Assembly: GCA_963662285.2 (NCBI GenBank)
Contig: CAXXMV010000001.1
Coordinates: forward strand, 1,120,001-1,184,000
Reading direction: 5' to 3'
DNA from: a bacterium
GTDB lineage: Bacteria > Hinthialibacterota > Hinthialibacteria > Hinthialibacterales > Hinthialibacteraceae
Length of the DNA stretch: 64,000 nt
Made by a program: the position numbers and the translations under genes. The notes below the pieces were generated by a model. The model had not been told where the DNA came from and made no database searches. It worked only from the letters and a program-made list of their open reading frames with translations. Shown piece after piece: positions 1 through 64,000 of this stretch (the stretch's first letter is position 1; each line of letters opens with the position of its first letter).

Positions 1-97
1 GGCCTGATCGACGAAATCCAGAAAACCCTTTTTTAGTGCAGCCCTTATGCCGTTTACGTTCCAGGAAATTAGTTTCATAAATAACTCCAGATAAAAA

Positions 98-994
98 TTA
101 TTTGAGGATATTTTCAGAATTTAATTCATTTGCATCTGCTTCTCGCATTAAAGTTCTGATGACAACCGATAATAGAATTAACATACCACCAATTATCGCC
201 CACCGTCCAGGTTCTTCTCCGATATCTAAATAAACCCAGAATGGATTAAGCAGCGGTTCCACCAGGGTGATAATAGCCACTTCGATGGCGGGAAGATATT
301 TCAATGCATAAACAAAAAACAGATAGGCCACCCCGATCTGAAATATCCCTAACCATAATAATCCTATCCAGGTCCGCCAGCCACTCAGCAGCGACAGGGT
401 TTCCGGAAAGAAAAATAATGCAGTGGGAATGACAAGGATTGCCGTAACCGCATTGCCCCAGAATACCGCTCCGGTGGGGTTGCTATGGCGGTCCTTGCGT
501 AAAGCGAGTACTAATAGGGCGTAACTGGCGCCGGATACCAAAGCGATTATGTTCCCCTGCCATTGCTCGGGAGACAGTTCATCAATAAAAAATAGCATCA
601 TACCGAAAGTACAAAAGGCGATAGTCGTAATCCGGCTGACGGTAATCGATTCGCGCAACCAGATGAAACCACCAACCAATACCCAGGCGGGCATAGTGGA
701 TTGCAGAAAAATTGCATTGGCCGCAGTCGTCATTTTCATGGATATAACATAAGTAGTAGTCATTACAGCGTAACCGACGACGGCCAGCCAACCGGTGCGG
801 CTGATACGTGGTAATTTATATAACCTGGAACGATGAGCCAGATACAGCCCGATAAAAATAGCTGATACCATCGAACGGAAACCGGCTATGGCTAAAGCGG
901 ATAAATCAAGGCGCTTGATGCACAAGCCGCCTGTCGAAAAAAGTAGGACGGCGGTTAACGCCGCCAATGTTGGGCCAAGTAGTTTTTTTTGCAT
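98..994 (-). CDS. DMT/EamA family transporter
   Basis: 298 aa, ~10 hydrophobic helices, two EamA-like repeats (TTAANAIFLQSTMP; LVEPLLNPFWV). Confidence 0.85.
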   Translation of the reverse strand: MQKKLLGPTLAALTAVLLFSTGGLCIKRLDLSALAIAGFRSMVSAIFIGLYLAHRSRLYKLPRISRTGWLAVVGYAVMTTTYVISMKMTTAANAIFLQSTMPAWVLVGGFIWLRESITVSRITTIAFCTFGMMLFFIDELSPEQWQGNIIALVSGASYALLVLALRKDRHSNPTGAVFWGNAVTAILVIPTALFFFPETLSLLSGWRTWIGLLWLGIFQIGVAYLFFVYALKYLPAIEVAIITLVEPLLNPFWVYLDIGEEPGRWAIIGGMLILLSVVIRTLMREADANELNSENILK

Positions 995-1171
995 GAATCT
1001 CCAGCATTGTTTTAGGGAAAAGTTGAATATATCAGAAACAGTTTCTGAGTTTTGAAAGAAAATTCAAGGCGCCAGCATTTAAATTTATATATTGTGGGGT
1101 TTGGTCTTTTCGCCAAGGACAGTAGAATGAATCTTCTACAGTTATCGTTAATTGGCGCATTTTAATCCTGG

Positions 1172-2353
1172 ATGAGGTTTGGCGAATCCGTGCGAGTTCT
1201 TCATATATATAAAGATTATTATCCACCAACCTGTGGGGGGATTGAGATTGCGATCCACAGAATGATAGAGGCGACTCGGGATCATTGCGAAGAGATCGCC
1301 GTCCTGATTTGCAACCGTAAGAGGAAATCAGAATTCGCTGAAGTCGAAGGAACCCCCGTCTTCAAAGCTGGCGAGTGGGGACGTTTTCTTTCGGCGCCTA
1401 TTTCGCCCTATTTCCCGCTCTGGCTGCGCCGGTCTGACGCCGATATTCTGCATTATCACTTGCCCAATCCAACAGCGGTGATTTCTCATCTGCTGGTGCG
1501 TCCCAAGGGCAAGGTAGTAGTGCATTATCATAGCGACATCGTCCGGCAAAAAGGTTGGATGAAATATTATGGCCCGTTTCTGCATCGGTTTCTCCGTTTA
1601 GCGGACGCCATCATCGTCACATCGCCCAATTATCTTGAATCATCAGAAACGCTCAAGCCATACCGGGATAAATGCAAAGTGGTTCCTTTCGGGGTTTCGA
1701 TGACCCGCTTCTCGCCCAGTTATGAAATAGAGGATATGGCTCAGATAATCCGCAGGCGCTATGGCATGAACCTGGTGTTGTTCGTCGGTATTCTCCGCTA
1801 TTACAAAGGTTTGCACATCTTGATCAAAGCTATGGAACATATAGAAGGAAAACTGCTGATAGTCGGCGAAGGCCCTTTGTTGTCAGAATTAATCTCGTTC
1901 GCTCAAAAACAATCCTATGCCGACCGCATCGTTTTTCTCGGTCGGGTAGAGTCGGTTACGCCATATTACTATGCATCCGATGTATTTTGCCTACCATCCA
2001 TATACCGTTCTGAAGCTTTCGGCTTAGTCTTACTGGAAGCAGCGGCATGTGGATTACCCTTGGTATCTACAGAACTGGGAACCGGAACATCTTATATCAA
2101 CCTGGATGGCGTCACAGGCCAAGTAACTCCCCCTGATGATGATCAAGCCCTGAGTAATGCCCTTAAGGAAATCCTGTCCAGTCAGAAACTCAGAAATGAA
2201 TATGGTTCCGCCGCCCGTAAAAGAATTACGGAATTATTTACTCAGGAAGAAATGGGCAAGAACATCCTATCTATTTATAATGAGTTATTAGGAACGCCCA
2301 TGCCGGATTTATCTGCATCGGATGATTTTGATATGACTAGACATTTAGAATAA
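1172..2353 (+). CDS. GT4 family glycosyltransferase
   Basis: GGIE N-terminus, FVGxLRYYKG, EAFGLVLLEA (EX7E) motif; true start may be GTG at 1190. Confidence 0.9.
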   Translation: MRFGESVRVLHIYKDYYPPTCGGIEIAIHRMIEATRDHCEEIAVLICNRKRKSEFAEVEGTPVFKAGEWGRFLSAPISPYFPLWLRRSDADILHYHLPNPTAVISHLLVRPKGKVVVHYHSDIVRQKGWMKYYGPFLHRFLRLADAIIVTSPNYLESSETLKPYRDKCKVVPFGVSMTRFSPSYEIEDMAQIIRRRYGMNLVLFVGILRYYKGLHILIKAMEHIEGKLLIVGEGPLLSELISFAQKQSYADRIVFLGRVESVTPYYYASDVFCLPSIYRSEAFGLVLLEAAACGLPLVSTELGTGTSYINLDGVTGQVTPPDDDQALSNALKEILSSQKLRNEYGSAARKRITELFTQEEMGKNILSIYNELLGTPMPDLSASDDFDMTRHLE

Positions 2354-2397
2354 TCTTTGGTCGATTACTCTTTTTCTTATAGGAAAAATGGAGAAAG

Positions 2398-3780
2398 ATG
2401 GAACGATTCATACGCGGAATAAAACGGATCGGCTGGCTTCCGGTTCTGGCAGCTCTTTTTTATATAGTTTGCATGACTCCCCTGATGGGACGCAAAAAAG
2501 GTTATACGGTTGACGCCACTCCCTCATATCAACTCACCAAAACTATAATGGAAACCGGCGTCTGGTTTCCGGATGATTTACAAATCAAGCAAGGTTATAT
2601 CTATTCTATCGTTTATCTCCCTTTTTACGCTTTGGGAGACGCACTGTCCGCCTTCTCGCCGGATCTGAATACCGAATGGATTCACCGCAAATGCCTGTGC
2701 TGGATGAATACGGTTATTACCGGATTGACGATATTCCTGCTATCAATGGTGATCCATCTGCTGGGTTATTCAAAAAAAGCCAGGATCATGGCGCCATTGA
2801 TATACGGTTTTTCCACTTTAGCCTTCAACTATGCGCGGTACGACTATAACAAATGCCTGGCCGCTTTCCTGCTGCTATTAACCTTTTATTTCGCTCTCCG
2901 TTTTATTTACGAGAATACACTCTTTCACGCAATGGTTTGTGGATTGGCGCTGGCGTTTCTAGCCACGCTACGATTAGAAATGGCGATTGTCGCCCCGCTC
3001 TTGCTATGGATATTTTATGCTATTAAGGGGACGACAGCAGACCGGATTAAACGATCCGCCGCTTTTCTGGTTCCAGTTTTGATCGGCGTCGCATGGGTGC
3101 TGCTTTATAACTGGTTTTATTGGCAAAGCGATATAGCGGGGGGATATAAAGGTGAAGGATTCCAGATAAATCCGTTTCCAGGATTGATTGGATTTTTGTT
3201 TTCCCCAGGAAAGAATATCTGGTTGTTTAATCCAGTGCTTCTTGCTCTGCCATTTGCATTACGCCATTTTCAGACTCGCCACAGAGATATGTTCAAGTTT
3301 AATTTATGGTGCGGCTTTATCTTGCTTCCCTTCGTTCTGTATTGTTTCTGGGGCAACTGGTGGGGCGGATGGGGATGGGGGCCGCGTCATTTAGTTCCAT
3401 TGATGCCCTTATTGGTGATTCCACTTTCAGAAATTATTGATGGAGATGTCCGTTCCATCAAAGTCGGGCTGGGACTATTATTTTTAGGAGGCTGCATCGT
3501 TCAACTGCTGGGCGGGGTAATAGACTTCTGCGATGTCATCCACACCCTTGAGGGCAAGGGCGTCCAAGAATATTTCTTGGTATGGAAGCCAGTATGGAAT
3601 CCCATTGTCTGGCATTTTAATTTTTTCATATATCTTTCTCTTGATCGTTGGGATTATGGGTGGATCGGAGTAAAAAATTACTTACCATTCGGGCAATTTC
3701 TTGGTATGCTATGTTTATGGATTCTATCGCTGATATTATTGGGTTATGCAATTATCCATAATCTAAGAAGAACTGACTGA
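2398..3780 (+). CDS. Multi-pass membrane protein, probable GT-C fold glycosyltransferase
   Basis: ~11 TM segments, FLFSPGK and WWGGWGWGPRHL motifs; follows the GT4 gene. Confidence 0.6.
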   Translation: MERFIRGIKRIGWLPVLAALFYIVCMTPLMGRKKGYTVDATPSYQLTKTIMETGVWFPDDLQIKQGYIYSIVYLPFYALGDALSAFSPDLNTEWIHRKCLCWMNTVITGLTIFLLSMVIHLLGYSKKARIMAPLIYGFSTLAFNYARYDYNKCLAAFLLLLTFYFALRFIYENTLFHAMVCGLALAFLATLRLEMAIVAPLLLWIFYAIKGTTADRIKRSAAFLVPVLIGVAWVLLYNWFYWQSDIAGGYKGEGFQINPFPGLIGFLFSPGKNIWLFNPVLLALPFALRHFQTRHRDMFKFNLWCGFILLPFVLYCFWGNWWGGWGWGPRHLVPLMPLLVIPLSEIIDGDVRSIKVGLGLLFLGGCIVQLLGGVIDFCDVIHTLEGKGVQEYFLVWKPVWNPIVWHFNFFIYLSLDRWDYGWIGVKNYLPFGQFLGMLCLWILSLILLGYAIIHNLRRTD

Positions 3781-3813
3781 TATAAATAAGAAAAGCATAC
3801 TGCGAGTGATATT

Positions 3814-4623
3814 ATGTCATCACGGATTCTTTTGATTATTGCGCATGGAAGTCGTTCTGCGGCATGGAATCATGCTATAGAGACCTTTTGTTCCGATATT
3901 GCCGCTCCTGCTTATGCTGATAAATGCATTGATGAGGTTCGCTGGTGTTATTTAGAACACGCTCAGCCAACTATTAAGATGGCGTTAGAGCATTATTGTC
4001 AGGATTCCAATACAGAGATTGTTGCTCTACCGCTTTTCCTCTCCGTTAGCAGCCATGTTAAAACTGATATCCCCAAGGAAATACAGACCGTGGCTCAATT
4101 TGTGGAAAGACGCGAAGGGATGGTTTCCTATGAATGCAATGGTTCTCATATAATTCTGCTCGATCCACCACCAACCTTGGATATAATTTCCAATAATATT
4201 GAACGAAGAGTGAAGCGGCTTGGCGTCTCCATGAAAGAAAGCGGTCTGTTAGTTGTTTACTATGGATCATCCAAATATCTAAGGCAATGGAATCACCTCG
4301 CATTTAATGTTCAATCGCGCTTATTGGAATATTTCCCTCATACCCAGGTCAATTGGGGGTATGCTGGCGAAGCGGTGGAATTTTCCGCTGAACCATTGGC
4401 GGATATTCTAAAGGAGATGCTGCAAATTGTTCGTCCAGTGGTTATCAAACCTGCATTAGTTGCAGTTGGCGTTGTTCAAAACAACATTATTCCAGAGGCC
4501 ATCGAACTGGCTAATGCGGGAGATAATATCATTTATAACGGAGACGCCATCCTGCCGGACGCTGAGTTGGAGCAATATGTATTAAAGTACGCGCATGAAT
4601 GCTTACAGCGTAAAGATGCATAA
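3814..4623 (+). CDS. CbiX/SirB family chelatase-like protein
   Basis: AHGSR, YLEHAQP, LPLFL..SSHV..DIP motifs. Confidence 0.75.
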   Translation: MSSRILLIIAHGSRSAAWNHAIETFCSDIAAPAYADKCIDEVRWCYLEHAQPTIKMALEHYCQDSNTEIVALPLFLSVSSHVKTDIPKEIQTVAQFVERREGMVSYECNGSHIILLDPPPTLDIISNNIERRVKRLGVSMKESGLLVVYYGSSKYLRQWNHLAFNVQSRLLEYFPHTQVNWGYAGEAVEFSAEPLADILKEMLQIVRPVVIKPALVAVGVVQNNIIPEAIELANAGDNIIYNGDAILPDAELEQYVLKYAHECLQRKDA

Positions 4624-4624
4624 A

Positions 4625-5323
4625 TTATTGAACCTCTCTTAAACGGAAGATGGTTAATGAATATGGTGGAAAATCATACGTAAATTTCGATGCAACTGGG
4701 CCGAATAGTTTTGATTTGTGAATTACTTTTCGTGGATTGTCAAAGGAATTCTCATCTTTAGGTGAGTTTGAAGTTAGGATGGTTATGGTTCCCTCAACCT
4801 GTCTGGCTTTAAGATGATCCAGACTAACATCTGTTTTCAATGATTCATCATATTTATTAACTACTTTTATAATCCATTCTTCGCTTTTCTTATCATAGCC
4901 AGCGCCTGCTTCCAGGGCGGTTTGTTCAAATGATTGGCTATCCACATCATGGATCAATTTATCGTTGAGCCAGCATTTTATCTTCTTGTTTTGAACAGTT
5001 ATGCGGATATCATACCATTGGCCGGTTTTGATTGATCCTTGAACGCTATCAGATATTTTCTCTTTGCTGGAATCAGCCATTCTTTCAATTGCATGAGATG
5101 AATTGCCCCAGCCGCCGAGATTCCACCAATGCCAGTTATCTTCATTTTTTGAACGGAACAGAATAAGAAAACCTTCTGCGCCGGAAAGTTTTCGGGCTTT
5201 CAAAGAAAGAGTGTAATCGTCCCACTCTTCCTGTCCGGTCATGATGAAATTGTTTTCTTGATGATTCTTTTGGTGAATGACGCCATTCTCCGCATCCCAT
5301 TGTCCTGCAAAACCAGTTCTCAT
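4625..5323 (-). CDS. DUF1080-like domain plus alpha-L-arabinofuranosidase C-terminal domain; probably a 5'-truncated GH51 remnant
   Basis: WDDYTLSLKARKLSGAEGFLI, WWNLGGWGN and IIKVVN...ENSFDNP...FPPYSLTIFRL resemble GH51 C-terminal halves; no signal peptide or catalytic barrel. Confidence 0.6.
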   Translation of the reverse strand: MRTGFAGQWDAENGVIHQKNHQENNFIMTGQEEWDDYTLSLKARKLSGAEGFLILFRSKNEDNWHWWNLGGWGNSSHAIERMADSSKEKISDSVQGSIKTGQWYDIRITVQNKKIKCWLNDKLIHDVDSQSFEQTALEAGAGYDKKSEEWIIKVVNKYDESLKTDVSLDHLKARQVEGTITILTSNSPKDENSFDNPRKVIHKSKLFGPVASKFTYDFPPYSLTIFRLREVQ

Positions 5324-5363
5324 GATTTTTTTAAATAAATTATTCTATTTTGAAAGAAATTAC

Positions 5364-5410
5364 TTGACGATGAACAAATGTACATATACAATACATGAAC
5401 AAACGTGCAT
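5364..5410 (+). promoter_or_regulatory. lexA sigma70 promoter overlapped by two putative LexA boxes
   Basis: -35 TTGACG 5364-5369, 17-bp spacer, -10 TACAAT 5387-5392; ATGAACAAATGTACAT 5370-5385 and ATGAACAAACGTGCAT 5395-5410. Confidence 0.75.
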
Positions 5411-5445
5411 TTTTATGCAAATTCATACAGATAAGCGGGTGAATT

Positions 5446-6105
5446 ATGGCTGAACTTTCTTCAAAACAACAACAGATACTAGATTACATCAAGACATACC
5501 TTAAAGCACAAGGATATCCTCCTACTTTAAGAGAGATATGTAAGGAATTTTCCATCTCCTCTACTAATGGCGCTCGTTATCACTTACATAGGTTGCAAAA
5601 AATGGGCTACCTGGAGATTGATCCTCATCGATCAAGAGGCGTTAAATGCATTGAACAAGAGGATGACAATCAGCCGTCTTCTAAACCCAGTTTTTTCAAA
5701 ATGCCGGTTTTGGGCAAAGTCCCGGCTGGACCATTTGATCTGGCCTCTCCCGATTTACGGGAAGATGAAGTAACGATTGATCCTACATTCTTCGGCAGCA
5801 GCATGGCGGAACCAGAAATGTTCGGACTTCGGGTTAAAGGCGACAGTATGATCAACGCCGGGATTAACGATGGTGATATTGTAGTTGTACGAGTACAGGG
5901 AGACGCAAATAACGGAGATATCGTGGTCGCTCGCCTTGAAGAAGAAGCAACCGTTAAACGCTATCGTAAAGAAAACCGCCGGATTGTATTACAACCGGAA
6001 AATCCAGCTTATGCGCCCATCCCCATTCGTGACGAAGGAGGCGCCGAGCAAGGACAGGACGTGTCGCTGCTCGGCGTTGTAGTCGGTCTGATTCGTTCTA
6101 TGTAA
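5446..6105 (+). CDS. lexA: SOS repressor LexA
   Basis: GYPPTLREI winged HTH, VPAG cleavage site, GDSM catalytic Ser, ATVKR catalytic Lys. Confidence 0.97.
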   Translation: MAELSSKQQQILDYIKTYLKAQGYPPTLREICKEFSISSTNGARYHLHRLQKMGYLEIDPHRSRGVKCIEQEDDNQPSSKPSFFKMPVLGKVPAGPFDLASPDLREDEVTIDPTFFGSSMAEPEMFGLRVKGDSMINAGINDGDIVVVRVQGDANNGDIVVARLEEEATVKRYRKENRRIVLQPENPAYAPIPIRDEGGAEQGQDVSLLGVVVGLIRSM

Positions 6106-6112
6106 AAACCAT

Positions 6113-6146
6113 ATTAAGAGCCTTCAATACTTTGAAGGCTCTTAAT
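6113..6146. terminator. Bidirectional terminator hairpin
   Basis: ATTAAGAGCCTTCAA-TACT-TTGAAGGCTCTTAAT, 15-bp stem between convergent genes. Confidence 0.8.
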
Positions 6147-6315
6147 TATTATCATCATCTTCATCATCTTCATCATCAAGGTCATGCGTATCGATATCAA
6201 GCGGTGAATGCATGTGTTCTGTCGGAATGACTAATACGTTATAAAAACAATAAACCGCTAATGATACTACTAGAAAATTTGATACGATAAATAATATCCA
6301 ACCATATATATTCAT
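6142..6315 (-). CDS. 57-aa single-TM protein, putative small subunit of the NSS transporter (MetS-like)
   Basis: Manual translation MNIYGWILFIVSNFLVVSLAVYCFYNVLVIPTEHMHSPLDIDTHDLDDEDDEDDDNN; RBS AGAGGAG; 18 bp after the NSS gene stop; below the ORF-track cutoff. Confidence 0.8.
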   Translation of the reverse strand: MNIYGWILFIVSNFLVVSLAVYCFYNVLVIPTEHMHSPLDIDTHDLDDEDDEDDDNN

Positions 6316-6333
6316 GATTATCTCCTCTTTCTC

Positions 6334-7953
6334 TTAATCCAACGACTCATCACCCATAGCTTTCTGGTATGCATGGTATTGACGCTTCATCCTCGGCCAA
6401 GCCAGTTTTTGTAATAATACCAGCATGACGAAGAAAGCAACCATAAAGTAGACAGTCATGGATTGAATGGAATTCATGGGAACGTAATCCGGCGAATGAT
6501 AATGCTGTATTTGCTGATATACCCACGAACCCAATATGCCTATCAAGAAGACTGGAGTGATATAAGTGATGACAAAACCAAAGAATCTCGGCAGTTTCAT
6601 GTCCGCTCCATGTGATGCTTCCTTAATGCCATTGCTGACTTTAAGGACGAACACGAAGATGAAAACCTCAAATAGAGCCAGCAGTGGTATACCGATATTA
6701 CCGCTATACGTATCTACCGTATCCAGCGCAGTGAGGCCCGGCGATAAGATGATGGCGCTGGAACCGAAGAATGTTAAAATTCCCAAAAAGGTTACCGAAG
6801 CGCGGCGTTTTAATCCAAAGCCTTCCTCGAAAAAGGCGATAGCGGGTTGCAGCATGGAAAGCGACGATGTTACTCCAGCCAGGAATAACAGGAAATAAAG
6901 ACACACCGCAAAATATTGCCCGAAAGGCATTAGGTCGAAAATATGCGGCATAGTCACAAATCCGATGCCTACTGTACTTTGATCAGCGATAGTCGACATT
7001 TGCGCTACCCCTAAGAAAACAAAAGCCGCTGGAATTACGATCAATCCCCCCAGACAGACTTCACAAAACTCATTAGTTGCGCTGGCCGTTAGACCGGAAA
7101 GAACCACGTCATCACTTTTCTTCAAGTAACTGGCATAAGTGACGATAATGCCGAATCCAACCGAAAGCGAGAAGAAAATTTGCCCGCACGCCGCCACCCA
7201 TACTTTAGCATTCGCCAGTTGCGACCAATCGGGATTCCACATAAAACCCAAACCGTTGACAACCGATTGTTCGGGATGATCAGGATTGGCGCCCAGCGTT
7301 ACTACCCGAATAACGATAATGAAGGCCATGAAAATCAATAAAGGCATTGCTACCCGGCAAAACCGCTCAATTCCTTTGGTTATGCCTTTATAAATTAAGA
7401 AGAAATTAAACACAAATGTAATTAAGAAAAAAATGAACGATACTTGGATGCCAGAGAAGAATTGCTGCGTCCCCACTTCTGGATCGCCGGTAAATTCTGC
7501 GAAGAATTGACTATAAATGCCCGGATCGCCTGCTGTTTTCAAATTGAGGGCGCCTTTTAGAGCAAACCAGGTATACGCCAGGCACCACGATTCAACATAT
7601 ACATACCACATATAGATAACAACCGGAACAAAAAGCCCCAAGGCGCCTAGATATCTTAAACGGCTGCCTTTCGTAAGGACTCCGAATATTCCTGTCGCCG
7701 AAGAGAGACCAGACAATCGTCCTCCCCGCCTGCCCATAATCCATTCAGCCCAGCAAACAGGTATACCCAATAATAAAAAGGCCAAAAAATAGGGTATCAT
7801 AAATGCCCCGCCGCCGTTTTGCGCTACAACACCCGGGAATCGCAGGAAATTTCCCAGGCCGACGGCGCTTCCCGCCACTGCCAGGATTACCCCGATTTTC
7901 GTGCCCCAATGCTCCCGTTCTACTGTCTCGTTAGAGTTCTTAATATTCGCCAT
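6334..7953 (-). CDS. Sodium-dependent transporter, NSS/SNF (SLC6) family
   Basis: REHW...GSAVGLGNFLRFP...NGGGAF, GQIFFSLSVGFG...YASY. Confidence 0.95.
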   Translation of the reverse strand: MANIKNSNETVEREHWGTKIGVILAVAGSAVGLGNFLRFPGVVAQNGGGAFMIPYFLAFLLLGIPVCWAEWIMGRRGGRLSGLSSATGIFGVLTKGSRLRYLGALGLFVPVVIYMWYVYVESWCLAYTWFALKGALNLKTAGDPGIYSQFFAEFTGDPEVGTQQFFSGIQVSFIFFLITFVFNFFLIYKGITKGIERFCRVAMPLLIFMAFIIVIRVVTLGANPDHPEQSVVNGLGFMWNPDWSQLANAKVWVAACGQIFFSLSVGFGIIVTYASYLKKSDDVVLSGLTASATNEFCEVCLGGLIVIPAAFVFLGVAQMSTIADQSTVGIGFVTMPHIFDLMPFGQYFAVCLYFLLFLAGVTSSLSMLQPAIAFFEEGFGLKRRASVTFLGILTFFGSSAIILSPGLTALDTVDTYSGNIGIPLLALFEVFIFVFVLKVSNGIKEASHGADMKLPRFFGFVITYITPVFLIGILGSWVYQQIQHYHSPDYVPMNSIQSMTVYFMVAFFVMLVLLQKLAWPRMKRQYHAYQKAMGDESLD

Positions 7954-8255
7954 TGGACTTTCACCATTTTAGAATTTATATGAAAAAGCAAAATATACAT
8001 GAGTATCTAATCACAAGACATACCGTTTAGGCAAGGTTATGAATAAAAAAAGAAATCTTCTGTTTTTAATGGATTTTGAAAGTTATCAATCAAAAACATC
8101 TGGATAGGAAATGAAATATATCATTGATATATCGAGTAATATGCGCATAAGTCGCTTGATTTTATCTCTCCCGGTAAGGTATTCTTTAACTGTCGCTTTA
8201 GAAATCTCTGCTGTTGTATTAAATGTTGAATCTGCCTCTACTAAAGGAGAATCCT

Positions 8256-10259
8256 ATGTTCATCGCAGCCCTATCATTACTTTTAGTTACTATATTAGGG
8301 ATTAACAATACTGCTTTTGCTTTAGACTTCCCCGGTCCGGCGCCAGGCCAAGCGGAATCAAAAATCGAAGATCAGCGTTTTATTTTGGAGAATAATATAA
8401 TTGCAATGGAATGGGGGATTTCTGAAGGGAAATTTCATCCCATTCGCGTTACAAACCGGATTACTGATCAGTCGATCCAGTTAAATGAGATGGAATTATT
8501 TCGTTTATTCTTAAAGAATAACCTTCTGATTGCTGCATCAGACATGAAATTAATTACAAAACCATCTCTTGAAGAATTAAAATCCTTACCGGACGCAGCT
8601 ACTTTGACTCAGCAATACCCCGGCCAAGAGTTAAAGGTTGGTTTTGCTACTGAAGATGGGGCTATTGAAATAAAATGGCGGGCGATTCTACGCGATCAGA
8701 GTAATGCCATCCGGCAGGAATTTATCCTGCTGAATCATGGGGAAGAGTTGCCGCTGGAAAAAATCACGTTTCTTGAACTGCCAAGTCAAGAAACATTGAT
8801 GGCTGGAGACGTCCCCGGTTCACCTATCATAAATAAAGAGATATTTTTTGCCTGTGAGCATCCCAATGCCACGAATATCATAGGTAAGGAAAAAGCGGAG
8901 TGTTCGCTGGAGTGTAATATTCTTATGGCGCCGAGGCAATCAATTGTAAATACTGCTGCAATCGGAAGCGTTCCTCCCGATCAGCACCGCCGGGGCTTTT
9001 TGTATTATATTGAACGGGAACGGGCGCATCCCTACCGTCCATTTCTGCATTACAACTCCTGGTATGACATCTGCTGGGCTGACCTGAAAATTAACGAAGA
9101 GCAATGCATTAAGGTTATAGAACTATATGGAACCCAATTTACCCAGAAATGGGATATCCCTCTTGCATCATTCGTTTGGGATGACGGTTGGGATGATCCA
9201 AAAACTCTGTGGCGCTCTATGAAAAAGAACTTCCCCGATGGTTTTTCGAAAATTCTTCATACAGCGCGTAAGTATGACAGCACGCTAGGATTCTGGCTCT
9301 CTCCATTCGGCGGATATGGAAAACCGGCTGAAGACCGTTATGCATTCGGCAAGATGCAAGGATTTGAAATGAAACAAGGTAAATTCGCTTTGGCCGGTGA
9401 AAAGTATTACCAGCGATTTGCGGAAACCTGCCGGGAGATGATCCAAAAAAATGGTTCAAATTTCTTCAAGTTCGACGGGCTGACCAAAGATATCACTGAA
9501 ACCGAAGCGATGTTGCGGCTATCCCGCGAACTGAGAGGCATCGATCCTGATTTATTTATCAGCATCACAACGGGAACCTGGCCTTCTCCATATTGGTTAT
9601 GGTACGGCGATTCCACATGGCGTGGCGCCAATGATATGGGTTTTCATGGCCCCGGTTCCAAAAGGGAGCAATGGATGACCTATCGCGATATGATAACCTA
9701 TCGAAACGTTGTGCAACCGGCGCCCTTGTATCCCCTGAATTCAATCATGAACCAGGGCATCGCCCATGCTCATTACGGCACGGCCAGTCAAATGGGCAAT
9801 TCGCCCGAAGAGATGAAAAAAGAGTTCCGATCCTTCTTCGCCTGTGGAACATGCCTGCAGGAACTTTATATCTCTCCCGACATGATGACCGCTGAGAACT
9901 GGAAAGATTTGGCTGAAGCAGCCAAGTGGTCGCAAAAAAATGCTGATGTCCTGGTAGATGTGCATTGGATAGGCGGCGATCCCGGACTTGGAGAAATATA
10001 CGGCTGGGCGTCATGGTCAAAACGCAAAGGCGTCATTGCGTTAAGGAATCCCAATCCCTCGGTGTCTGAAATCAAAATTGATATAAAAAAAGCATTTGAA
10101 CTGCCAACTAAGGCTGCCCGCAAATATCGTCTAACCAGCCCCTGGAAGGAAGACAGCGCCAAACCAGTCATCACCCTTCAAGCCGGATCAACTTATTCGT
10201 TCACTCTGCAACCTTTTGAGATTCTGGTTTATGACGCCGAACCGTTATTAGATATATAG
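8256..10259 (+). CDS. Secreted GH36/alpha-galactosidase-like protein
   Basis: Signal peptide, HYNSW, WDDGWD, GFWLSPFGGY, FKFDG motifs; RBS AAGGAG before ATG 8256. Confidence 0.7.
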   Translation: MFIAALSLLLVTILGINNTAFALDFPGPAPGQAESKIEDQRFILENNIIAMEWGISEGKFHPIRVTNRITDQSIQLNEMELFRLFLKNNLLIAASDMKLITKPSLEELKSLPDAATLTQQYPGQELKVGFATEDGAIEIKWRAILRDQSNAIRQEFILLNHGEELPLEKITFLELPSQETLMAGDVPGSPIINKEIFFACEHPNATNIIGKEKAECSLECNILMAPRQSIVNTAAIGSVPPDQHRRGFLYYIERERAHPYRPFLHYNSWYDICWADLKINEEQCIKVIELYGTQFTQKWDIPLASFVWDDGWDDPKTLWRSMKKNFPDGFSKILHTARKYDSTLGFWLSPFGGYGKPAEDRYAFGKMQGFEMKQGKFALAGEKYYQRFAETCREMIQKNGSNFFKFDGLTKDITETEAMLRLSRELRGIDPDLFISITTGTWPSPYWLWYGDSTWRGANDMGFHGPGSKREQWMTYRDMITYRNVVQPAPLYPLNSIMNQGIAHAHYGTASQMGNSPEEMKKEFRSFFACGTCLQELYISPDMMTAENWKDLAEAAKWSQKNADVLVDVHWIGGDPGLGEIYGWASWSKRKGVIALRNPNPSVSEIKIDIKKAFELPTKAARKYRLTSPWKEDSAKPVITLQAGSTYSFTLQPFEILVYDAEPLLDI

Positions 10260-10279
10260 GAAAAACCGAGCATAACCTT

Positions 10280-11386
10280 ATGGAATTGACATCCGAAGAA
10301 CGTTTATTAAGAACCTTAAATAGAGAACCAGTGGATCGCGTCCCGGTATCCACTTATGAACTGATTCCTTTCGGCGGCGATCCCTGGTATGAATCTCAGC
10401 CCAGTTATCAGAACTTACTGAATATCATCGCAGAAAAAACCGATATTCTTTTCATGTGGGAATCTCCAGCAATCAATCAACTTCAGTGGCATGAAGAGAC
10501 CTCTAAATGGAGTGAAGGCCAGAGCAACTTTGAGCGCTATACCCTCCATACTCCCAAAGGCGACCTCACACGAGTAACCCGCAGGGATAATAATATTCAT
10601 ACCACCTGGACAGTTGAACCATTACTTAAAACGCTTGATGATTTGGCGCACTACTATGAACTGCCCTGGGAATTCAGTGGAGTTGATATGAGCGGATTTG
10701 AACGCTCAAAAGCAAAACTGGGCAACCGGGGAATCATGTTATGCGATACATTAGACCCTATATGCGCTATGGCTTATGGATTCGGCATGGAAGAATTTCT
10801 TATCCTGGCCTGGAGAGACCGGGATACGCTGAAGAAATACATGGATGTAGTGTTGGAGCGCCTGCTGATTGAAATTGAAGAAAAACTAAAAAAAGGCGCC
10901 GGGCCGCTGTGGCGCATATACGGTCCGGAATACGCCACGCCGCCCTACCTTCCATCTGACGCTTTCCGCGAACTGGTAGTAGCCTATGACAAACCGATAG
11001 TAGATTTGATTCATAAATATGGCGGTTTCGTCCGCCTGCACTCACATGGACGCGTTTCTCAATTAATGGAACTTTTTATTGAAATTGGCGCTGATGCGAT
11101 TGATCCGCTTGAACCTTCTCCACAGGGAGACGTAGACCTGGCGCAAATAAAGAAGCGCTATGGCGGTCAATTGATCCTTTTTGGAAACATTGAACTTTCA
11201 TTTCTTGAATGTTGGGATGAAGATCAAATTGAGGATTATGTTAAAAAGTCCATTGACGATGCCGCCGAAGGCGGCGGGTATGTCATCATGCCAACCGCCT
11301 CTCCGATAAACTCTCCGATATGGGAAAAGACAGAGCAAAACTATTATCGTTTTATTGAGGCTGCTCTGAAATACGGGCAATATTAA
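10280..11386 (+). CDS. Uroporphyrinogen decarboxylase (URO-D/MtaA-like) family protein
   Basis: LTSEERLL...EPVDRVPV, LHSHG, IDPLEP..GDVDL, GGGY motifs. Confidence 0.85.
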   Translation: MELTSEERLLRTLNREPVDRVPVSTYELIPFGGDPWYESQPSYQNLLNIIAEKTDILFMWESPAINQLQWHEETSKWSEGQSNFERYTLHTPKGDLTRVTRRDNNIHTTWTVEPLLKTLDDLAHYYELPWEFSGVDMSGFERSKAKLGNRGIMLCDTLDPICAMAYGFGMEEFLILAWRDRDTLKKYMDVVLERLLIEIEEKLKKGAGPLWRIYGPEYATPPYLPSDAFRELVVAYDKPIVDLIHKYGGFVRLHSHGRVSQLMELFIEIGADAIDPLEPSPQGDVDLAQIKKRYGGQLILFGNIELSFLECWDEDQIEDYVKKSIDDAAEGGGYVIMPTASPINSPIWEKTEQNYYRFIEAALKYGQY

Positions 11387-11628
11387 TAATATTTTTAATA
11401 TTTTCAAAAATATCAAATTCGCCAGTTTTGCGCACTACCATGTTTGTATCTGGAAGATAAAATTTTTTCAGGTGGTTTTTTTTAGAATCGCTTCAGATAT
11501 AACTTCGCGTATTCACTATTTTTTATAAACCACGGTAATTTCAAGTTTTTGACAGCATACCCAATCCCGGCGCCCGGCGCTAATTATTTCTTATCTTTGC
11601 CGCCGCTGTTTAGAGGTTTTTCTTTCCT

Positions 11629-13041
11629 ATGACAAAGCATTGGAAACTGATAGTCGCCACGATTATTCCTTTATTGATTATGTTAATGCCCTCATCGTGG
11701 CTGCCGATTGAGATATCGATTATCGAACATCGGGTATTGGCGATTTTCGTCTTGGCATGTCTCTATTGGGTTTTGGAGCCGATCCCGGTTTACGCCACAT
11801 CGCTGCTGGTGATTCTGCTGGAACTGGTGATGATATCGGATAAAAGTTTTATTCTGTTCCAAGGTGATAAGGGAGACGTCTCATTTGGCTCGGTTCTGCA
11901 TTATACCGATATCATGGCCACCTTTTCGTCTCCCATAATTTTGTTGTTTTTGGGAGGCTTCTTTCTGGCCATGGCGACCAGCAAGTACCGGCTGGATATA
12001 AATCTGGCCCGGATAATGTTAAAGCCGTTTGGAACAAATCCCAAATATATCATGCTGGGATTAATGATTATCACCGCTGTGTTTTCCATGTTTATGAGCA
12101 ATACCGCCACCACCGCCATGATGTTTGCTGTTCTGACTCCGGTTTTGAAATCGTTCGAAAAAGGCGATCCGGGACGATCCGCCTTTATTTTAGCGATTCC
12201 TTTCGCCGCCAATGTCGGCGGTATTGGAACGCCGATTGGAACGCCCCCTAACGCCATTGGCTTAAAATACCTCATCAATGATTCCTCCATCTCATTTGGC
12301 TTGTGGATGTCCTTCGCAGTTCCTTATGTGATTGTTTTAATGCTTTTCACCTGGTTGCTTCTAGTTTTTCTTTTTCCAATTCGCACTAAAGAAATTCACA
12401 TAGAACTTAAAGGAAAATTCCTAACCCACTGGCGGGCCATGACGCTCTATATCACCTTTGGCGTTACTGTGGTATTATGGTTAAGCGGTTCATTACACGG
12501 CATGAATTCTTATATTGTGGCCATGATCCCGGTAGTTGTCTTCTCTATGACCCAGGTAATCACGGTTGAGGATTTAAAGCGCATCAGCTGGGATGTATTA
12601 TGGCTGGTTGCTGGAGGCATCGCATTAGGTTTGGGATTGGAAAAGAGCGGTTTATCGAGGAATCTTATCGAGAATATCCCCTTTGAAGTACTGTCGCCAT
12701 ATATGATATTATTGCTTTGTACGGTAGTGACCTTTATGATGGCTAATTTCATGTCGCATACCGCTACGGCCAACTTGTTGATGCCGATCGTCGCGGCATT
12801 GGGAACTAGTTTGTCGAGTTTACAGCCTTTAGGCGGAGGTCCGATGTTGATCCTGGCAGTAACTTTCGCGGCGTCGCTATCCATGACGCTTCCCATCAGC
12901 ACTCCACCCAATGCCATTGCCTATGCCAGTGGCATGGTAAATACGGCAGAGATGAGAAAATCTGGTTTAATAATCGGTCTCGTTGGACTGCTGGGCGTTT
13001 ATCTGTTAATGTTTATCCTGAAAACGATTGGATTCTTTTAA
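11629..13041 (+). CDS. SLC13/DASS family anion permease
   Basis: MSNTATTAMM, GTPIGTPPNAI, LPISTPPNAIAY. Confidence 0.93.
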   Translation: MTKHWKLIVATIIPLLIMLMPSSWLPIEISIIEHRVLAIFVLACLYWVLEPIPVYATSLLVILLELVMISDKSFILFQGDKGDVSFGSVLHYTDIMATFSSPIILLFLGGFFLAMATSKYRLDINLARIMLKPFGTNPKYIMLGLMIITAVFSMFMSNTATTAMMFAVLTPVLKSFEKGDPGRSAFILAIPFAANVGGIGTPIGTPPNAIGLKYLINDSSISFGLWMSFAVPYVIVLMLFTWLLLVFLFPIRTKEIHIELKGKFLTHWRAMTLYITFGVTVVLWLSGSLHGMNSYIVAMIPVVVFSMTQVITVEDLKRISWDVLWLVAGGIALGLGLEKSGLSRNLIENIPFEVLSPYMILLLCTVVTFMMANFMSHTATANLLMPIVAALGTSLSSLQPLGGGPMLILAVTFAASLSMTLPISTPPNAIAYASGMVNTAEMRKSGLIIGLVGLLGVYLLMFILKTIGFF

Positions 13042-13141
13042 GGTAATAGTAAAATAAATACGTCTTTCTTAATATTGGTTAATGATGGCATCACCCAATG
13101 TTGAATGTGAATAAAAACTATACTATTCGAGAACCACTCCA

Positions 13142-14524
13142 ATGAAAGAAGAACCGGAGTCCTTTGTGTATTACCCTACCAATATGGGTTGGTTGATGAA
13201 GACCTATTTCTCTGATCCTGAAAAACGGATTAAACTGAAGAAAGGCGACTGCCTGATTCATGAGGGAGAACCCAATGAAAGATTGTTTCTCATTGTGAAA
13301 GGGGTTTTAAAGGGCAGTACGCGAACTCCAGACGGGGGGACGCTGGAAGCCTTCAAAGCGACCAGGAACCGTTTTGTCGGAGGCCCCAGTTTCTTCTCAA
13401 GATCGTTTACATCGCTAACCACAGTCATTGCGGATGAAGATAGCGAAGTGGCCTATATTGAACAGAATCAAGAAGTGATCAGTGATGGCCAGACTAATAG
13501 CATCGAAGAACAATTTATGCCGGTGATGGTAACAGAACTGGTTCATCGGCAGAATCGTATACAAAAAATTGGCTTGGAAAAAGAGAAAGCGCTTAAAGCG
13601 TTGATTCATTCAGAGAAATTGGCGACGCTGGGACAGATTTCCGCCGGGATTGCCCACGAATTGAATAACGCGGTTGCCGTGGTCAAACGTAATAGCGATT
13701 GGATCAGTCAAGCTATTGCTGGCTTGATGCGAGACACTTATCCCAACCAGGCGCCATACTTTGATTCCGGCATCAATGAAGGACGAAGGATTTCCACCCG
13801 CGAAGTCCGAAAAAGAGCGAAAGAACTGAACGAACATTTCTCGATCAGCAGAGAGACAGCGTTAAAAATCGCTCAAACCGGAATCAGCGATGAGAAACTG
13901 AAACGGATTAATGATTGGCGTGATACAGACATCGAAAAAATGACCAGCTTCTGGGAAATAGGCGCCACTCTTAACGATATGCTGGTTGCCGCAAATCATG
14001 CGGTTCATGTGGTTCAATCAATCAAAAATCTTGGCGCCCAAAGATCAGAACGTAAACCAGGCTTGGATATAAACGAATGCATCAATGAGGCAGTTACGCT
14101 TTTAACGAGTCCATTGAGAAAGATCACTCTCGAGACCGTTTTGGAGCCTCTACCCCTGATAATCGGCAATAAGGGTGAGATTGTTCAGGTGATAATAAAT
14201 ATCTTGCAGAATGCTTGTGAAAGCATGTTATCCGCGGGAACGCCAAATTCTCTTGTATCCATAAGAACCAGATATGGCAACAACCGGATTCAAATTGATA
14301 TTGAAGATAATGGCCCTGGTATTCCTTCAAATATTTTACATCGCATTTTCGAACCGGCTATTACCACAAAAACAGGCGGCAAAACAATAGGACTAGGTTT
14401 GGGACTTACCATAGTAGAGCGATTAGTAGATAGTTACGGGGGAAAAATAAAAGCCAAAAGCAAACCGGGAAAAACGGTTTTTACAATACAACTACCGAGT
14501 GGAGTGGATTATGCAAAAACCTAG
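13142..14524 (+). CDS. Soluble histidine kinase with an N-terminal cNMP-binding domain
   Basis: cNMP-like N-terminus, GIAHELNN H-box, N-box, DNGPG and GLGLGL G-boxes. Confidence 0.9.
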   Translation: MKEEPESFVYYPTNMGWLMKTYFSDPEKRIKLKKGDCLIHEGEPNERLFLIVKGVLKGSTRTPDGGTLEAFKATRNRFVGGPSFFSRSFTSLTTVIADEDSEVAYIEQNQEVISDGQTNSIEEQFMPVMVTELVHRQNRIQKIGLEKEKALKALIHSEKLATLGQISAGIAHELNNAVAVVKRNSDWISQAIAGLMRDTYPNQAPYFDSGINEGRRISTREVRKRAKELNEHFSISRETALKIAQTGISDEKLKRINDWRDTDIEKMTSFWEIGATLNDMLVAANHAVHVVQSIKNLGAQRSERKPGLDINECINEAVTLLTSPLRKITLETVLEPLPLIIGNKGEIVQVIINILQNACESMLSAGTPNSLVSIRTRYGNNRIQIDIEDNGPGIPSNILHRIFEPAITTKTGGKTIGLGLGLTIVERLVDSYGGKIKAKSKPGKTVFTIQLPSGVDYAKT

Positions 14525-14993
14525 CATCATCATCGTAGATGACCAACGGGATGTCTTGACTGCGATTAGAAAAGATTTATCCCCATTTGAAGAATTTTTT
14601 GTTCTGGAAGAATGCGAATCGGCGGGTGAAGCGATGGATGTATTGGAAGACCTGGACGCCGCAGGAAATATGGTGGTTCTGATTATTTGCGATCATATTA
14701 TGGCGGAGCAAAATGGAGTGGATTTTCTTATAGAACTTAAAAATGACGACCGTTTCAAATCTATCAAGAAATTGCTATTGACCGGCTTAGCAACTCATAA
14801 AGACACTATTGCCGCAATAAATATGGCCTGCATCGACCGGTATATTGAAAAACCATGGGATCCTGAAGGTTTGCTCGAAAACGTCAAAGTTCTTGTCACT
14901 CAATTTCTACTGCATTCCGGCGTTGATCATCAGCCATTCCTGCCAATTATGGATCAGGAAACGCTTTATCAGGAAATGCAGAACCGCACTTGA
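14511..14993 (+). CDS. Single-domain response regulator
   Basis: IIVDD, ICDHIM phospho-Asp, LLTG, YIEKPW; overlaps the kinase stop. Confidence 0.9.
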   Translation: MQKPSIIIVDDQRDVLTAIRKDLSPFEEFFVLEECESAGEAMDVLEDLDAAGNMVVLIICDHIMAEQNGVDFLIELKNDDRFKSIKKLLLTGLATHKDTIAAINMACIDRYIEKPWDPEGLLENVKVLVTQFLLHSGVDHQPFLPIMDQETLYQEMQNRT

Positions 14994-15001
14994 ATCGACC
15001 T

Positions 15002-15976
15002 TTATCTTCGCCGTCCTCTTCCACGGGTAACCATTCGTGGGGAATTAAACTTTATCGATTCCTCGAACTCCTCAGGGAAGGGGTCCTCTTCAATAACCTT
15101 AAAGTTAATTTTGGGTTGTTCTTTAATTTCAGGTTGTTCTGTATTTTCTGGGTATTCATCGATTAGCGGTTGTTCTATTACGGCAGGTTGTTCTTTTATT
15201 TCTGCTTTTGTTGCTTTGATGTTGGGATTTTTTTGCGCCATCTCTGCAATAATTTTGTTCAGCGCTTTTATAACCTGACGTTTATTAGCAATGACTTTAT
15301 CAATATGCTCCACTTCGTCCAGTTGGTCTAACAATGATTTTCTTAGTATGTGAATATTCGCAATATTAACGCTCGATGATTTATGTTTATTAATCCTGCT
15401 ATCAATCTCATTACCTGTGAGTTCTTTGATTCGATCATGAACCATTTGAATGGTTTCTGAATCTTCGGAGTCATGGGCCATGTTGATTATCTTGTCGATA
15501 AGAATTCTTTTGCTCTCTTCAAGTATCATTACCTCGTCAGAGAGGGCGGATTTCCAATTTTGCACAAGAGTTGACCGTTTCAGGATAACGCTTTGCTGTA
15601 AAGCAATCAGCGCTGACAGTTTATTGGCGTGAATTGATCTCAGATGAAGCAGTTCCCGGTTAAGAGAATTCAAGAGAAGAGGAGATTTGTTATTTTTAAT
15701 CTCAGTTTCCAATTGAGATATCTTTTGAAGGGCTGGATTTTGTTCAAGTTCATTAATGCGTTGCAAGTGAAGATCAATGGATAACACAATTTCTTCTGTC
15801 TCGTTTTGATAAGAAGCCAGACGTTTGTATGCTAGATTAACTTTCGGGCTAAACAGTTCAGAAGGCACGGAGATATCTTGCAAGATAGCATTGGTGTTCT
15901 TTATCTCGCCAGTGATTACGCCAAGAATATCCTGGTGATGACTATAGGCGTATTTTTGAAGATGGTCTGATCTCAT
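15002..15976 (-). CDS. Hypothetical coiled-coil protein
   Basis: 324 aa ORF, heptad-rich, acidic/Pro tail with a basic end. Confidence 0.6.
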   Translation of the reverse strand: MRSDHLQKYAYSHHQDILGVITGEIKNTNAILQDISVPSELFSPKVNLAYKRLASYQNETEEIVLSIDLHLQRINELEQNPALQKISQLETEIKNNKSPLLLNSLNRELLHLRSIHANKLSALIALQQSVILKRSTLVQNWKSALSDEVMILEESKRILIDKIINMAHDSEDSETIQMVHDRIKELTGNEIDSRINKHKSSSVNIANIHILRKSLLDQLDEVEHIDKVIANKRQVIKALNKIIAEMAQKNPNIKATKAEIKEQPAVIEQPLIDEYPENTEQPEIKEQPKINFKVIEEDPFPEEFEESIKFNSPRMVTRGRGRRR

Positions 15977-16181
15977 AATAGTAAATTGTAAACATTTATA
16001 ATGGATAATTATGCGTATAAATTTAATAAAATAAAGAGAATAAATACGATATTGTTAAATATACGTATAAATAATGCGTATACGTTTAATGTTATCATCA
16101 ACTACAAACAGTTCTTAAATTGTACAGTACGGCTAAAATAGATTTTTACCAGATATAACCTCAGAAAACATGGATTAAGAT

Positions 16182-17534
16182 ATGAAATACTATATTCAAT
16201 CATTCGGCTGTCAGATGAACGTTTACGATACAAAATCTCTAATGGGATTACTGAATTCCGCCGGACACGTATTTACAGACAATCTTAAAGAAGCCGAAAT
16301 GATATTACTGAATACTTGCGCAATAAGAGAAGGCGCAGAAGAACGGGTGCGCGGTCGCATTGGTGAGCTGAAGCGCTTAAAAAAACAAGGCTCTTTAAGA
16401 TATTTAGGCGTTTGCGGCTGCATGGGACAAAAAGAAGGAAATCGCTTGACCGATTCGGCTTCTCATCTTGATCTGGTTATGGGGCCTGGCGCCATAGGTA
16501 ATATTGTGAACTTGGTTGACCGTATTATGCAGGGCGAGCGCCCCGTAATTGATATAACTGGAATTGACGATGAGTACGACGAGATACCTCCTTTGGAAAC
16601 TGACGAGGTATCATATCCACGCTTTGTATCGGTAATGATGGGATGCGATAAAAGGTGCACTTATTGCATTGTTCCTTATACTAGAGGAGGAGAACGCTCC
16701 CGTAATCCTCAGATTATACTAAAAGAAGTAGAAAGTTTGGCGCAAAAAGGATTTAGAGAAATAACCCTGATTGGTCAAACGGTAAATTCTTATCAATATC
16801 AGGACGTTAATTTTGCCAAATTGCTGGAAATGACCAATGATATCCCCGGCATCCAGCGAATTCGTTTTGCCACTTCGCATCCCGGTTCGGTCACTCGTGA
16901 GATGTTGGACGCTATATGTAGTTTGGATCGAGTATGTGAACAACTACATTTGCCCATTCAATCAGGCAGCAACCGAATATTAAATGGGATGGCGCGTAAT
17001 TATACGCGCGAGGAATATATAGATAATATCAATTATTTCCGGGATTTGTTTAAGGATTCGCAAACGCCTATATCTGTAACTACGGATATAATTGTCGGTT
17101 TTCCGGGCGAGACGGAAGAAGATTTTGAACAGACCATGGAACTAATGCGTCAAATACGTTTTGATGCGGCCTATATGTTCAAATTTTCCGCACGGCGGGG
17201 TACTCCAGCGGCGACAATGCCTGACCAGATATCTGAAATGATCAAATCAAGTAGATTGGATCGCCTCATAAAACAGCAACAGGGTATCGCCCGTGAATTA
17301 AATGATACCCAACTGGGAAAAAATGTTGAAGTTATGGTGGAGCGGGTATGCGACACGCAAAACCGGGGCGAATTTTATGAAGCGCGTATGCGCACCGGCC
17401 GGGTAGTGAAATTTGATAAGTCTTCTGATCTTTACAAATGCGGTGATATATTGGAAGTTAATATAGAAGATTGTACGGCCTATGCATTATTTGGAAAACC
17501 AGTGAAAAAAGGTGGAGAAGTTCATGCAGCGTAA
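16182..17534 (+). CDS. miaB: tRNA-2-methylthio-N6-dimethylallyladenosine synthase
   Basis: SFGCQMN UPF0004 domain, CDKRCTYC radical SAM motif, TRAM C-terminus. Confidence 0.95.
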   Translation: MKYYIQSFGCQMNVYDTKSLMGLLNSAGHVFTDNLKEAEMILLNTCAIREGAEERVRGRIGELKRLKKQGSLRYLGVCGCMGQKEGNRLTDSASHLDLVMGPGAIGNIVNLVDRIMQGERPVIDITGIDDEYDEIPPLETDEVSYPRFVSVMMGCDKRCTYCIVPYTRGGERSRNPQIILKEVESLAQKGFREITLIGQTVNSYQYQDVNFAKLLEMTNDIPGIQRIRFATSHPGSVTREMLDAICSLDRVCEQLHLPIQSGSNRILNGMARNYTREEYIDNINYFRDLFKDSQTPISVTTDIIVGFPGETEEDFEQTMELMRQIRFDAAYMFKFSARRGTPAATMPDQISEMIKSSRLDRLIKQQQGIARELNDTQLGKNVEVMVERVCDTQNRGEFYEARMRTGRVVKFDKSSDLYKCGDILEVNIEDCTAYALFGKPVKKGGEVHAA

Positions 17535-18369
17535 TACTTGTCTCTCTCGTTTTTTACTTAGCGGACTATTGATTTTTATTATAAGTGGTTTATCTGCTTG
17601 GAGATGTGAAGCGCAGTCTCTCGGCGCTTTTCGTCAGAACTACGATCCCAGAACCAAAAGTTCGATTGAAAAAATGCAGCGATTGTTGATCATAGGAGAC
17701 CTGGAAGAAGCGCAAAACCAGTTAAAACGAATTGTCGATGGAGTAGGATATATCTATCCATTGGCCAAGATATTCTATCAACTTGCTCAGAATGATACGG
17801 ATGGAGTGGTTTTGGCGAAACGGTATATCTCCATCGTCGATCACTGGCCGGACTCAGCCTGGGCGCAAAAGTCGGTGGTGGAACTGATCCCACTGATTTT
17901 GATGAGCGATGGAGAATTGTGCAAGCAAGAAGAATCTATTATATGGAACAATCAGGCCAATTTACTCGCTGCTTCACAAGACGCCGCTGAAGTGGGCGAT
18001 ACGCCGCAAGACCTGATATCCGATGTTTATCTGCAACTGCTTCATTTAGCTCATTTTCGTATAGACTCACCCCGCGTTAATTCCCTGATCCAACAAATCC
18101 CGTCTCGCGCTGAACCTTACCGCGATCAGATTGAATTAGCATCAGCTTATGCTTTACTGCGTACTGAAAAAATCGGCGGGAAAGAGAAATCCAGGGCGGC
18201 TTTTGATCAGTGGCTTGATAAGTATAAAGAATCAAACTTTCGTCCATTAGCATTGTACGCCTTGTTTTTATCCTCAGACAATGAGGCTCAAGTGGATCAA
18301 GCATGGAGCCGTCTGGTGGAAGAATATTACGATAGCATCGAAGCAATATATGCGCGATCCAATCTATAA
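17524..18369 (+). CDS. Secreted helical (TPR-like) hypothetical protein
   Basis: Signal peptide, helical repeats; start overlaps the miaB end. Confidence 0.6.
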   Translation: MQRNTCLSRFLLSGLLIFIISGLSAWRCEAQSLGAFRQNYDPRTKSSIEKMQRLLIIGDLEEAQNQLKRIVDGVGYIYPLAKIFYQLAQNDTDGVVLAKRYISIVDHWPDSAWAQKSVVELIPLILMSDGELCKQEESIIWNNQANLLAASQDAAEVGDTPQDLISDVYLQLLHLAHFRIDSPRVNSLIQQIPSRAEPYRDQIELASAYALLRTEKIGGKEKSRAAFDQWLDKYKESNFRPLALYALFLSSDNEAQVDQAWSRLVEEYYDSIEAIYARSNL

Positions 18370-18423
18370 TTCTCATCAAATCTCTATGAGATGCAAAGAA
18401 TTACCCAAAACCTTACCCGCTCC

Positions 18424-18452
18424 TTGACTGTATATAGTTCGGCAGCTATCCT
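18424..18452 (+). promoter_or_regulatory. Putative sigma70 promoter of rplM-rpsI
   Basis: TTGACT-17 bp-TATCCT. Confidence 0.55.
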
Positions 18453-18497
18453 TATTAGCTCGTTTGCATGCAATTTCCCTGTAAGACAGGTAGGATA

Positions 18498-18935
18498 ATG
18501 AAAACCCATATTGCTACACAAAAAGAAATTAATGAGACGCATGCCTTTCATCTGATCGACGCCGATGGCGTTGTTCTTGGACGATTGGCCACTACGGTTG
18601 CGGTGCTTCTTCGCGGTAAACATAAACCTATTTTTACTCCATTCCTGGATACTGGCGACCATGTAATTATCGTCAATGCGGAGAAGATAGTGCTAACCGG
18701 TAACAAGCTTGAAAACAAGAAGGTTATTCATCACACCACTTATCCCGGCGGATTTCGTGAAAAGAAATATCGTCTTGCTATGGAAGATGAACCCGATCAG
18801 GTGATCAAGAAGGCGATTTGGGGAATGCTCCCCAAGAATCGTTTGGGGCGGAAAATGTTAAAGAAGCTGCGGATATATCGCGGTTCGAATCATCCACATT
18901 CTGCGGCGCAACCCACTCCATTCGAGATTAAGTAA
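18498..18935 (+). CDS. rplM: 50S ribosomal protein L13
   Basis: DADGVVLGRLA..LRGKHKP.FTP..DTGD; GMLPKNRLGR; HPHSAAQP. Confidence 0.98.
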   Translation: MKTHIATQKEINETHAFHLIDADGVVLGRLATTVAVLLRGKHKPIFTPFLDTGDHVIIVNAEKIVLTGNKLENKKVIHHTTYPGGFREKKYRLAMEDEPDQVIKKAIWGMLPKNRLGRKMLKKLRIYRGSNHPHSAAQPTPFEIK

Positions 18936-18950
18936 AGGAGATAATTGGTG

Positions 18951-19346
18951 ATGGCTGGTAAGCATATAGCATACGGAACCGGACGAAGAAAATGCTCAGT
19001 AGCTCGAGTTTATTTGAAGAACGGTACCGGAGAAATTATTATCAATGGCCGACCCTCAAGAGATTATCTGATGCGTGAAACGCTTCAGATGATTGTTGAG
19101 CAGCCTTTCGAAGTGACCGAGAGCAAAGGTAAATATGATATTTACGCTAATATTTGCGGCGGCGGTTTAACCGGACAAGCTGGCGCGCTTCGTCATGGCA
19201 TTTCACGCGCCTTGATTGCCTTAGACCTCAAATTGAGACCTACGCTGAAAAAAGCCGGGTTCCTCACGCGTGACCCGCGTATGGTCGAACGTAAGAAATA
19301 CGGTCGTCCCGGCGCGCGTAAACGCTTCCAGTTCTCCAAACGTTAA
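18951..19346 (+). CDS. rpsI: 30S ribosomal protein S9
   Basis: [34 protein letters not shown]; start may be GTG 18948. Confidence 0.98.
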
Positions 19347-19377
19347 TTTTGGCGATACTACAAACTTATTGAGATTC

Positions 19378-19406
19378 AAGGGGTTAGATATTCATCTAAC
19401 CCCTTT
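19378..19406 (+). terminator. Intrinsic terminator after rpsI
   Basis: AAGGGGTTAGAT-ATTC-ATCTAACCCCTT followed by T-rich sequence. Confidence 0.75.
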
Positions 19407-19532
19407 TCCTCGTTTTAAGGAATTTCACGAATTATTGCATGTATAAGAGAGATTGATTCACCAATTGGCATCAAACGTTTATCCGCCAAGACAGGAGTCT
19501 TGAAATCATACGCCTATTTCCGGCTGCTGCTA

Positions 19533-20567
19533 TCAAGGAGCGATTAGAGCTTTTATGACTCCATCTGCTTTGAAGTGCGCCATTTGGAAGGCGTCTCCGA
19601 TTTCGTTTAGGGGGAAGGTGTGGGTAGCCAGTGGTTGCAGGTCTAGCAAGCCTTCTGAAACCATGCGGATTGATTCGGGGTAATTCTTGGGTAAAGAGCG
19701 GCGCACCTGTTGGATTAGAAGTTCTTTGCGTCGCGCTGCGGTGAAGTCTATCGGCATGGCGCCTTGGGGATAAATGCCGATGATGCATACCATCCCGCCG
19801 GGGCGCGCTAATTCGAGCGCCATCTGGTATGATTCCGGTTCTCCCGCCGTCTCGAAGATATAGTCAGGGCCATAGGTTGTAGTCTTTTTAAGGTGTTCTT
19901 TGATCGGATCAATGTCATCGGGATTAAAGGCGAATGAACAACCAAGTTTATTGGCCATTTCGCGTCGCTCTTTGACCGGTTCGGTGATGAGGACGACATT
20001 CGCGCCTTGTTGCTGCAATACCAGCATGGTCAGCAGACCGACCGAACCGGCGCCCAGGATGGCGCAATTTTTGCCCCGCAGATCAGGGACCAGTTCAGCG
20101 GCATGAATAGCCACAGCCAGCGTCTCCAGTAATGGCCCGATATCATCAGGAACGTTATCGGGCATGAGGTATACATTCTCAATAGGCGCGGTAATAAATT
20201 CTGCGAAGGCGCCCTGGTATGGAGGAAAACCAGTGAATTTTACGCCGGGGCAGATATTAGGTCGCCCCGCCAGACAGAAAGGGCATACGCCGCAATGACG
20301 CGCGGGATCAACCGCAACCCTGGTTCCTACTGGAGGTGAACCAGCTACGTCGCAGGAGTCTTCGATGACGCCGCTGAATTCATGCCCCATTAGGAAAGGA
20401 TTAGTCAGAATCACTTCGCCGATGCGTCCTGATTCGTAGAAATGGATATCTGATCCGCATACCCCGGTGCGTTTGACGCGCACGATAATTTCGTTTTCGC
20501 CCGGTTGAGGCTGGTCTATATCTTGAATCTCGAATTGTCCCGGTGCAGTTAATAGAGCGGCTTTCAT
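19533..20567 (-). CDS. Zinc-dependent MDR dehydrogenase (sorbitol/L-iditol DH-like)
   Basis: GVCGSD, GHEFSG, CGVCPFC...C structural Zn site, GAGSVG. Confidence 0.9.
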   Translation of the reverse strand: MKAALLTAPGQFEIQDIDQPQPGENEIIVRVKRTGVCGSDIHFYESGRIGEVILTNPFLMGHEFSGVIEDSCDVAGSPPVGTRVAVDPARHCGVCPFCLAGRPNICPGVKFTGFPPYQGAFAEFITAPIENVYLMPDNVPDDIGPLLETLAVAIHAAELVPDLRGKNCAILGAGSVGLLTMLVLQQQGANVVLITEPVKERREMANKLGCSFAFNPDDIDPIKEHLKKTTTYGPDYIFETAGEPESYQMALELARPGGMVCIIGIYPQGAMPIDFTAARRKELLIQQVRRSLPKNYPESIRMVSEGLLDLQPLATHTFPLNEIGDAFQMAHFKADGVIKALIAP

Positions 20568-20588
20568 GTTAATTCCCTTTTATCTGTT

Positions 20589-21197
20589 TCACCCACCTGC
20601 GATTACTGGAACGCCGGTTACATTTCCACCCCAGCGGCCAATATCGCCTCCGCTGATTAAGCCATTGCTTGCATTGTACATGCGCTGCCGCCCGTGGTCT
20701 CCTGTATTGGTTTTACTTTCAACGTATACCCATTCAATAGCGTTCTGCAAACGGTCTGGTCCCCAGCTGGCGAGGCAGTATCCTTTGGTGCTGAGGTCTT
20801 GGCGGTTTACGGCAATCATCCAGGTATGCCATCCGGCTGGTGGATTAGCCATGAAGTGATAATTAAAGTAGAGATAACTCTCTACATCGTTGCCGGTGTT
20901 GCCTTGCTTAGCTTTGAAAATATCTTTGAAACCAACGCTGCTGATGTATGAGACCGGCGTAGTCAGACCTTTCATGTCAACCGTGAGATGAGATGCATTA
21001 TTGGGATGGCTGTTGCAATCGATATAATAGGAATCAATCGCGGTGCTGATGGCTTTTAAGTCGGCATTGGTGCGGGCGATTCTGGCTCTCAATTGAGCAT
21101 TGAGAAAATTAGGCACGGCTATGGCTGCCAGAATTCCAATTATGGCTACTACAATTAATAACTCGATTAAGGTGAATCCCCGGCTCTTTATAGTCAT
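20589..21197 (-). CDS. Prepilin-type N-terminal cleavage/methylation protein (GspG-like pseudopilin)
   Basis: G|FTLIELLIVVAIIGILAAIAVPNF class III signal. Confidence 0.9.
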   Translation of the reverse strand: MTIKSRGFTLIELLIVVAIIGILAAIAVPNFLNAQLRARIARTNADLKAISTAIDSYYIDCNSHPNNASHLTVDMKGLTTPVSYISSVGFKDIFKAKQGNTGNDVESYLYFNYHFMANPPAGWHTWMIAVNRQDLSTKGYCLASWGPDRLQNAIEWVYVESKTNTGDHGRQRMYNASNGLISGGDIGRWGGNVTGVPVIAGG

Positions 21198-21393
21198 GTG
21201 TTTTGCTCCCACTATGAGATTCCATGTTCATTTTAACACTTTTTAATCGTAACGCAGGCCTTTAATTAGCGTAATACCTACTGCTTGAAATACGCATAAA
21301 TATATCGGGAACGTTTTACTCGCCGCTTTGCTTCTATTGATATATAATAATAAAAGCGGCGTCAAATTGTCTGATAAATCGAGAGTTAATTGA

Positions 21394-24312
21394 GTGACTT
21401 TTTATAAATGCTTCTCGCAAAACATATCTATAAAGCGATATTTGTGTCTGGCGGTAATGATTCTATCTGGTTTTATCGCTCAGGCCGCCGGACCATTGTA
21501 TGTTTCTGATGGTAAACCGACATTATGGCCGGATGACAGCCTTCCCATCGAGTATAACCTGGATTTGGGAGGACTTGGGCCATTCGACCACCAAACTGCG
21601 GTTGATTTGATCATAAATGCGTTTAATCAATGGCAGGAAGTTCCATATACCGCTATGAGTTTCGAGCGAGGTTCTGATCTTCCGGTTGATGTTAATGGTT
21701 CAAATTCATACAGATATTTAGATGGCGCCTATGGCAATGCCAATCCCATTATTTTTGATAACGACGGTTCCATTATCCGGTCTTTATTCGGCATTGGTTC
21801 AGAATCAAACATTCTAGGCTTCGGAGGAGCGGTTTCCTATTCTGGAGGTAAAATTACAAAAGCCCAGGCTGTGTTTAACGGCCGGGCGGCGGAAGAGTCT
21901 GAGATGAGCGCAAATGCCGTTCTTTCAACTGTTTTGCATGAACTTGGGCACTTTATAGGATTGGATCATTCTCAGCAGTTCCGCCATCTGGCTTATGATT
22001 GGGTCGGATGGAATGATGTTTTTGCTCCTATCATGCTGCCCACCGCCGCTGATGATGATTCGTTTCGAATCCATCTTTCCGATGATGATAAATACGCACT
22101 TCAAATACTTTACCCATCGATCGATGCTTCAGATCAAACCGGAACTCTGCAAGGAGTCGTACAAAGGGATGGTCTTGATTCGCCGGGCGTAAATGTAATC
22201 GCACGCCGAATTGGCTCCGTAACAAATCAAACATTTTCAACTGTTACGGGAACCTACCATACAAATCAAGGCAATTTTTCATTCACTCACCTGCCTGCAG
22301 GGCAATATCAGTTATTTATCGAGCCGATTGATCCTTCATATAATAGCATTTCGTCTGTTGGACAGTATGCGGATTCCATGTCAGGTCGTTCGTTTAACAA
22401 TCAACTAGCCATGCAATCTTATCATGTGGATGGCGCAGCTGCTTCACGCAGCGCCTGGTCTCCGATTGTTATCAAAGCAGGAGAGACGGTTGATGATATC
22501 GTGATATCAGTGCAATCGGGTAGAGCCAAAAGCGATGAAACCGATGCTGTTCTGCTTTCTTTTGACGCTCCAGAAGCTGGCGCGGTATCCAGTAATAGTT
22601 ATTCGGCATTTCAATATCTCCTGGCGCCATCTGGCGAGGAAAATAGCATTGAAATTACAGTTAAGGCCGATGATGCTGATTCTCTGTTTGAAATTCTGAT
22701 TCAACAAGGCTCTCGCGCATCATTCTCCAGCCCATCATCTCAAATCAGTGAGCATGGTTTAGCCAGAGTCAGGATTGGCAATAGTGGAGAAATGGGCTTA
22801 TCAGAAGACCGCTATTTCATTGCGGTGCGAAACCTTAGTTTGGGAGATATTTCATTCATTATACAGGCTTCTACAATTCCCGAATTAATCCCCACTCCAA
22901 CCGAAACGCCTATTTATACTCCTACACCAACCGAAACTCCAACAGAAACACCCACTGAAACGCCTTGGCCAACGCCGACTACGACAATGACGCCTACAAT
23001 GACGCCCCGCCCGACGCCGACTGCTATCGAAGTGAATCCATATCTTGGTTTCACGGCAATTGATGAGATTGGCGGCACTTATCTACGCGGGGCGGCGGTG
23101 CATAATTTTGATATCGGCATCACTGGCAATAATGGCAAGATCGCTGTTGAGGGCGTATATGATGGCCTCCCTGATCCATCGGCTTTAGGGCCGTTTTTAA
23201 TATCCGGCAATGTTTTTTATCCTATTGCGCAGGATATTGAGTTTTCCGGGGAACGGGTCGCCGAAGGCAATGGTTCGGAAGGCGTATATTTTCTGATTGG
23301 CGGCTATCTGAACCGTATTCCTCCGGTATCTGGTCGCCTTGGTGCGACAGGGGGCGTCAACCGGGGTGGAATCGATGCCAATAATAATCCTTTGGATAAC
23401 ATTGATTTCGATGCATATTCTGGTGATTTAATTGAGGTTGTCCGTTTTACTGATGAGTCCGGCGTCAAATATTCATCTCCACTGGTTGATATTGAACCGG
23501 CGGGGAACGGTGGATTCTATGTACTTGACCAATACGGGCGCATCTATGCGGAAGGCGATGCTTTGGAATCGCTTGATGCGGCGTCTCCTCCCCCATCAAT
23601 GAATGCCGATGCCAAAGCAGTTGATCTGGAAATCTACCGCGGGCGGGAAATAGATATTTCTAATAGCCGTTACAGTACGGATATGATCGGAAAGGGAGCG
23701 TATATTCTAGATAGTTTTGGAACTATCTATACGCTGGGCGACGCGCCATTGGTCAATGCGGAGAACCTGCCCGTTTTGACGGAAGAGGCGCCCTTCATAT
23801 ATCATGATATTGAATTAATTCCTGATCCCAATGGGATGGCATTCATCGGACTAGGCGTATTGCGTGGAGACGGGATTATCTTTTTCGCGCCATTTGAAGA
23901 TGTAGAAGTTACTGAACAAATTGAAGAATATATTCGATTTTTGAATCCATTCAGCCAAATTTCACGGGGATTCAATTTTGATATCGCTCGTGGCTTTGAA
24001 GTTGAAATCAGCGATTATCCTATATATGGCCTGGATAAGCATGGAGAAACCATTAAAACATCTACCCGCAGAATCGGCGTCTTTATGCTGGATGGTTTTG
24101 GAGGGATACATACAGGTGGGAGATCGACGCTTTATATCCCTGCATTTGGCGTTTCCGGAGAAGATCAGCGCATAATTGATGGTTTTTCCGCAGTCCCATA
24201 TCCAGCCAATATTCCATACTTTGGAGTAGATATTGTGAAGGATATAGAAATCGCGCCCTTGATTCACCGTTCTACAACGGCTAAACAGATTAATAGGCTT
24301 TTATTGCGATGA
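21394..24312 (+). CDS. Secreted metzincin (matrixin-like) protease with PT linker and repeat C-terminal domain
   Basis: Signal peptide, HELGHFIGLDH, Met-turn PIMLP, PT-rich linker, repeated GxY(V/I)LDxxGxI units. Confidence 0.8.
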   Translation: MTFYKCFSQNISIKRYLCLAVMILSGFIAQAAGPLYVSDGKPTLWPDDSLPIEYNLDLGGLGPFDHQTAVDLIINAFNQWQEVPYTAMSFERGSDLPVDVNGSNSYRYLDGAYGNANPIIFDNDGSIIRSLFGIGSESNILGFGGAVSYSGGKITKAQAVFNGRAAEESEMSANAVLSTVLHELGHFIGLDHSQQFRHLAYDWVGWNDVFAPIMLPTAADDDSFRIHLSDDDKYALQILYPSIDASDQTGTLQGVVQRDGLDSPGVNVIARRIGSVTNQTFSTVTGTYHTNQGNFSFTHLPAGQYQLFIEPIDPSYNSISSVGQYADSMSGRSFNNQLAMQSYHVDGAAASRSAWSPIVIKAGETVDDIVISVQSGRAKSDETDAVLLSFDAPEAGAVSSNSYSAFQYLLAPSGEENSIEITVKADDADSLFEILIQQGSRASFSSPSSQISEHGLARVRIGNSGEMGLSEDRYFIAVRNLSLGDISFIIQASTIPELIPTPTETPIYTPTPTETPTETPTETPWPTPTTTMTPTMTPRPTPTAIEVNPYLGFTAIDEIGGTYLRGAAVHNFDIGITGNNGKIAVEGVYDGLPDPSALGPFLISGNVFYPIAQDIEFSGERVAEGNGSEGVYFLIGGYLNRIPPVSGRLGATGGVNRGGIDANNNPLDNIDFDAYSGDLIEVVRFTDESGVKYSSPLVDIEPAGNGGFYVLDQYGRIYAEGDALESLDAASPPPSMNADAKAVDLEIYRGREIDISNSRYSTDMIGKGAYILDSFGTIYTLGDAPLVNAENLPVLTEEAPFIYHDIELIPDPNGMAFIGLGVLRGDGIIFFAPFEDVEVTEQIEEYIRFLNPFSQISRGFNFDIARGFEVEISDYPIYGLDKHGETIKTSTRRIGVFMLDGFGGIHTGGRSTLYIPAFGVSGEDQRIIDGFSAVPYPANIPYFGVDIVKDIEIAPLIHRSTTAKQINRLLLR

Positions 24313-26213
24313 AGCCTAATAGCAAATTAATAAAGATATGGGTGAGAATGATACGAGTAATTTATAGAAATTTGTCCTACATGCATTTCTCTGCAAATTA
24401 TTGTCTTGGTTTTATTATAACTCTTGTTTGTTTAGGGTGTTTGCTAATAAATCCAGCCTGGTCCGGAGGTCCATTGATCGTCACAAATGGCATTCCTGCA
24501 TTATGGCCGGAAAATAAAACTATTGTTTATACTATAGATCAAGGCGCCCTGGGAACCTTTAGCAATCTGCAAGCGTCAAGCATGATAACCCGCGCTTTTA
24601 ACCAATGGAATCAGGTCTCGACGTCATGGCTGACCTTTACCCGCAATGCAGAGTCATTGCCGGTTGATGTCACCTCATATAATTTTGAACAAATCCTTGA
24701 CAGTCTACCCGATAATTCAAATCCTATCATCTTTGATAACGACGGAGAAATCATCGAGGCTTTAGCAGGCCAATATTCGAAAAGTTACATTTTAGGATTC
24801 GCCAGCGTCCATTCGTATGGCAATGAAATTGTCATGACGCGCTCTTATTACAATGGCTACTTCATCACGCAACAAAAACAAACTGAGGCTCAAATTTTCT
24901 CAACTCTATTGCATGAGATCGGGCATATGTGTGGATTGGATCACGCCCAGCATTCCCGTCATATTGCTTTTAATAACGTGTTTACTGATGATGACGTGGT
25001 TCCCATAATGTTCCCCACCTCAACCGGTGAAGAAGATAAAAGAGACCAACTCACTTTTGATGATAAATTAGCCATCTCTAATCTATATTCAACATTATTT
25101 CACCGTACTTCTACCGGGTCTATATCCGGCGCGGTAAAACGCGATAACAAGGGCTTGCCAGGCGTGAATGTGATCGCCCGTAATATAGATGATCCGTTCA
25201 AACAGGTGTCAACAACGGTAACGGGAACCTTCGATCAGAATCAAGGAACCTATGAATTAAAAGGGCTTCCGCCCGGTAATTATGAAGTGATGGTCGAAGC
25301 AATTGATGAAATGTTTAACGATTATTCCAGCGTCGGGCAATATGCGGAGAGTTCCAGTGATCGGTCATTCAGGTCGCCGATTAAACCGGAATACTACAAC
25401 CAGAATGATAGCGCAAACGAGAGCCGCAGCACTATGGATTTAGTGCAGACGTCGAAATCCAGAACCACATCCGGTATTGATATAAACGTTGACACCAGTT
25501 CTTTACCCAGTGACGAAGAGACGATTCGATTATTAGCCATAAATTCCAAAGCCAATGGCGCCGCATCAAGCAATAGTGGATCGGTGGAGTATCTTCTAGA
25601 GCCTTCCGGCAACGAAGGCTCGATTGTGATTGACGTGGAGTTTTCTTCTTCGGCAAGTTATAAGATATATGTTGAGAGGGAACGCAGCAGCGGCGCTCCC
25701 CTACTCTATACCATATCAGGTAATTCCCAGTCAAAAACGGTTGTCATTGGAGCAGATAGCAACATCCCTCTGTTTGATACCCGTTATTTTATTAATGTAT
25801 TCAATTCCGGCTCGTCTGATAAGACATTTACGATATCTGTCAGTAATCAGGATATCACTCCGTCTCCTACTCCGACGGCGACTTTTACCTCAACCCCAAC
25901 AGCGACATTTTCTCCAACACCTGAAAATACAGCAACGCCGATAGTTATAATGACGCCCACTCCCACGCCGACTTTCACCCCGACGCCTTCGCCCAGGGGG
26001 ACGCCGACTCCCAGGTCTCTGGTTGGAGATGTGAATCAGGATGGCGTGATTAATGCGCTGGATATCTTCTCTTTTTCGGTTGATTGGCAGGAGAGCGCGG
26101 CAGCGGCGGATTTCTTGTCCAATATCAATAAGAATAGATCATTGGTAATTGATTATTCCGATCTAATGAATTTGATCGAGATATATAAAACAACTAAAGA
26201 AGAGACCCCATAA
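24309..26213 (+). CDS. Secreted metzincin protease with PT linker and dockerin-like C-terminus
   Basis: HEIGHMCGLDH, PIMFP, PT linker, GDVNQDGVINALD; true start may be further downstream. Confidence 0.8.
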   Translation: MKPNSKLIKIWVRMIRVIYRNLSYMHFSANYCLGFIITLVCLGCLLINPAWSGGPLIVTNGIPALWPENKTIVYTIDQGALGTFSNLQASSMITRAFNQWNQVSTSWLTFTRNAESLPVDVTSYNFEQILDSLPDNSNPIIFDNDGEIIEALAGQYSKSYILGFASVHSYGNEIVMTRSYYNGYFITQQKQTEAQIFSTLLHEIGHMCGLDHAQHSRHIAFNNVFTDDDVVPIMFPTSTGEEDKRDQLTFDDKLAISNLYSTLFHRTSTGSISGAVKRDNKGLPGVNVIARNIDDPFKQVSTTVTGTFDQNQGTYELKGLPPGNYEVMVEAIDEMFNDYSSVGQYAESSSDRSFRSPIKPEYYNQNDSANESRSTMDLVQTSKSRTTSGIDINVDTSSLPSDEETIRLLAINSKANGAASSNSGSVEYLLEPSGNEGSIVIDVEFSSSASYKIYVERERSSGAPLLYTISGNSQSKTVVIGADSNIPLFDTRYFINVFNSGSSDKTFTISVSNQDITPSPTPTATFTSTPTATFSPTPENTATPIVIMTPTPTPTFTPTPSPRGTPTPRSLVGDVNQDGVINALDIFSFSVDWQESAAAADFLSNINKNRSLVIDYSDLMNLIEIYKTTKEETP

Positions 26214-26227
26214 GCAGTCTCTTCTTT
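26196..26227. terminator. Terminator hairpin between convergent genes
   Basis: AAAGAAGAGAC...GTCTCTTCTTT. Confidence 0.55.
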
Positions 26228-26235
26228 TGGAAATT

Positions 26236-27738
26236 TTATTCCTTTATCTCATTGGCTAACATCTGCCGCAAGGCCTTTTTTTCTATGGTTCCTTTGGCGG
26301 TTCGCGGCATTTGATCGACGAAAGTAAAACTATCAGGTATTTTGTATTCTCCCAGATGCTCGCGGCAGAATTTCCTCAAGACTGATTCATTGACATCATC
26401 CCGCGCCTGTTCGGCAAGCAGAACGAAGGCATGTGGAACTTCCTGGCGAAGTATATTCGGTTTGGCGACTACAGCTGATTCAATTACTGCGGGATGTTTA
26501 GCCAGTGTGTCTTCGATCTCTTGTGGATAGATATTCTCACCACCGCACAGGATAATATCTTTCAAGCGTCCCGCGATTTTCAAGTAACCATCTTCATCAA
26601 TCGATGCCATGTCTCCGGTTCGCAGCCAGCCTTCTTCATAAAAAGCAGCGTTGGTTGCTGCTTCGTTTTTGTAATAACCTTTCATAACCAGGTCGCCGCG
26701 GACGCATAGCTCGCCGATCTGATTCACGCCGAGAATAACGCCTTGTTCATCCCGCACCTGTACTTCCACACCGGGTAATGGCGGCCCGATGGTCCCGACT
26801 TTTATGCTTTCCGGGCGATTATACGCAACAACGGGAGAGGTTTCAGTCAATCCATAGCCCTGGAGAATTTCGTGGTTATATTTTTTCTTGAAGGCATAAT
26901 AAACCTCATCGGGCAACGGGCCTCCACCGGAAATGGCGAAACGCAAGTTATTATTTGCAGCTGCGCTGTCTGGAGCAAAACGCGCAGCCATCATCAACAT
27001 CGGAGATACGGCGGCAAAGATAATATTCGGTTCAGTCAAGAATGCCTCAACAATTTTCCGGGGATCGAACTGGATGAATAGGTGCAGCCGTGATCCAGTC
27101 AACAACGCGCCATACAGATTCACTGTCATAGCGTAGGTGTGATGAAGGGGGAGACAGCCTATGAATGTATCATGTTCGTTGAAATTAATAATTTGTTTGA
27201 AGCCTAGATAATTGGTATATATGTTCTTGTGGCTCAGCATTACGCCTTTGGGATTGCCGGTTGTGCCTGATGTATAAAGCAGCATGGATACTTCATCTGC
27301 TTTGGTAGTAGGAGATAACGGCGATGCTTCGGTCATGCCTTCTTTGACCAGGTCAACAATTGAAACCAGCTCGATATCATGACCGGATAGCTCTATGGCT
27401 TTTTTTGTAATCTCTTCCATTGCCGGATCAAATAGCAGCAAGTTAATGTCAGAATGGCGCATCAGCGATGCAATCTCTTCGGGATTCAACAATGGGCTGA
27501 AGGGAACCACAATATGTCCGGCGCCATGGATTCCAATTAAGCCGAAGACGAAATTGGGCGTATTGGGGGCGAATAGCCCGATATGGCATCGTTCTGGAAT
27601 GCGCTTTTTCAATGCATGACCCAAAGCGTTGCTGTTTTGTGACAATTGGCTGTAAGAAAGTTCTCCGCCTTCCCAAGTCAAGGCGGTTCTTTCCGCATTT
27701 TTCCGCGCTGATTCAATAAAAGCCGAATATAATTCCAT
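26236..27738 (-). CDS. Long-chain fatty acid-CoA ligase (AMP-binding)
   Basis: YTSGTTGNPKG, GYGLTETSP, WLRTGD. Confidence 0.9.
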   Translation of the reverse strand: MELYSAFIESARKNAERTALTWEGGELSYSQLSQNSNALGHALKKRIPERCHIGLFAPNTPNFVFGLIGIHGAGHIVVPFSPLLNPEEIASLMRHSDINLLLFDPAMEEITKKAIELSGHDIELVSIVDLVKEGMTEASPLSPTTKADEVSMLLYTSGTTGNPKGVMLSHKNIYTNYLGFKQIINFNEHDTFIGCLPLHHTYAMTVNLYGALLTGSRLHLFIQFDPRKIVEAFLTEPNIIFAAVSPMLMMAARFAPDSAAANNNLRFAISGGGPLPDEVYYAFKKKYNHEILQGYGLTETSPVVAYNRPESIKVGTIGPPLPGVEVQVRDEQGVILGVNQIGELCVRGDLVMKGYYKNEAATNAAFYEEGWLRTGDMASIDEDGYLKIAGRLKDIILCGGENIYPQEIEDTLAKHPAVIESAVVAKPNILRQEVPHAFVLLAEQARDDVNESVLRKFCREHLGEYKIPDSFTFVDQMPRTAKGTIEKKALRQMLANEIKE

Positions 27739-27849
27739 CGTATATAACTGCTCCTAATCTTCTTCTAGACTACGTTGAGATTTAAATTGAATAGAATAAC
27801 ATAAAAGCGTTAAAAATGAACGCAAGATGTTAAGAATGGTGGATATAAA

Positions 27850-28743
27850 TCATATTTGTTCATTATAAACTGGGAATTTATTTATTCCGTCGCCATGAAT
27901 TTCGAAGAAAACGACCTCTGGACGGCATAAAAAGCGGGGTCTGGATAATCGGCTTGATCCCAGCCCCCGCGTGGTGTAATAGGTTGTTCCATCTAACTGA
28001 TTGAATCCATAAGCCATTTTTCTAGGCGCCATTGAGCGGGTTATGATTGGCCCCCAAAAGGGTATGCATATCTGACCTCCATGAGTATGGCCTGATAAAA
28101 CCAGATCGGCGCCGACTTGGGCTAACTCCTGATATTTGTCGGGCGTGTGGATTAGAGTAAAACATAGTCCCTTTTTTTTATAATCCTTAAAAGTTGCCGG
28201 GATATCATCATGTTCGGTATATGGATCATCTATGCCAGCTATGGTAACAGGCATCCCATCCACTTTTACCGTCACTCTCTGGTTTTGCAAGACAACAATG
28301 CCTATCTCGGTCAGGCGTTGGGTGAGTTGTTCATGATCGTTGTAAACATGACATAAATCGTAGACCGAGGTGCTGGTGCGATGAAGAATGTTTTTTAGGC
28401 CAACGTGCAGAAAATCGTGGTTTCCGAGTACTGCATATATCCCATATCGCGCTTTCAGCGGACGCAGGGCTTCGATGCACAGGTCTATTCCCTGGTTGTT
28501 GTCGATAAAATCTCCAGTAAAAAAGATGAAATCCACTTCACAATCGGCCAATTGGTGCAGGAACTTTTTGCGGCCAACCGCTCCTTTGAAAAAATGAAGA
28601 TCGGATAAGTGTAGAATCCTTAGCGGTTTAGGCAGTGAACCGAGCAATTGGACTTTATGATGTAATATCCTTCGCCAACGCGGTTCGATAAACCAACTAT
28701 ATAAAGAAAAACCCGCCGCCGCAGCGGTCGCTTCAAGCCACAT
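27850..28743 (-). CDS. Metallophosphoesterase (YkuE/YaeI-like)
   Basis: SDLH, TGDF, LGNHD, SGHTHGGQI. Confidence 0.9.
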   Translation of the reverse strand: MWLEATAAAAGFSLYSWFIEPRWRRILHHKVQLLGSLPKPLRILHLSDLHFFKGAVGRKKFLHQLADCEVDFIFFTGDFIDNNQGIDLCIEALRPLKARYGIYAVLGNHDFLHVGLKNILHRTSTSVYDLCHVYNDHEQLTQRLTEIGIVVLQNQRVTVKVDGMPVTIAGIDDPYTEHDDIPATFKDYKKKGLCFTLIHTPDKYQELAQVGADLVLSGHTHGGQICIPFWGPIITRSMAPRKMAYGFNQLDGTTYYTTRGLGSSRLSRPRFLCRPEVVFFEIHGDGINKFPVYNEQI

Positions 28744-28908
28744 TATGTTTACTCCTATTTATGAACATATTAGAAAATATACTTTTATAATTTTCTAAGA
28801 CCAAGGAGTGCGATGATTGACACGCTGCGCTTTGGCATGAGACAATTGATTGAAATCTCTACTAAAGTGATGTTTTTCGTATTTGTTCTTCAATAAAGGA
28901 GCCTGAAA

Positions 28909-30135
28909 TTGACAAAATGCACGCCAGTATCTGAATCAAACCGAATCGAATCTATTGACGTCCTGCGCGGTTTCGCACTATTGGGAATTCTGGTAATTAA
29001 CATTAATTCATTCGGTATGCCCTGGGCGACGGTGGATGCTAATCCTGTTTCTTACGGCGATATGAGTGGATGTAATATTTTGGTTTGGTTTATTTCTACT
29101 CTTTTTTTTAAGATAAAAATGATGAATATTTTCGCTATGCTGTTCGGCGCAGGTTTGGTTTTGATGACCAGCCGGATGGATCAAGGCGGCGCTTCATCTT
29201 GGAAAATATACTACCGTAGATCTTTGATACTGTTATTCTTTGGCGCGATTCACTCTTATTTGATCTGGGATGGAGACATTTTGCTGGTGTATGCGGTGTG
29301 CGGCTTCATCATCTTCTGGTTTAGAAAATTATCAGCCAAGTGGTTGATTATGATTGTCATCCTCATTATTTGCGCCCGGTTCGGGATGATGACCGGAAAA
29401 ATTGCTGGATTTGATAATCTAACCCAAGAGGAATTAAATCGTATGCGTGATTCATGGAATTGCGCAGATTCGGTAAAAACGGAACTGACTCAATATCGCG
29501 GTGGTTTTATACAGAACTTGTTATACCGGATAAAATCCAGCAGTTCCTGGCACATGAGTATCTTTACCGGATTTGGATTGCTGCAATTTTTGCAAATGAT
29601 GTTTTTAGGCATGGGTTTGTATAAATTGGATATTTTTAGCGCCGTACGTTCTTACCGGTTTTATCTTATCATGATAATCATTGGCTTTCTGACGGGATTA
29701 TCAATGACCGGCTATGGCGTCTTTTGCTTGGTGAATTCCAACTGGGATGCGGTTGTTGGGCGTTCAATATATAAGCCTTTGTTATATTTCTCTTCTCTTT
29801 TTATCAGCCTGGGTTGGATCGGCTTGGTTATGATGGCGTGCAAGGGCGGATGCTGCCGGTGGTTGCTTAGATGCTATGCTGCTGCGGGTCGAATGGCGTT
29901 GAGCAATTATCTTATGCATAGTTTCATCTGCACATTTATATTTTATGGATTCGGTCTGGGATATTACGGCTATCTGGAGCGCTGGGAATTAATAGTAGTA
30001 GTGGCTTCGATATGGGGATTGCAATTACTAATATCTCCAATCTGGTTGCGCTATTTCCGTTTCGGGCCGTTTGAATGGCTATGGCGTTCTTTGACCTATC
30101 TTAGTTTTCCGCCCTTCAGGCGCCGCAAAGTGTGA
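28909..30135 (+). CDS. DUF418 (YeiB-like) membrane protein
   Basis: RIESIDVLRGFALLGIL, GRMALSNY, FRFGPFEWLWRSLTY. Confidence 0.9.
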   Translation: MTKCTPVSESNRIESIDVLRGFALLGILVININSFGMPWATVDANPVSYGDMSGCNILVWFISTLFFKIKMMNIFAMLFGAGLVLMTSRMDQGGASSWKIYYRRSLILLFFGAIHSYLIWDGDILLVYAVCGFIIFWFRKLSAKWLIMIVILIICARFGMMTGKIAGFDNLTQEELNRMRDSWNCADSVKTELTQYRGGFIQNLLYRIKSSSSWHMSIFTGFGLLQFLQMMFLGMGLYKLDIFSAVRSYRFYLIMIIIGFLTGLSMTGYGVFCLVNSNWDAVVGRSIYKPLLYFSSLFISLGWIGLVMMACKGGCCRWLLRCYAAAGRMALSNYLMHSFICTFIFYGFGLGYYGYLERWELIVVVASIWGLQLLISPIWLRYFRFGPFEWLWRSLTYLSFPPFRRRKV

Positions 30136-30217
30136 TCATGAGCGTGTTCTTAAAGAATGCTTGACATCTTTATGTCTATAGTGAGAGAATGGATAAAACC
30201 TACAGGGAGCAATCATA

Positions 30218-33200
30218 ATGCTAAAATTCAATAATCCTGTTTTCTCAATTTCCTTCGTACTCAGTTTGATTATTTCATTGAATGCTGTTGCCGATTGGCC
30301 GACCTACCGCGCTGATATTGCGCGCAGTGGCAATGCTTCCGGCAAGTTGGATACAGCGCTTAATCTGCAATGGATATATTATCCTTCCCAGGCGCCCAAA
30401 CCGGCTTGGCCTGCTCCAGCCTCGGAACGACCGAGAATGCATGTGGATAATGCATATCATTCAGTGATTGCAAATGATACTGTTTATTTTGCCGTGAGCA
30501 TGACGGATAAGATATACGCTATCGACATCAACACGGGTGATGTTTGTTGGGATTTTTCTACTGATGGCCCGGTTCGTTTTGCTCCGGTATATTCTGATGG
30601 AAAACTCTACGCTGGATCGGATGATGGTTACGTTTATTGCCTGGATAGCGAAGACGGCTCTTTGATCTGGAAATACCGCGCAGGACCAAGCGACGAGAAA
30701 GTCATCGGTAATGGACGCATGATTTCTATGTGGCCAGTGCGCACGGGGTTACTGGTTGATGAAGGCGCAGTGTATTTCGCCGCAGGCGTTTTCCCCTATG
30801 AGGGATTATATATCTGCGCTTTGCAAGCCGCTGATGGCGAGGAATTATGGATAAATGATACTATCGGAGACCGGGCGCATGAGTTCGCTTATGGCGGCAT
30901 GTCGCCCTACGGTTATCCGGTCGCTTCCAACGATATTCTGTATATCCCCTCAGGCCGTTCAATGCCGACAGCTTTCAATCGTCATACGGGAGAATTTTTA
31001 TTCAATGCTTCTCCCGGAGGAAAACGGGGCGGCGCATGGGCTTTATTAGATAGCGACCGGCTTATTTCGGGAGTAGACTTTTCAGGCGTTCCTCACAAGG
31101 TCGAATACGATGCCGCAACAGGGCGGCGCAACGGCGACCTGTTCGCCTGGTTCCCTGGAATCGATTTAGTGGTATCCCAAGATGTATCCTATGTATTGAC
31201 GCTGGATGGCATCTATGCGATTGATCGCGCCAAATACGCCAAGTGTGCGGCGCAATCACAAGTCATAGAGCAAAAGCGAAAATTGGCTTCTACCCGATTA
31301 TCAAAACTTCGCGAAGAACTACGTAATTCAAATAGTCAAGATAACAACCAACTCTTAAATGAATTAGCCAAAGAATTATCCGCCTACGACAAAGAAGACT
31401 TGAGACTGAAAACGGATTGCTATCTGTGGAAACATTCCGGTAAGCATTATTCTTCATTGATCAAGTATGGATCCACCATTTTCGCTGGCGGCGACAATAA
31501 GATTGTTGCAATCAATGCGGCATCCGGCGAAGAGACATGGCGTTCAGATATCCAGGGACGCGTGACTGGATTATCCGCATCAGATTCAGGATTGATCGTC
31601 AGCAGCGACCAAGGGCCGGTTTACTGTTTCAGCAATACCAAGACGAAAGAAGTAAAAGAAACCAGGGAGTCTAATGTCGTCCGACCGCATGTTGCAAAAT
31701 CTTTAGAAGAAAAGTACCGCATCGCAGCCAAGGAATTGATCAATAGCAGTAGCTGGAAAAAAGGATACGCACTGGTTATTAACGGAGATGAAGGCCCGTT
31801 CGCCGATGAACTGGCGCGACAGTCTGATTTACAGATTATAGTTCTCGAAACAAATCCCGTAAAACGCGAAAAAGCGCGTCAATACCTTTTATCCACTGAG
31901 ATGTATGGAGTGCGGGTTGTTGTTGAATCGTGGGATATCCAGTCGCTGCCGGATTACTTCGCCAATCTGATTGTGGCCGATGGGCTATGCGACCAAGGCG
32001 ATAACAAGACCACCGCTGAAGAACGCTTCAGGTTGTTACGGCCATACGGTGGAGAAGAATACCAACCCGTCAATCGTTCGGAAATCGTTTTTGCCAGGAA
32101 TGTCAGAGGAAAACTGCAAGGCGCGGGCAACTGGACTCAACAATATGGCGATCCGCAAAACTCAGCCTGTTCCTATGATGAATTGGTTAATGGGCCCTTA
32201 GGCATCTCGTGGTTCGGCGAACCGGGTCCGCAAGGCATGGTGGAACGTCATGCACGCGCTCAAAGCCCTGTGGCTATGGATGGCCGACTTTTTGTTGAAG
32301 GCGAAGAATTAATCATGGCAGTCGATGCCTATAATGGTACGCTTCTATGGCAGCGTGAAATCCCCGGAGCGGTTCGCGTTAAAATCAAAGCGGATTGCGG
32401 CAACTTATGCATCACGGAAGAAGGCTTATTCATAGCTGCGCTTGATAAATGCTATCGCTTGGATCCAGAGACCGGAGATACGGTGCAGGTTTATGATCTG
32501 CCCATTGGTGATCCCGGCGTCTCTCGGCGCTGGGGATACTTGTCGGTGGTTGATGGCGTCCTCTATGGTTCCTCCGCCACGCCTATGACCAATGAATACG
32601 CTCATCTGTTGAAAACTTTTTTGACCAATGGTCAATGGCGACCTATTGATGAAGTGCCCAATGAATTTCATGAACAATACCAAACAGCGAGAGCCAGTTA
32701 TCCTCTTCCCCTCGATTTAATTCGGGCTGCTCAACGATCAGGTATTACTTATCGATACATGACGTCATTCGCCAGCAGCGGTGAATTCACTCAAAAGAAT
32801 TCCGTGTCTGATAGTTTGATGGTAAGCGACAAAGTTTTCGGGATGGATATCAATACTGGTGACTTATTGTGGGAGCATTCTAAAGGTCGTATCGCCAATA
32901 TTACCATAGTCATGGGTGACGGGAAAATATTCTTTGCCGATAGCGACGTGGATTCACAACAAAGAGCAAAAGCGCTTGACCAAAGGAAACGATATATCCG
33001 CGAAGGCGTTTATCGTGAACGGCAAGGCATTTTAGATGAATTGCGGGAGAAACAAGAAAAACTGGAAGCATACACCAACCGAACTCCACCAGCTACTAAT
33101 AATGTGTTGGCCTACCTGGTCGATTCACTGAAAGCCGAGTTATTCCAAGAAGAACATCCTGAAGGCGCTTTGACCTACGATGACGCTGATGTTCGCCTGG

Positions 33201-34414
33201 TCACCGCTCTCGATATGAAAACCGGAGCGAAAGTATGGGAGCAAATGGTTGATCTTACCGGCTGCGGAGGCGATAAAATGGGCGCCTCGTATCGTGATGG
33301 GCGGCTGCTATTCTTCGGCAACCATGGCAACCACGACGCCTGGCGTTTTCGTGAAGGCGGCATGAAATGGCGACGCATCACAGTGCTTTCGGGCGACGCG
33401 GGAGATATGGCGTGGTCTCATCCGCTCAATTACCGCACCCGCCCCGTTATTGTCGGCAACAAAGTTATATTGGAACCCCGCGCCTGCGACTTGCGCACGG
33501 GTGAAGAGATCACCCGCATTCATCCCGTTACTGGCGAGAATGTTCCGTGGGAATTTTTACGCCCCGGGCATACTTGCGGCATATCCGCCGCATCTGCGCA
33601 AGGATTATTTTACCGCTCGGCCTGTACGGCTTTTTATGATCTTGAAAAAGACCGGGGCATTACTACATTTGGAGCCTACCGTCCGGGATGCGCCATCAGC
33701 GTAATTCCTGCATGCGGCATGTTGTTATCTCCCGAAGCGGCGGCGGGGTGCACATGTTCGTATCCCATCCGTTGTTCCGTCGCGCTGGTGCGAAAACCCG
33801 AACGTACTCAACCTTGGACAATTTTTGTAACGCCGGGATCATTAAAGCCAGTCAAAAGGTTGGCGATCAACCTGGGCGCCGTAGCTGATATGAAGGATGA
33901 TGACGGGACGGTTTGGTTTGGATACCCCAGTCCGAATACCGAGGCGCATAATCATTTCCCCAATTATGGCGTGAAATTCAACTTCAAAGAGGATGGCGTT
34001 TCGGGGATGAAATATTTCAACCGGGATCACAAAAATATCAACATTCCAGGAACCGATAAACCCTGGTTATTCACTTCAGGCTGTGTAGGATTAACCCGGT
34101 GCCGAATTCCATTACTGGATGTTGAAGACAAGGATTCTTCGGGATGCTATACCGTTCGCCTGGGATTCATGCCTCTGAAAAATGATCAAGCGGGTCAACG
34201 GGTATTCAGCGTTAAACTGCAAGATGATGTGGTATTGGAAGATATTGATATCCGTCAGTCATCCGGTTCGCTGAGTCAACCAATAGTTAAAGAATTCAAA
34301 AACATCAGCGTTAAAGATGACCTGGTACTGGAACTAATCCAGAAGAATTCTTCGTCAACTAAAAACGAAGCTACCCTCATAAACTTCATAGAAATTATTC
34401 AGGAAGAGGTGTAG
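30218..34414 (+). CDS. Large secreted PQQ-like beta-propeller protein with a methyltransferase-like insert and a malectin-like C-terminus
   Basis: DWPTYRAD..RS start, repeated G..W blades, second WTQQYGD propeller, C-terminal RVFSVKLQ..VLEDIDI. Confidence 0.8.
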   Translation: MLKFNNPVFSISFVLSLIISLNAVADWPTYRADIARSGNASGKLDTALNLQWIYYPSQAPKPAWPAPASERPRMHVDNAYHSVIANDTVYFAVSMTDKIYAIDINTGDVCWDFSTDGPVRFAPVYSDGKLYAGSDDGYVYCLDSEDGSLIWKYRAGPSDEKVIGNGRMISMWPVRTGLLVDEGAVYFAAGVFPYEGLYICALQAADGEELWINDTIGDRAHEFAYGGMSPYGYPVASNDILYIPSGRSMPTAFNRHTGEFLFNASPGGKRGGAWALLDSDRLISGVDFSGVPHKVEYDAATGRRNGDLFAWFPGIDLVVSQDVSYVLTLDGIYAIDRAKYAKCAAQSQVIEQKRKLASTRLSKLREELRNSNSQDNNQLLNELAKELSAYDKEDLRLKTDCYLWKHSGKHYSSLIKYGSTIFAGGDNKIVAINAASGEETWRSDIQGRVTGLSASDSGLIVSSDQGPVYCFSNTKTKEVKETRESNVVRPHVAKSLEEKYRIAAKELINSSSWKKGYALVINGDEGPFADELARQSDLQIIVLETNPVKREKARQYLLSTEMYGVRVVVESWDIQSLPDYFANLIVADGLCDQGDNKTTAEERFRLLRPYGGEEYQPVNRSEIVFARNVRGKLQGAGNWTQQYGDPQNSACSYDELVNGPLGISWFGEPGPQGMVERHARAQSPVAMDGRLFVEGEELIMAVDAYNGTLLWQREIPGAVRVKIKADCGNLCITEEGLFIAALDKCYRLDPETGDTVQVYDLPIGDPGVSRRWGYLSVVDGVLYGSSATPMTNEYAHLLKTFLTNGQWRPIDEVPNEFHEQYQTARASYPLPLDLIRAAQRSGITYRYMTSFASSGEFTQKNSVSDSLMVSDKVFGMDINTGDLLWEHSKGRIANITIVMGDGKIFFADSDVDSQQRAKALDQRKRYIREGVYRERQGILDELREKQEKLEAYTNRTPPATNNVLAYLVDSLKAELFQEEHPEGALTYDDADVRLVTALDMKTGAKVWEQMVDLTGCGGDKMGASYRDGRLLFFGNHGNHDAWRFREGGMKWRRITVLSGDAGDMAWSHPLNYRTRPVIVGNKVILEPRACDLRTGEEITRIHPVTGENVPWEFLRPGHTCGISAASAQGLFYRSACTAFYDLEKDRGITTFGAYRPGCAISVIPACGMLLSPEAAAGCTCSYPIRCSVALVRKPERTQPWTIFVTPGSLKPVKRLAINLGAVADMKDDDGTVWFGYPSPNTEAHNHFPNYGVKFNFKEDGVSGMKYFNRDHKNINIPGTDKPWLFTSGCVGLTRCRIPLLDVEDKDSSGCYTVRLGFMPLKNDQAGQRVFSVKLQDDVVLEDIDIRQSSGSLSQPIVKEFKNISVKDDLVLELIQKNSSSTKNEATLINFIEIIQEEV

Positions 34415-34467
34415 AGAATTTATTAAACCTTAAAACGGCAGTTCGTTTTTGCAGAGGTGGTTTATAT

Positions 34468-34503
34468 CAACCCTCTCCTTACCTCTCCCAGTCTTGGGAG
34501 AGG
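34468..34503. repeat. REP-like palindromic unit
   Basis: CAACCCTCTCCTTA-CCTCTCCCA-GTCT-TGGGAGAGG; similar to 38440-38476. Confidence 0.7.
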
Positions 34504-34571
34504 AATGTTAGACCACCGTATTTGTATAACTAAAACACAATGATATAACTGGTAATATTTCCGAAACCCCT

Positions 34572-34598
34572 CTCCCCCAAGTTGGGGGAGAATTCAAG
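34572..34598. repeat. Left part of the REP-like unit interrupted by the IS (continues at 36421-36429)
   Basis: CTCCCCCAAGTTGGGGGAG-AATTCAAG | IS | AGGGGGTTG reconstructs a unit like 38391-38426. Confidence 0.7.
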
Positions 34599-34692
34599 TG
34601 TATGAACCGGGCACATCCTTTACAGAATAAACCGGGCACATGGTTTACACAAGTCGATACTAAGAACCGACCAGAAGAAAGGAGTCGGTTCG

Positions 34693-35904
34693 ATGACTTG
34701 GAAGGAAAACAGTGCCATGGATGCAAGAATGAAATTTATTGCGGATGTCCTCCGCAAAGAAGACACACTAAGCGCCTTATGCCAAGCATATGGCATTAGT
34801 AGACCAACCGGATATAAATGGATCAAGCGCTATCAGGAAGACGGTCCTGGTGGATTGGAGGAGCGATCCCGGGCGCCCCATACCCAAGCACTAGCCGTTT
34901 CTAAAGAGACCGAAAAAGAAGTGAAGGCTATGCGAAAAAAGTTTCCGCACTACGGTCCTAAAAAATTACGGGTGGAACTGAAAAAAAAGGATGCGACGAA
35001 GCACTGGCCGGCAATCAGTACGATTGGCGAGATACTAAAACGCAAAAATCTGATTGTCAGCCGCAAGCAAAAAGATCGCGCCAAACCAAGTGGTGAAGCG
35101 TTAACCGAATTCGACCAAGTGAACCGCGTATGGTGCGCGGATTTCAAAGGAGATTTTCTAACGGGAGACGAACATCGATGTTTCCCTTTAACCGTATCGG
35201 AAGGGGCTAGCCGCTATTTACTCTGCTGCCAAGGCATGCAAGAAACCAATGGCGCATTGGTACGCGTAATTTTCGAGCAGATTTTTCGCGAGTATGGTTT
35301 ACCAGAAGTCATTCGAACGGATAACGGGGCGCCCTTTGCGTCGACCGGAATCGGAGGGTTAACCAAATTATCCGTGTGGTGGATAAAACTGAGAATTTAT
35401 CCAGAACGAATCCAGCCGGGTCGGCCTCAACAAAATGGCCGTCATGAGCGAATTCACCGGACCTTGAAAGCAGAGGCCATTTCTCCACCAGCGCCAACGC
35501 TGCGTGAACAACAAAAACGTTTTGATCAATTTCAAAAAGTGTACAACGAAGAGCGGCCTCATGAGAGTTTGGGACAACGACCTCCCGCGCAGTTGTATCA
35601 ACCCTCGCCGCGCGTCTATTCAGGTAAAGCGCCGAATTGGGAGTATCCAGAGACCATGCAGGTGCGCCAAGTGAAAACCCATGGTGAAATCAGTTGGCGA
35701 AGCAAGCATTGGTATTTGGGGGAAGCTTTGGGAGGTGAATTGGTGGGACTAGAGGAATTGGAATAGAATAATTGGCGCATTAGTTTGGGTAACGTGATTC
35801 TCGGTTGGTTGAATATGTCAAAAGGTGAGGTGGTGCGTGAATTGTCTTTGAGACGCATCAATCATCCAAAAGCAATCAGTCACCCGGCAGTATGTCCCAG
35901 GTAA
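34693..35904 (+). pseudogene. IS481-family DDE transposase interrupted by an in-frame TAG at 35764-35766
   Basis: HTH (GISRPTGYKW), DDE motifs WCADFKG / RTDNG / NGRHER; the frame continues 45 codons (NNWRISLGNVILGWLN...) to TAA at 35904. Confidence 0.8.
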
Positions 35905-36002
35905 AAAATGAGCTAGGGAAGTATCAAGATGATGAATAATTCAGGTATTAATTTTCCTGAGATTGAATCCAGATCGTCTCTTTTTCGAGAAAATCAAAGA
36001 GC

Positions 36003-36214
36003 GCACGGGTGAAAAAAAAGGTGGCAATATCGGGGGCGCCGCCCCCGTACCCCCGGAGTTTTTTTAGGCATTAGCACAAACTCCAGATAGTATGCAAAAA
36101 AAAGCAAAGGGACGGTTCTAAATCCGTCCCTTTAGCGACTATCCGTCGCCCGTGCACCAGGATATCCCTTGACAGGTTGCTCTCCAGCAGAGCCTGTCTC
36201 CGTTTCTCCTGGTG
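36003..36214. ncRNA. Putative structured non-coding RNA (or ssDNA structure) inside the IS
   Basis: Six mostly compatible stems in ~210 nt; two G-U pairs favour the + strand. Confidence 0.5.
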
Positions 36215-36452
36215 ATAATAACTATCGGATAGCTCGAAATAATCTGTAGAAAAAGAAGTAAAAAAACAGTTCTAGCAAGTAAGCAATTCAGAATACGTTG
36301 ATATACCTGAAAACGGATTATCTCTTTAAAAAAACAGATAAGTTGCCATAATTTTCGAGACAAAAGTGTAAACCATGTGCCCGGTCTAAAGTGTAAACTA
36401 TGTGCCCGGTCATTCACAAGAGGGGGTTGTTTTCAAACACCGTGGATTAATT

Positions 36453-38240
36453 CTAATACAACGACCAATCAGTCACTGCGGTTTGATCAGAGATATCGAT
36501 TCTGCTCCAATCCGGATTGCCGTTTTGTATAGAGTTGGTTAAGGGCCATTGAATAGCCGGATTTTGGTTTGAAACCACCCATAAATTACTGGTCGAGTAT
36601 GTTTTGCTATAGCGCGTATATACGGTATAGTTACCATTAGGCCAGGATACTGACATGGGACCGAAATACTCATTGAAGAGCGTGAATATATCTGACGAAC
36701 TGGAATTATCAAAATCATAGCGTTTCATCTTAACCGCTTGTTGATCTAATTCTGTATAGATCAATCCCGAAGCGTCGGGCAGCCAGGTGGGATTCGATGC
36801 GTTCATGGAATAAAAAACTTCTTCGCCCACAGTGGTTGAATTGTCTTTTATGCGGTAAATCCCTTTAAGAAATTTCTCGTATAAAATCCAATCATCCACA
36901 GGAGACCAGGCTTGAGCGTTCATGGATATATGCTCGCCAAGTTGAGAAAATACATCCTGGCTAATGGTGTATTCCACCGGATCGGGAGTGATTTTTCTGA
37001 AGAGTCCGTCCATAGAAAAACCAATCACTGAGCCATCGCTTGACCAGGTTAAATTACGAGGCTCAAAATGGGAGCTGTTGCGATAGTAGATAACTTGAAC
37101 ATCAGCCACAGTTTCACCAGCGACAACGTCTAGAACCGTCGCTGCGATTTCGCGGTAAGAATCAGAGAGCACGGCGATGGATTGAAAAACGCCAATCCCG
37201 AAGTCCATGACATTTTCAACGCGGAATGTAGTGTAATCATTCGGCGCCAGTTGAATGCTGACCGGCTCAGGCGCCCCGTGAATAATGAGCATAGCCGCAT
37301 AATACTCATTATTCGAGTTATAAACCGTCCCTTCCACTGTGCCGGTAGGCGTATCTGCGGGTAGATTGTTGATTGAAGGGAAATTGGTAATGCGGCGCAG
37401 TCCGCTTCCATCTGGACGAATGGCGAAGATATCTGAAGAGTAAATCGATTGATGGAATTCATGATTGCTGGTGAAAGCGATTTCCGAGGCGTCGGGCCTC
37501 CAGGCGACGTCGAACATTTTGGAGAACTCGCTTTCGATTCGCCATACGCTCCGGTCATTGCTGCCATCAGGCTCTACCAGGCGGATTTCATTGAAATCAT
37601 TATCGCCATGCAGGTAAGTAATCGTTCCAAGCGTATCCGGCGTCATTATTTCTCCCGATATCCTGCATGAAACATTGTCAATATGCATGGCCAAGTCGGA
37701 CGCGACGGCATAAATAATGAAATATAACCTCCCCCCGTTTTGAACATGCTGACTGAGTGTTGCAATATCGGCTGGAGTTAATGAATAGTTGATCGCGTCC
37801 CAGGAGGCGGAAACCCGGTTTGCGTCGTTGTTGAAATGCACCTGAACCAAAGGCGAATCCAAAGGCGCCGCTTGAGCGAATATGCCTGCGCCTGATTGAG
37901 AGAAGCCGGGATTATAACCAACCGACATAAAACGATAATCAAAAGCCACATCAATTTGCTTTATAACCGATGGCGTAAATAGTGGTTGGGCTGTATAAGC
38001 CCAATAATTTTCGCTTTGGGTGGGCGCCAATGACATGCCCCAGCCTGCGCCCTGATAATTGGCTTCCTGAGTGATATACGATAATGAGCCGGAGATTCCC
38101 CAACCCGTGTCATCTGCGTCAAACGATCCGTTAATTATGTATTCGGCGTGGTCAATCGTATTAGCTGAGCATTCGGATATCTCAGTGAAGCATAGGATGA
38201 GCAAGAGAAAAGATAAGCCGGAAATAACAAACGATCTCAT
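36453..38240 (-). CDS. Secreted protein with TolB/PD40-like repeats and a C-terminal QTAVTDWSLY motif
   Basis: Signal peptide; AWRPDASEIAF, TWSSDG, AWSP, PTWLPD and NPDWS repeats. Confidence 0.8.
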   Translation of the reverse strand: MRSFVISGLSFLLLILCFTEISECSANTIDHAEYIINGSFDADDTGWGISGSLSYITQEANYQGAGWGMSLAPTQSENYWAYTAQPLFTPSVIKQIDVAFDYRFMSVGYNPGFSQSGAGIFAQAAPLDSPLVQVHFNNDANRVSASWDAINYSLTPADIATLSQHVQNGGRLYFIIYAVASDLAMHIDNVSCRISGEIMTPDTLGTITYLHGDNDFNEIRLVEPDGSNDRSVWRIESEFSKMFDVAWRPDASEIAFTSNHEFHQSIYSSDIFAIRPDGSGLRRITNFPSINNLPADTPTGTVEGTVYNSNNEYYAAMLIIHGAPEPVSIQLAPNDYTTFRVENVMDFGIGVFQSIAVLSDSYREIAATVLDVVAGETVADVQVIYYRNSSHFEPRNLTWSSDGSVIGFSMDGLFRKITPDPVEYTISQDVFSQLGEHISMNAQAWSPVDDWILYEKFLKGIYRIKDNSTTVGEEVFYSMNASNPTWLPDASGLIYTELDQQAVKMKRYDFDNSSSSDIFTLFNEYFGPMSVSWPNGNYTVYTRYSKTYSTSNLWVVSNQNPAIQWPLTNSIQNGNPDWSRIDISDQTAVTDWSLY

Positions 38241-38321
38241 AATTACCTCATTTCAGTGAATTTTCAGTTTATAAAATTATACTTAATTTTGTTTTTTTTA
38301 AATATTTTTTTTTGATTAAAT

Positions 38322-38506
38322 GTAACAGGTCAGCCATATAAAGTAGTAACACTATAACTATGTTTTATACAAGGCTTTTTTATTAAAATTCTCCCCCCAA
38401 GTTTGGGGGGAGTTAGAGGGGGGTTGCGTTTCAACGAATCAACCCCCACCTAACCTCCCCCAGGCTTGGGGGAGGGATAACGCACTTCAATTGGCTGACC
38501 AGTTAC
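38322..38506. mobile_element. 185-bp MITE carrying an inverted pair of REP-like hairpins
   Basis: TIRs GTAACAGGTCAGCCA (38322-38336) and TGGCTGACCAGTTAC (38492-38506), 14/15 match; 8-bp TSD GATTAAAT at 38314-38321 and 38507-38514. Confidence 0.85.
38391..38476. repeat. Inverted pair of REP-like units
   Basis: CTCCCCCCAAGTTTGGGGGGAGTTAGAGGGGGGTTG ... CAACCCCCACCTAACCTCCCCCAGGCTTGGGGGAGGG. Confidence 0.8.
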
Positions 38507-38677
38507 GATTAAATTATATTGTTGTAAATTTCGGTTTTTATATGATAAATATGGTTCTTTGCAATAAATATCTTTTCATACAGCAAGTATGAGTATACCA
38601 TTCGTTATATAAATATATATGATAATCTATCTAATTTTCAGGATAGCGCGTCTTAATACGCGCATATAACTAATTCT

Positions 38678-40957
38678 ATGATATATGACCTGCTTATTGC
38701 ACTTGTTTGGTACTTGGTTTTCACCGGTTTTGGCATAATTGCGTTGCCTATATCAATGATGATATTCCGCCGGATGCCGGATGGAGGAATTCTTCTCTCC
38801 CGTCCACTGGGGTGGCTGCTCCTGGGTTTCCTCTCCTGGTGGCTCTCATATCTTCATATCCTTCCTTTCTCGTTTTGGGGGATATCGATTATATCGGTAG
38901 CCTTGTTCGTATTTTCATTGCAGATATTAAAGAAACGCTCTTCCTGGTACCAGCGGAAATTGCGCTTGCATTGGCGGACAGCGCTTAACGGTGAATTCAT
39001 AGCGATTTTAGCGTTTATGTTGATTCTATTGGCCAGCCGTGAAGATCCTGGCATCGGGACAACCGAAAAACCGATGGATATCATGATGCTAAACGCGATG
39101 GTGACGGCCAGTTACATGCCTCCCCCTGATCCCTGGCTGGCCGGGCATCCCATCAATTACCATTATGCTGGATACCTGCTGCATTCGATCCCCATTCAAC
39201 TGACCGGCATTAATCCGGAAATCGGATATAACATGGCGTTTCCCATAGTCGCCATGTTGGGCGCCGCTATCGCATTCGTCCTAGGGCGGGCCTTGTTCAG
39301 GCGATGCCGCTGGGCTGTACTGACTCCGGTGTGCATCTTTTTTATAGGCAACCTGGCGGGAGTTTTGGGCTTTCTAGAGAGGGTTACTCTGCAAAGCACA
39401 TTGTATGACTGGCGCTTCGGATTTATGTGGAATACGACGCGAGTGATTAAAGATGTCGGGGGCGATACTATAAATGAGTATCCCTTCTTCACTTTATTAT
39501 GGGGCGACCTGCATCCGCATTTCTCTAACATGCCTTTTGTCTTGTTTTTCATGGCTTTAACTTACGCCATTGGCCGCGCTATGCTTAGTTTATCAGCCAA
39601 GCGTATGTATAAATATGAATGGCCCCTGATTTTAGTTTCTGCGATGGCCTGCGGCTTCATTTTTCCAACCAACGTTTTTGATTTCCCTATCAGTTCCCTG
39701 TTTTATGGATTTGCCACAGGCGGCGTGTTTGTCTACCTTTTGTTTAATTCTGGCAAAAAATGGAAAAACGTGATTCCCTATGCGGCTTTGCTGTTTCTAC
39801 CCATCGCCGGTTATATCCTGGCGCTTCCATTCTGGATGCACTTCATTCCACCCGATCAGGGCACAAAACTGATGATCAGCACTCAGCATACTGATCTGAA
39901 CGAGTTCCTGCTTGTTTTCGGGCTGCATACGGCGGCGACTATCACCTTTCTGCTTCTGCGGGGGCGGCGCATGTTGTTGCGCTCCAGCGTTGAAGAGGTT
40001 GGCTTTATAGTTGGTTTATTCGGAATCCTATTTATAGCGCTTTGGGCGTGGTTCGGTTATATAGTATGCGGCTTGGCGCCTTGTCTGGCGCTGATGCTGT
40101 GGTTACTGGCATTTTACGCAGCCATGCGGCGCTATGATTCTGACGCTAAAGCCAATTTCGGCCCCGAACTGTTCGCGCTGGTTGCCTGCGCCTTATCATG
40201 GTCCATGATAGCAGGATGCGAGTTTGTGTTCCTCAAAGATAATTATGGAATCGCCCGCATGAATACTCTATTTAAAGTCCATTTTCCAACCTGGTTTATG
40301 ATGGGTATGGGATTGCCTTATCTACTGTACTACGAATATCAGCGGGTTGACCGTACTCCCTATAGGTGGTTTGTAATGATGCCGTTATTGGGAGTATTTC
40401 TTCTGTCGCTGGTTACTCCGGTTTTTACTTTCGCCTGGTTGGGCAAGATTCATTATACTAACGAATACGCCACTCTGGACGGACTAGATTTTCTGCGTAG
40501 GCCAAACGCCCAGCCCCATACCGCTGCTATCATTGATTGGATTCGAGAGAATACCGAAACAACCGACCGCATTCTGGAAGTGCCGGGATGCGGGTATCAA
40601 GTGGAAAGCGCAATTTCAGCATTCACAGGACGCTCAACGGTTGTCGGTTGGGTGGGGCATGAACAACTGTGGCGTTCTGGAGATATACAACAAGAAGTTG
40701 GATCACGCAAATCAGAAGCAGAACGCTTTTACACCACGCAAAACTGGAGTGAAGCGCAAGATATACTCAAAAAATATCGAATCAACTATGTTGTTTTTAT
40801 AACTCCTTCGTGTTCAGATAAAGCATCTCTATTATCGCGTATGAATACTGGAGTATTCCGCAATCATCTCGCGCCGATCATGACTGAAACAGGATTAGTA
40901 AGCGGTAGACCGGGGCGTTTTGAACTATATCAAGTTTCCGATTCAATAATAAATTAG
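38678..40957 (+). CDS. DUF2298 (YYY) family membrane protein
   Basis: TEKPMD, PPPDPWLAG..INYHY, INEYPFF...GDLHPH, RMNTLFK, GWVGHEQLWR. Confidence 0.85.
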   Translation: MIYDLLIALVWYLVFTGFGIIALPISMMIFRRMPDGGILLSRPLGWLLLGFLSWWLSYLHILPFSFWGISIISVALFVFSLQILKKRSSWYQRKLRLHWRTALNGEFIAILAFMLILLASREDPGIGTTEKPMDIMMLNAMVTASYMPPPDPWLAGHPINYHYAGYLLHSIPIQLTGINPEIGYNMAFPIVAMLGAAIAFVLGRALFRRCRWAVLTPVCIFFIGNLAGVLGFLERVTLQSTLYDWRFGFMWNTTRVIKDVGGDTINEYPFFTLLWGDLHPHFSNMPFVLFFMALTYAIGRAMLSLSAKRMYKYEWPLILVSAMACGFIFPTNVFDFPISSLFYGFATGGVFVYLLFNSGKKWKNVIPYAALLFLPIAGYILALPFWMHFIPPDQGTKLMISTQHTDLNEFLLVFGLHTAATITFLLLRGRRMLLRSSVEEVGFIVGLFGILFIALWAWFGYIVCGLAPCLALMLWLLAFYAAMRRYDSDAKANFGPELFALVACALSWSMIAGCEFVFLKDNYGIARMNTLFKVHFPTWFMMGMGLPYLLYYEYQRVDRTPYRWFVMMPLLGVFLLSLVTPVFTFAWLGKIHYTNEYATLDGLDFLRRPNAQPHTAAIIDWIRENTETTDRILEVPGCGYQVESAISAFTGRSTVVGWVGHEQLWRSGDIQQEVGSRKSEAERFYTTQNWSEAQDILKKYRINYVVFITPSCSDKASLLSRMNTGVFRNHLAPIMTETGLVSGRPGRFELYQVSDSIIN

Positions 40958-40970
40958 AATAATTCAGGTC

Positions 40971-41780
40971 TTGGATATGGCAATAAATCAATTAAACGGC
41001 ATACTGGTCGAAATCATAGAAAATAAGAAACGTGAAGTTGAGCAGCGCAAAAAGCTACGTTCCCTTGAAGAACTCCAGCAAGCCATCCAATCGGCGCTGC
41101 CCGTACGTGATTTCCGGGTTAACTTACGTCGCGGGGATGGCCCACTTAAATTATTGGCTGAAATTAAAGCCGCATCTCCGTCTGCGGGGAAAATCCGCTC
41201 TGATTTTGATCCTGCCCAGATAGCCCTGCTCTATGAGGAATGCGGCGCCGCTGCAATTTCAGTATTGACTGACGAAAAATATTTCTCCGGCGCTGACCAG
41301 CACCTTCAAGCCGCCCGTGCGGCGGTATCGCTGCCCGTTCTGCGTAAGGATTTCACTATCGATGAATATCAACTCTACGAAAGCCGGGCGTTCGGGGCTG
41401 ACGCAATCCTATTAATGGCCCAGGTTCTTACTCAAGATACATTCGTGTATCTTTACCAGAAAGCCTATGAATTGGGCTTGCAGGTTCTGGCCGAGGGGCA
41501 CACCGAAGAACAAATTCGCTTTATCGTCTCAATCGGCGCCAAGGTAATTGGAGTTAATAACCGGAATTTCGAAACCATGAAAACCGATATTAAAACCACG
41601 CTGGATCGCCGTAGCCTTATACCCTCTGATCGCATCCTGGTCAGTCAAAGCGGTATGTTCAGCCGTGATGATGTTATTCCATTGGACGCAGCGGGAGTGG
41701 ATGCGATTCAGGTTGGGACGTCTCTCATGCAAAACGCGGATATGAAACAGCAGTTTAAAACCCTTTTATATAGTATTTAG
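40971..41780 (+). CDS. trpC: Indole-3-glycerol phosphate synthase
   Basis: AEIKAASPSAG, ISVLTDEKYFSG, PVLRKDF, GVNNRN. Confidence 0.95.
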   Translation: MDMAINQLNGILVEIIENKKREVEQRKKLRSLEELQQAIQSALPVRDFRVNLRRGDGPLKLLAEIKAASPSAGKIRSDFDPAQIALLYEECGAAAISVLTDEKYFSGADQHLQAARAAVSLPVLRKDFTIDEYQLYESRAFGADAILLMAQVLTQDTFVYLYQKAYELGLQVLAEGHTEEQIRFIVSIGAKVIGVNNRNFETMKTDIKTTLDRRSLIPSDRILVSQSGMFSRDDVIPLDAAGVDAIQVGTSLMQNADMKQQFKTLLYSI

Positions 41781-41784
41781 TTAA

Positions 41785-41820
41785 TATATTCGTTATAAAA
41801 TATAATTTATAACGGATATA
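41785..41820. terminator. AT-rich hairpin after trpC
   Basis: TATATTCGTTATAAA-ATATAA-TTTATAACGGATATA. Confidence 0.4.
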
Positions 41821-42216
41821 ATTTGATAATTAATCTAACTTTTTCTCCGTTTTAGTCGTATAATTTTATAGAATTATCTTTTTTAACACATTGTATCGAA
41901 AGAATATAGAAGTTTTCGATAAGTAATTTCTACTTAAAGTGATTTTCATAGATGGAATTACAACTAATTCTTTAAGAATATACATGAGATAAATGTATAG
42001 AAATGTAATGAATTGCCGATAATATGAGCTGTAAAAGTCAAATATTAAAAACATGCTAAAGTTAAACTGTAACTTTTCACTGACTTGTATTGACATGGGA
42101 AGATTTTTGTTTTAACTTACCACGACCTATTATTGTGTTGTTCTGTCAATGTGTTTTATCTATATATGAGTTGTTTGCCTGAAAAGTGGGTCTGAGGGGA
42201 TTTCCTATCAAGGTGA

Positions 42217-43440
42217 ATGAGTATGGTACGTCACCCCGGGAATTTCCTTGCCCGGCCTACTATGGAAGAGGTTGTTTCGTTCTATTCGGAGAATTTTTTT
42301 GGTCGGATCGAGTGGTGCTTTCCTCCGTTTTTGAGAAAAATGATTCGTATGTGGATACTTGTGCCTGAAGGAGTGGTGCATCGAATGTTGACGTTTCTTC
42401 TTCTATCGCTTCAATTTCTACGTATGTTAACCCAGCAGGTCTCTGTACGACAATTGCATGTGCCTGCTTTGCCTGTATATGCTATGTCCGGGACGGCTAT
42501 CGCTATAATGTTAGTTATTGGATGGGCGCACTGGCCGACTCCTGCGTCTCCTTTAAATATAAATGAGTTGCTAATAGCCCGTATGGACAGTGTTCAAAAT
42601 GCGGTTGTCTGGGCTGATAATAATGCTTCTCAAATCGATGAATACATCCCTCCTGAACTTTATCCCGTTGCAAACTCTCTCCCTGATCCACAAGTAATTG
42701 CCTCAATCGGTTCGTTAAATAGAACAGATACAGGTAACGATCTTGGTTCAGGCGCCATTGCTTCGATATATTTTAAAAATAATGCAACTTATAACAATAA
42801 AGAGATTGAACCCCAACTTCCATTGCTTCAGGGAGCGACTCACATTATCCGCCAAGGCGAAATTTTAGGGGATATCGCAAAAGCCTACGGCGTTAAGTGC
42901 GATATGCTGGAAAGATATAATCCCAGTATTGATCCAAGACGCATGCAAATAGGCAGTAAAATTTTCATCCCGGGCGCGGATAAGGCTATTTTAATACCAC
43001 GAAAAACTCCTATGAGTCTTCCAGTACGTAACGGTTGGGTGATTTCCGGTTTTGGCATGCGCAAGCATCCTCTGGGCGGTAACTTCCGCTTCCATCGAGG
43101 TATTGATATCCCCGAAGCGACAGGCACTCCCGTACGCGCAGTCATGGATGGCGTGGTTATTGAGGCCGACAAGTCAGGAAGCGGTTACTTAGGGAAATGC
43201 GTCAAGATCAGACATAGTAAGGGATATGTAACTGTTTATGGCCACAATAGCCGGATATTGGTCAAGGTTGGCGATAAAGTTAAAGAAGGAAGAATTATTA
43301 GTCGTGTGGGCAGTACGGGAAGATCAACTGCTCCGCATCTTCACTTTGGCGTTAGCAAAAATGGCAAATACGTTGATCCAGAACAATACCTTCCCCGGAT
43401 GAGTCATACACGTCCTCAAACCAGAGTCGCCAGCCGCTAA
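42217..43440 (+). CDS. LysM + M23 family peptidoglycan endopeptidase
   Basis: LysM (HIIRQGEILGDIAKAYGV), HRGID, YGHNS, STAPHLHF; start codon uncertain. Confidence 0.9.
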   Translation: MSMVRHPGNFLARPTMEEVVSFYSENFFGRIEWCFPPFLRKMIRMWILVPEGVVHRMLTFLLLSLQFLRMLTQQVSVRQLHVPALPVYAMSGTAIAIMLVIGWAHWPTPASPLNINELLIARMDSVQNAVVWADNNASQIDEYIPPELYPVANSLPDPQVIASIGSLNRTDTGNDLGSGAIASIYFKNNATYNNKEIEPQLPLLQGATHIIRQGEILGDIAKAYGVKCDMLERYNPSIDPRRMQIGSKIFIPGADKAILIPRKTPMSLPVRNGWVISGFGMRKHPLGGNFRFHRGIDIPEATGTPVRAVMDGVVIEADKSGSGYLGKCVKIRHSKGYVTVYGHNSRILVKVGDKVKEGRIISRVGSTGRSTAPHLHFGVSKNGKYVDPEQYLPRMSHTRPQTRVASR

Positions 43441-43626
43441 TTTTTTTGAATATCTCCATCTCCAAAGTATTATTAAACACTCCCATATAAAAATAAACCG
43501 TTTAAACTGCGTTAGAGTATTTTTCTTAATAACGTTCTTTTTCGCGATTCGATATAGCCTGAAAATATTGGCTTTTTCGAAGACCCCAGGTAATAATAAA
43601 CGGTCATATTTTCGAGAATCACTCTA

Positions 43627-44469
43627 ATGATAAATCCCGTCGAGAATTTTTATAACATAAATCCCGAATTGGAATGGAATCGCTTGTTTATTACGCCTTA
43701 CCGGCGCATCGAATATGAATTAGTTCACCATTATCTGAGTAAATACCTCCCTCCAAGCGGCAGGATTCTCGATTTGGGCGGCGGTCCTGGCCGATACGCC
43801 ATCGCACTGGCCAAACAGGGTTATAATGTAACATTGGTGGATATCTCAAAAAAGAACATCCAATTCGCGAAAAACAAGATTAAAGCCATGGGTTTGATGG
43901 ATCGATTTGATGATTGCTTCGCAGCTGATGCGCGTTTTATCGATCAATTGGCTGATGGTTGGTTCGACGCAGTCTTGTGCATGGGGCCGCTTTACCATTT
44001 ACAGAAACTTGAAGAGCGCATGCAGTGCCTGGATCAATGTTATCGCGTTATGAAAACCAATGCACCGTTATTCTTAACTGCCTTGCCTCGTTTAACTTAT
44101 GTACGCGACGCGCTACGGTCGGGCGCTTTCCAATCCGCCAATGCCGGGGACTTACGTATATTTGATGAAATATATGAAGCAGGTTACTCAAAGCATGCGG
44201 AAGTGCCCCAGATTTATTTTTGCCATCCAGACGAAGTTATAGAATGGTTTACGCAATCGAATTTCGATATAGTAAAAATGGCCTCATGCCATGGTTTCGC
44301 TGCTTTCATGGATGAACAGGTTAACCAGGCGGCGAACAATGCGGAAGCATGGAATGTATTGATTCAACATGTTTTATCAACTTGCGAAAATCTTCAATCC
44401 CTCGCTATGGCGGAACATCTCCTGGCGGTTGGTATTAAACAAAGCATTATTGGAGAAAAAGAATGCTGA
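43627..44469 (+). CDS. Class I SAM-dependent methyltransferase
   Basis: ILDLGGGPGRY, LCMGPLYHL. Confidence 0.9.
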   Translation: MINPVENFYNINPELEWNRLFITPYRRIEYELVHHYLSKYLPPSGRILDLGGGPGRYAIALAKQGYNVTLVDISKKNIQFAKNKIKAMGLMDRFDDCFAADARFIDQLADGWFDAVLCMGPLYHLQKLEERMQCLDQCYRVMKTNAPLFLTALPRLTYVRDALRSGAFQSANAGDLRIFDEIYEAGYSKHAEVPQIYFCHPDEVIEWFTQSNFDIVKMASCHGFAAFMDEQVNQAANNAEAWNVLIQHVLSTCENLQSLAMAEHLLAVGIKQSIIGEKEC

Positions 44470-45668
44470 CACAGAAACAAATCGAAGCTGCTTATCAAGT
44501 TATTAAAGGTGAAATCTATCACTCTCCCTGCGTCATGACCAGGACGTTAAGCCGCATTACCGGCAGCAAGGTTTACTTGAAATTAGAGAACCTGCAAATG
44601 ACTGGTTCATTCAAAGAACGAGGCGCATTAAACAAATTGGCGGGCCTTTCATCTGAAGAACTTAACCATGGCGTTATCGCCGCCAGCGCAGGAAATCATG
44701 CTCAGGGCGTCGCCTATCACGCCAATCGCCTGGGCGGCAAGTCTACTATTATCATGCCCGAAGGAACGCCGCTGAATAAAATCAACGCCACTAAAAAATA
44801 CGGCGCTGAAGTAGTGCTCTATGGAAAAACATACGACGAAGCCTATGAAGAGGCGATTCAGCGCCAGCAATTGGAACACTTGAACTTTATTCACGCCTTC
44901 GACGATGTAGAAGTAATGGCTGGTCAAGGTACTATCGGGATGGAAATCTGCCTGGATGGAATTGATCCAGAAGCGGTGATTGTTCCTATCGGCGGCGGGG
45001 GCTTGATTTCGGGCATCGCGGTGGCCATCAAAGAAAAATATCCGAATTGTAAAGTATATGGCGTACAGGCGGCTCAGGCGCCTGCCATGAAATTTTCGAT
45101 CAATGCGGGACGCATAGTGCCCATGAAGACCTCGCCTACTCTGGCTGACGGCATCGCCGTAAAATCGGTAGGGCACCTGACCTATCCCGTGATTAAAAAA
45201 TATGTGGACGATATTATTCTGGTCAGTGAAGAAGAGATCGCCGCCGCTATCATGACTCTGCTCGAAATCGAAAAGAGTCTTGTCGAAGGCGCCGGAGCGT
45301 CGACCCTGGCGGCATTGGCTTATCACGACCTGCCGGTTAAAGATAAAAGAACCGTCTTGATCCTCTCCGGCGGTAATATAGACGTAAATCTTTTGTCGCG
45401 CATCATTGAACGTGGTTTAATCAAGGATGGTAGAATGGTGCGCTTGCGTGTGGAACTTCAGGACACGCCGGGTCAGTTGGCCATCGTTTCGCAGTTTATC
45501 GCTCAACAGAGCGCCAATGTGCTCGAGGTTTATCACAACCGTTCTTTTATGAATGCAGCTATGGGAAAAACATTTCTCGATATCACTCTCGAAACCAGAG
45601 GCAGCGAGCACGTTAAACAAATTATGCAATTTCTTGAAAATGAAGGATACGCTATACAACAGATTTAG
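44463..45668 (+). CDS. ilvA: Threonine ammonia-lyase with a single ACT domain
   Basis: GSFKERGA PLP-Lys, ASAGNHAQG, PIGGGGL, SGGNID, ACT C-terminus. Confidence 0.9.
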   Translation: MLTQKQIEAAYQVIKGEIYHSPCVMTRTLSRITGSKVYLKLENLQMTGSFKERGALNKLAGLSSEELNHGVIAASAGNHAQGVAYHANRLGGKSTIIMPEGTPLNKINATKKYGAEVVLYGKTYDEAYEEAIQRQQLEHLNFIHAFDDVEVMAGQGTIGMEICLDGIDPEAVIVPIGGGGLISGIAVAIKEKYPNCKVYGVQAAQAPAMKFSINAGRIVPMKTSPTLADGIAVKSVGHLTYPVIKKYVDDIILVSEEEIAAAIMTLLEIEKSLVEGAGASTLAALAYHDLPVKDKRTVLILSGGNIDVNLLSRIIERGLIKDGRMVRLRVELQDTPGQLAIVSQFIAQQSANVLEVYHNRSFMNAAMGKTFLDITLETRGSEHVKQIMQFLENEGYAIQQI

Positions 45669-45681
45669 AGGGAGCATCTCC

Positions 45682-47061
45682 ATGAACCAGCCTATTTCTC
45701 GTCGTGATGCGCTTAAATATGGAACAGCGCTGCCGTTACTTATGACAAACCCAAATCTTTGTCTGGCGAAAATGAAAAGCGATTCCCGCCCGAATATTGT
45801 TTTAATCATGGCGGATGATCTGGGATATGGCGATGTAGGTTGTTATGGTTGTCCTGATATCCGAACTCCTGAAATTGACGGCCTGGCGCAACAAGGCATT
45901 CGTTTCACCCAATATTACGCCAACGCTTCCGAATGCACCCCGACGCGAACCGCTCTGCTCACAGGCAGGTATCAACAGCGCGTCGGCGGCCTGGAATGCG
46001 CCATCGGTACAGGAAATGTGGGGCGCTATGACGATGCTATCAGGCTTCGTGAGCAGAATCAACTCGGCCTGCCAACTTCTGAAACTACTATCGCCAAAAT
46101 GCTTAAAGGCGTCGGATATTCAACCGCCATCACTGGCAAATGGCATTTAGGTTATGACGAAAAGTTCAATCCGCTCGATCACGGCTTCGATTACTTCTTC
46201 GGACCATTGGGCGGCGGGATGGATTATTTCCATCATACCGAATCGGATGGCGGACATCATTTCGTCAAAAATCGCACCCCCATTAAACCCAAAGGTTATA
46301 TGACTGACCTGATCACTGACGAAGCGATTGGTTTTATCGGTCGTCAGACCAAAGAAAACCCCTTCTTCCTTTACGTCCCATATACCGCGCCTCATTCGCC
46401 TTATCATGGTCCAAGCGATGCTCACCAGCAGCCCAAAAATGAAGATGACTGGAATATCGGATCACGGGAGACCTACGCCAAAATGGTCGAATCGATGGAT
46501 AAAGGCATAGGAAGAATACTTGGTGAATTAAAGAAGCAAGGTTTTACCGATAATACCTTAGTTATCTTCTGCAGCGACAATGGCGGCGCCAAATACGCCA
46601 ATAACGGCCTTCTATCCAAGGGTAAGGGAACCTGTTTTGAAGGCGGCATCCGCGTCCCCTGCATCATCAGTTGGCCTGGAAAGATAACTTACGGAACCAT
46701 ATCCAACCAAACCGCTATCACTATGGATTTAACCGCATCAATCGCCCGGATAGCCGGGGCCAGACAACCCAAGCCGTTTGACGGCATCGATATTATTAAA
46801 GAAATCGAAATGAACCGGGGAGAGTTCAAGCGCACCCTATTCTGGAGAAAACGAAGGGGAGAACAAACCTGGCGGGCGGTGCGTGATGGGGATATGAAAT
46901 ACATCTCAGATCAAAACGGCGATAAAACCACCGAATATCTATTTGACCTTTCCACTGATCCCGAAGAAAAAACCAACCTGCTGGCTCGTTCCAAAACGAA
47001 AGTATGGGATTTGAAAAGCCTACTCAGAACCTGGGAAGCAGAGGTAAAGCCTTCTCAATAA
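45682..47061 (+). CDS. Tat-exported formylglycine sulfatase
   Basis: SRRDALK twin-arginine signal, ADDLGYGD, CTPTRTALLTGR, GKWHLG; RBS GGGAG. Confidence 0.92.
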   Translation: MNQPISRRDALKYGTALPLLMTNPNLCLAKMKSDSRPNIVLIMADDLGYGDVGCYGCPDIRTPEIDGLAQQGIRFTQYYANASECTPTRTALLTGRYQQRVGGLECAIGTGNVGRYDDAIRLREQNQLGLPTSETTIAKMLKGVGYSTAITGKWHLGYDEKFNPLDHGFDYFFGPLGGGMDYFHHTESDGGHHFVKNRTPIKPKGYMTDLITDEAIGFIGRQTKENPFFLYVPYTAPHSPYHGPSDAHQQPKNEDDWNIGSRETYAKMVESMDKGIGRILGELKKQGFTDNTLVIFCSDNGGAKYANNGLLSKGKGTCFEGGIRVPCIISWPGKITYGTISNQTAITMDLTASIARIAGARQPKPFDGIDIIKEIEMNRGEFKRTLFWRKRRGEQTWRAVRDGDMKYISDQNGDKTTEYLFDLSTDPEEKTNLLARSKTKVWDLKSLLRTWEAEVKPSQ

Positions 47062-47131
47062 CGGAGTCGTGATAATCAAAACGGGACGCCATACAACGCC
47101 CCGTTTTATCATTATGCATAAAACACAAACA

Positions 47132-48010
47132 CTACAAATTATTCTTCTTTTTAGAGTGTAGATATACAGCGGAGTGATCCAGGTTGCCATGTCCCTCATC
47201 AACCAGCGACTGGTAGATTTCGTTGGCTGGTTTGGCCAGGGTGAGGTCGGCGCCGCAGCTTTCAATCGCTTCCATAGCGATGCGCATATCTTTAGCGTGC
47301 AATCCCAGGGAGAAATAGGGCGTCTCGAATTCTTCTTTCAATATCAATGGCCCGCGTTTATCCATCATGAAAGATGCCGCTGCGCCGCCTGCTACTGCTG
47401 TAACCACTTTTTCGGCGTCTAAACCGCTTTTTTTTGCTAATGCAATGCCTTCGGCGACCGCTTCCAGCGAGATTGCGATGATGACCTGATTTACCACTTT
47501 GGTCATTTGACCTGCGCCTGGGCCGCCAATCAGGGTGATGGTTTTGCCCATGGCTTCAAGCACTGGTTTGGCTCTTTCGAAAACATCCTCTTCGCCTCCC
47601 ACCATGATCGATAACGCGCCGGATGCGGCGCCTTCCGGACCGCCGCTGACCGGGGCGTCAAGTATACCGATTCCCTGCTCTTTCAGTTGGACGGCGAGTT
47701 TCTTGGCCAGGTCGGGAGAACTGGTGCTGCAATCGACGATTATACCGCCCGGTTTCATTTTTTGGGCGATGCCTTTGGATCCGGTAATGACCTCTTCGAC
47801 GTCCGGCGTATCGGATACGCAGGTTATAACCAGATCGCAGTTTTCCCCCACTTCAGCGGGAGAAGCGCATGGAGTCGCTCCCTCGCTGGCGAGAGATTCC
47901 ATTCGAGCCGCCGTGCGATTAAACACAAAGAGTTCATATCCCGCTTTCATAAGATTACGGGTCATGCTCTGTCCCATGATTCCTAAACCAACAAAACCGA
48001 TCTTTTTCAT
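47132..48010 (-). CDS. Beta-hydroxyacid dehydrogenase (tartronate semialdehyde reductase/HIBADH family)
   Basis: GFVGLGIMG, LDAPVSGG, GAGQMTKVVNQ. Confidence 0.9.
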   Translation of the reverse strand: MKKIGFVGLGIMGQSMTRNLMKAGYELFVFNRTAARMESLASEGATPCASPAEVGENCDLVITCVSDTPDVEEVITGSKGIAQKMKPGGIIVDCSTSSPDLAKKLAVQLKEQGIGILDAPVSGGPEGAASGALSIMVGGEEDVFERAKPVLEAMGKTITLIGGPGAGQMTKVVNQVIIAISLEAVAEGIALAKKSGLDAEKVVTAVAGGAAASFMMDKRGPLILKEEFETPYFSLGLHAKDMRIAMEAIESCGADLTLAKPANEIYQSLVDEGHGNLDHSAVYLHSKKKNNL

Positions 48011-48420
48011 ATTCGCCTCATTAAATAATCTTTTTTAAATGATTTTTATTCGCAGCAATGGTTCGGATGCATTCTGTACCAACCGAATCATCAATAAACA
48101 TGCGATTATATAAAGAATATCATCACTAGGTCTTTTGGAATATGACTATGGCGCTATTGAATGTTAAACACGCCGGTTTTTACGCAAACCACTCAATTTT
48201 TAAGGCGGCAGGCCGGATTATTAATAATTCAGATTAACTTTTGGCTGCCGATAATATTATTAAGATATAAAGATTTTACGGTGTTTTATTTGAACCGTCC
48301 AATATTTTTTATACTAGAAAAAAGGACGGAAATTGTTATGCGTTGATTGCGGGAGGCGTCTGCATCAGGCTTGGCGCCGCATTCCAATCTGATGCGTAAG
48401 CCTATTCTTTGGAGGAAATT

Positions 48421-48867
48421 ATGTACGGAAATTGCGTACTTTGCGAACGATTCGCTTCATTAAATCGTTATAAAATTTGTGATACATGCTTTGAGACGGA
48501 TGAAGAATATCTTCAGGTGGCAACTAAAATACTACGTGAGGATGGCCATAAAAACGTTTTTGAACTTGCCGAAGATGTGGAAATTGAACCGGAGCGCATT
48601 TTTCTCTGGGTAGATCAAAAACGCATTTTAACCAGTTCCCTGGAATATCTTTGCCCTAAATGCGGCGGTGATATTCTAAAGGGGATTTGCGATTGCCAGT
48701 TGGAAAGATTTCTGTTTCGCTCTCCGGAAGAGCTTGAACCGGAAGATAAGACCGGCGATGCGCGATGCTACTCAAACCGTCGCGTGTTGGATAAATGCAA
48801 GGAGTATTGGGATTATAAGTCCCGCATAAAACGCCGCCAAAAGCGTGATATCTGGGTTCCATCTTAA
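48421..48867 (+). CDS. Zn-finger/HTH protein resembling flagellar operon protein YvyF
   Basis: CxxC...CxxC, HTH-like ELAEDVEIEPERIFLWVDQKRI, second CPKCG..C cluster; RBS GGAGG. Confidence 0.55.
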   Translation: MYGNCVLCERFASLNRYKICDTCFETDEEYLQVATKILREDGHKNVFELAEDVEIEPERIFLWVDQKRILTSSLEYLCPKCGGDILKGICDCQLERFLFRSPEELEPEDKTGDARCYSNRRVLDKCKEYWDYKSRIKRRQKRDIWVPS

Positions 48868-48982
48868 TGTGATGAAATCCGGCGCTCAACCAGTGGAAGC
48901 AATGCCTCTTTATTGTACAATGAGAGTGATTTATAGAATAAACGAATATGTTTATGAGAATCGCTCTAGGTGTTGCGCTTTT

Positions 48983-49501
48983 ATGTTTTATAGAAAGAAC
49001 CGTATACTCGATTGGCTTCTTCTTTTATGCATTCCACTTTATGGAGTATTTTTATCTCTACCGGTTATTACCGATGTCGGGTACGAATATCTCTATAATA
49101 CAGCCGTTCGCGCTGAGTCTGAAATGCAATCCATTGCTGAAGCGATTGATAAAATACACGCCCGGTATGGATGTTACCCCGACATGTCCGCCTCTCATTT
49201 CGTGGTTGATGCCAGTTTGACGGTGAATGGAGAAGATATAGGCATCTTTTCTACGGAGATTATTAATACTGTCGTTTTTGATCCATTCATCGCCGGCGGT
49301 TATACGCAATCATACCGATACTATACTGATAGCCAAAACTGGTTTGTTCTGGCATGCAATGGTCCGGATGAAGATGAAGACATTACTTACGAAGTATTGC
49401 TTGATATCATCAACCCTACATACGATAATTTAAGGGAACTGTGTTACGACCACACAAAAGGTTATCGCAGCAACGGAGATATAATCGTAGTTCATCCCTG
49501 A
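48983..49501 (+). CDS. Membrane-anchored pseudopilin-like protein lacking the prepilin cleavage motif
   Basis: TM helix, then AESEMQSIAEAI..YP, DPF, YRYY, NGPD, YDHTKGYRSNGDI, paralleling the two prepilins; start uncertain. Confidence 0.6.
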   Translation: MFYRKNRILDWLLLLCIPLYGVFLSLPVITDVGYEYLYNTAVRAESEMQSIAEAIDKIHARYGCYPDMSASHFVVDASLTVNGEDIGIFSTEIINTVVFDPFIAGGYTQSYRYYTDSQNWFVLACNGPDEDEDITYEVLLDIINPTYDNLRELCYDHTKGYRSNGDIIVVHP

Positions 49502-49571
49502 TATCAAAAATAAGTTATTAATATTCTCATAAGCATACGCTAGTTTGCCAGGTTCAATCGGAATTCACAAA

Positions 49572-51122
49572 ATGCCATCATCTTCGATCTCTAGAAATTT
49601 ACATTCATTCTCTACGCTGGTGATCATCGCCGCTGCGGCGTTTATCTGTTGCGACCTGCTGCCCGTAGTCGGGATGGTGGATGGAACCTCGTATTTACTT
49701 TTCGCCTTTTTTGAAGCAATTCTTACTCTGTTATTGATCTCTGCCTGGCGCGACCATTCCGAACGGTTGCCTTGGGTGCATTCGTATCTATTCTTCACTC
49801 TAATGTTCATCCGCCTGGCCAGCCGGTTTCTGGCTAATGTAAGCATTTTCTGGGCGTTCCGGACGGGAGCGGTGTATAGCCCCGATATAGGTTTTATCGG
49901 CTATCTCTGCATCATTGCCCTGCATCCCAATGCATATCTTTGGATGCAAAACTCAAGCAGAAATTTCAAGCAGTGGTTTAATCCATACCGGATGACATTT
50001 TTATTCTCTCTGCTGGCTTTATTTATCCTGTCGTGTTTTCTGTTCCGCTCTTTTCATATCACTCGCGATGGATATGACTGGATTGACCGCTCGACTAAAG
50101 CGGTTTGGCATTTGTATATGCGCGAGCCGCTGACAATAGGTCTGTTTCAGTTTATTGCGAATATCGCATGGAACTGGTGGGGAATCACGAGTTTCGCCGC
50201 TATCGGTTTTGTATCGATTGCAGCTGGAGTTTGGTGGATAGTATGGGCCAACCTGTTGATCATGGATAAGTGGTCTGATGACTTCGACCGTTTGCTGGCA
50301 TGGCTATTGGTTGCTTCATCCGGCGGGATAATGATTCTATTTTTCGCTCATATCGAAGTCTATCCGGTCTTCATCGCCAGTCTTATGCCTTTCTTTTATT
50401 ACGCCCATCGATATCTACAGGGTAAAAGCGGCGCGATTCCAGTTGTGCTTAGTTTCAGCATCGCGTTTCTATGCCATCTCTCCGCTGGATGGCTCTTGCC
50501 TGCTTTTGTCTTACTGCCACTCTTATGTCAAAAAAATAATGCAAAAGCGAAGGATTTTGCTCTTTTCATTGGATTATTCGGTTTGATCCAGGCAATGTTT
50601 TGGGGATTTTTGATTGTAGTATATTACGAGGCAAGCCTATCTCTGTTTTTGACGCGGCTTCACGAAACATTTTTTGTGGGATTAGATCGCGCCATGTTTC
50701 TGCCTCACGGGTATTGGTTCCAATCATGGCATCTCATCGATCTGGCCAACGCTTATATCTATTACTCCCTGCCCTGTTGTCTGTTGCTGCCTGTGTTATT
50801 GATTCGAAAGCCTTCGATCCCATCACGGGAAACCTGCTTCTGGATCATCGCTGCTGGTGTATATTTTCTCTATTCTTTTTCCTGGAATCCAGACCGGGGC
50901 TATCCCGAAGATTGGGATCTGTTCTCGCCTTTTGCCACAATCGCAGTGCTTCTGGTTCTACATCTGCTCTTGCCTGTAGTAAAAAAAGCATCAAAAAAAG
51001 ATGGGGGAAGATCAGAACAAGCCAATTCAATTATTTATATCACAGCGGTGGGGACAATCGTGTTTACATGCAGCCAGATTTATTTCCATCATATAATTCC
51101 CTTTGTGCGTCATACTTTTTAG
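49572..51122 (+). CDS. Multi-pass membrane protein (possible GT-C fold)
   Basis: ~13 TM segments, HIEVY and DWDLF motifs. Confidence 0.55.
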   Translation: MPSSSISRNLHSFSTLVIIAAAAFICCDLLPVVGMVDGTSYLLFAFFEAILTLLLISAWRDHSERLPWVHSYLFFTLMFIRLASRFLANVSIFWAFRTGAVYSPDIGFIGYLCIIALHPNAYLWMQNSSRNFKQWFNPYRMTFLFSLLALFILSCFLFRSFHITRDGYDWIDRSTKAVWHLYMREPLTIGLFQFIANIAWNWWGITSFAAIGFVSIAAGVWWIVWANLLIMDKWSDDFDRLLAWLLVASSGGIMILFFAHIEVYPVFIASLMPFFYYAHRYLQGKSGAIPVVLSFSIAFLCHLSAGWLLPAFVLLPLLCQKNNAKAKDFALFIGLFGLIQAMFWGFLIVVYYEASLSLFLTRLHETFFVGLDRAMFLPHGYWFQSWHLIDLANAYIYYSLPCCLLLPVLLIRKPSIPSRETCFWIIAAGVYFLYSFSWNPDRGYPEDWDLFSPFATIAVLLVLHLLLPVVKKASKKDGGRSEQANSIIYITAVGTIVFTCSQIYFHHIIPFVRHTF

Positions 51123-51158
51123 TTGATCCCACTTAAAAAATTCCTCTACAAAATCAGA

Positions 51159-51965
51159 TTACTTTCGCTTGCCAAAGAGAATCATGCGGGGGGACTCATG
51201 ATTAAACGGCAGATTATCGAAAGTTCCTGATACGCCATCAACTGAAAGATCAACAGAAAAAAGCATATCCTTCATTTCTTCATATTCATATAAACGAACC
51301 GATTCATGGTAGATATGGTCTTCGCCTCCCCAATTTTCTATGACGATCTTTTTTTCGACTCGTTCTCCATCCGGTGAGATAGACCGGTATTCACGGATTT
51401 TATAGTCGCCATGTTCTTTAACGGATTGAGCGACCAAATTGTTTCTTACGTATGTCGGATTCAAGTAGTCGAGCATAAAATATCCCTCAGGACGAAGAAC
51501 CCGGGATATTTCCTGCAAAACCAAAAGGTTTTCTACATTAGTAGGGAAATAACCGAATGACGTAAAGAAAGATAATACTATATCCATAGCATTATCCGGC
51601 AGCGGCAGAAGGCGCATGTCGCCGCGTAAATACATCGCTTGCGGTTTTTGACTTATGGCGTATTCCAAAAGTGGAAAAGAATAATCCACGCCCAAAATAT
51701 TTTTTAATCCCGCGCGAATCAAAGCGCGGCAGTGCCGTCCATTTCCACAACAAAGGTCAAGGATTTCATCTTCCGGATTTATCGTAAGGGCGGACAAGGC
51801 CGACTTGATTTCCGCATCGGCTGAATCTTCATCACGATGCGAATAAACATCCATGTAAATATGGTTGAACCATTCGCTCCACCATGCACCACTTTTTTCA
51901 CTACCAGTAGAATTATTGTCTTGGTCTATCTGATTCATGCCGTTCAGTTCCTTCACAATCAACAC
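51159..51965 (-). CDS. Class I SAM-dependent methyltransferase
   Basis: ILDLCCGNGRH, GDMR, FTSFGYF. Confidence 0.9.
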   Translation of the reverse strand: MLIVKELNGMNQIDQDNNSTGSEKSGAWWSEWFNHIYMDVYSHRDEDSADAEIKSALSALTINPEDEILDLCCGNGRHCRALIRAGLKNILGVDYSFPLLEYAISQKPQAMYLRGDMRLLPLPDNAMDIVLSFFTSFGYFPTNVENLLVLQEISRVLRPEGYFMLDYLNPTYVRNNLVAQSVKEHGDYKIREYRSISPDGERVEKKIVIENWGGEDHIYHESVRLYEYEEMKDMLFSVDLSVDGVSGTFDNLPFNHESPRMILFGKRK

Positions 51966-51986
51966 ATATCATGCACCTTTCAGTCA

Positions 51987-52982
51987 CTATGCGGATTTAC
52001 GAATCACCAATTGAGTTTTTATATATTCTCCAGAGATTGATTCTTCCTCGCCTTTCATTGACCTGAGCAGCAGTTCCATAGCAGTTTGCCCCATTTCATA
52101 ACGGGGAATATGCACCGTCGTCAGAGAAGGACTGACAATAGAGGCCATCTCAACGTCATCGAAGCCCACAACCGCTAAATCATCAGGCACTTTACGTCCT
52201 AGTTCCTGAATCGCCTTGTAGGCGCCAAAAGCCAACTGATCCGAAAAACAAACCATCGCCGTGATGGAGGGATGCTCCTTTAGCAGTTTTAGAGAAGCCT
52301 CGTAAGCCGATGCGCATGTACCGGAACACATGACATCGGGGCAATTTGATTTTTCAAAGCCGCTTTCGCGGAGAGATTCTGTAAAAGCGTTAAGACGAAT
52401 TTGAGAAGTCATACTACCCGGGTGGCCATTGAGGAAACCAATTTTCTCATGACCTTTGCTGATAAGGTGGGCGACTACCTGACGAATGCCGTTGACGTTA
52501 TCAGGCATAACGAAAGGAATATCGAAACTCATATAGCGGCGGTTAATAAGCACGCAGGGAATAGACAAATCGGCTATTGACTGGATCAATTCACGGGATT
52601 CATAACTAGGCATTAGCAGGACGCCTTCAACCCGCAGAGAACGGAATTGCTCAATGATGCTCCACTCACGATCCCGTTCTTCCTGACTGAGACTAAGGAG
52701 AATCTGGAAACCGTTTTCGTAAGCGCGGTCTTCGATGCCCCGGATAATATCTGCATAGTATGGATTAGAGATATTGGGAACCATAACGCCGAGAAGGTTA
52801 GACTTTTTAGAACGCAGACTGGAAGCGATGCGATCAGGAATGTAATTCAATTCGCGTGCGATTTTGACAATCCGTTGTTTGGTATCCTCGCTGATGCCGC
52901 CGCGATTATTTAACGCCCGCGAAACAGTATTTGCAGTAACTCCCGCCTTTTTCGCAATTACTTTTAGAGTTACTTTACCCAT
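51987..52982 (-). CDS. LacI family transcriptional regulator
   Basis: TLKVIAKKAGVTANTVSRALN HTH, VPDDLAVVGFDD, LVIRKS. Confidence 0.95.
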   Translation of the reverse strand: MGKVTLKVIAKKAGVTANTVSRALNNRGGISEDTKQRIVKIARELNYIPDRIASSLRSKKSNLLGVMVPNISNPYYADIIRGIEDRAYENGFQILLSLSQEERDREWSIIEQFRSLRVEGVLLMPSYESRELIQSIADLSIPCVLINRRYMSFDIPFVMPDNVNGIRQVVAHLISKGHEKIGFLNGHPGSMTSQIRLNAFTESLRESGFEKSNCPDVMCSGTCASAYEASLKLLKEHPSITAMVCFSDQLAFGAYKAIQELGRKVPDDLAVVGFDDVEMASIVSPSLTTVHIPRYEMGQTAMELLLRSMKGEEESISGEYIKTQLVIRKSA

Positions 52983-53102
52983 TTTTTCGCCTCCCGATGC
53001 ATCGAATAGATTTTTTTATTCAGCTCACTATAATTAGGAAGTAAATATAATGCATTTTATAAGAATACCAATGGCATCTGTTCAGGTTGAGGGATCCAGA
53101 CG

Positions 53103-54011
53103 ATGAAGTCAAAGCAAAGAACTGAAGACCAATGTTATGAGTATTTTTTATGGGATATACCAGATCAAAGCATATCAGACCAGAGTATACCAGATCAGAG
53201 TATACCAGCCCAGAGCATACCAGATCAGAGCATACCAGACCAGAGCATACCAGACCAGAGCATACCAGACCAGAGCATACCAGACCAGAGCATACCAGAC
53301 CAGAGCATACCAGACCAGAGCATACCAGATGGCAAACTTCTGGTTATTGCTCAAACAATCTGCAATCAATACAAACCAACAAAAGAAACAACCTGCTCAG
53401 CCGCTTTTTATCCTTATAGTGATTTAAGGAATACAATAAGAATCGAAAATTGTCTAACCAAAATCAGAATAAGCGATATCCTGCGCACTGCGCCTGAAAC
53501 GATTATTGAGTATTTAATTGAGATTCTATTAGCTAAAGCATTACGGAGAAGACCACAACAGCATTGGATGGATAAGTTCAACGAATATATTCATAGCCCG
53601 AATGTTGAAGAGCAACATGCCTTAATCAGACGCTCTAGAAAACGAAAAATACTTACATCGCCGCAAGGCAAACATTATGATCTGCAAGAAGTGTTTTGTC
53701 GGATAAATCAAAAATATTTCTCAGGAAAACTGCCGCAGCCTGAATTATCCTGGAGTCCCAAACGCAGCCGCCGACAACTGGGTTACCATGAGGAATCTCT
53801 CAACCTGATCGTAATCAGCCAGAATCTAGACAGAAAGCGCGTACCGGAATTTGTGGTGGATTATATCATGTATCACGAATTACTGCACATAGATATTCGG
53901 CCAACCAGCCGCAATGGTAGAAGGATAGTACACTCGAAGGAATTCAACCAACAAGAACGAAAATTCGAACAATACAAAGATGCGCTGCGTTGGTTGAAAG
54001 AATCTTTATGA
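53103..54011 (+). CDS. SprT/YgjP-like metallopeptidase with N-terminal IPDQS repeats
   Basis: YIMYHELLH HExxH motif and a downstream H; repeat array near the N-terminus. Confidence 0.8.
   Translation: MKSKQRTEDQCYEYFLWDIPDQSISDQSIPDQSIPAQSIPDQSIPDQSIPDQSIPDQSIPDQSIPDQSIPDQSIPDGKLLVIAQTICNQYKPTKETTCSAAFYPYSDLRNTIRIENCLTKIRISDILRTAPETIIEYLIEILLAKALRRRPQQHWMDKFNEYIHSPNVEEQHALIRRSRKRKILTSPQGKHYDLQEVFCRINQKYFSGKLPQPELSWSPKRSRRQLGYHEESLNLIVISQNLDRKRVPEFVVDYIMYHELLHIDIRPTSRNGRRIVHSKEFNQQERKFEQYKDALRWLKESL
53157..53330 (+). repeat. 15-bp coding tandem repeat, ~11.6 copies
   Basis: ATACCAGA(C/T)CAGAG(C/T) units encoding IPDQS. Confidence 0.95.
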
Positions 54012-54018
54012 TATTGCT

Positions 54019-54366
54019 TTATGATGTTTTAGAGAAAGCCTCCAGGGCTTTATCTCTATCGTCATAGGTTTCTAAAATCTGGTTAATGCGCGTGGCTTCA
54101 AAGGTCTGCATAACTCGCCGCTGAAGTTTAAGAAATTTCAAATCTCCGCCACGGTCACGGGAATCACGGGTAAAAGCGACAAACACGCCTACTGTATAAG
54201 AAGAGATTATCTCAACTCCTGAAAGATCGAGAATAATCTTGATACGATCCTGTTTAAGAAGGTCGTGCAATTCACCACGCAGCCAAACAGTATTTTCGAA
54301 GTCAAGTTCTCCATTGATAATCAAGATTGAAATATCACCAATATCTTCTCGCTCTACAGGAATCAT
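54019..54366 (-). CDS. STAS anti-sigma factor antagonist
   Basis: INGELD, IILDLSGVEIISS, GGDLKF. Confidence 0.9.
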   Translation of the reverse strand: MIPVEREDIGDISILIINGELDFENTVWLRGELHDLLKQDRIKIILDLSGVEIISSYTVGVFVAFTRDSRDRGGDLKFLKLQRRVMQTFEATRINQILETYDDRDKALEAFSKTS

Positions 54367-54983
54367 TCACCAACTCCTTTCAGTGACAAACTTTCATAAT
54401 TCATCAGTTCACTCGCCTCTTCAGAAGAAATCACCTTTTGTGATTCCAATATCTTGATTAAAGTCGCCAACATGCAACTGTTGGCATATAAAATCTCACC
54501 AGTTTCAAAGCGGGATTTAATAGAAGGTCCGATATCGGAGGTTTGATTACCTGAAGTAAGATCGTTTTTTGCGGAAAAAGCATCTTTTACAGGTCTTGAA
54601 TCTTGAGCAGAATTTTTTTGATTCGATTCAGGACTAGCCTCAATATTTATCTTGAATGAATCTACCGCCTCAGCGCGCGTCGAATAAACCTTAAATAATT
54701 CAATTACGCGATTTTGTTTCAAATACTGCATTAAGGCGCGCTGAGGATTAAGAAAACGTATATCTCCGCCATTAGCCCGCAGTTCTTTCATATGTGATAT
54801 GAGAAGACTAATTGTCTGCTGTCCCATAAAACGGATCGAGAACAGATCGAGAATGACCTTAAAAACACGACTATCAATTAAATCTTTGATAGTTCTATCA
54901 AGTTGTTGATGACCACGACTATCCAGTTCCCCGGAAAGAGATAAAACTACAATATCATCATACAGTTTAGTTTCAATTTGCAT
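54363..54983 (-). CDS. STAS domain protein with a C-terminal extension
   Basis: LSGELD, VILDL, GGDIRF; the usual D-S-S/T phospho-site reads MGQQ. Confidence 0.85.
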   Translation of the reverse strand: MQIETKLYDDIVVLSLSGELDSRGHQQLDRTIKDLIDSRVFKVILDLFSIRFMGQQTISLLISHMKELRANGGDIRFLNPQRALMQYLKQNRVIELFKVYSTRAEAVDSFKINIEASPESNQKNSAQDSRPVKDAFSAKNDLTSGNQTSDIGPSIKSRFETGEILYANSCMLATLIKILESQKVISSEEASELMNYESLSLKGVGE

Positions 54984-55083
54984 GTTTTAACCAAAAACGC
55001 TTGCTTAACTACGATTATGATAATATAAAGCAAATTTTCATATTAGAAAACTCTAATCCATACCAGAAGCGTAATAAGTCAAA

Positions 55084-55293
55084 TTAGTTTTTATCGTTCT
55101 TCTCTTCGGCTTTCTCAATTTTGGGTGAATCTGCTGCATCATCATCATCGTTCAAAGATGTGATTGATTTTTTGAATTCGCGGATACCGCTTCCCAGTGA
55201 TTTTCCCATCTCTGGAAGGCGCTTGGCGCCAAAAATCAATAAAACGATAAAGAGGATAATCATCAGTTCCCAAGGTCCCATGTTCCAAGGCAT
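55084..55293 (-). CDS. tatA: Twin-arginine translocase TatA
   Basis: GPWELMIILFIVLLIFGAKRLPEMGKSLGSGIREFKK; RBS AAGGAG before ATG 55293. Confidence 0.95.
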   Translation of the reverse strand: MPWNMGPWELMIILFIVLLIFGAKRLPEMGKSLGSGIREFKKSITSLNDDDDAADSPKIEKAEEKNDKN

Positions 55294-55493
55294 TATTTTG
55301 TTTCTCCTTAAATGTACGGTTCGAAAATAAACGTCAATAACTAGTCTCACCTAGTATATAATCTTACTCACTTATACATAGGTTCGTCAAGGATTTTTGA
55401 CAAGGTTGATTCATCGGCGTTCTTCAGCGAGCATGCTTGCTCTATAATACCCGATGATACAGGCTAAACCTTAATTCAAAAGTAAAGCGTAAG

Positions 55494-57608
55494 ATGGAAG
55501 CCACATCTAACAATAATGATAAAAGCCGTTTATTGGGTATAGATATCGATTCGTTGACAGCGGATCAGTTTCTAGATCGGATTGATACGTTTATCAAATC
55601 CGGTAAACCACATCAGATATCTTATTTAAATGCTGATTGTCTCAATAAATGCTGGTCTGACAGGCTTTATAGAGATGTGATTTCAGAATCGGACCTGGTC
55701 TACGCCGACGGTATGGGAGTAGTGTGGGCATCACGCCTGTTCGGGAATCCTCTGCCTGAACGCTTAAATGCTAACGATTTATTACCCCGGTTTTGCCATA
55801 GATCAGAGGAGAATAATTACCGTATTTTCCTCTTGGGCGGAGAAAAAGGCATAGCGGAAAAGACCGCCGAAGACCTTAAGTCGAAGTATCCCAACCTTCA
55901 AATCGTCGGTTGTCATCATGGTTTTTTTACCGGCGCAAAAGAGGAAGATGATGTAATAAACCTGATTCATGAGTCAAAAGTAGATATTCTGATAGTGGGA
56001 ATGGGCGCTCCCAAGCAGGAATTATGGATTCGTAAGAATATTGACCGGCTTGGAGTTCCGGTTGCATGGGGCGTTGGTGGATTGCTCGATTATTCCGCCA
56101 AGGGCATCCAAAGAGCGCCATCCTGGATGCGTAAAGCCGGTATGGAATGGTTTTGGCGTCTTTGCCTTGAACCGCGTAGGTTGTGGCGCCGCTATCTCTT
56201 AGGGAATATTTTATTTACGTTCCGCGTCGGTTTTTTAATTTTCGCAGATGCATTATCCGCAACTCTGGCATGGTTTGCCGCCTATGCGCTTCGCGCATTC
56301 CTTATTCCATATATGACATTTTTGCCCTATTCATTACTCAAACCATTAAATCCATTTATTAATTATATCGTTGCTCTTCCGATGATTATCATTACCTGGA
56401 TTGTCATCTGCGCATCGATGGACCTCTATCGAAGACAAACTTTTCGAACGTCATTCGAAGAATTGAGCGCTATAGTCAAGATGTCTTTTCTTTTCTTGAT
56501 AACATCAATGGCTGTGGCTTTTTTACTGAAAGACTTAAGTCTTGGTAGATCAGTGTTAATACTATCATCCATGATGTCATTCTTGATGATGATAGTAACC
56601 AGATTAATCTGGTCGAGCGTTGAAAAGTCATTCTTCGAAGAAGGAATTGGGAGAGTAAGAACTTTAATAGTCGGTTCGGATCAATATGTCCAAAAAGCGA
56701 TTGATCGCCTTCAGTCTGATCGAAACAAGAAATATATGATTTTAGGCATATTAGACGACGATTATGAACCCGGAGATTCTATTTACGGACAGCCTATACT
56801 TGGCAAAGTGAAAAGTTTGCCGGAATGGGCCAAAACTCTGGCGGCTGATGAGATATTTTTTGCTGATCCTAAATTGGAAAAACGCAAGCTACTCAATCTG
56901 GTAGCCTCTTGTGGAGAGAGCACCTCTGTTAGGCAATATAATATTTTGACCGACTTATTCGGAGTAATCACGGATCATGCCTTTTTTGACGCTGATGATG
57001 ATATCCCGTTTAAGGTGCTGAAACGTGGCGGTATAACCCCATTCGAGCAAATTTTGAAGAGATTTTTAGATATCAGTATGGCCAGCATTATGCTGTTATC
57101 TATGATTTCTTTTTTTCCAATTATCTGTTTGTTAATCCGGCTTAGTTCACCAGGCGCCGCCATTTTCCGGCATAAACGAATTGGTCTTAACGGGCAGCCG
57201 TTTATCATGTACAAATTCCGTACTATGTATCAGGAAGTGAATGAGTACGAGGAAGCCCCCATCAGAGTTGACGATCAAAGAATCCTTCCTATTGGACGTT
57301 TTCTACGTAGAACAAGTCTGGATGAACTGCCTCAGTTATGGAATGTACTCAAAGGTGAGATGAGTATGGTAGGCCCCAGACCGGAAATGTCGTTCATTGT
57401 TGAAGATTATGAACCCTGGCAGCGCCGTCGCCTCACAGTGGTTCCAGGCATAACCGGATTGTGGCAAATCAGCGGACGCAAAGACCGTCCGCTCCACTCT
57501 AATCTGGAATACGACTTTTATTATATCCAAAACCAATCGCTATTGTTTGATATCATAATCCTGCTTAAGACATTCCCGGTAGTACTATTCGGCAAAGGCG
57601 CTTACTAA
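55494..57608 (+). CDS. Fusion of a WecB/TagA/CpsF (GT26) glycosyltransferase and a WcaJ/WbaP-type polyprenyl glycosylphosphotransferase
   Basis: N-terminal YADGMG, GMGAPKQE, EPRRLWRRY; TM region; C-terminal KRFLDI, KFRTM, RRTSLDELPQ, GPRPE, PGITGLWQ. Confidence 0.92.
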   Translation: MEATSNNNDKSRLLGIDIDSLTADQFLDRIDTFIKSGKPHQISYLNADCLNKCWSDRLYRDVISESDLVYADGMGVVWASRLFGNPLPERLNANDLLPRFCHRSEENNYRIFLLGGEKGIAEKTAEDLKSKYPNLQIVGCHHGFFTGAKEEDDVINLIHESKVDILIVGMGAPKQELWIRKNIDRLGVPVAWGVGGLLDYSAKGIQRAPSWMRKAGMEWFWRLCLEPRRLWRRYLLGNILFTFRVGFLIFADALSATLAWFAAYALRAFLIPYMTFLPYSLLKPLNPFINYIVALPMIIITWIVICASMDLYRRQTFRTSFEELSAIVKMSFLFLITSMAVAFLLKDLSLGRSVLILSSMMSFLMMIVTRLIWSSVEKSFFEEGIGRVRTLIVGSDQYVQKAIDRLQSDRNKKYMILGILDDDYEPGDSIYGQPILGKVKSLPEWAKTLAADEIFFADPKLEKRKLLNLVASCGESTSVRQYNILTDLFGVITDHAFFDADDDIPFKVLKRGGITPFEQILKRFLDISMASIMLLSMISFFPIICLLIRLSSPGAAIFRHKRIGLNGQPFIMYKFRTMYQEVNEYEEAPIRVDDQRILPIGRFLRRTSLDELPQLWNVLKGEMSMVGPRPEMSFIVEDYEPWQRRRLTVVPGITGLWQISGRKDRPLHSNLEYDFYYIQNQSLLFDIIILLKTFPVVLFGKGAY

Positions 57609-57696
57609 GATTTTTCAGATCAAGTAGACATTCTTTCCTCAATAAGTTACCATTTATTACAGAAATCATCTTCCCCATCTGAAAGCGTATTGAGAT

Positions 57697-57957
57697 ATGT
57701 TAATCAATATCATGACGTCAACCGCTGGACCGGGTATGGGAAACATATTATTCTCCGCCAGTTTATGGATTATTACCATGATGATTATACTCTACAAACA
57801 AGCCGGGATTCAGTTGATTGGGACGCTGATAATTCTCTCCGGATTCGCCGCATTATTGTTGCAGTCTAAAATTACAGCTTCGCTAAGTCTGATAATTGCC
57901 GGTTTTCTGATTCATGGCTGCGGAAGACTACTGTTGAATATCCGAAAACGCCGTTAA
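57697..57957 (+). CDS. Small hypothetical membrane protein
   Basis: 86 aa, 3 hydrophobic segments, basic C-terminus. Confidence 0.5.
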   Translation: MLINIMTSTAGPGMGNILFSASLWIITMMIILYKQAGIQLIGTLIILSGFAALLLQSKITASLSLIIAGFLIHGCGRLLLNIRKRR

Positions 57958-58083
57958 AACGCTCGCTATTATTAGTGCAGAATTAATCAAGAGGGATAAA
58001 CATATTCCATTTTTTTCTGTATACTGCCCATCACAATCTCGATCCTCATAAATCTAAAAAATACATAAGAATGGATCACAATT

Positions 58084-59100
58084 ATGGAATTTACAGAGAT
58101 ATTAGACATTTTGCTTAACGGTCAATCATTAACTGAAGAGATTGCAGGTCTGGCGATTTCGACCGTGATGGATGGGAAATGCACTCCGGCGCAAATTGCA
58201 GCCTTGTTAACCGCTCTGCGCTGCAAAGGAGAGACAACTGACGAGATAGTTGGCGCAGCTCGCGCCATGCGCAGTCATGCTACGCCGATCAAGACTAGCA
58301 GGCAAGGATTAATGGACACCTGCGGAACTGGCGGCGACCGAAGCGGTTCATTCAACATCTCCACAACAACAGCTTTCGTAGTCGCAGGGGCAGGAGTTCC
58401 GGTGGCTAAACATGGCAATCGCTCGGCAACAAGCAAATGCGGCAGCATAGACCTTCTGGAACAACTTGGCGTCAATGTCATGATAACGCCGGAACAGGCG
58501 GGATGCTGTTTAGATGAAGTGGGCTTCAGCGTCCTTTTTGCGCGCACAGTTCACCCGGCCATGAAATATGCCGCGCCAGTCCGGTCAGAACTGGGTTTTA
58601 GAACAATTTTCAATTTCCTGGGTCCACTAACCAATCCTGCATCGCCGGACTATCAGTTAGTGGGAATCAGCGATGTAGGCCATATTGAGACTTACGCCCA
58701 ATGCCTTCAGAAATTAGGCCTCAAACGCGCGTGGGTAGTGAACGCTTCGGATGGATTAGATGAAATAACCCTCACCGGTTCAACGCAATGCTTCGAAGTC
58801 ACACAGGATGAAATCAAACAGCGCGAAATTAATCCAGAAAAGTTAGGTTTGAATTTATGCTCCCCGGTTGACCTTAAAGGCGGCTCCCTGGAAGACAATG
58901 CGGCAATTACCCTGGGCATACTTAATGGCGAAGACAAGGGCGCGAAACGCGAAATCACTTTGCTCAATGCAGGAACGGCATTAACTGTCGCAGAGCAGGT
59001 TCCTTCTATCGAAGAAGGCATTAAACTCGCGGCGGACAGCATTGATTCCGGCAGGGCGTATGATGTATTACAGAAACTGATTCAATTCACCAATCAGTAA
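58084..59100 (+). CDS. trpD: Anthranilate phosphoribosyltransferase
   Basis: DTCGTGGD, FNIST, AKHGNR, LGPLTNP, DGLDE. Confidence 0.97.
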   Translation: MEFTEILDILLNGQSLTEEIAGLAISTVMDGKCTPAQIAALLTALRCKGETTDEIVGAARAMRSHATPIKTSRQGLMDTCGTGGDRSGSFNISTTTAFVVAGAGVPVAKHGNRSATSKCGSIDLLEQLGVNVMITPEQAGCCLDEVGFSVLFARTVHPAMKYAAPVRSELGFRTIFNFLGPLTNPASPDYQLVGISDVGHIETYAQCLQKLGLKRAWVVNASDGLDEITLTGSTQCFEVTQDEIKQREINPEKLGLNLCSPVDLKGGSLEDNAAITLGILNGEDKGAKREITLLNAGTALTVAEQVPSIEEGIKLAADSIDSGRAYDVLQKLIQFTNQ

Positions 59101-59128
59101 GCGTTTTTTTATATAAGGAAAAATCATA

Positions 59129-59884
59129 ATGCGTTTTGAAGATAAAAAAATTCTATTAACCGGCGCCAGCAGCGGGATCGGATATGCTTCTGCGTTATTG
59201 CTGGCCGAAGAAGGCGCGGATGTCGCGTTCACTTACAACCATAACCAAAAAGGCGCTCTACAACTGGAAGAAGAGTTAAAAAAGAAAGGCCGTGAGGTTC
59301 ATTGTTTTCAAGTAGATATGACCCAAGACGATGAGGTTGTATCTCTTGCGGAAAAAACCATAGAGAAATTCGGCAAAGTCGACATCTTAATCAACAACGC
59401 CGGAGGATTGATTGAGCGCATGCCGTTTTTTGAGATTTACCGCAAAAGATGGGATGAGGTCATGGAACTCAATCTGTGGAGCGTGGTGCTTCTTTCACAA
59501 AAAATCGGCGCCGACATGAAACAGAAGGGCGGCGGCGTTATTGTACACAACGCATCAGTGGCGGGGCGCTTCGGCGGTGGAGTGGGGGCCTGCGCCTACA
59601 GCGTCTCCAAAGGCGCGTTGATTACATTGACCAAATCTATGGGACGCGAACTGATCACCGATGGAATCAGAGTAAACGCCCTGGCGCCGGGCGTTATTGA
59701 TACGCCCTTTCATGAACAATTCACGCCGCCTGACGTTATGAAAAGTTTGATGGAAAAGGTACCTATCGGACGTGCTGGCGCATCTGATGAGATGGCCAAA
59801 ATAGTCGCCTTCCTGGCTTCCGAAGACAGCAGTTACCTGATCGGCGCCACCATAGACGCCAACGGCGGTATGTGGGTAATCTGA
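59129..59884 (+). CDS. SDR family oxidoreductase
   Basis: TGASSGIG, NNAG, YSVSK. Confidence 0.93.
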   Translation: MRFEDKKILLTGASSGIGYASALLLAEEGADVAFTYNHNQKGALQLEEELKKKGREVHCFQVDMTQDDEVVSLAEKTIEKFGKVDILINNAGGLIERMPFFEIYRKRWDEVMELNLWSVVLLSQKIGADMKQKGGGVIVHNASVAGRFGGGVGACAYSVSKGALITLTKSMGRELITDGIRVNALAPGVIDTPFHEQFTPPDVMKSLMEKVPIGRAGASDEMAKIVAFLASEDSSYLIGATIDANGGMWVI

Positions 59885-59913
59885 TTCTGATTGTATTAAT
59901 CAATTAAAAAACC

Positions 59914-59940
59914 AAAGCCCCGGCGAATCGCCGGGGCTTT
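59914..59940. terminator. Bidirectional intrinsic terminator
   Basis: AAAGCCCCGGCG-AAT-CGCCGGGGCTTT between convergent genes. Confidence 0.85.
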
Positions 59941-59970
59941 ATTATAAACCAGTATTAATTGGGGAATATC

Positions 59971-60579
59971 TTATTCGATCCTGCTTCCCGGACCAAATAT
60001 GGCTATATCGCCTATACTATTGAGGCCATTGGTAGAATCATAGCGCATAGTACAATCATCACCATTGGTTCCACATAGTCCTGTCATTCCGGCATTAGGT
60101 CCAAATGATTTGACATACCAACGGGATGAACAGCCTTGGGTATTCGAACGGTTAACCGCCTCACTTCTTGCGAGAAATGGAGAAAAATACGCCCAATAAT
60201 CATGACATACAGTAGTTCCATTGGAACCCATTCCCTCAGGCGTAGAAAAATAACGATACCAAGTCCATGCTACTATTGCTTCTGGTTGCCCGCTATTATT
60301 TTCAAAGGGTGGAGGAAACACGTCCTTTGGCACCGCACTAATATAAGAAACCGGAGTAGTCAACATTGGCAAGTAATGGCTGGGAGGATAGGCATTTCTA
60401 TCTAAATGGTATTGTTCTTGAGCCATTCCAATAGCTTTAAGGTCTGATTTACACCGTGCGATTTTCGCCCTCACTTGCGCATTCAAAAAGTTAGGAACAG
60501 CTATAGCCGCCAATATCCCGATAATGGCGACTACAATCAACAACTCAATCAAGGTAAAAGCTTTTTTCTTCCTTTTCAT
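59971..60579 (-). CDS. Prepilin-type N-terminal cleavage/methylation protein (GspG-like pseudopilin)
   Basis: A|FTLIELLIVVAIIGILAAIAVPNFLNAQ. Confidence 0.9.
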   Translation of the reverse strand: MKRKKKAFTLIELLIVVAIIGILAAIAVPNFLNAQVRAKIARCKSDLKAIGMAQEQYHLDRNAYPPSHYLPMLTTPVSYISAVPKDVFPPPFENNSGQPEAIVAWTWYRYFSTPEGMGSNGTTVCHDYWAYFSPFLARSEAVNRSNTQGCSSRWYVKSFGPNAGMTGLCGTNGDDCTMRYDSTNGLNSIGDIAIFGPGSRIE

Positions 60580-60745
60580 ATATGACCTCCCATTAAATTT
60601 CTACTCTGCCAGGATCATAAGCACACTATAACTATTAAATGAATTACTAATTGTCAAGCAAGGGTGATTGATCAACCCTCACCTAACCGACCCACCAAAT
60701 AACAACCTTGTTATCTCACAAAACACCTCTCCCAACTATATTGTA

Positions 60746-61783
60746 TTACGCATGTGCGCAGGGACAATACTTAAAATAATCATCCGCCGCGCATGAAGGC
60801 AACGGCCCGGCATGAGCGATCTGCTGCTGCTTAAATACCGATAGCCGGTTGCTTGCTATGGTAGTTAGTTTTTTACTTTCTTCTTCAGTAATTGGTTTAT
60901 ATGCGCGTCCTGCAATAACCGCTTTTTCAAAGAGATCGAGAAAGCCTGGTGGAATGGCCACAGCGACATTGGGCTGTGAAAGCGAATAACGAACCGCCAT
61001 GTTTATAGTCTCCTGATCTTCGAGAGGACGATACCACCACTGACGGGTTTTTTCGACGCCTTCGCCCCAGAGTCCACCGCACATGGTTTTCATGGCCAGT
61101 ACGGCGGTTCCTTTTTCTTTGGCCAGTTGAGTCACCTCGCTGCCAAATCCGAAAACGTGATTCTCAATAAAGTTGATGGGAAACATAACCGTGTCGAAAT
61201 TAAATTGGTTCAAAGCCATAAGTGCGCTTTTAGTGGTATGCGAAGAGAAGCCGATGAATCTGATTTTGCCTTCTTTTTGAGCCTTAAACATAGTTTCCAT
61301 AACACCATTGGGGCCGAAAGCCTGTTCAACTTCTTCCTCTTTGCGCAGGTAGTGCATCTGATACAGATCAAAATGATCGGTATTCAGGCGCTTGAGCGAA
61401 CGCTCCAGTTCCATCCGGGCGCCTTCTTTATCGCGCATCTTGGTTTTGCATGCCAGAAAGACCTTATCGCGGTCAATTCCTTTCATGCCGACGCCCATTT
61501 TTTTCTCACAATCGCCGTCTTTTCCATAAGCCGGAGCGTTATCGAAAAAATTGATGCCTTGCTCCTGCGCGAATTTCATGGCGTGGTTGCATTTCTCTTG
61601 TTCGTCGTGCATGAGCGACAGACCGGCAAGCCCGACGATGGATACTTTTTCGCCGGTTCTTCCCAGAATCCTGGTTGGATATGCTTCGTTTATTGAACTT
61701 TCAGAACCGAATGATGTCTTAAGCCCGACGGCGGCTTGCCCAGCCGTCAAGCCAGCGATTTTCAGAAAAGGTCGTCTCTTCAT
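60746..61783 (-). CDS. Aldo/keto reductase with a Tat-like leader
   Basis: KRRPFLK leader, INFFDNAPAYG, SLKRLNTDHFDLYQMH. Confidence 0.9.
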   Translation of the reverse strand: MKRRPFLKIAGLTAGQAAVGLKTSFGSESSINEAYPTRILGRTGEKVSIVGLAGLSLMHDEQEKCNHAMKFAQEQGINFFDNAPAYGKDGDCEKKMGVGMKGIDRDKVFLACKTKMRDKEGARMELERSLKRLNTDHFDLYQMHYLRKEEEVEQAFGPNGVMETMFKAQKEGKIRFIGFSSHTTKSALMALNQFNFDTVMFPINFIENHVFGFGSEVTQLAKEKGTAVLAMKTMCGGLWGEGVEKTRQWWYRPLEDQETINMAVRYSLSQPNVAVAIPPGFLDLFEKAVIAGRAYKPITEEESKKLTTIASNRLSVFKQQQIAHAGPLPSCAADDYFKYCPCAHA

Positions 61784-61892
61784 GGTTACCTCTATATAAA
61801 CCGATATTTTATTCTTAGGTTGATTGAAATTTCACATGGCGCTTTTGTGATTTTATCATCTAAACAGAAATTCACCTATAATTCTCTATAAA

Positions 61893-61929
61893 ATTGAATG
61901 CATATCTTTAAATAAGATATGCATTCAAT
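61893..61929. terminator. 16-bp stem hairpin downstream of the CBM9-like gene
   Basis: ATTGAATGCATATCTT-TAAAT-AAGATATGCATTCAAT. Confidence 0.6.
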
Positions 61930-61958
61930 GGTTTGGTAATTGCATAAATCTGGACGAC

Positions 61959-62879
61959 TTAATAAAGAGTCCAATCAGCAACTGGAGTTTGCGACGCTTC
62001 GAGAATCATGCCCACCAGCTCCGCACTGCTGTTCCAACCGGCGCCAGTGCCGCTTAAATTAACGCGCCATTCACGCGCTCCGCCAAATGAGTCTGAATCA
62101 TTCATGCAAGGATCAATGCCGATTACATCCAACGCTTCCAGGTCTTTGAGTACATTTTCAGGAGCGTCCAAAGAACCTTTCAGTATTGAAAAAGGTACAA
62201 TCTTGAATTCAATATAAAATTCAACTGGAGAGCCTTCCCACGCTGGTTCTCCAGCTCTGGTTGCGCGAATCATGCCAGCTGATTCAACGTAATCATTATC
62301 GATATCGAAGGTTGGCGATTCACCGGCGAAATGCCCGTCGATGCCTTCGAATATCGGCAAGCTGATTAAATCAGTACTGACATCCAGGTCTCCCATACCT
62401 ATTGGTTGATCATCAATGGTATTAGGAAACTGGAAGGTATATTGCGCGTGATGATCGGAACCCTCGCCATCTGCGCTGCTTCCGGTATTTTCAGCATTAA
62501 TGACCAGTTCCAGGCTTTCATGCTGCCATCCACCAGTACCTGCGGATGATCCACGCCCATATTCATTGATGAAAACATCATCAACAACATGAAAAGCAAA
62601 ATAGAGGGCATTGGTTTCATCATCCCATGCCGCTTTCATTTGAACGTCCAGGTTGCCCGCTTCCGGCGGCGCTGGATTGCCGGGAGGGTCTCCATCTTTG
62701 TCAACATCCATCCAGGGGATATTCGCCCAGGCGCCATCACTTATATCGCCATCAATGACTGGAATATCACCCAACTCAGGAACGCTAAACGAACTGACGT
62801 TGACGCTTGTATCTTGCGCCAAAACCAATGATGCTGTAGCACAAACACATATTACGCATAAAAATAATTTTTTACTCAC
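61959..62879 (-). CDS. Secreted CBM9/DOMON-like protein with a C-terminal QTPVADWTLY motif
   Basis: Signal peptide, PVIDGDISD..W, AAWDD..ALYFAFHVVDD, ESLEL, NDSD; RBS GGAGG. Confidence 0.75.
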   Translation of the reverse strand: MSKKLFLCVICVCATASLVLAQDTSVNVSSFSVPELGDIPVIDGDISDGAWANIPWMDVDKDGDPPGNPAPPEAGNLDVQMKAAWDDETNALYFAFHVVDDVFINEYGRGSSAGTGGWQHESLELVINAENTGSSADGEGSDHHAQYTFQFPNTIDDQPIGMGDLDVSTDLISLPIFEGIDGHFAGESPTFDIDNDYVESAGMIRATRAGEPAWEGSPVEFYIEFKIVPFSILKGSLDAPENVLKDLEALDVIGIDPCMNDSDSFGGAREWRVNLSGTGAGWNSSAELVGMILEASQTPVADWTLY

Positions 62880-62992
62880 TTCTAATACCTCCTAAATAAT
62901 TTTTTCTTTCTACTCATACGCCTGCTAAGATTAACATACTAGTATTTTACTAGTCAAGACAATCCTAATATATATTCAGAAAGGAATAAATT

Positions 62993-63982
62993 ATGCCTCG
63001 TAATTTGATTATCTTATCTCTTTTAATAGTAATTTTGCAATCAATCCCATTCATAGCTCTGGCTGATGAATCAGATCCGCGCGGCATCGCTGGAGAAAAT
63101 GACGTCGCAACACTTCGCACGTCTCGCCTTGAATGCACGATTGGCAATAATAAATCTTATCCGGGCGAATTTGGCGATCACAATCCCGGCTATAACGGCG
63201 TCTTTTCCATTAAGTCGCCCGATCTTGATGAGACTCCATTTGTCCCTGCCTATGCAGGACTCAATCTGGAACATTATTTCGATGCGCGGGCCAAGTATGA
63301 GGAGAATAGTTTTTTTGAGCCAAGACACAGCCCAATGTCACTCAAGCGCATAAATGAGAATACTGTGGAACTACACCAGCCGCCCACTCCGAACTTCGCC
63401 GTCGAGAGTTGGACGAGGTTCGAAGTTTCCGAGCCATATTATCTTGATTTCTCGTTTCGTTTCATTCTGCATAAAGACGTGTTTGAAGGAGATTTCATGG
63501 GCGTGTTCTGGGCGTCCTATATTAACGGTCCGCTGAATAAGAGTACTTATTTTCTGAATGCCGGTTCGACGCTGGATAAACCTTTGTGGCGTCAACTATG
63601 CACCCAGCAGCATAACCGGGACAGTACCGTGCGCCATGAATCTGATAGCGCTGAACTCAAATTCCAGAAGAGCAACAGCACCTTATTCGGCAGTCTATCA
63701 CCGTTACGATACGCTGAACCTTTCTTCTATGGCAGATTCCTCAATATGGCGCTGATCTATGTTTTCGAGCCTAATCCACATTTACGATTCGCCCATTCTC
63801 CCTCCGGCGGCGGTTCGAGTAAGACCGGCGATGACACCAATCCCGCATGGGATTATCAACTGGTGGTTCCAAATTATCAGATTAGTAAAGAATACAGTTT
63901 GAATGGGCGGCTCATATATAAACCATGGAAAGACCGCGCCGATATAATCGCCGAGGTGCGAAAATATCAGTCGAGGCGGTAA
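62993..63982 (+). CDS. Secreted hypothetical protein
   Basis: Signal peptide, 329 aa ORF, RBS AAGGA. Confidence 0.7.
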   Translation: MPRNLIILSLLIVILQSIPFIALADESDPRGIAGENDVATLRTSRLECTIGNNKSYPGEFGDHNPGYNGVFSIKSPDLDETPFVPAYAGLNLEHYFDARAKYEENSFFEPRHSPMSLKRINENTVELHQPPTPNFAVESWTRFEVSEPYYLDFSFRFILHKDVFEGDFMGVFWASYINGPLNKSTYFLNAGSTLDKPLWRQLCTQQHNRDSTVRHESDSAELKFQKSNSTLFGSLSPLRYAEPFFYGRFLNMALIYVFEPNPHLRFAHSPSGGGSSKTGDDTNPAWDYQLVVPNYQISKEYSLNGRLIYKPWKDRADIIAEVRKYQSRR

Positions 63983-64000
63983 TTATTTATAATCCTAAAA

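Follow-up and report, generated by a model that had tools for sequence, protein, structure and literature searches.

Insertion sequences (ISs) are generally presented as consisting of a transposase gene and two flanking ends. To our knowledge, the RNAs known from ISs are either private antisense regulators or guides tied to one enzyme family. RNA-OUT of IS10 is a cis-antisense regulator of the transposase gene; guide RNAs carry loop or flank bases that vary with target and donor, and each is bound to one protein family. The non-coding module described here, carried by an IS481-family element, probably represents an autonomous IS-borne small-RNA gene of about 240 bp on the minus strand, a portable regulatory accessory of many IS families. 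Like the omega RNAs of IS200/605 TnpB and of IscB, its product would be a structured, IS-encoded RNA near an IS end.

Ssr9/MITEPpu9 of ISPpu9 (IS110 family, Pseudomonas putida) has been proposed to be a selfish passenger; it is reported from three closely related strains and one IS, flanked by copies of the ISPpu9 end boxes and pairing with a second IS RNA, Asr9 (PMC12288879). The module resembles Ssr9 in being a small-RNA gene with its own promoter (predicted for the module) downstream of the transposase gene within an IS and in occurring in copies without a transposase gene, Ssr9 being unneeded for transposition chemistry (PMC12288879). Unlike Ssr9, it occurs in at least seven IS families and several phyla, no end boxes were seen around it, and its fold is deeply conserved. 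As with RNA-OUT and with art200 of IS200 (PMC4513863), a short, stable, structured RNA from an IS-internal promoter would be directed against the transposase mRNA, a layout present in 43 of the 56 metagenome loci with a nearby transposition gene; the transcript of the module is predicted. RNA-OUT and art200 each belong to a single IS and lie over the 5' end and start codon, whereas the module faces the 3' end and stop codon, is common to several families, has invariant loops and includes tandem copies that are antisense to nothing. Like the IS110 bridge RNA (PMC11208158), the predicted RNA is IS-encoded and structured, measures about 150-200 nt, lies near an IS end and has internal loops in its hairpins. 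Bridge and omega RNAs differ from the module, whose loops are invariant, whose partner proteins have no relation to one another and which has no TnpB or IscB gene next to it. Finally, protein-sequestering RNAs of the CsrB/RsmZ kind (PMC11882849) resemble the module in several loop-exposed GGA motifs at short regular spacing, and the module's hosts encode CsrA, a candidate partner; the module differs in having only three invariant GGA motifs, no Rfam Csr/Rsm match and an IS-borne location, CsrB/RsmZ being chromosomal and controlled by two-component systems.

A broader reading, rather unlikely in our judgement, is that one ancient structured RNA, shared by most IS families with circular or junction intermediates across several phyla, captures a conserved host factor. 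That factor might be a CsrA-type global regulator on three GGA loops of hairpin P4, or a replication component of the excised copy. If this were true, transposition would be tied to host physiology, and the RNA would represent a new class of transposon-host interface RNAs, independent of transposase family.

The IS481 element and its non-coding region

The window, which is the whole stretch of 64,000 nucleotides that was analysed, contains the following features at this locus.

34599..36416, plus strand: IS481-family element (IS481A), 1818 bp; ends TGTATGAACC...GGTCATTCA
34693..35904, plus strand: IS481A transposase gene; domains rve, rve_3, HTH_32 and LZ_Tnp_IS481
36012..36065, no strand assigned: IS-type-specific block read from the sequence; A8 36012-19, hairpin CGGGGGC/GCCCCCG 36031-47, T7 36059-65
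36055..36071, minus strand: conserved tail; minus strand reads AUGCCUAAAAAAACUCC
36081..36154, minus strand: long irregular hairpin P2/P3; P2 encloses P3, AAAGGGACGG 36106-15 / CCGTCCCTTT 36124-33
36155..36214, minus strand: hairpin P4, the module core; outer stem 36155-62/36207-14, inner stem 36171-76/36193-98
36178-81 / 36186-89, minus strand: P4 apical stem, with a GGAG tetraloop (36185-82) on the minus strand
36206-36198 and 36171-36163, minus strand: P4 conserved internal loop; minus strand reads GAAACGGAG and CAAGGGAUA
36221..36250, minus strand: candidate sigma-70 promoter; -10 GATAGT 36226-36221, -35 TCTACA 36250-36245, 18-nt spacer

Comparison of the flanks of its copies placed a 4-bp target duplication, CAAG, at 34595-34598 and 36417-36420 around the element, which has inverted repeats at 34606-50 and 36366-410. 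Five copies of IS481A, 99-100% identical, are present in the source genome, and target duplications differ among the three copies read (CAAG, GGTG and GTCC). In the window a TAG at 35764-35766 cuts the transposase short; three of the five copies have GAG instead, and the frame reaches 35904. Between 35904 and the right inverted repeat no convincing ORF was found, as initially annotated, the sole candidate, of 92 aa on the minus strand, extending into the repeat. A protein-coding module was rejected on three grounds: copies show single-base indels after AGGCAT, a TAA stands behind the minus-strand ATGCCT in many of them, and ORFs overlapping the module were without a Pfam match.

The initial annotation described 36003-36214 as highly structured, and folding bears this out: plus-strand 35990-36230 folds at -94.5 kcal/mol compared with -64.1±4.6 in shuffles (z -6.64), and none of 200 shuffles folded as well. 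The minus strand also folds beyond chance (z -4.88; 36216-36008 alone, z -6.14). Every stem that had been proposed is present in the sequence, namely CGGGGGC 36031-37 / GCCCCCG 36041-47, GGAGTTT 36055-61 / AAACTCC 36078-84, GCGAC 36135-39 / GTCGC 36145-49, the P3 stem AAAGGGACGG / CCGTCCCTTT, the stem CACCAGGA 36155-62 / TCCTGGTG 36207-14 around GACAGG/CCTGTC, and the complementary segments GCACGGGT 36003-10 / GCCCGTGC 36148-55. The last of these, the long-range stem, had no counterpart in relatives, and the five genomic copies are identical there. A helix absent from that list, GATAGT 36086-91 / ACTATC 36138-43 (P2), competes with the local hairpin GCGAC/GTCGC, which covaries too.

The extent first given was revised to a conserved unit of 36055-36250. 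Positions 36003-36054 are specific to the IS type and have a terminator-like look, with a GC hairpin between an A8 and a T7 run. From its sequence, the block 36012..36065 may serve as a bidirectional terminator, placed as it is between the transposase gene (plus strand) and the RNA gene (minus strand); comparable GC hairpins stand directly before GAGTTTTTT at loci L040, L045, L031, L042 and L076.

Conservation and covariation of the fold

Covariation among related elements, named at the outset as the check on the structure, is strong. Across 78 distinct metagenome copies there were 564 compensatory cells compared with 183±12 in shuffles, and 85.8% of cells were paired compared with 28-48% when partners were slid. 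Similar values were obtained from 15 copies (86-88% of cells paired, 31-44% slid), which none of 500 shuffles matched. Changes on both sides were found in 7/7 pairs of P2, 8/8 of P3 and 7/7 of the P4 outer stem, and 15 of the 18 pairs in P4 were compensatory. Locus L038 was left out of the alignments, having an N stretch across the module. The stem 36055-61/36078-84 was rejected as a conserved helix, with 64.7% of cells paired in the wide set and two of four pairs mostly unpaired. The tail at 36071-36055 is probably single-stranded, and its pattern AUGCCU-N-A-rich-CUC is conserved at 90% or more in 66 copies. Sequence similarity between IS families is bounded by the -35 box at one end and by the tail at the other. 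That loops and covarying stems are so deeply conserved over GC contents of 0.32-0.65 implies selection on the fold itself.

Strand, promoter and 3' end

The strand folded in the initial annotation was the plus strand; the opposite strand is likely the functional one. In 78 metagenome copies, A.C or C.A wobbles on the plus strand (G.U on the minus strand) numbered 153 compared with 99 G.T, and the ratio of minus-type to plus-type wobbles was 46 to 7 in P3 and 67 to 9 in the P4 outer stem. This alignment was fitted to a plus-strand model, from which a bias opposite to the minus-strand result would be expected. Wobbles were even in the smaller set from the source phylum (72 G.T and 75 A.C), and a single pair, columns 270-298, had 25 G.T on the plus strand, contrary to the minus-strand trend.

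Upstream of P4, positions relative to its first base showed a promoter-like profile in 66 copies, with T at -35 and -34 in 37 and 41 copies, A at -11, -10, -9 and -8 in 40, 36, 41 and 30 copies, and T at -7 in 47. A -35 box, a spacer of 16-18 nt and a -10 box starting at -12 or -11 were found in 25 of 65 copies, compared with at most two at any other position over approximately 120 offsets. Taken together, the wobble asymmetry and the positioned -35/17 nt/-10 promoter argue for a minus-strand RNA from the base of P4 near 36214, with a start predicted at 36214-36216. In this window, minus-strand P3 together with the following T-run is scored as a terminator. As a general terminator P3 was rejected, since six or more U within 12 nt after it occurred in only 13 of 71 copies, and the search for such U-tracts in these copies yielded no general terminator for the minus-strand RNA.

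Under the proposed mechanism, a sigma-70-type promoter (-35 at 36250-45, -10 at 36226-21) would fire at the base of P4, near 36214. The RNA would pass P4 (36214-36155) and the irregular hairpin P2/P3 (36154-36081) and go on into the tail AUGCCU-N-AAAAAA-CUC (36071-36055); in the IS of the window its end would probably be the GC hairpin plus U8 near 36011.

Alternatively, the plus strand could be functional, as a structured 3' UTR that begins at the stop codon of the transposase mRNA and serves as terminator, stabiliser or insulator, possibly self-cleaving; we regard this as unlikely. In 43 of 56 loci the plus sense of the module does run on from the transposase gene, both on one strand, and in 25 of them the stop codon lies within the first conserved bases; the GC hairpin directly before GAGTTTTTT in several copies, including the window, has the shape of an intrinsic terminator on that strand. 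The plus fold itself (z -6.64) points the same way, as do the U.G pairs that 9 of 15 close relatives have in stem 36055-61/36078-84. However, that stem is not kept in the wider set, no Rfam ribozyme family matched, the wobbles of P3 and the P4 outer stem favour the minus strand, the positioned promoter lies on the minus strand, and the module is inverted relative to the transposase gene in 12 of 56 loci and in the 18-copy element IS481B.

The hairpins might also act as single-stranded DNA, perhaps as a priming or loading signal for replication in copy-out-paste-in transposition. Nearly all carrier families (IS3, IS21, IS110, IS256, ISL3 and IS481) are described as moving via circular or junction intermediates, the module is found in both orientations, and G.T and A.C mismatches are equally frequent in the phylum set. 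Even so, this is improbable: the wobble asymmetry of the large set is strong, as would fit a single functional strand, a DNA signal does not account for promoter-like boxes at a fixed distance, and an IS630-like neighbour was also seen, the IS630 family being cut-and-paste.

Distribution across genomes and IS families

A covariance model found the module in 18 of 35 genomes of the source phylum, in a second phylum in 7 of 13 genomes, and in 3 of the 116 further bacterial genomes sampled; it also detected the module in 79 of 80 fetched metagenome loci, full-length matches ranging in GC from 0.32 to 0.65. An exact 20-base pattern had more than 119 metagenome matches. Five loci of unrelated taxa from a pattern scan of genome contigs were dismissed as chance, with 22-nt local covariance-model matches in two and none in three. 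One copy, on plasmid pACPOL3 of Acidisarcina polymorpha SBC82 (Acidobacteriota), adjoins an annotated IS110-family transposase; PLSDB gave no match to the window's own version. The source genome contains 25 matches, comprising 5 in IS481A, 18 in IS481B (a second IS481-like element, transposase 36% identical), one in an IS21 element and one in an apparent IS3 right-end remnant.

An Rfam search, as the initial annotation had recommended, returned three matches of 13-15 bits, below thresholds of 43-70 (Rfam 15, window 34400-36600, E<=10), and nothing over the module in eight metagenome loci at E<=1. The RNA is described nowhere in the main texts of the open-access literature searched by keyword and by core sequence. 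The suggestion of an IS-encoded ncRNA stands for a conserved, structured, IS-borne sequence that is not in Rfam, and the module is very probably an RNA gene; the part of that suggestion that made it a transposase cofactor fails on the unrelated transposase families.

Elements neighbouring the module were IS3-, IS21-, IS481-, IS110-, IS256-, ISL3- and IS630-like, i.e. at least seven IS families. A transposition gene lay within 700 nt of the module in 56 of 79 metagenome loci, the nearest being IS3-like in 39, IS21 in 6, IS110 in 6, IS481 in 2, and IS256, IS630 and a resolvase in one each; 23 loci had no transposition gene within 700 nt, and many contigs there are short. The Pfam scan of neighbours covered 150 of 154 ORFs. 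Solo chromosomal copies were considered as a host gene and proved instead to be IS3 right-end remnants, in which rve_3 C-terminal fragments lie by an intact module (L058, L076, L031, L077).

This range could reflect a MITE-like non-autonomous mobile element that lands in ISs and survives only in the dispensable 3' gap, its RNA being incidental or a selfish passenger. The seven or more IS families, the two orientations and the sharp module borders would fit, and the MITE-like ssr9 unit is a precedent (PMC12288879). We hold this to be very unlikely, as neither terminal repeats nor IS-end-like boxes nor target duplications were visible around the module in the alignments inspected by eye, the copies outside ISs proved to be IS3 remnants, and the conserved loops and covarying stems imply selection on the fold.

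For the small-RNA gene proposed here, the spread over at least two phyla, an Acidobacteriota plasmid and metagenomes of GC 0.32 to 0.65 implies a benefit independent of the transposase. An RNA gene of about 200 nt with a predicted promoter of its own and a covarying fold, exchanged among at least seven IS families, would, if confirmed, constitute a new and abundant RNA family and a testable handle on the interplay of ISs with host regulation. It would also improve IS annotation, the 3' gaps of carrier elements not being junk.

Position, orientation and possible function

The module is invariably located in the non-coding sequence that separates the 3' end of the last transposition gene from an IS end, 100-150 nt inside that end. 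Among the 56 metagenome loci, RNA and transposase genes were convergent in 43 and tandem in 12. The IS481A of the window is convergent; in the 18-copy IS481B the module is inverted relative to the transposase gene, a tandem arrangement. In 25 loci (23 IS3, 2 IS21) the conserved TGAGTTTT contains the TGA that ends the transposase frame, so that the stop codon is supplied by the complement of the RNA tail.

The RNA may well be regulatory. Where the two genes converge, the body and 3' tail of the RNA would be antisense to the 3'-terminal part of the transposase mRNA with its stop codon. Judged from sequence, the leading ideas are that the RNA controls the transposase 3' end by antisense pairing, that it binds a host protein, or that it does both. 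Antisense control would leave the 12 tandem cases and the 18-copy IS481B unexplained, and does not need conserved loops.

Invariant loops and GGA motifs

In 66 diverse copies the internal- and apical-loop sequences of P4 are nearly invariant. GGA motifs occupy the 5' internal loop in 62, the apical GGAG tetraloop in 64 and the 3' internal loop in 62 of these copies, spaced 16 and 18 nt apart, so that P4 presents the multiple loop-located GGA motifs of a CsrB/RsmZ-type sponge. Such invariant loops with three GGA motifs would suit capture by a conserved host RNA-binding protein. Since we take GGA to be the CsrA/RsmA-type binding motif, a protein of this type is a candidate partner of P4, as the motif counts suggest. 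CsrA genes are encoded in all 35 genomes of the phylum, with or without the module, which makes their presence uninformative about it.

That the RNA is instead a cofactor or guide of its own transposase, with loops that read the target as in IS110 bridge RNA or IS200/605 omega RNA, is scarcely credible: two hairpins with internal loops do resemble the bridge-RNA layout, 6 of 56 loci are IS110-like and the RNA adjoins an IS end, but the loops are nearly invariant across families and differing targets (three IS481A copies have three different duplications), so that CTTGA and TTCTCC, whose complementarity to the target flank was initially noted as speculative, cannot be target guides. Carrier transposases are unrelated, both DDE (IS3, IS21, IS481, IS256 and ISL3 types) and DEDD (IS110 type), and IS110-like neighbours of the kind that use bridge RNA or IS1111 seekRNA are limited to those 6 loci, the Acidisarcina plasmid and L037. 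Among the scanned neighbour ORFs none had a TnpB or IscB Pfam domain, and the IS end itself is 100-150 nt away from the module.

Consistent with a minus-strand small-RNA gene, the motif bias extends over that strand, GGA being commoner than TCC in 63 of 66 copies (means 5.4 and 2.5).

Structured region and host element

The initial annotation of a highly structured non-coding stretch at 36003..36214 was confirmed. Every stem it listed is present in the window, approximately 460 bp between the transposase ORF and the right inverted repeat lack a credible ORF, and three folds, each compared with 200 shuffles, gave z scores of -4.88 to -6.64, with 0/200 shuffles as good in each.

Folding of the structured stretch (minimum free energy, shuffles, z score)
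35990-36230, plus strand: -94.5 kcal/mol; shuffles -64.1 ± 4.6; z -6.64
35990-36230, minus strand: -97.1 kcal/mol; shuffles -72.8 ± 5.0; z -4.88
36216-36008, minus strand: -89.2 kcal/mol; shuffles -64.1 ± 4.1; z -6.14

Host element in the window
34599-36416: IS481-family element, flanked by a 4-bp duplication, CAAG
34606-50 and 36366-410: inverted repeats
34693 (start): transposase ORF with rve, rve_3, HTH_32 and LZ_Tnp_IS481 domains

The genome contains five copies of this element type (IS481A) at 99-100% identity, with the module identical in all five; the 4-bp target duplications of three of them are CAAG, GGTG and GTCC. In the window copy, and likewise in the copy on contig C2, the transposase ORF is truncated by TAG (35764-35766), while three of the five copies carry GAG at that codon and continue to 35904. 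Since the TAG removes the last 46 transposase codons, the window and C2 copies are probably defective. A second IS481-like element, IS481B (~1.5 kb), is present in 18 genomic copies and encodes a transposase just 36% identical to that of IS481A; in one place the two are nested, an IS481A copy having inserted into an IS481B terminal repeat (G000:C1:606285-609516; loci L005, L102). Both elements adjoin a short palindromic repeat (CCCTCTCCCCCAAG..TGGGGGAGA, and GGGAGAGGG-type motifs), found at 34560-34598 and 36417-36440 in the window and in the flanks of L002, L003, L079 and L080, which looks like a REP-like preferred target. A 1398-aa ORF (30218-34414) terminates just upstream of the window element. 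Gene content across the contig points to an environmental bacterium with a large genome, from a small phylum represented by 35 species genomes.

Distribution of the module

By DNA search, the 3' two-thirds of the module (36056-36232) matched 14 of 61 related genomes, the window's own included, often in multiple copies. Flanking genes at these matches were of non-IS481 types: IS21 IstB/IstA (loci L007, in the window's own genome, L020, L036, L040 and L045), IS3-like rve+HTH_21 transposases (L046 and its copies, L021) and an IS110-family transposase (L037). A covariance model, R1, was built from 15 aligned copies out of related genomes; L038 (G010:C277), which reads N mid-module, was omitted from alignments. 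Collecting homologues, a check that the initial annotation had suggested, recovered the module in other elements, with covarying stems.

Genomes with R1 matches
Family: 14/20
Phylum: 18/35
A second phylum: 7/13
Other bacterial genomes sampled: 3/116

One match (55 bits) is on plasmid pACPOL3 of Acidisarcina polymorpha, next to a transposase annotated as IS110-family. The 25 places recognized in the window's own genome comprise 5 IS481A, 1 IS21 and 18 IS481B copies and 1 remnant. A 20-base string from the core of hairpin P4, matched exactly, occurs in at least 119 metagenome stretches, and R1 recognized 79 of the 80 fetched, 67 of them at full length, with GC from 0.32 to 0.65. A comparable pattern scan of the species-genome collection returned chance matches only. 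Some short copies match at P4 only, or from P4 on (L028-L030, L129, L131), which identifies P4 as the core of the module.

Genomic context

Among ORFs neighbouring the module in the metagenome loci, 150 of 154 were compared with Pfam. A transposition gene lay within 700 nt of the module in 56 of 79 loci.

Nearest transposition gene (56 loci)
IS3-like: 39
IS21: 6
IS110: 6
IS481: 2
IS256 (Transposase_mut): 1
IS630 (DDE_3): 1
Resolvase: 1

ISL3 transposases were second neighbours in two loci. The position of the module is constant: it occupies the gap that separates the last transposition gene, at its 3' end, from an IS end, ~100-150 nt inside the terminal repeat; in one IS21-like locus (L170:1067-1254) it separates istA from istB instead of following istB. 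Orientation is variable: in 43/56 loci the module, in the window's plus sense, lies behind the transposase gene on that gene's strand, and in 12/56 and in the 18-copy IS481B it is inverted relative to that gene. In 25 of the 56 loci (23 IS3, 2 IS21) a conserved TGAGTTTT at the module edge supplies the TGA that stops the transposase frame.

Low-scoring copies beside ordinary genes had suggested solitary modules, a reading that was rejected. These copies have an IS3-like terminal repeat at one side and, at the other, on the opposite strand, C-terminal rve_3 fragments (L058, L076, L031, L077), a place taken by intact IS3 transposases in L141, L142, L192 and L175; they are IS remnants retaining the module. 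Reverse-transcriptase (RVT_1) ORFs a few hundred bases from the module (L034:2273-3109, L067:2199-3182) are probably group II introns, which might be drawn to its hairpins.

Covariation and anatomy of the proposed RNA

In the 15-copy alignment loops are conserved and stems covary, with 86-88% of cells paired under a hand-set structure versus 31-44% with partners slid, and 0/500 shuffles equalled the observed covariation. Helix P2 (GATAGT 36086-91 / ACTATC 36138-43), which the initial annotation did not list, showed two-sided changes in 7/7 pairs; the local hairpin GCGAC/GTCGC, a competing fold, also covaries. Among 78 distinct metagenome copies, 85.8% of cells were paired versus 28-48% when slid, compensatory cells numbered 564 versus 183±12 in shuffles, and covarying pairs were 7/7 in P2 and 8/8 in P3. 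The stem initially drawn over the tail was lost beyond close relatives (64.7% of cells paired in the 78-copy set).

Parts of the proposed RNA, minus strand
36214-36155: P4, with outer stem, conserved 9/9-nt internal loop, inner stem and apical 4-bp stem
36154-36081: P2/P3, a long irregular hairpin
36071-36055: tail, AUGCCU-N-AAAAAA-CUC, at least 90% conserved (66 copies)

The P4 apical stem covaries (UA 54, GC 8, AU 2, CG 2 in 66 copies) and is closed by an invariant GGAG tetraloop. P4 holds three invariant GGA motifs, in 62, 64 and 62 of 66 copies, spaced 16 and 18 nt apart, and minus-sense GGA exceeds TCC in 63/66 copies. At the level of sequence, these comparisons establish the module as a portable, covarying unit with a putative promoter, common to unrelated IS families. 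Rival explanations for such a unit, both less likely, are a MITE-like passenger and a signal that acts as single-stranded DNA in copy-out replication.

Probable strand and candidate promoter

On a third rival explanation, also less likely, the module would be read on the plus strand, as a 3' UTR or terminator of the transposase mRNA. Strand was assessed in the 78 metagenome copies from wobble pairs, A.C on the plus strand being G.U on the minus.

Wobble cells, plus-strand notation (A.C/C.A; G.T)
All stems: 153; 99
P3: 46; 7
P4 outer stem: 67; 9

These copies were aligned with a plus-strand model, for which the expected bias is opposite to the observed excess; counts in the phylum's smaller set were balanced (72 G.T versus 75 A.C). 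When 66 diverse copies were aligned in minus sense, the positions ahead of the P4 start showed T at -35 in 37/66 and at -34 in 41/66, many with CTTGAC, A at -11, -10, -9 and -8 in 40, 36, 41 and 30 copies, and T at -7 in 47. This profile is that of a -35 box, 17-nt spacer and -10 box, with a predicted start at the P4 base. A positional promoter-pattern scan placed the start of the -10 box at -12 or -11 in 25/65 copies, versus at most 2 copies per offset elsewhere (~120 offsets). The similarity among IS families is bounded by the -35 box and the A-rich tail.

Candidate promoter in the window
36250-45, minus: -35 box, TCTACA
36226-21, minus: -10 box, GATAGT

From the wobble excess, the positioned boxes and the similarity borders, we infer that the conserved unit comprises a promoter and RNA gene on the minus strand, and an autonomous minus-strand RNA gene common to several IS families seems fairly likely. 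A search of sequencing runs for the sequence returned two DNA contig runs of one study and no RNA run.

In the window, P3 and a U-run have the shape of a minus-strand terminator; P3 was rejected as a general terminator, a U-run following it in just 13/71 copies. In this IS, the stretch 36012-65 (A8 run, GC hairpin, T7 run) resembles a terminator that would act in both directions and serve the transposase gene as well. Soil IS3 loci, among them L144, L136, L162, L140, L124 and L177, have another conserved block (GTTGCCGTTCGCTGAAAAA) 40-58 nt upstream of P4 in minus sense. This block sits within the IS3 right end, just upstream of the -35 box, and might be bound there by transposase or OrfA as an inner site, with control of the RNA promoter as a further role.

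Possible function and relationship to known RNAs

The initial annotation had proposed an IS-encoded RNA, possibly a transposase cofactor or regulator, and, speculatively, loop bases complementary to the target flank. The IS-borne RNA stands; the guide or cofactor role fails because the loops are invariant while the transposases are unrelated and IS481A targets differ. A regulatory role appears plausible. In the convergent layout, the commoner one, the RNA would be antisense to the 3' end and stop codon of the transposase mRNA and may therefore damp transposase output. Such pairing by itself leaves both the tandem layout and the invariant loops unexplained. Proteins of the CsrA type recognize GGA in loops, and the P4 GGA loops would fit binding by a conserved host RNA-binding protein; CsrA genes occur in 35/35 phylum genomes, which is neutral for this idea.

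Membership of a known Rfam family was not borne out, as Rfam 15 gave no match for 34400-36600 of the window (E<=10; three hits of 13-15 bits, below thresholds of 43-70) or over the module in eight metagenome loci (E<=1), and the open-access papers searched, by topic and by core sequence, gave no description of the RNA. It differs from antisense regulators such as art200 and from guide RNAs such as bridge RNA. Its closest known counterpart is Ssr9/MITEPpu9 of ISPpu9, which is reported as strain-limited, with IS-end boxes at its borders, and bound to one IS (PMC12288879). We rate the module's proposed RNA as belonging with IS-encoded small RNAs, a known kind, with an unusually broad host range.
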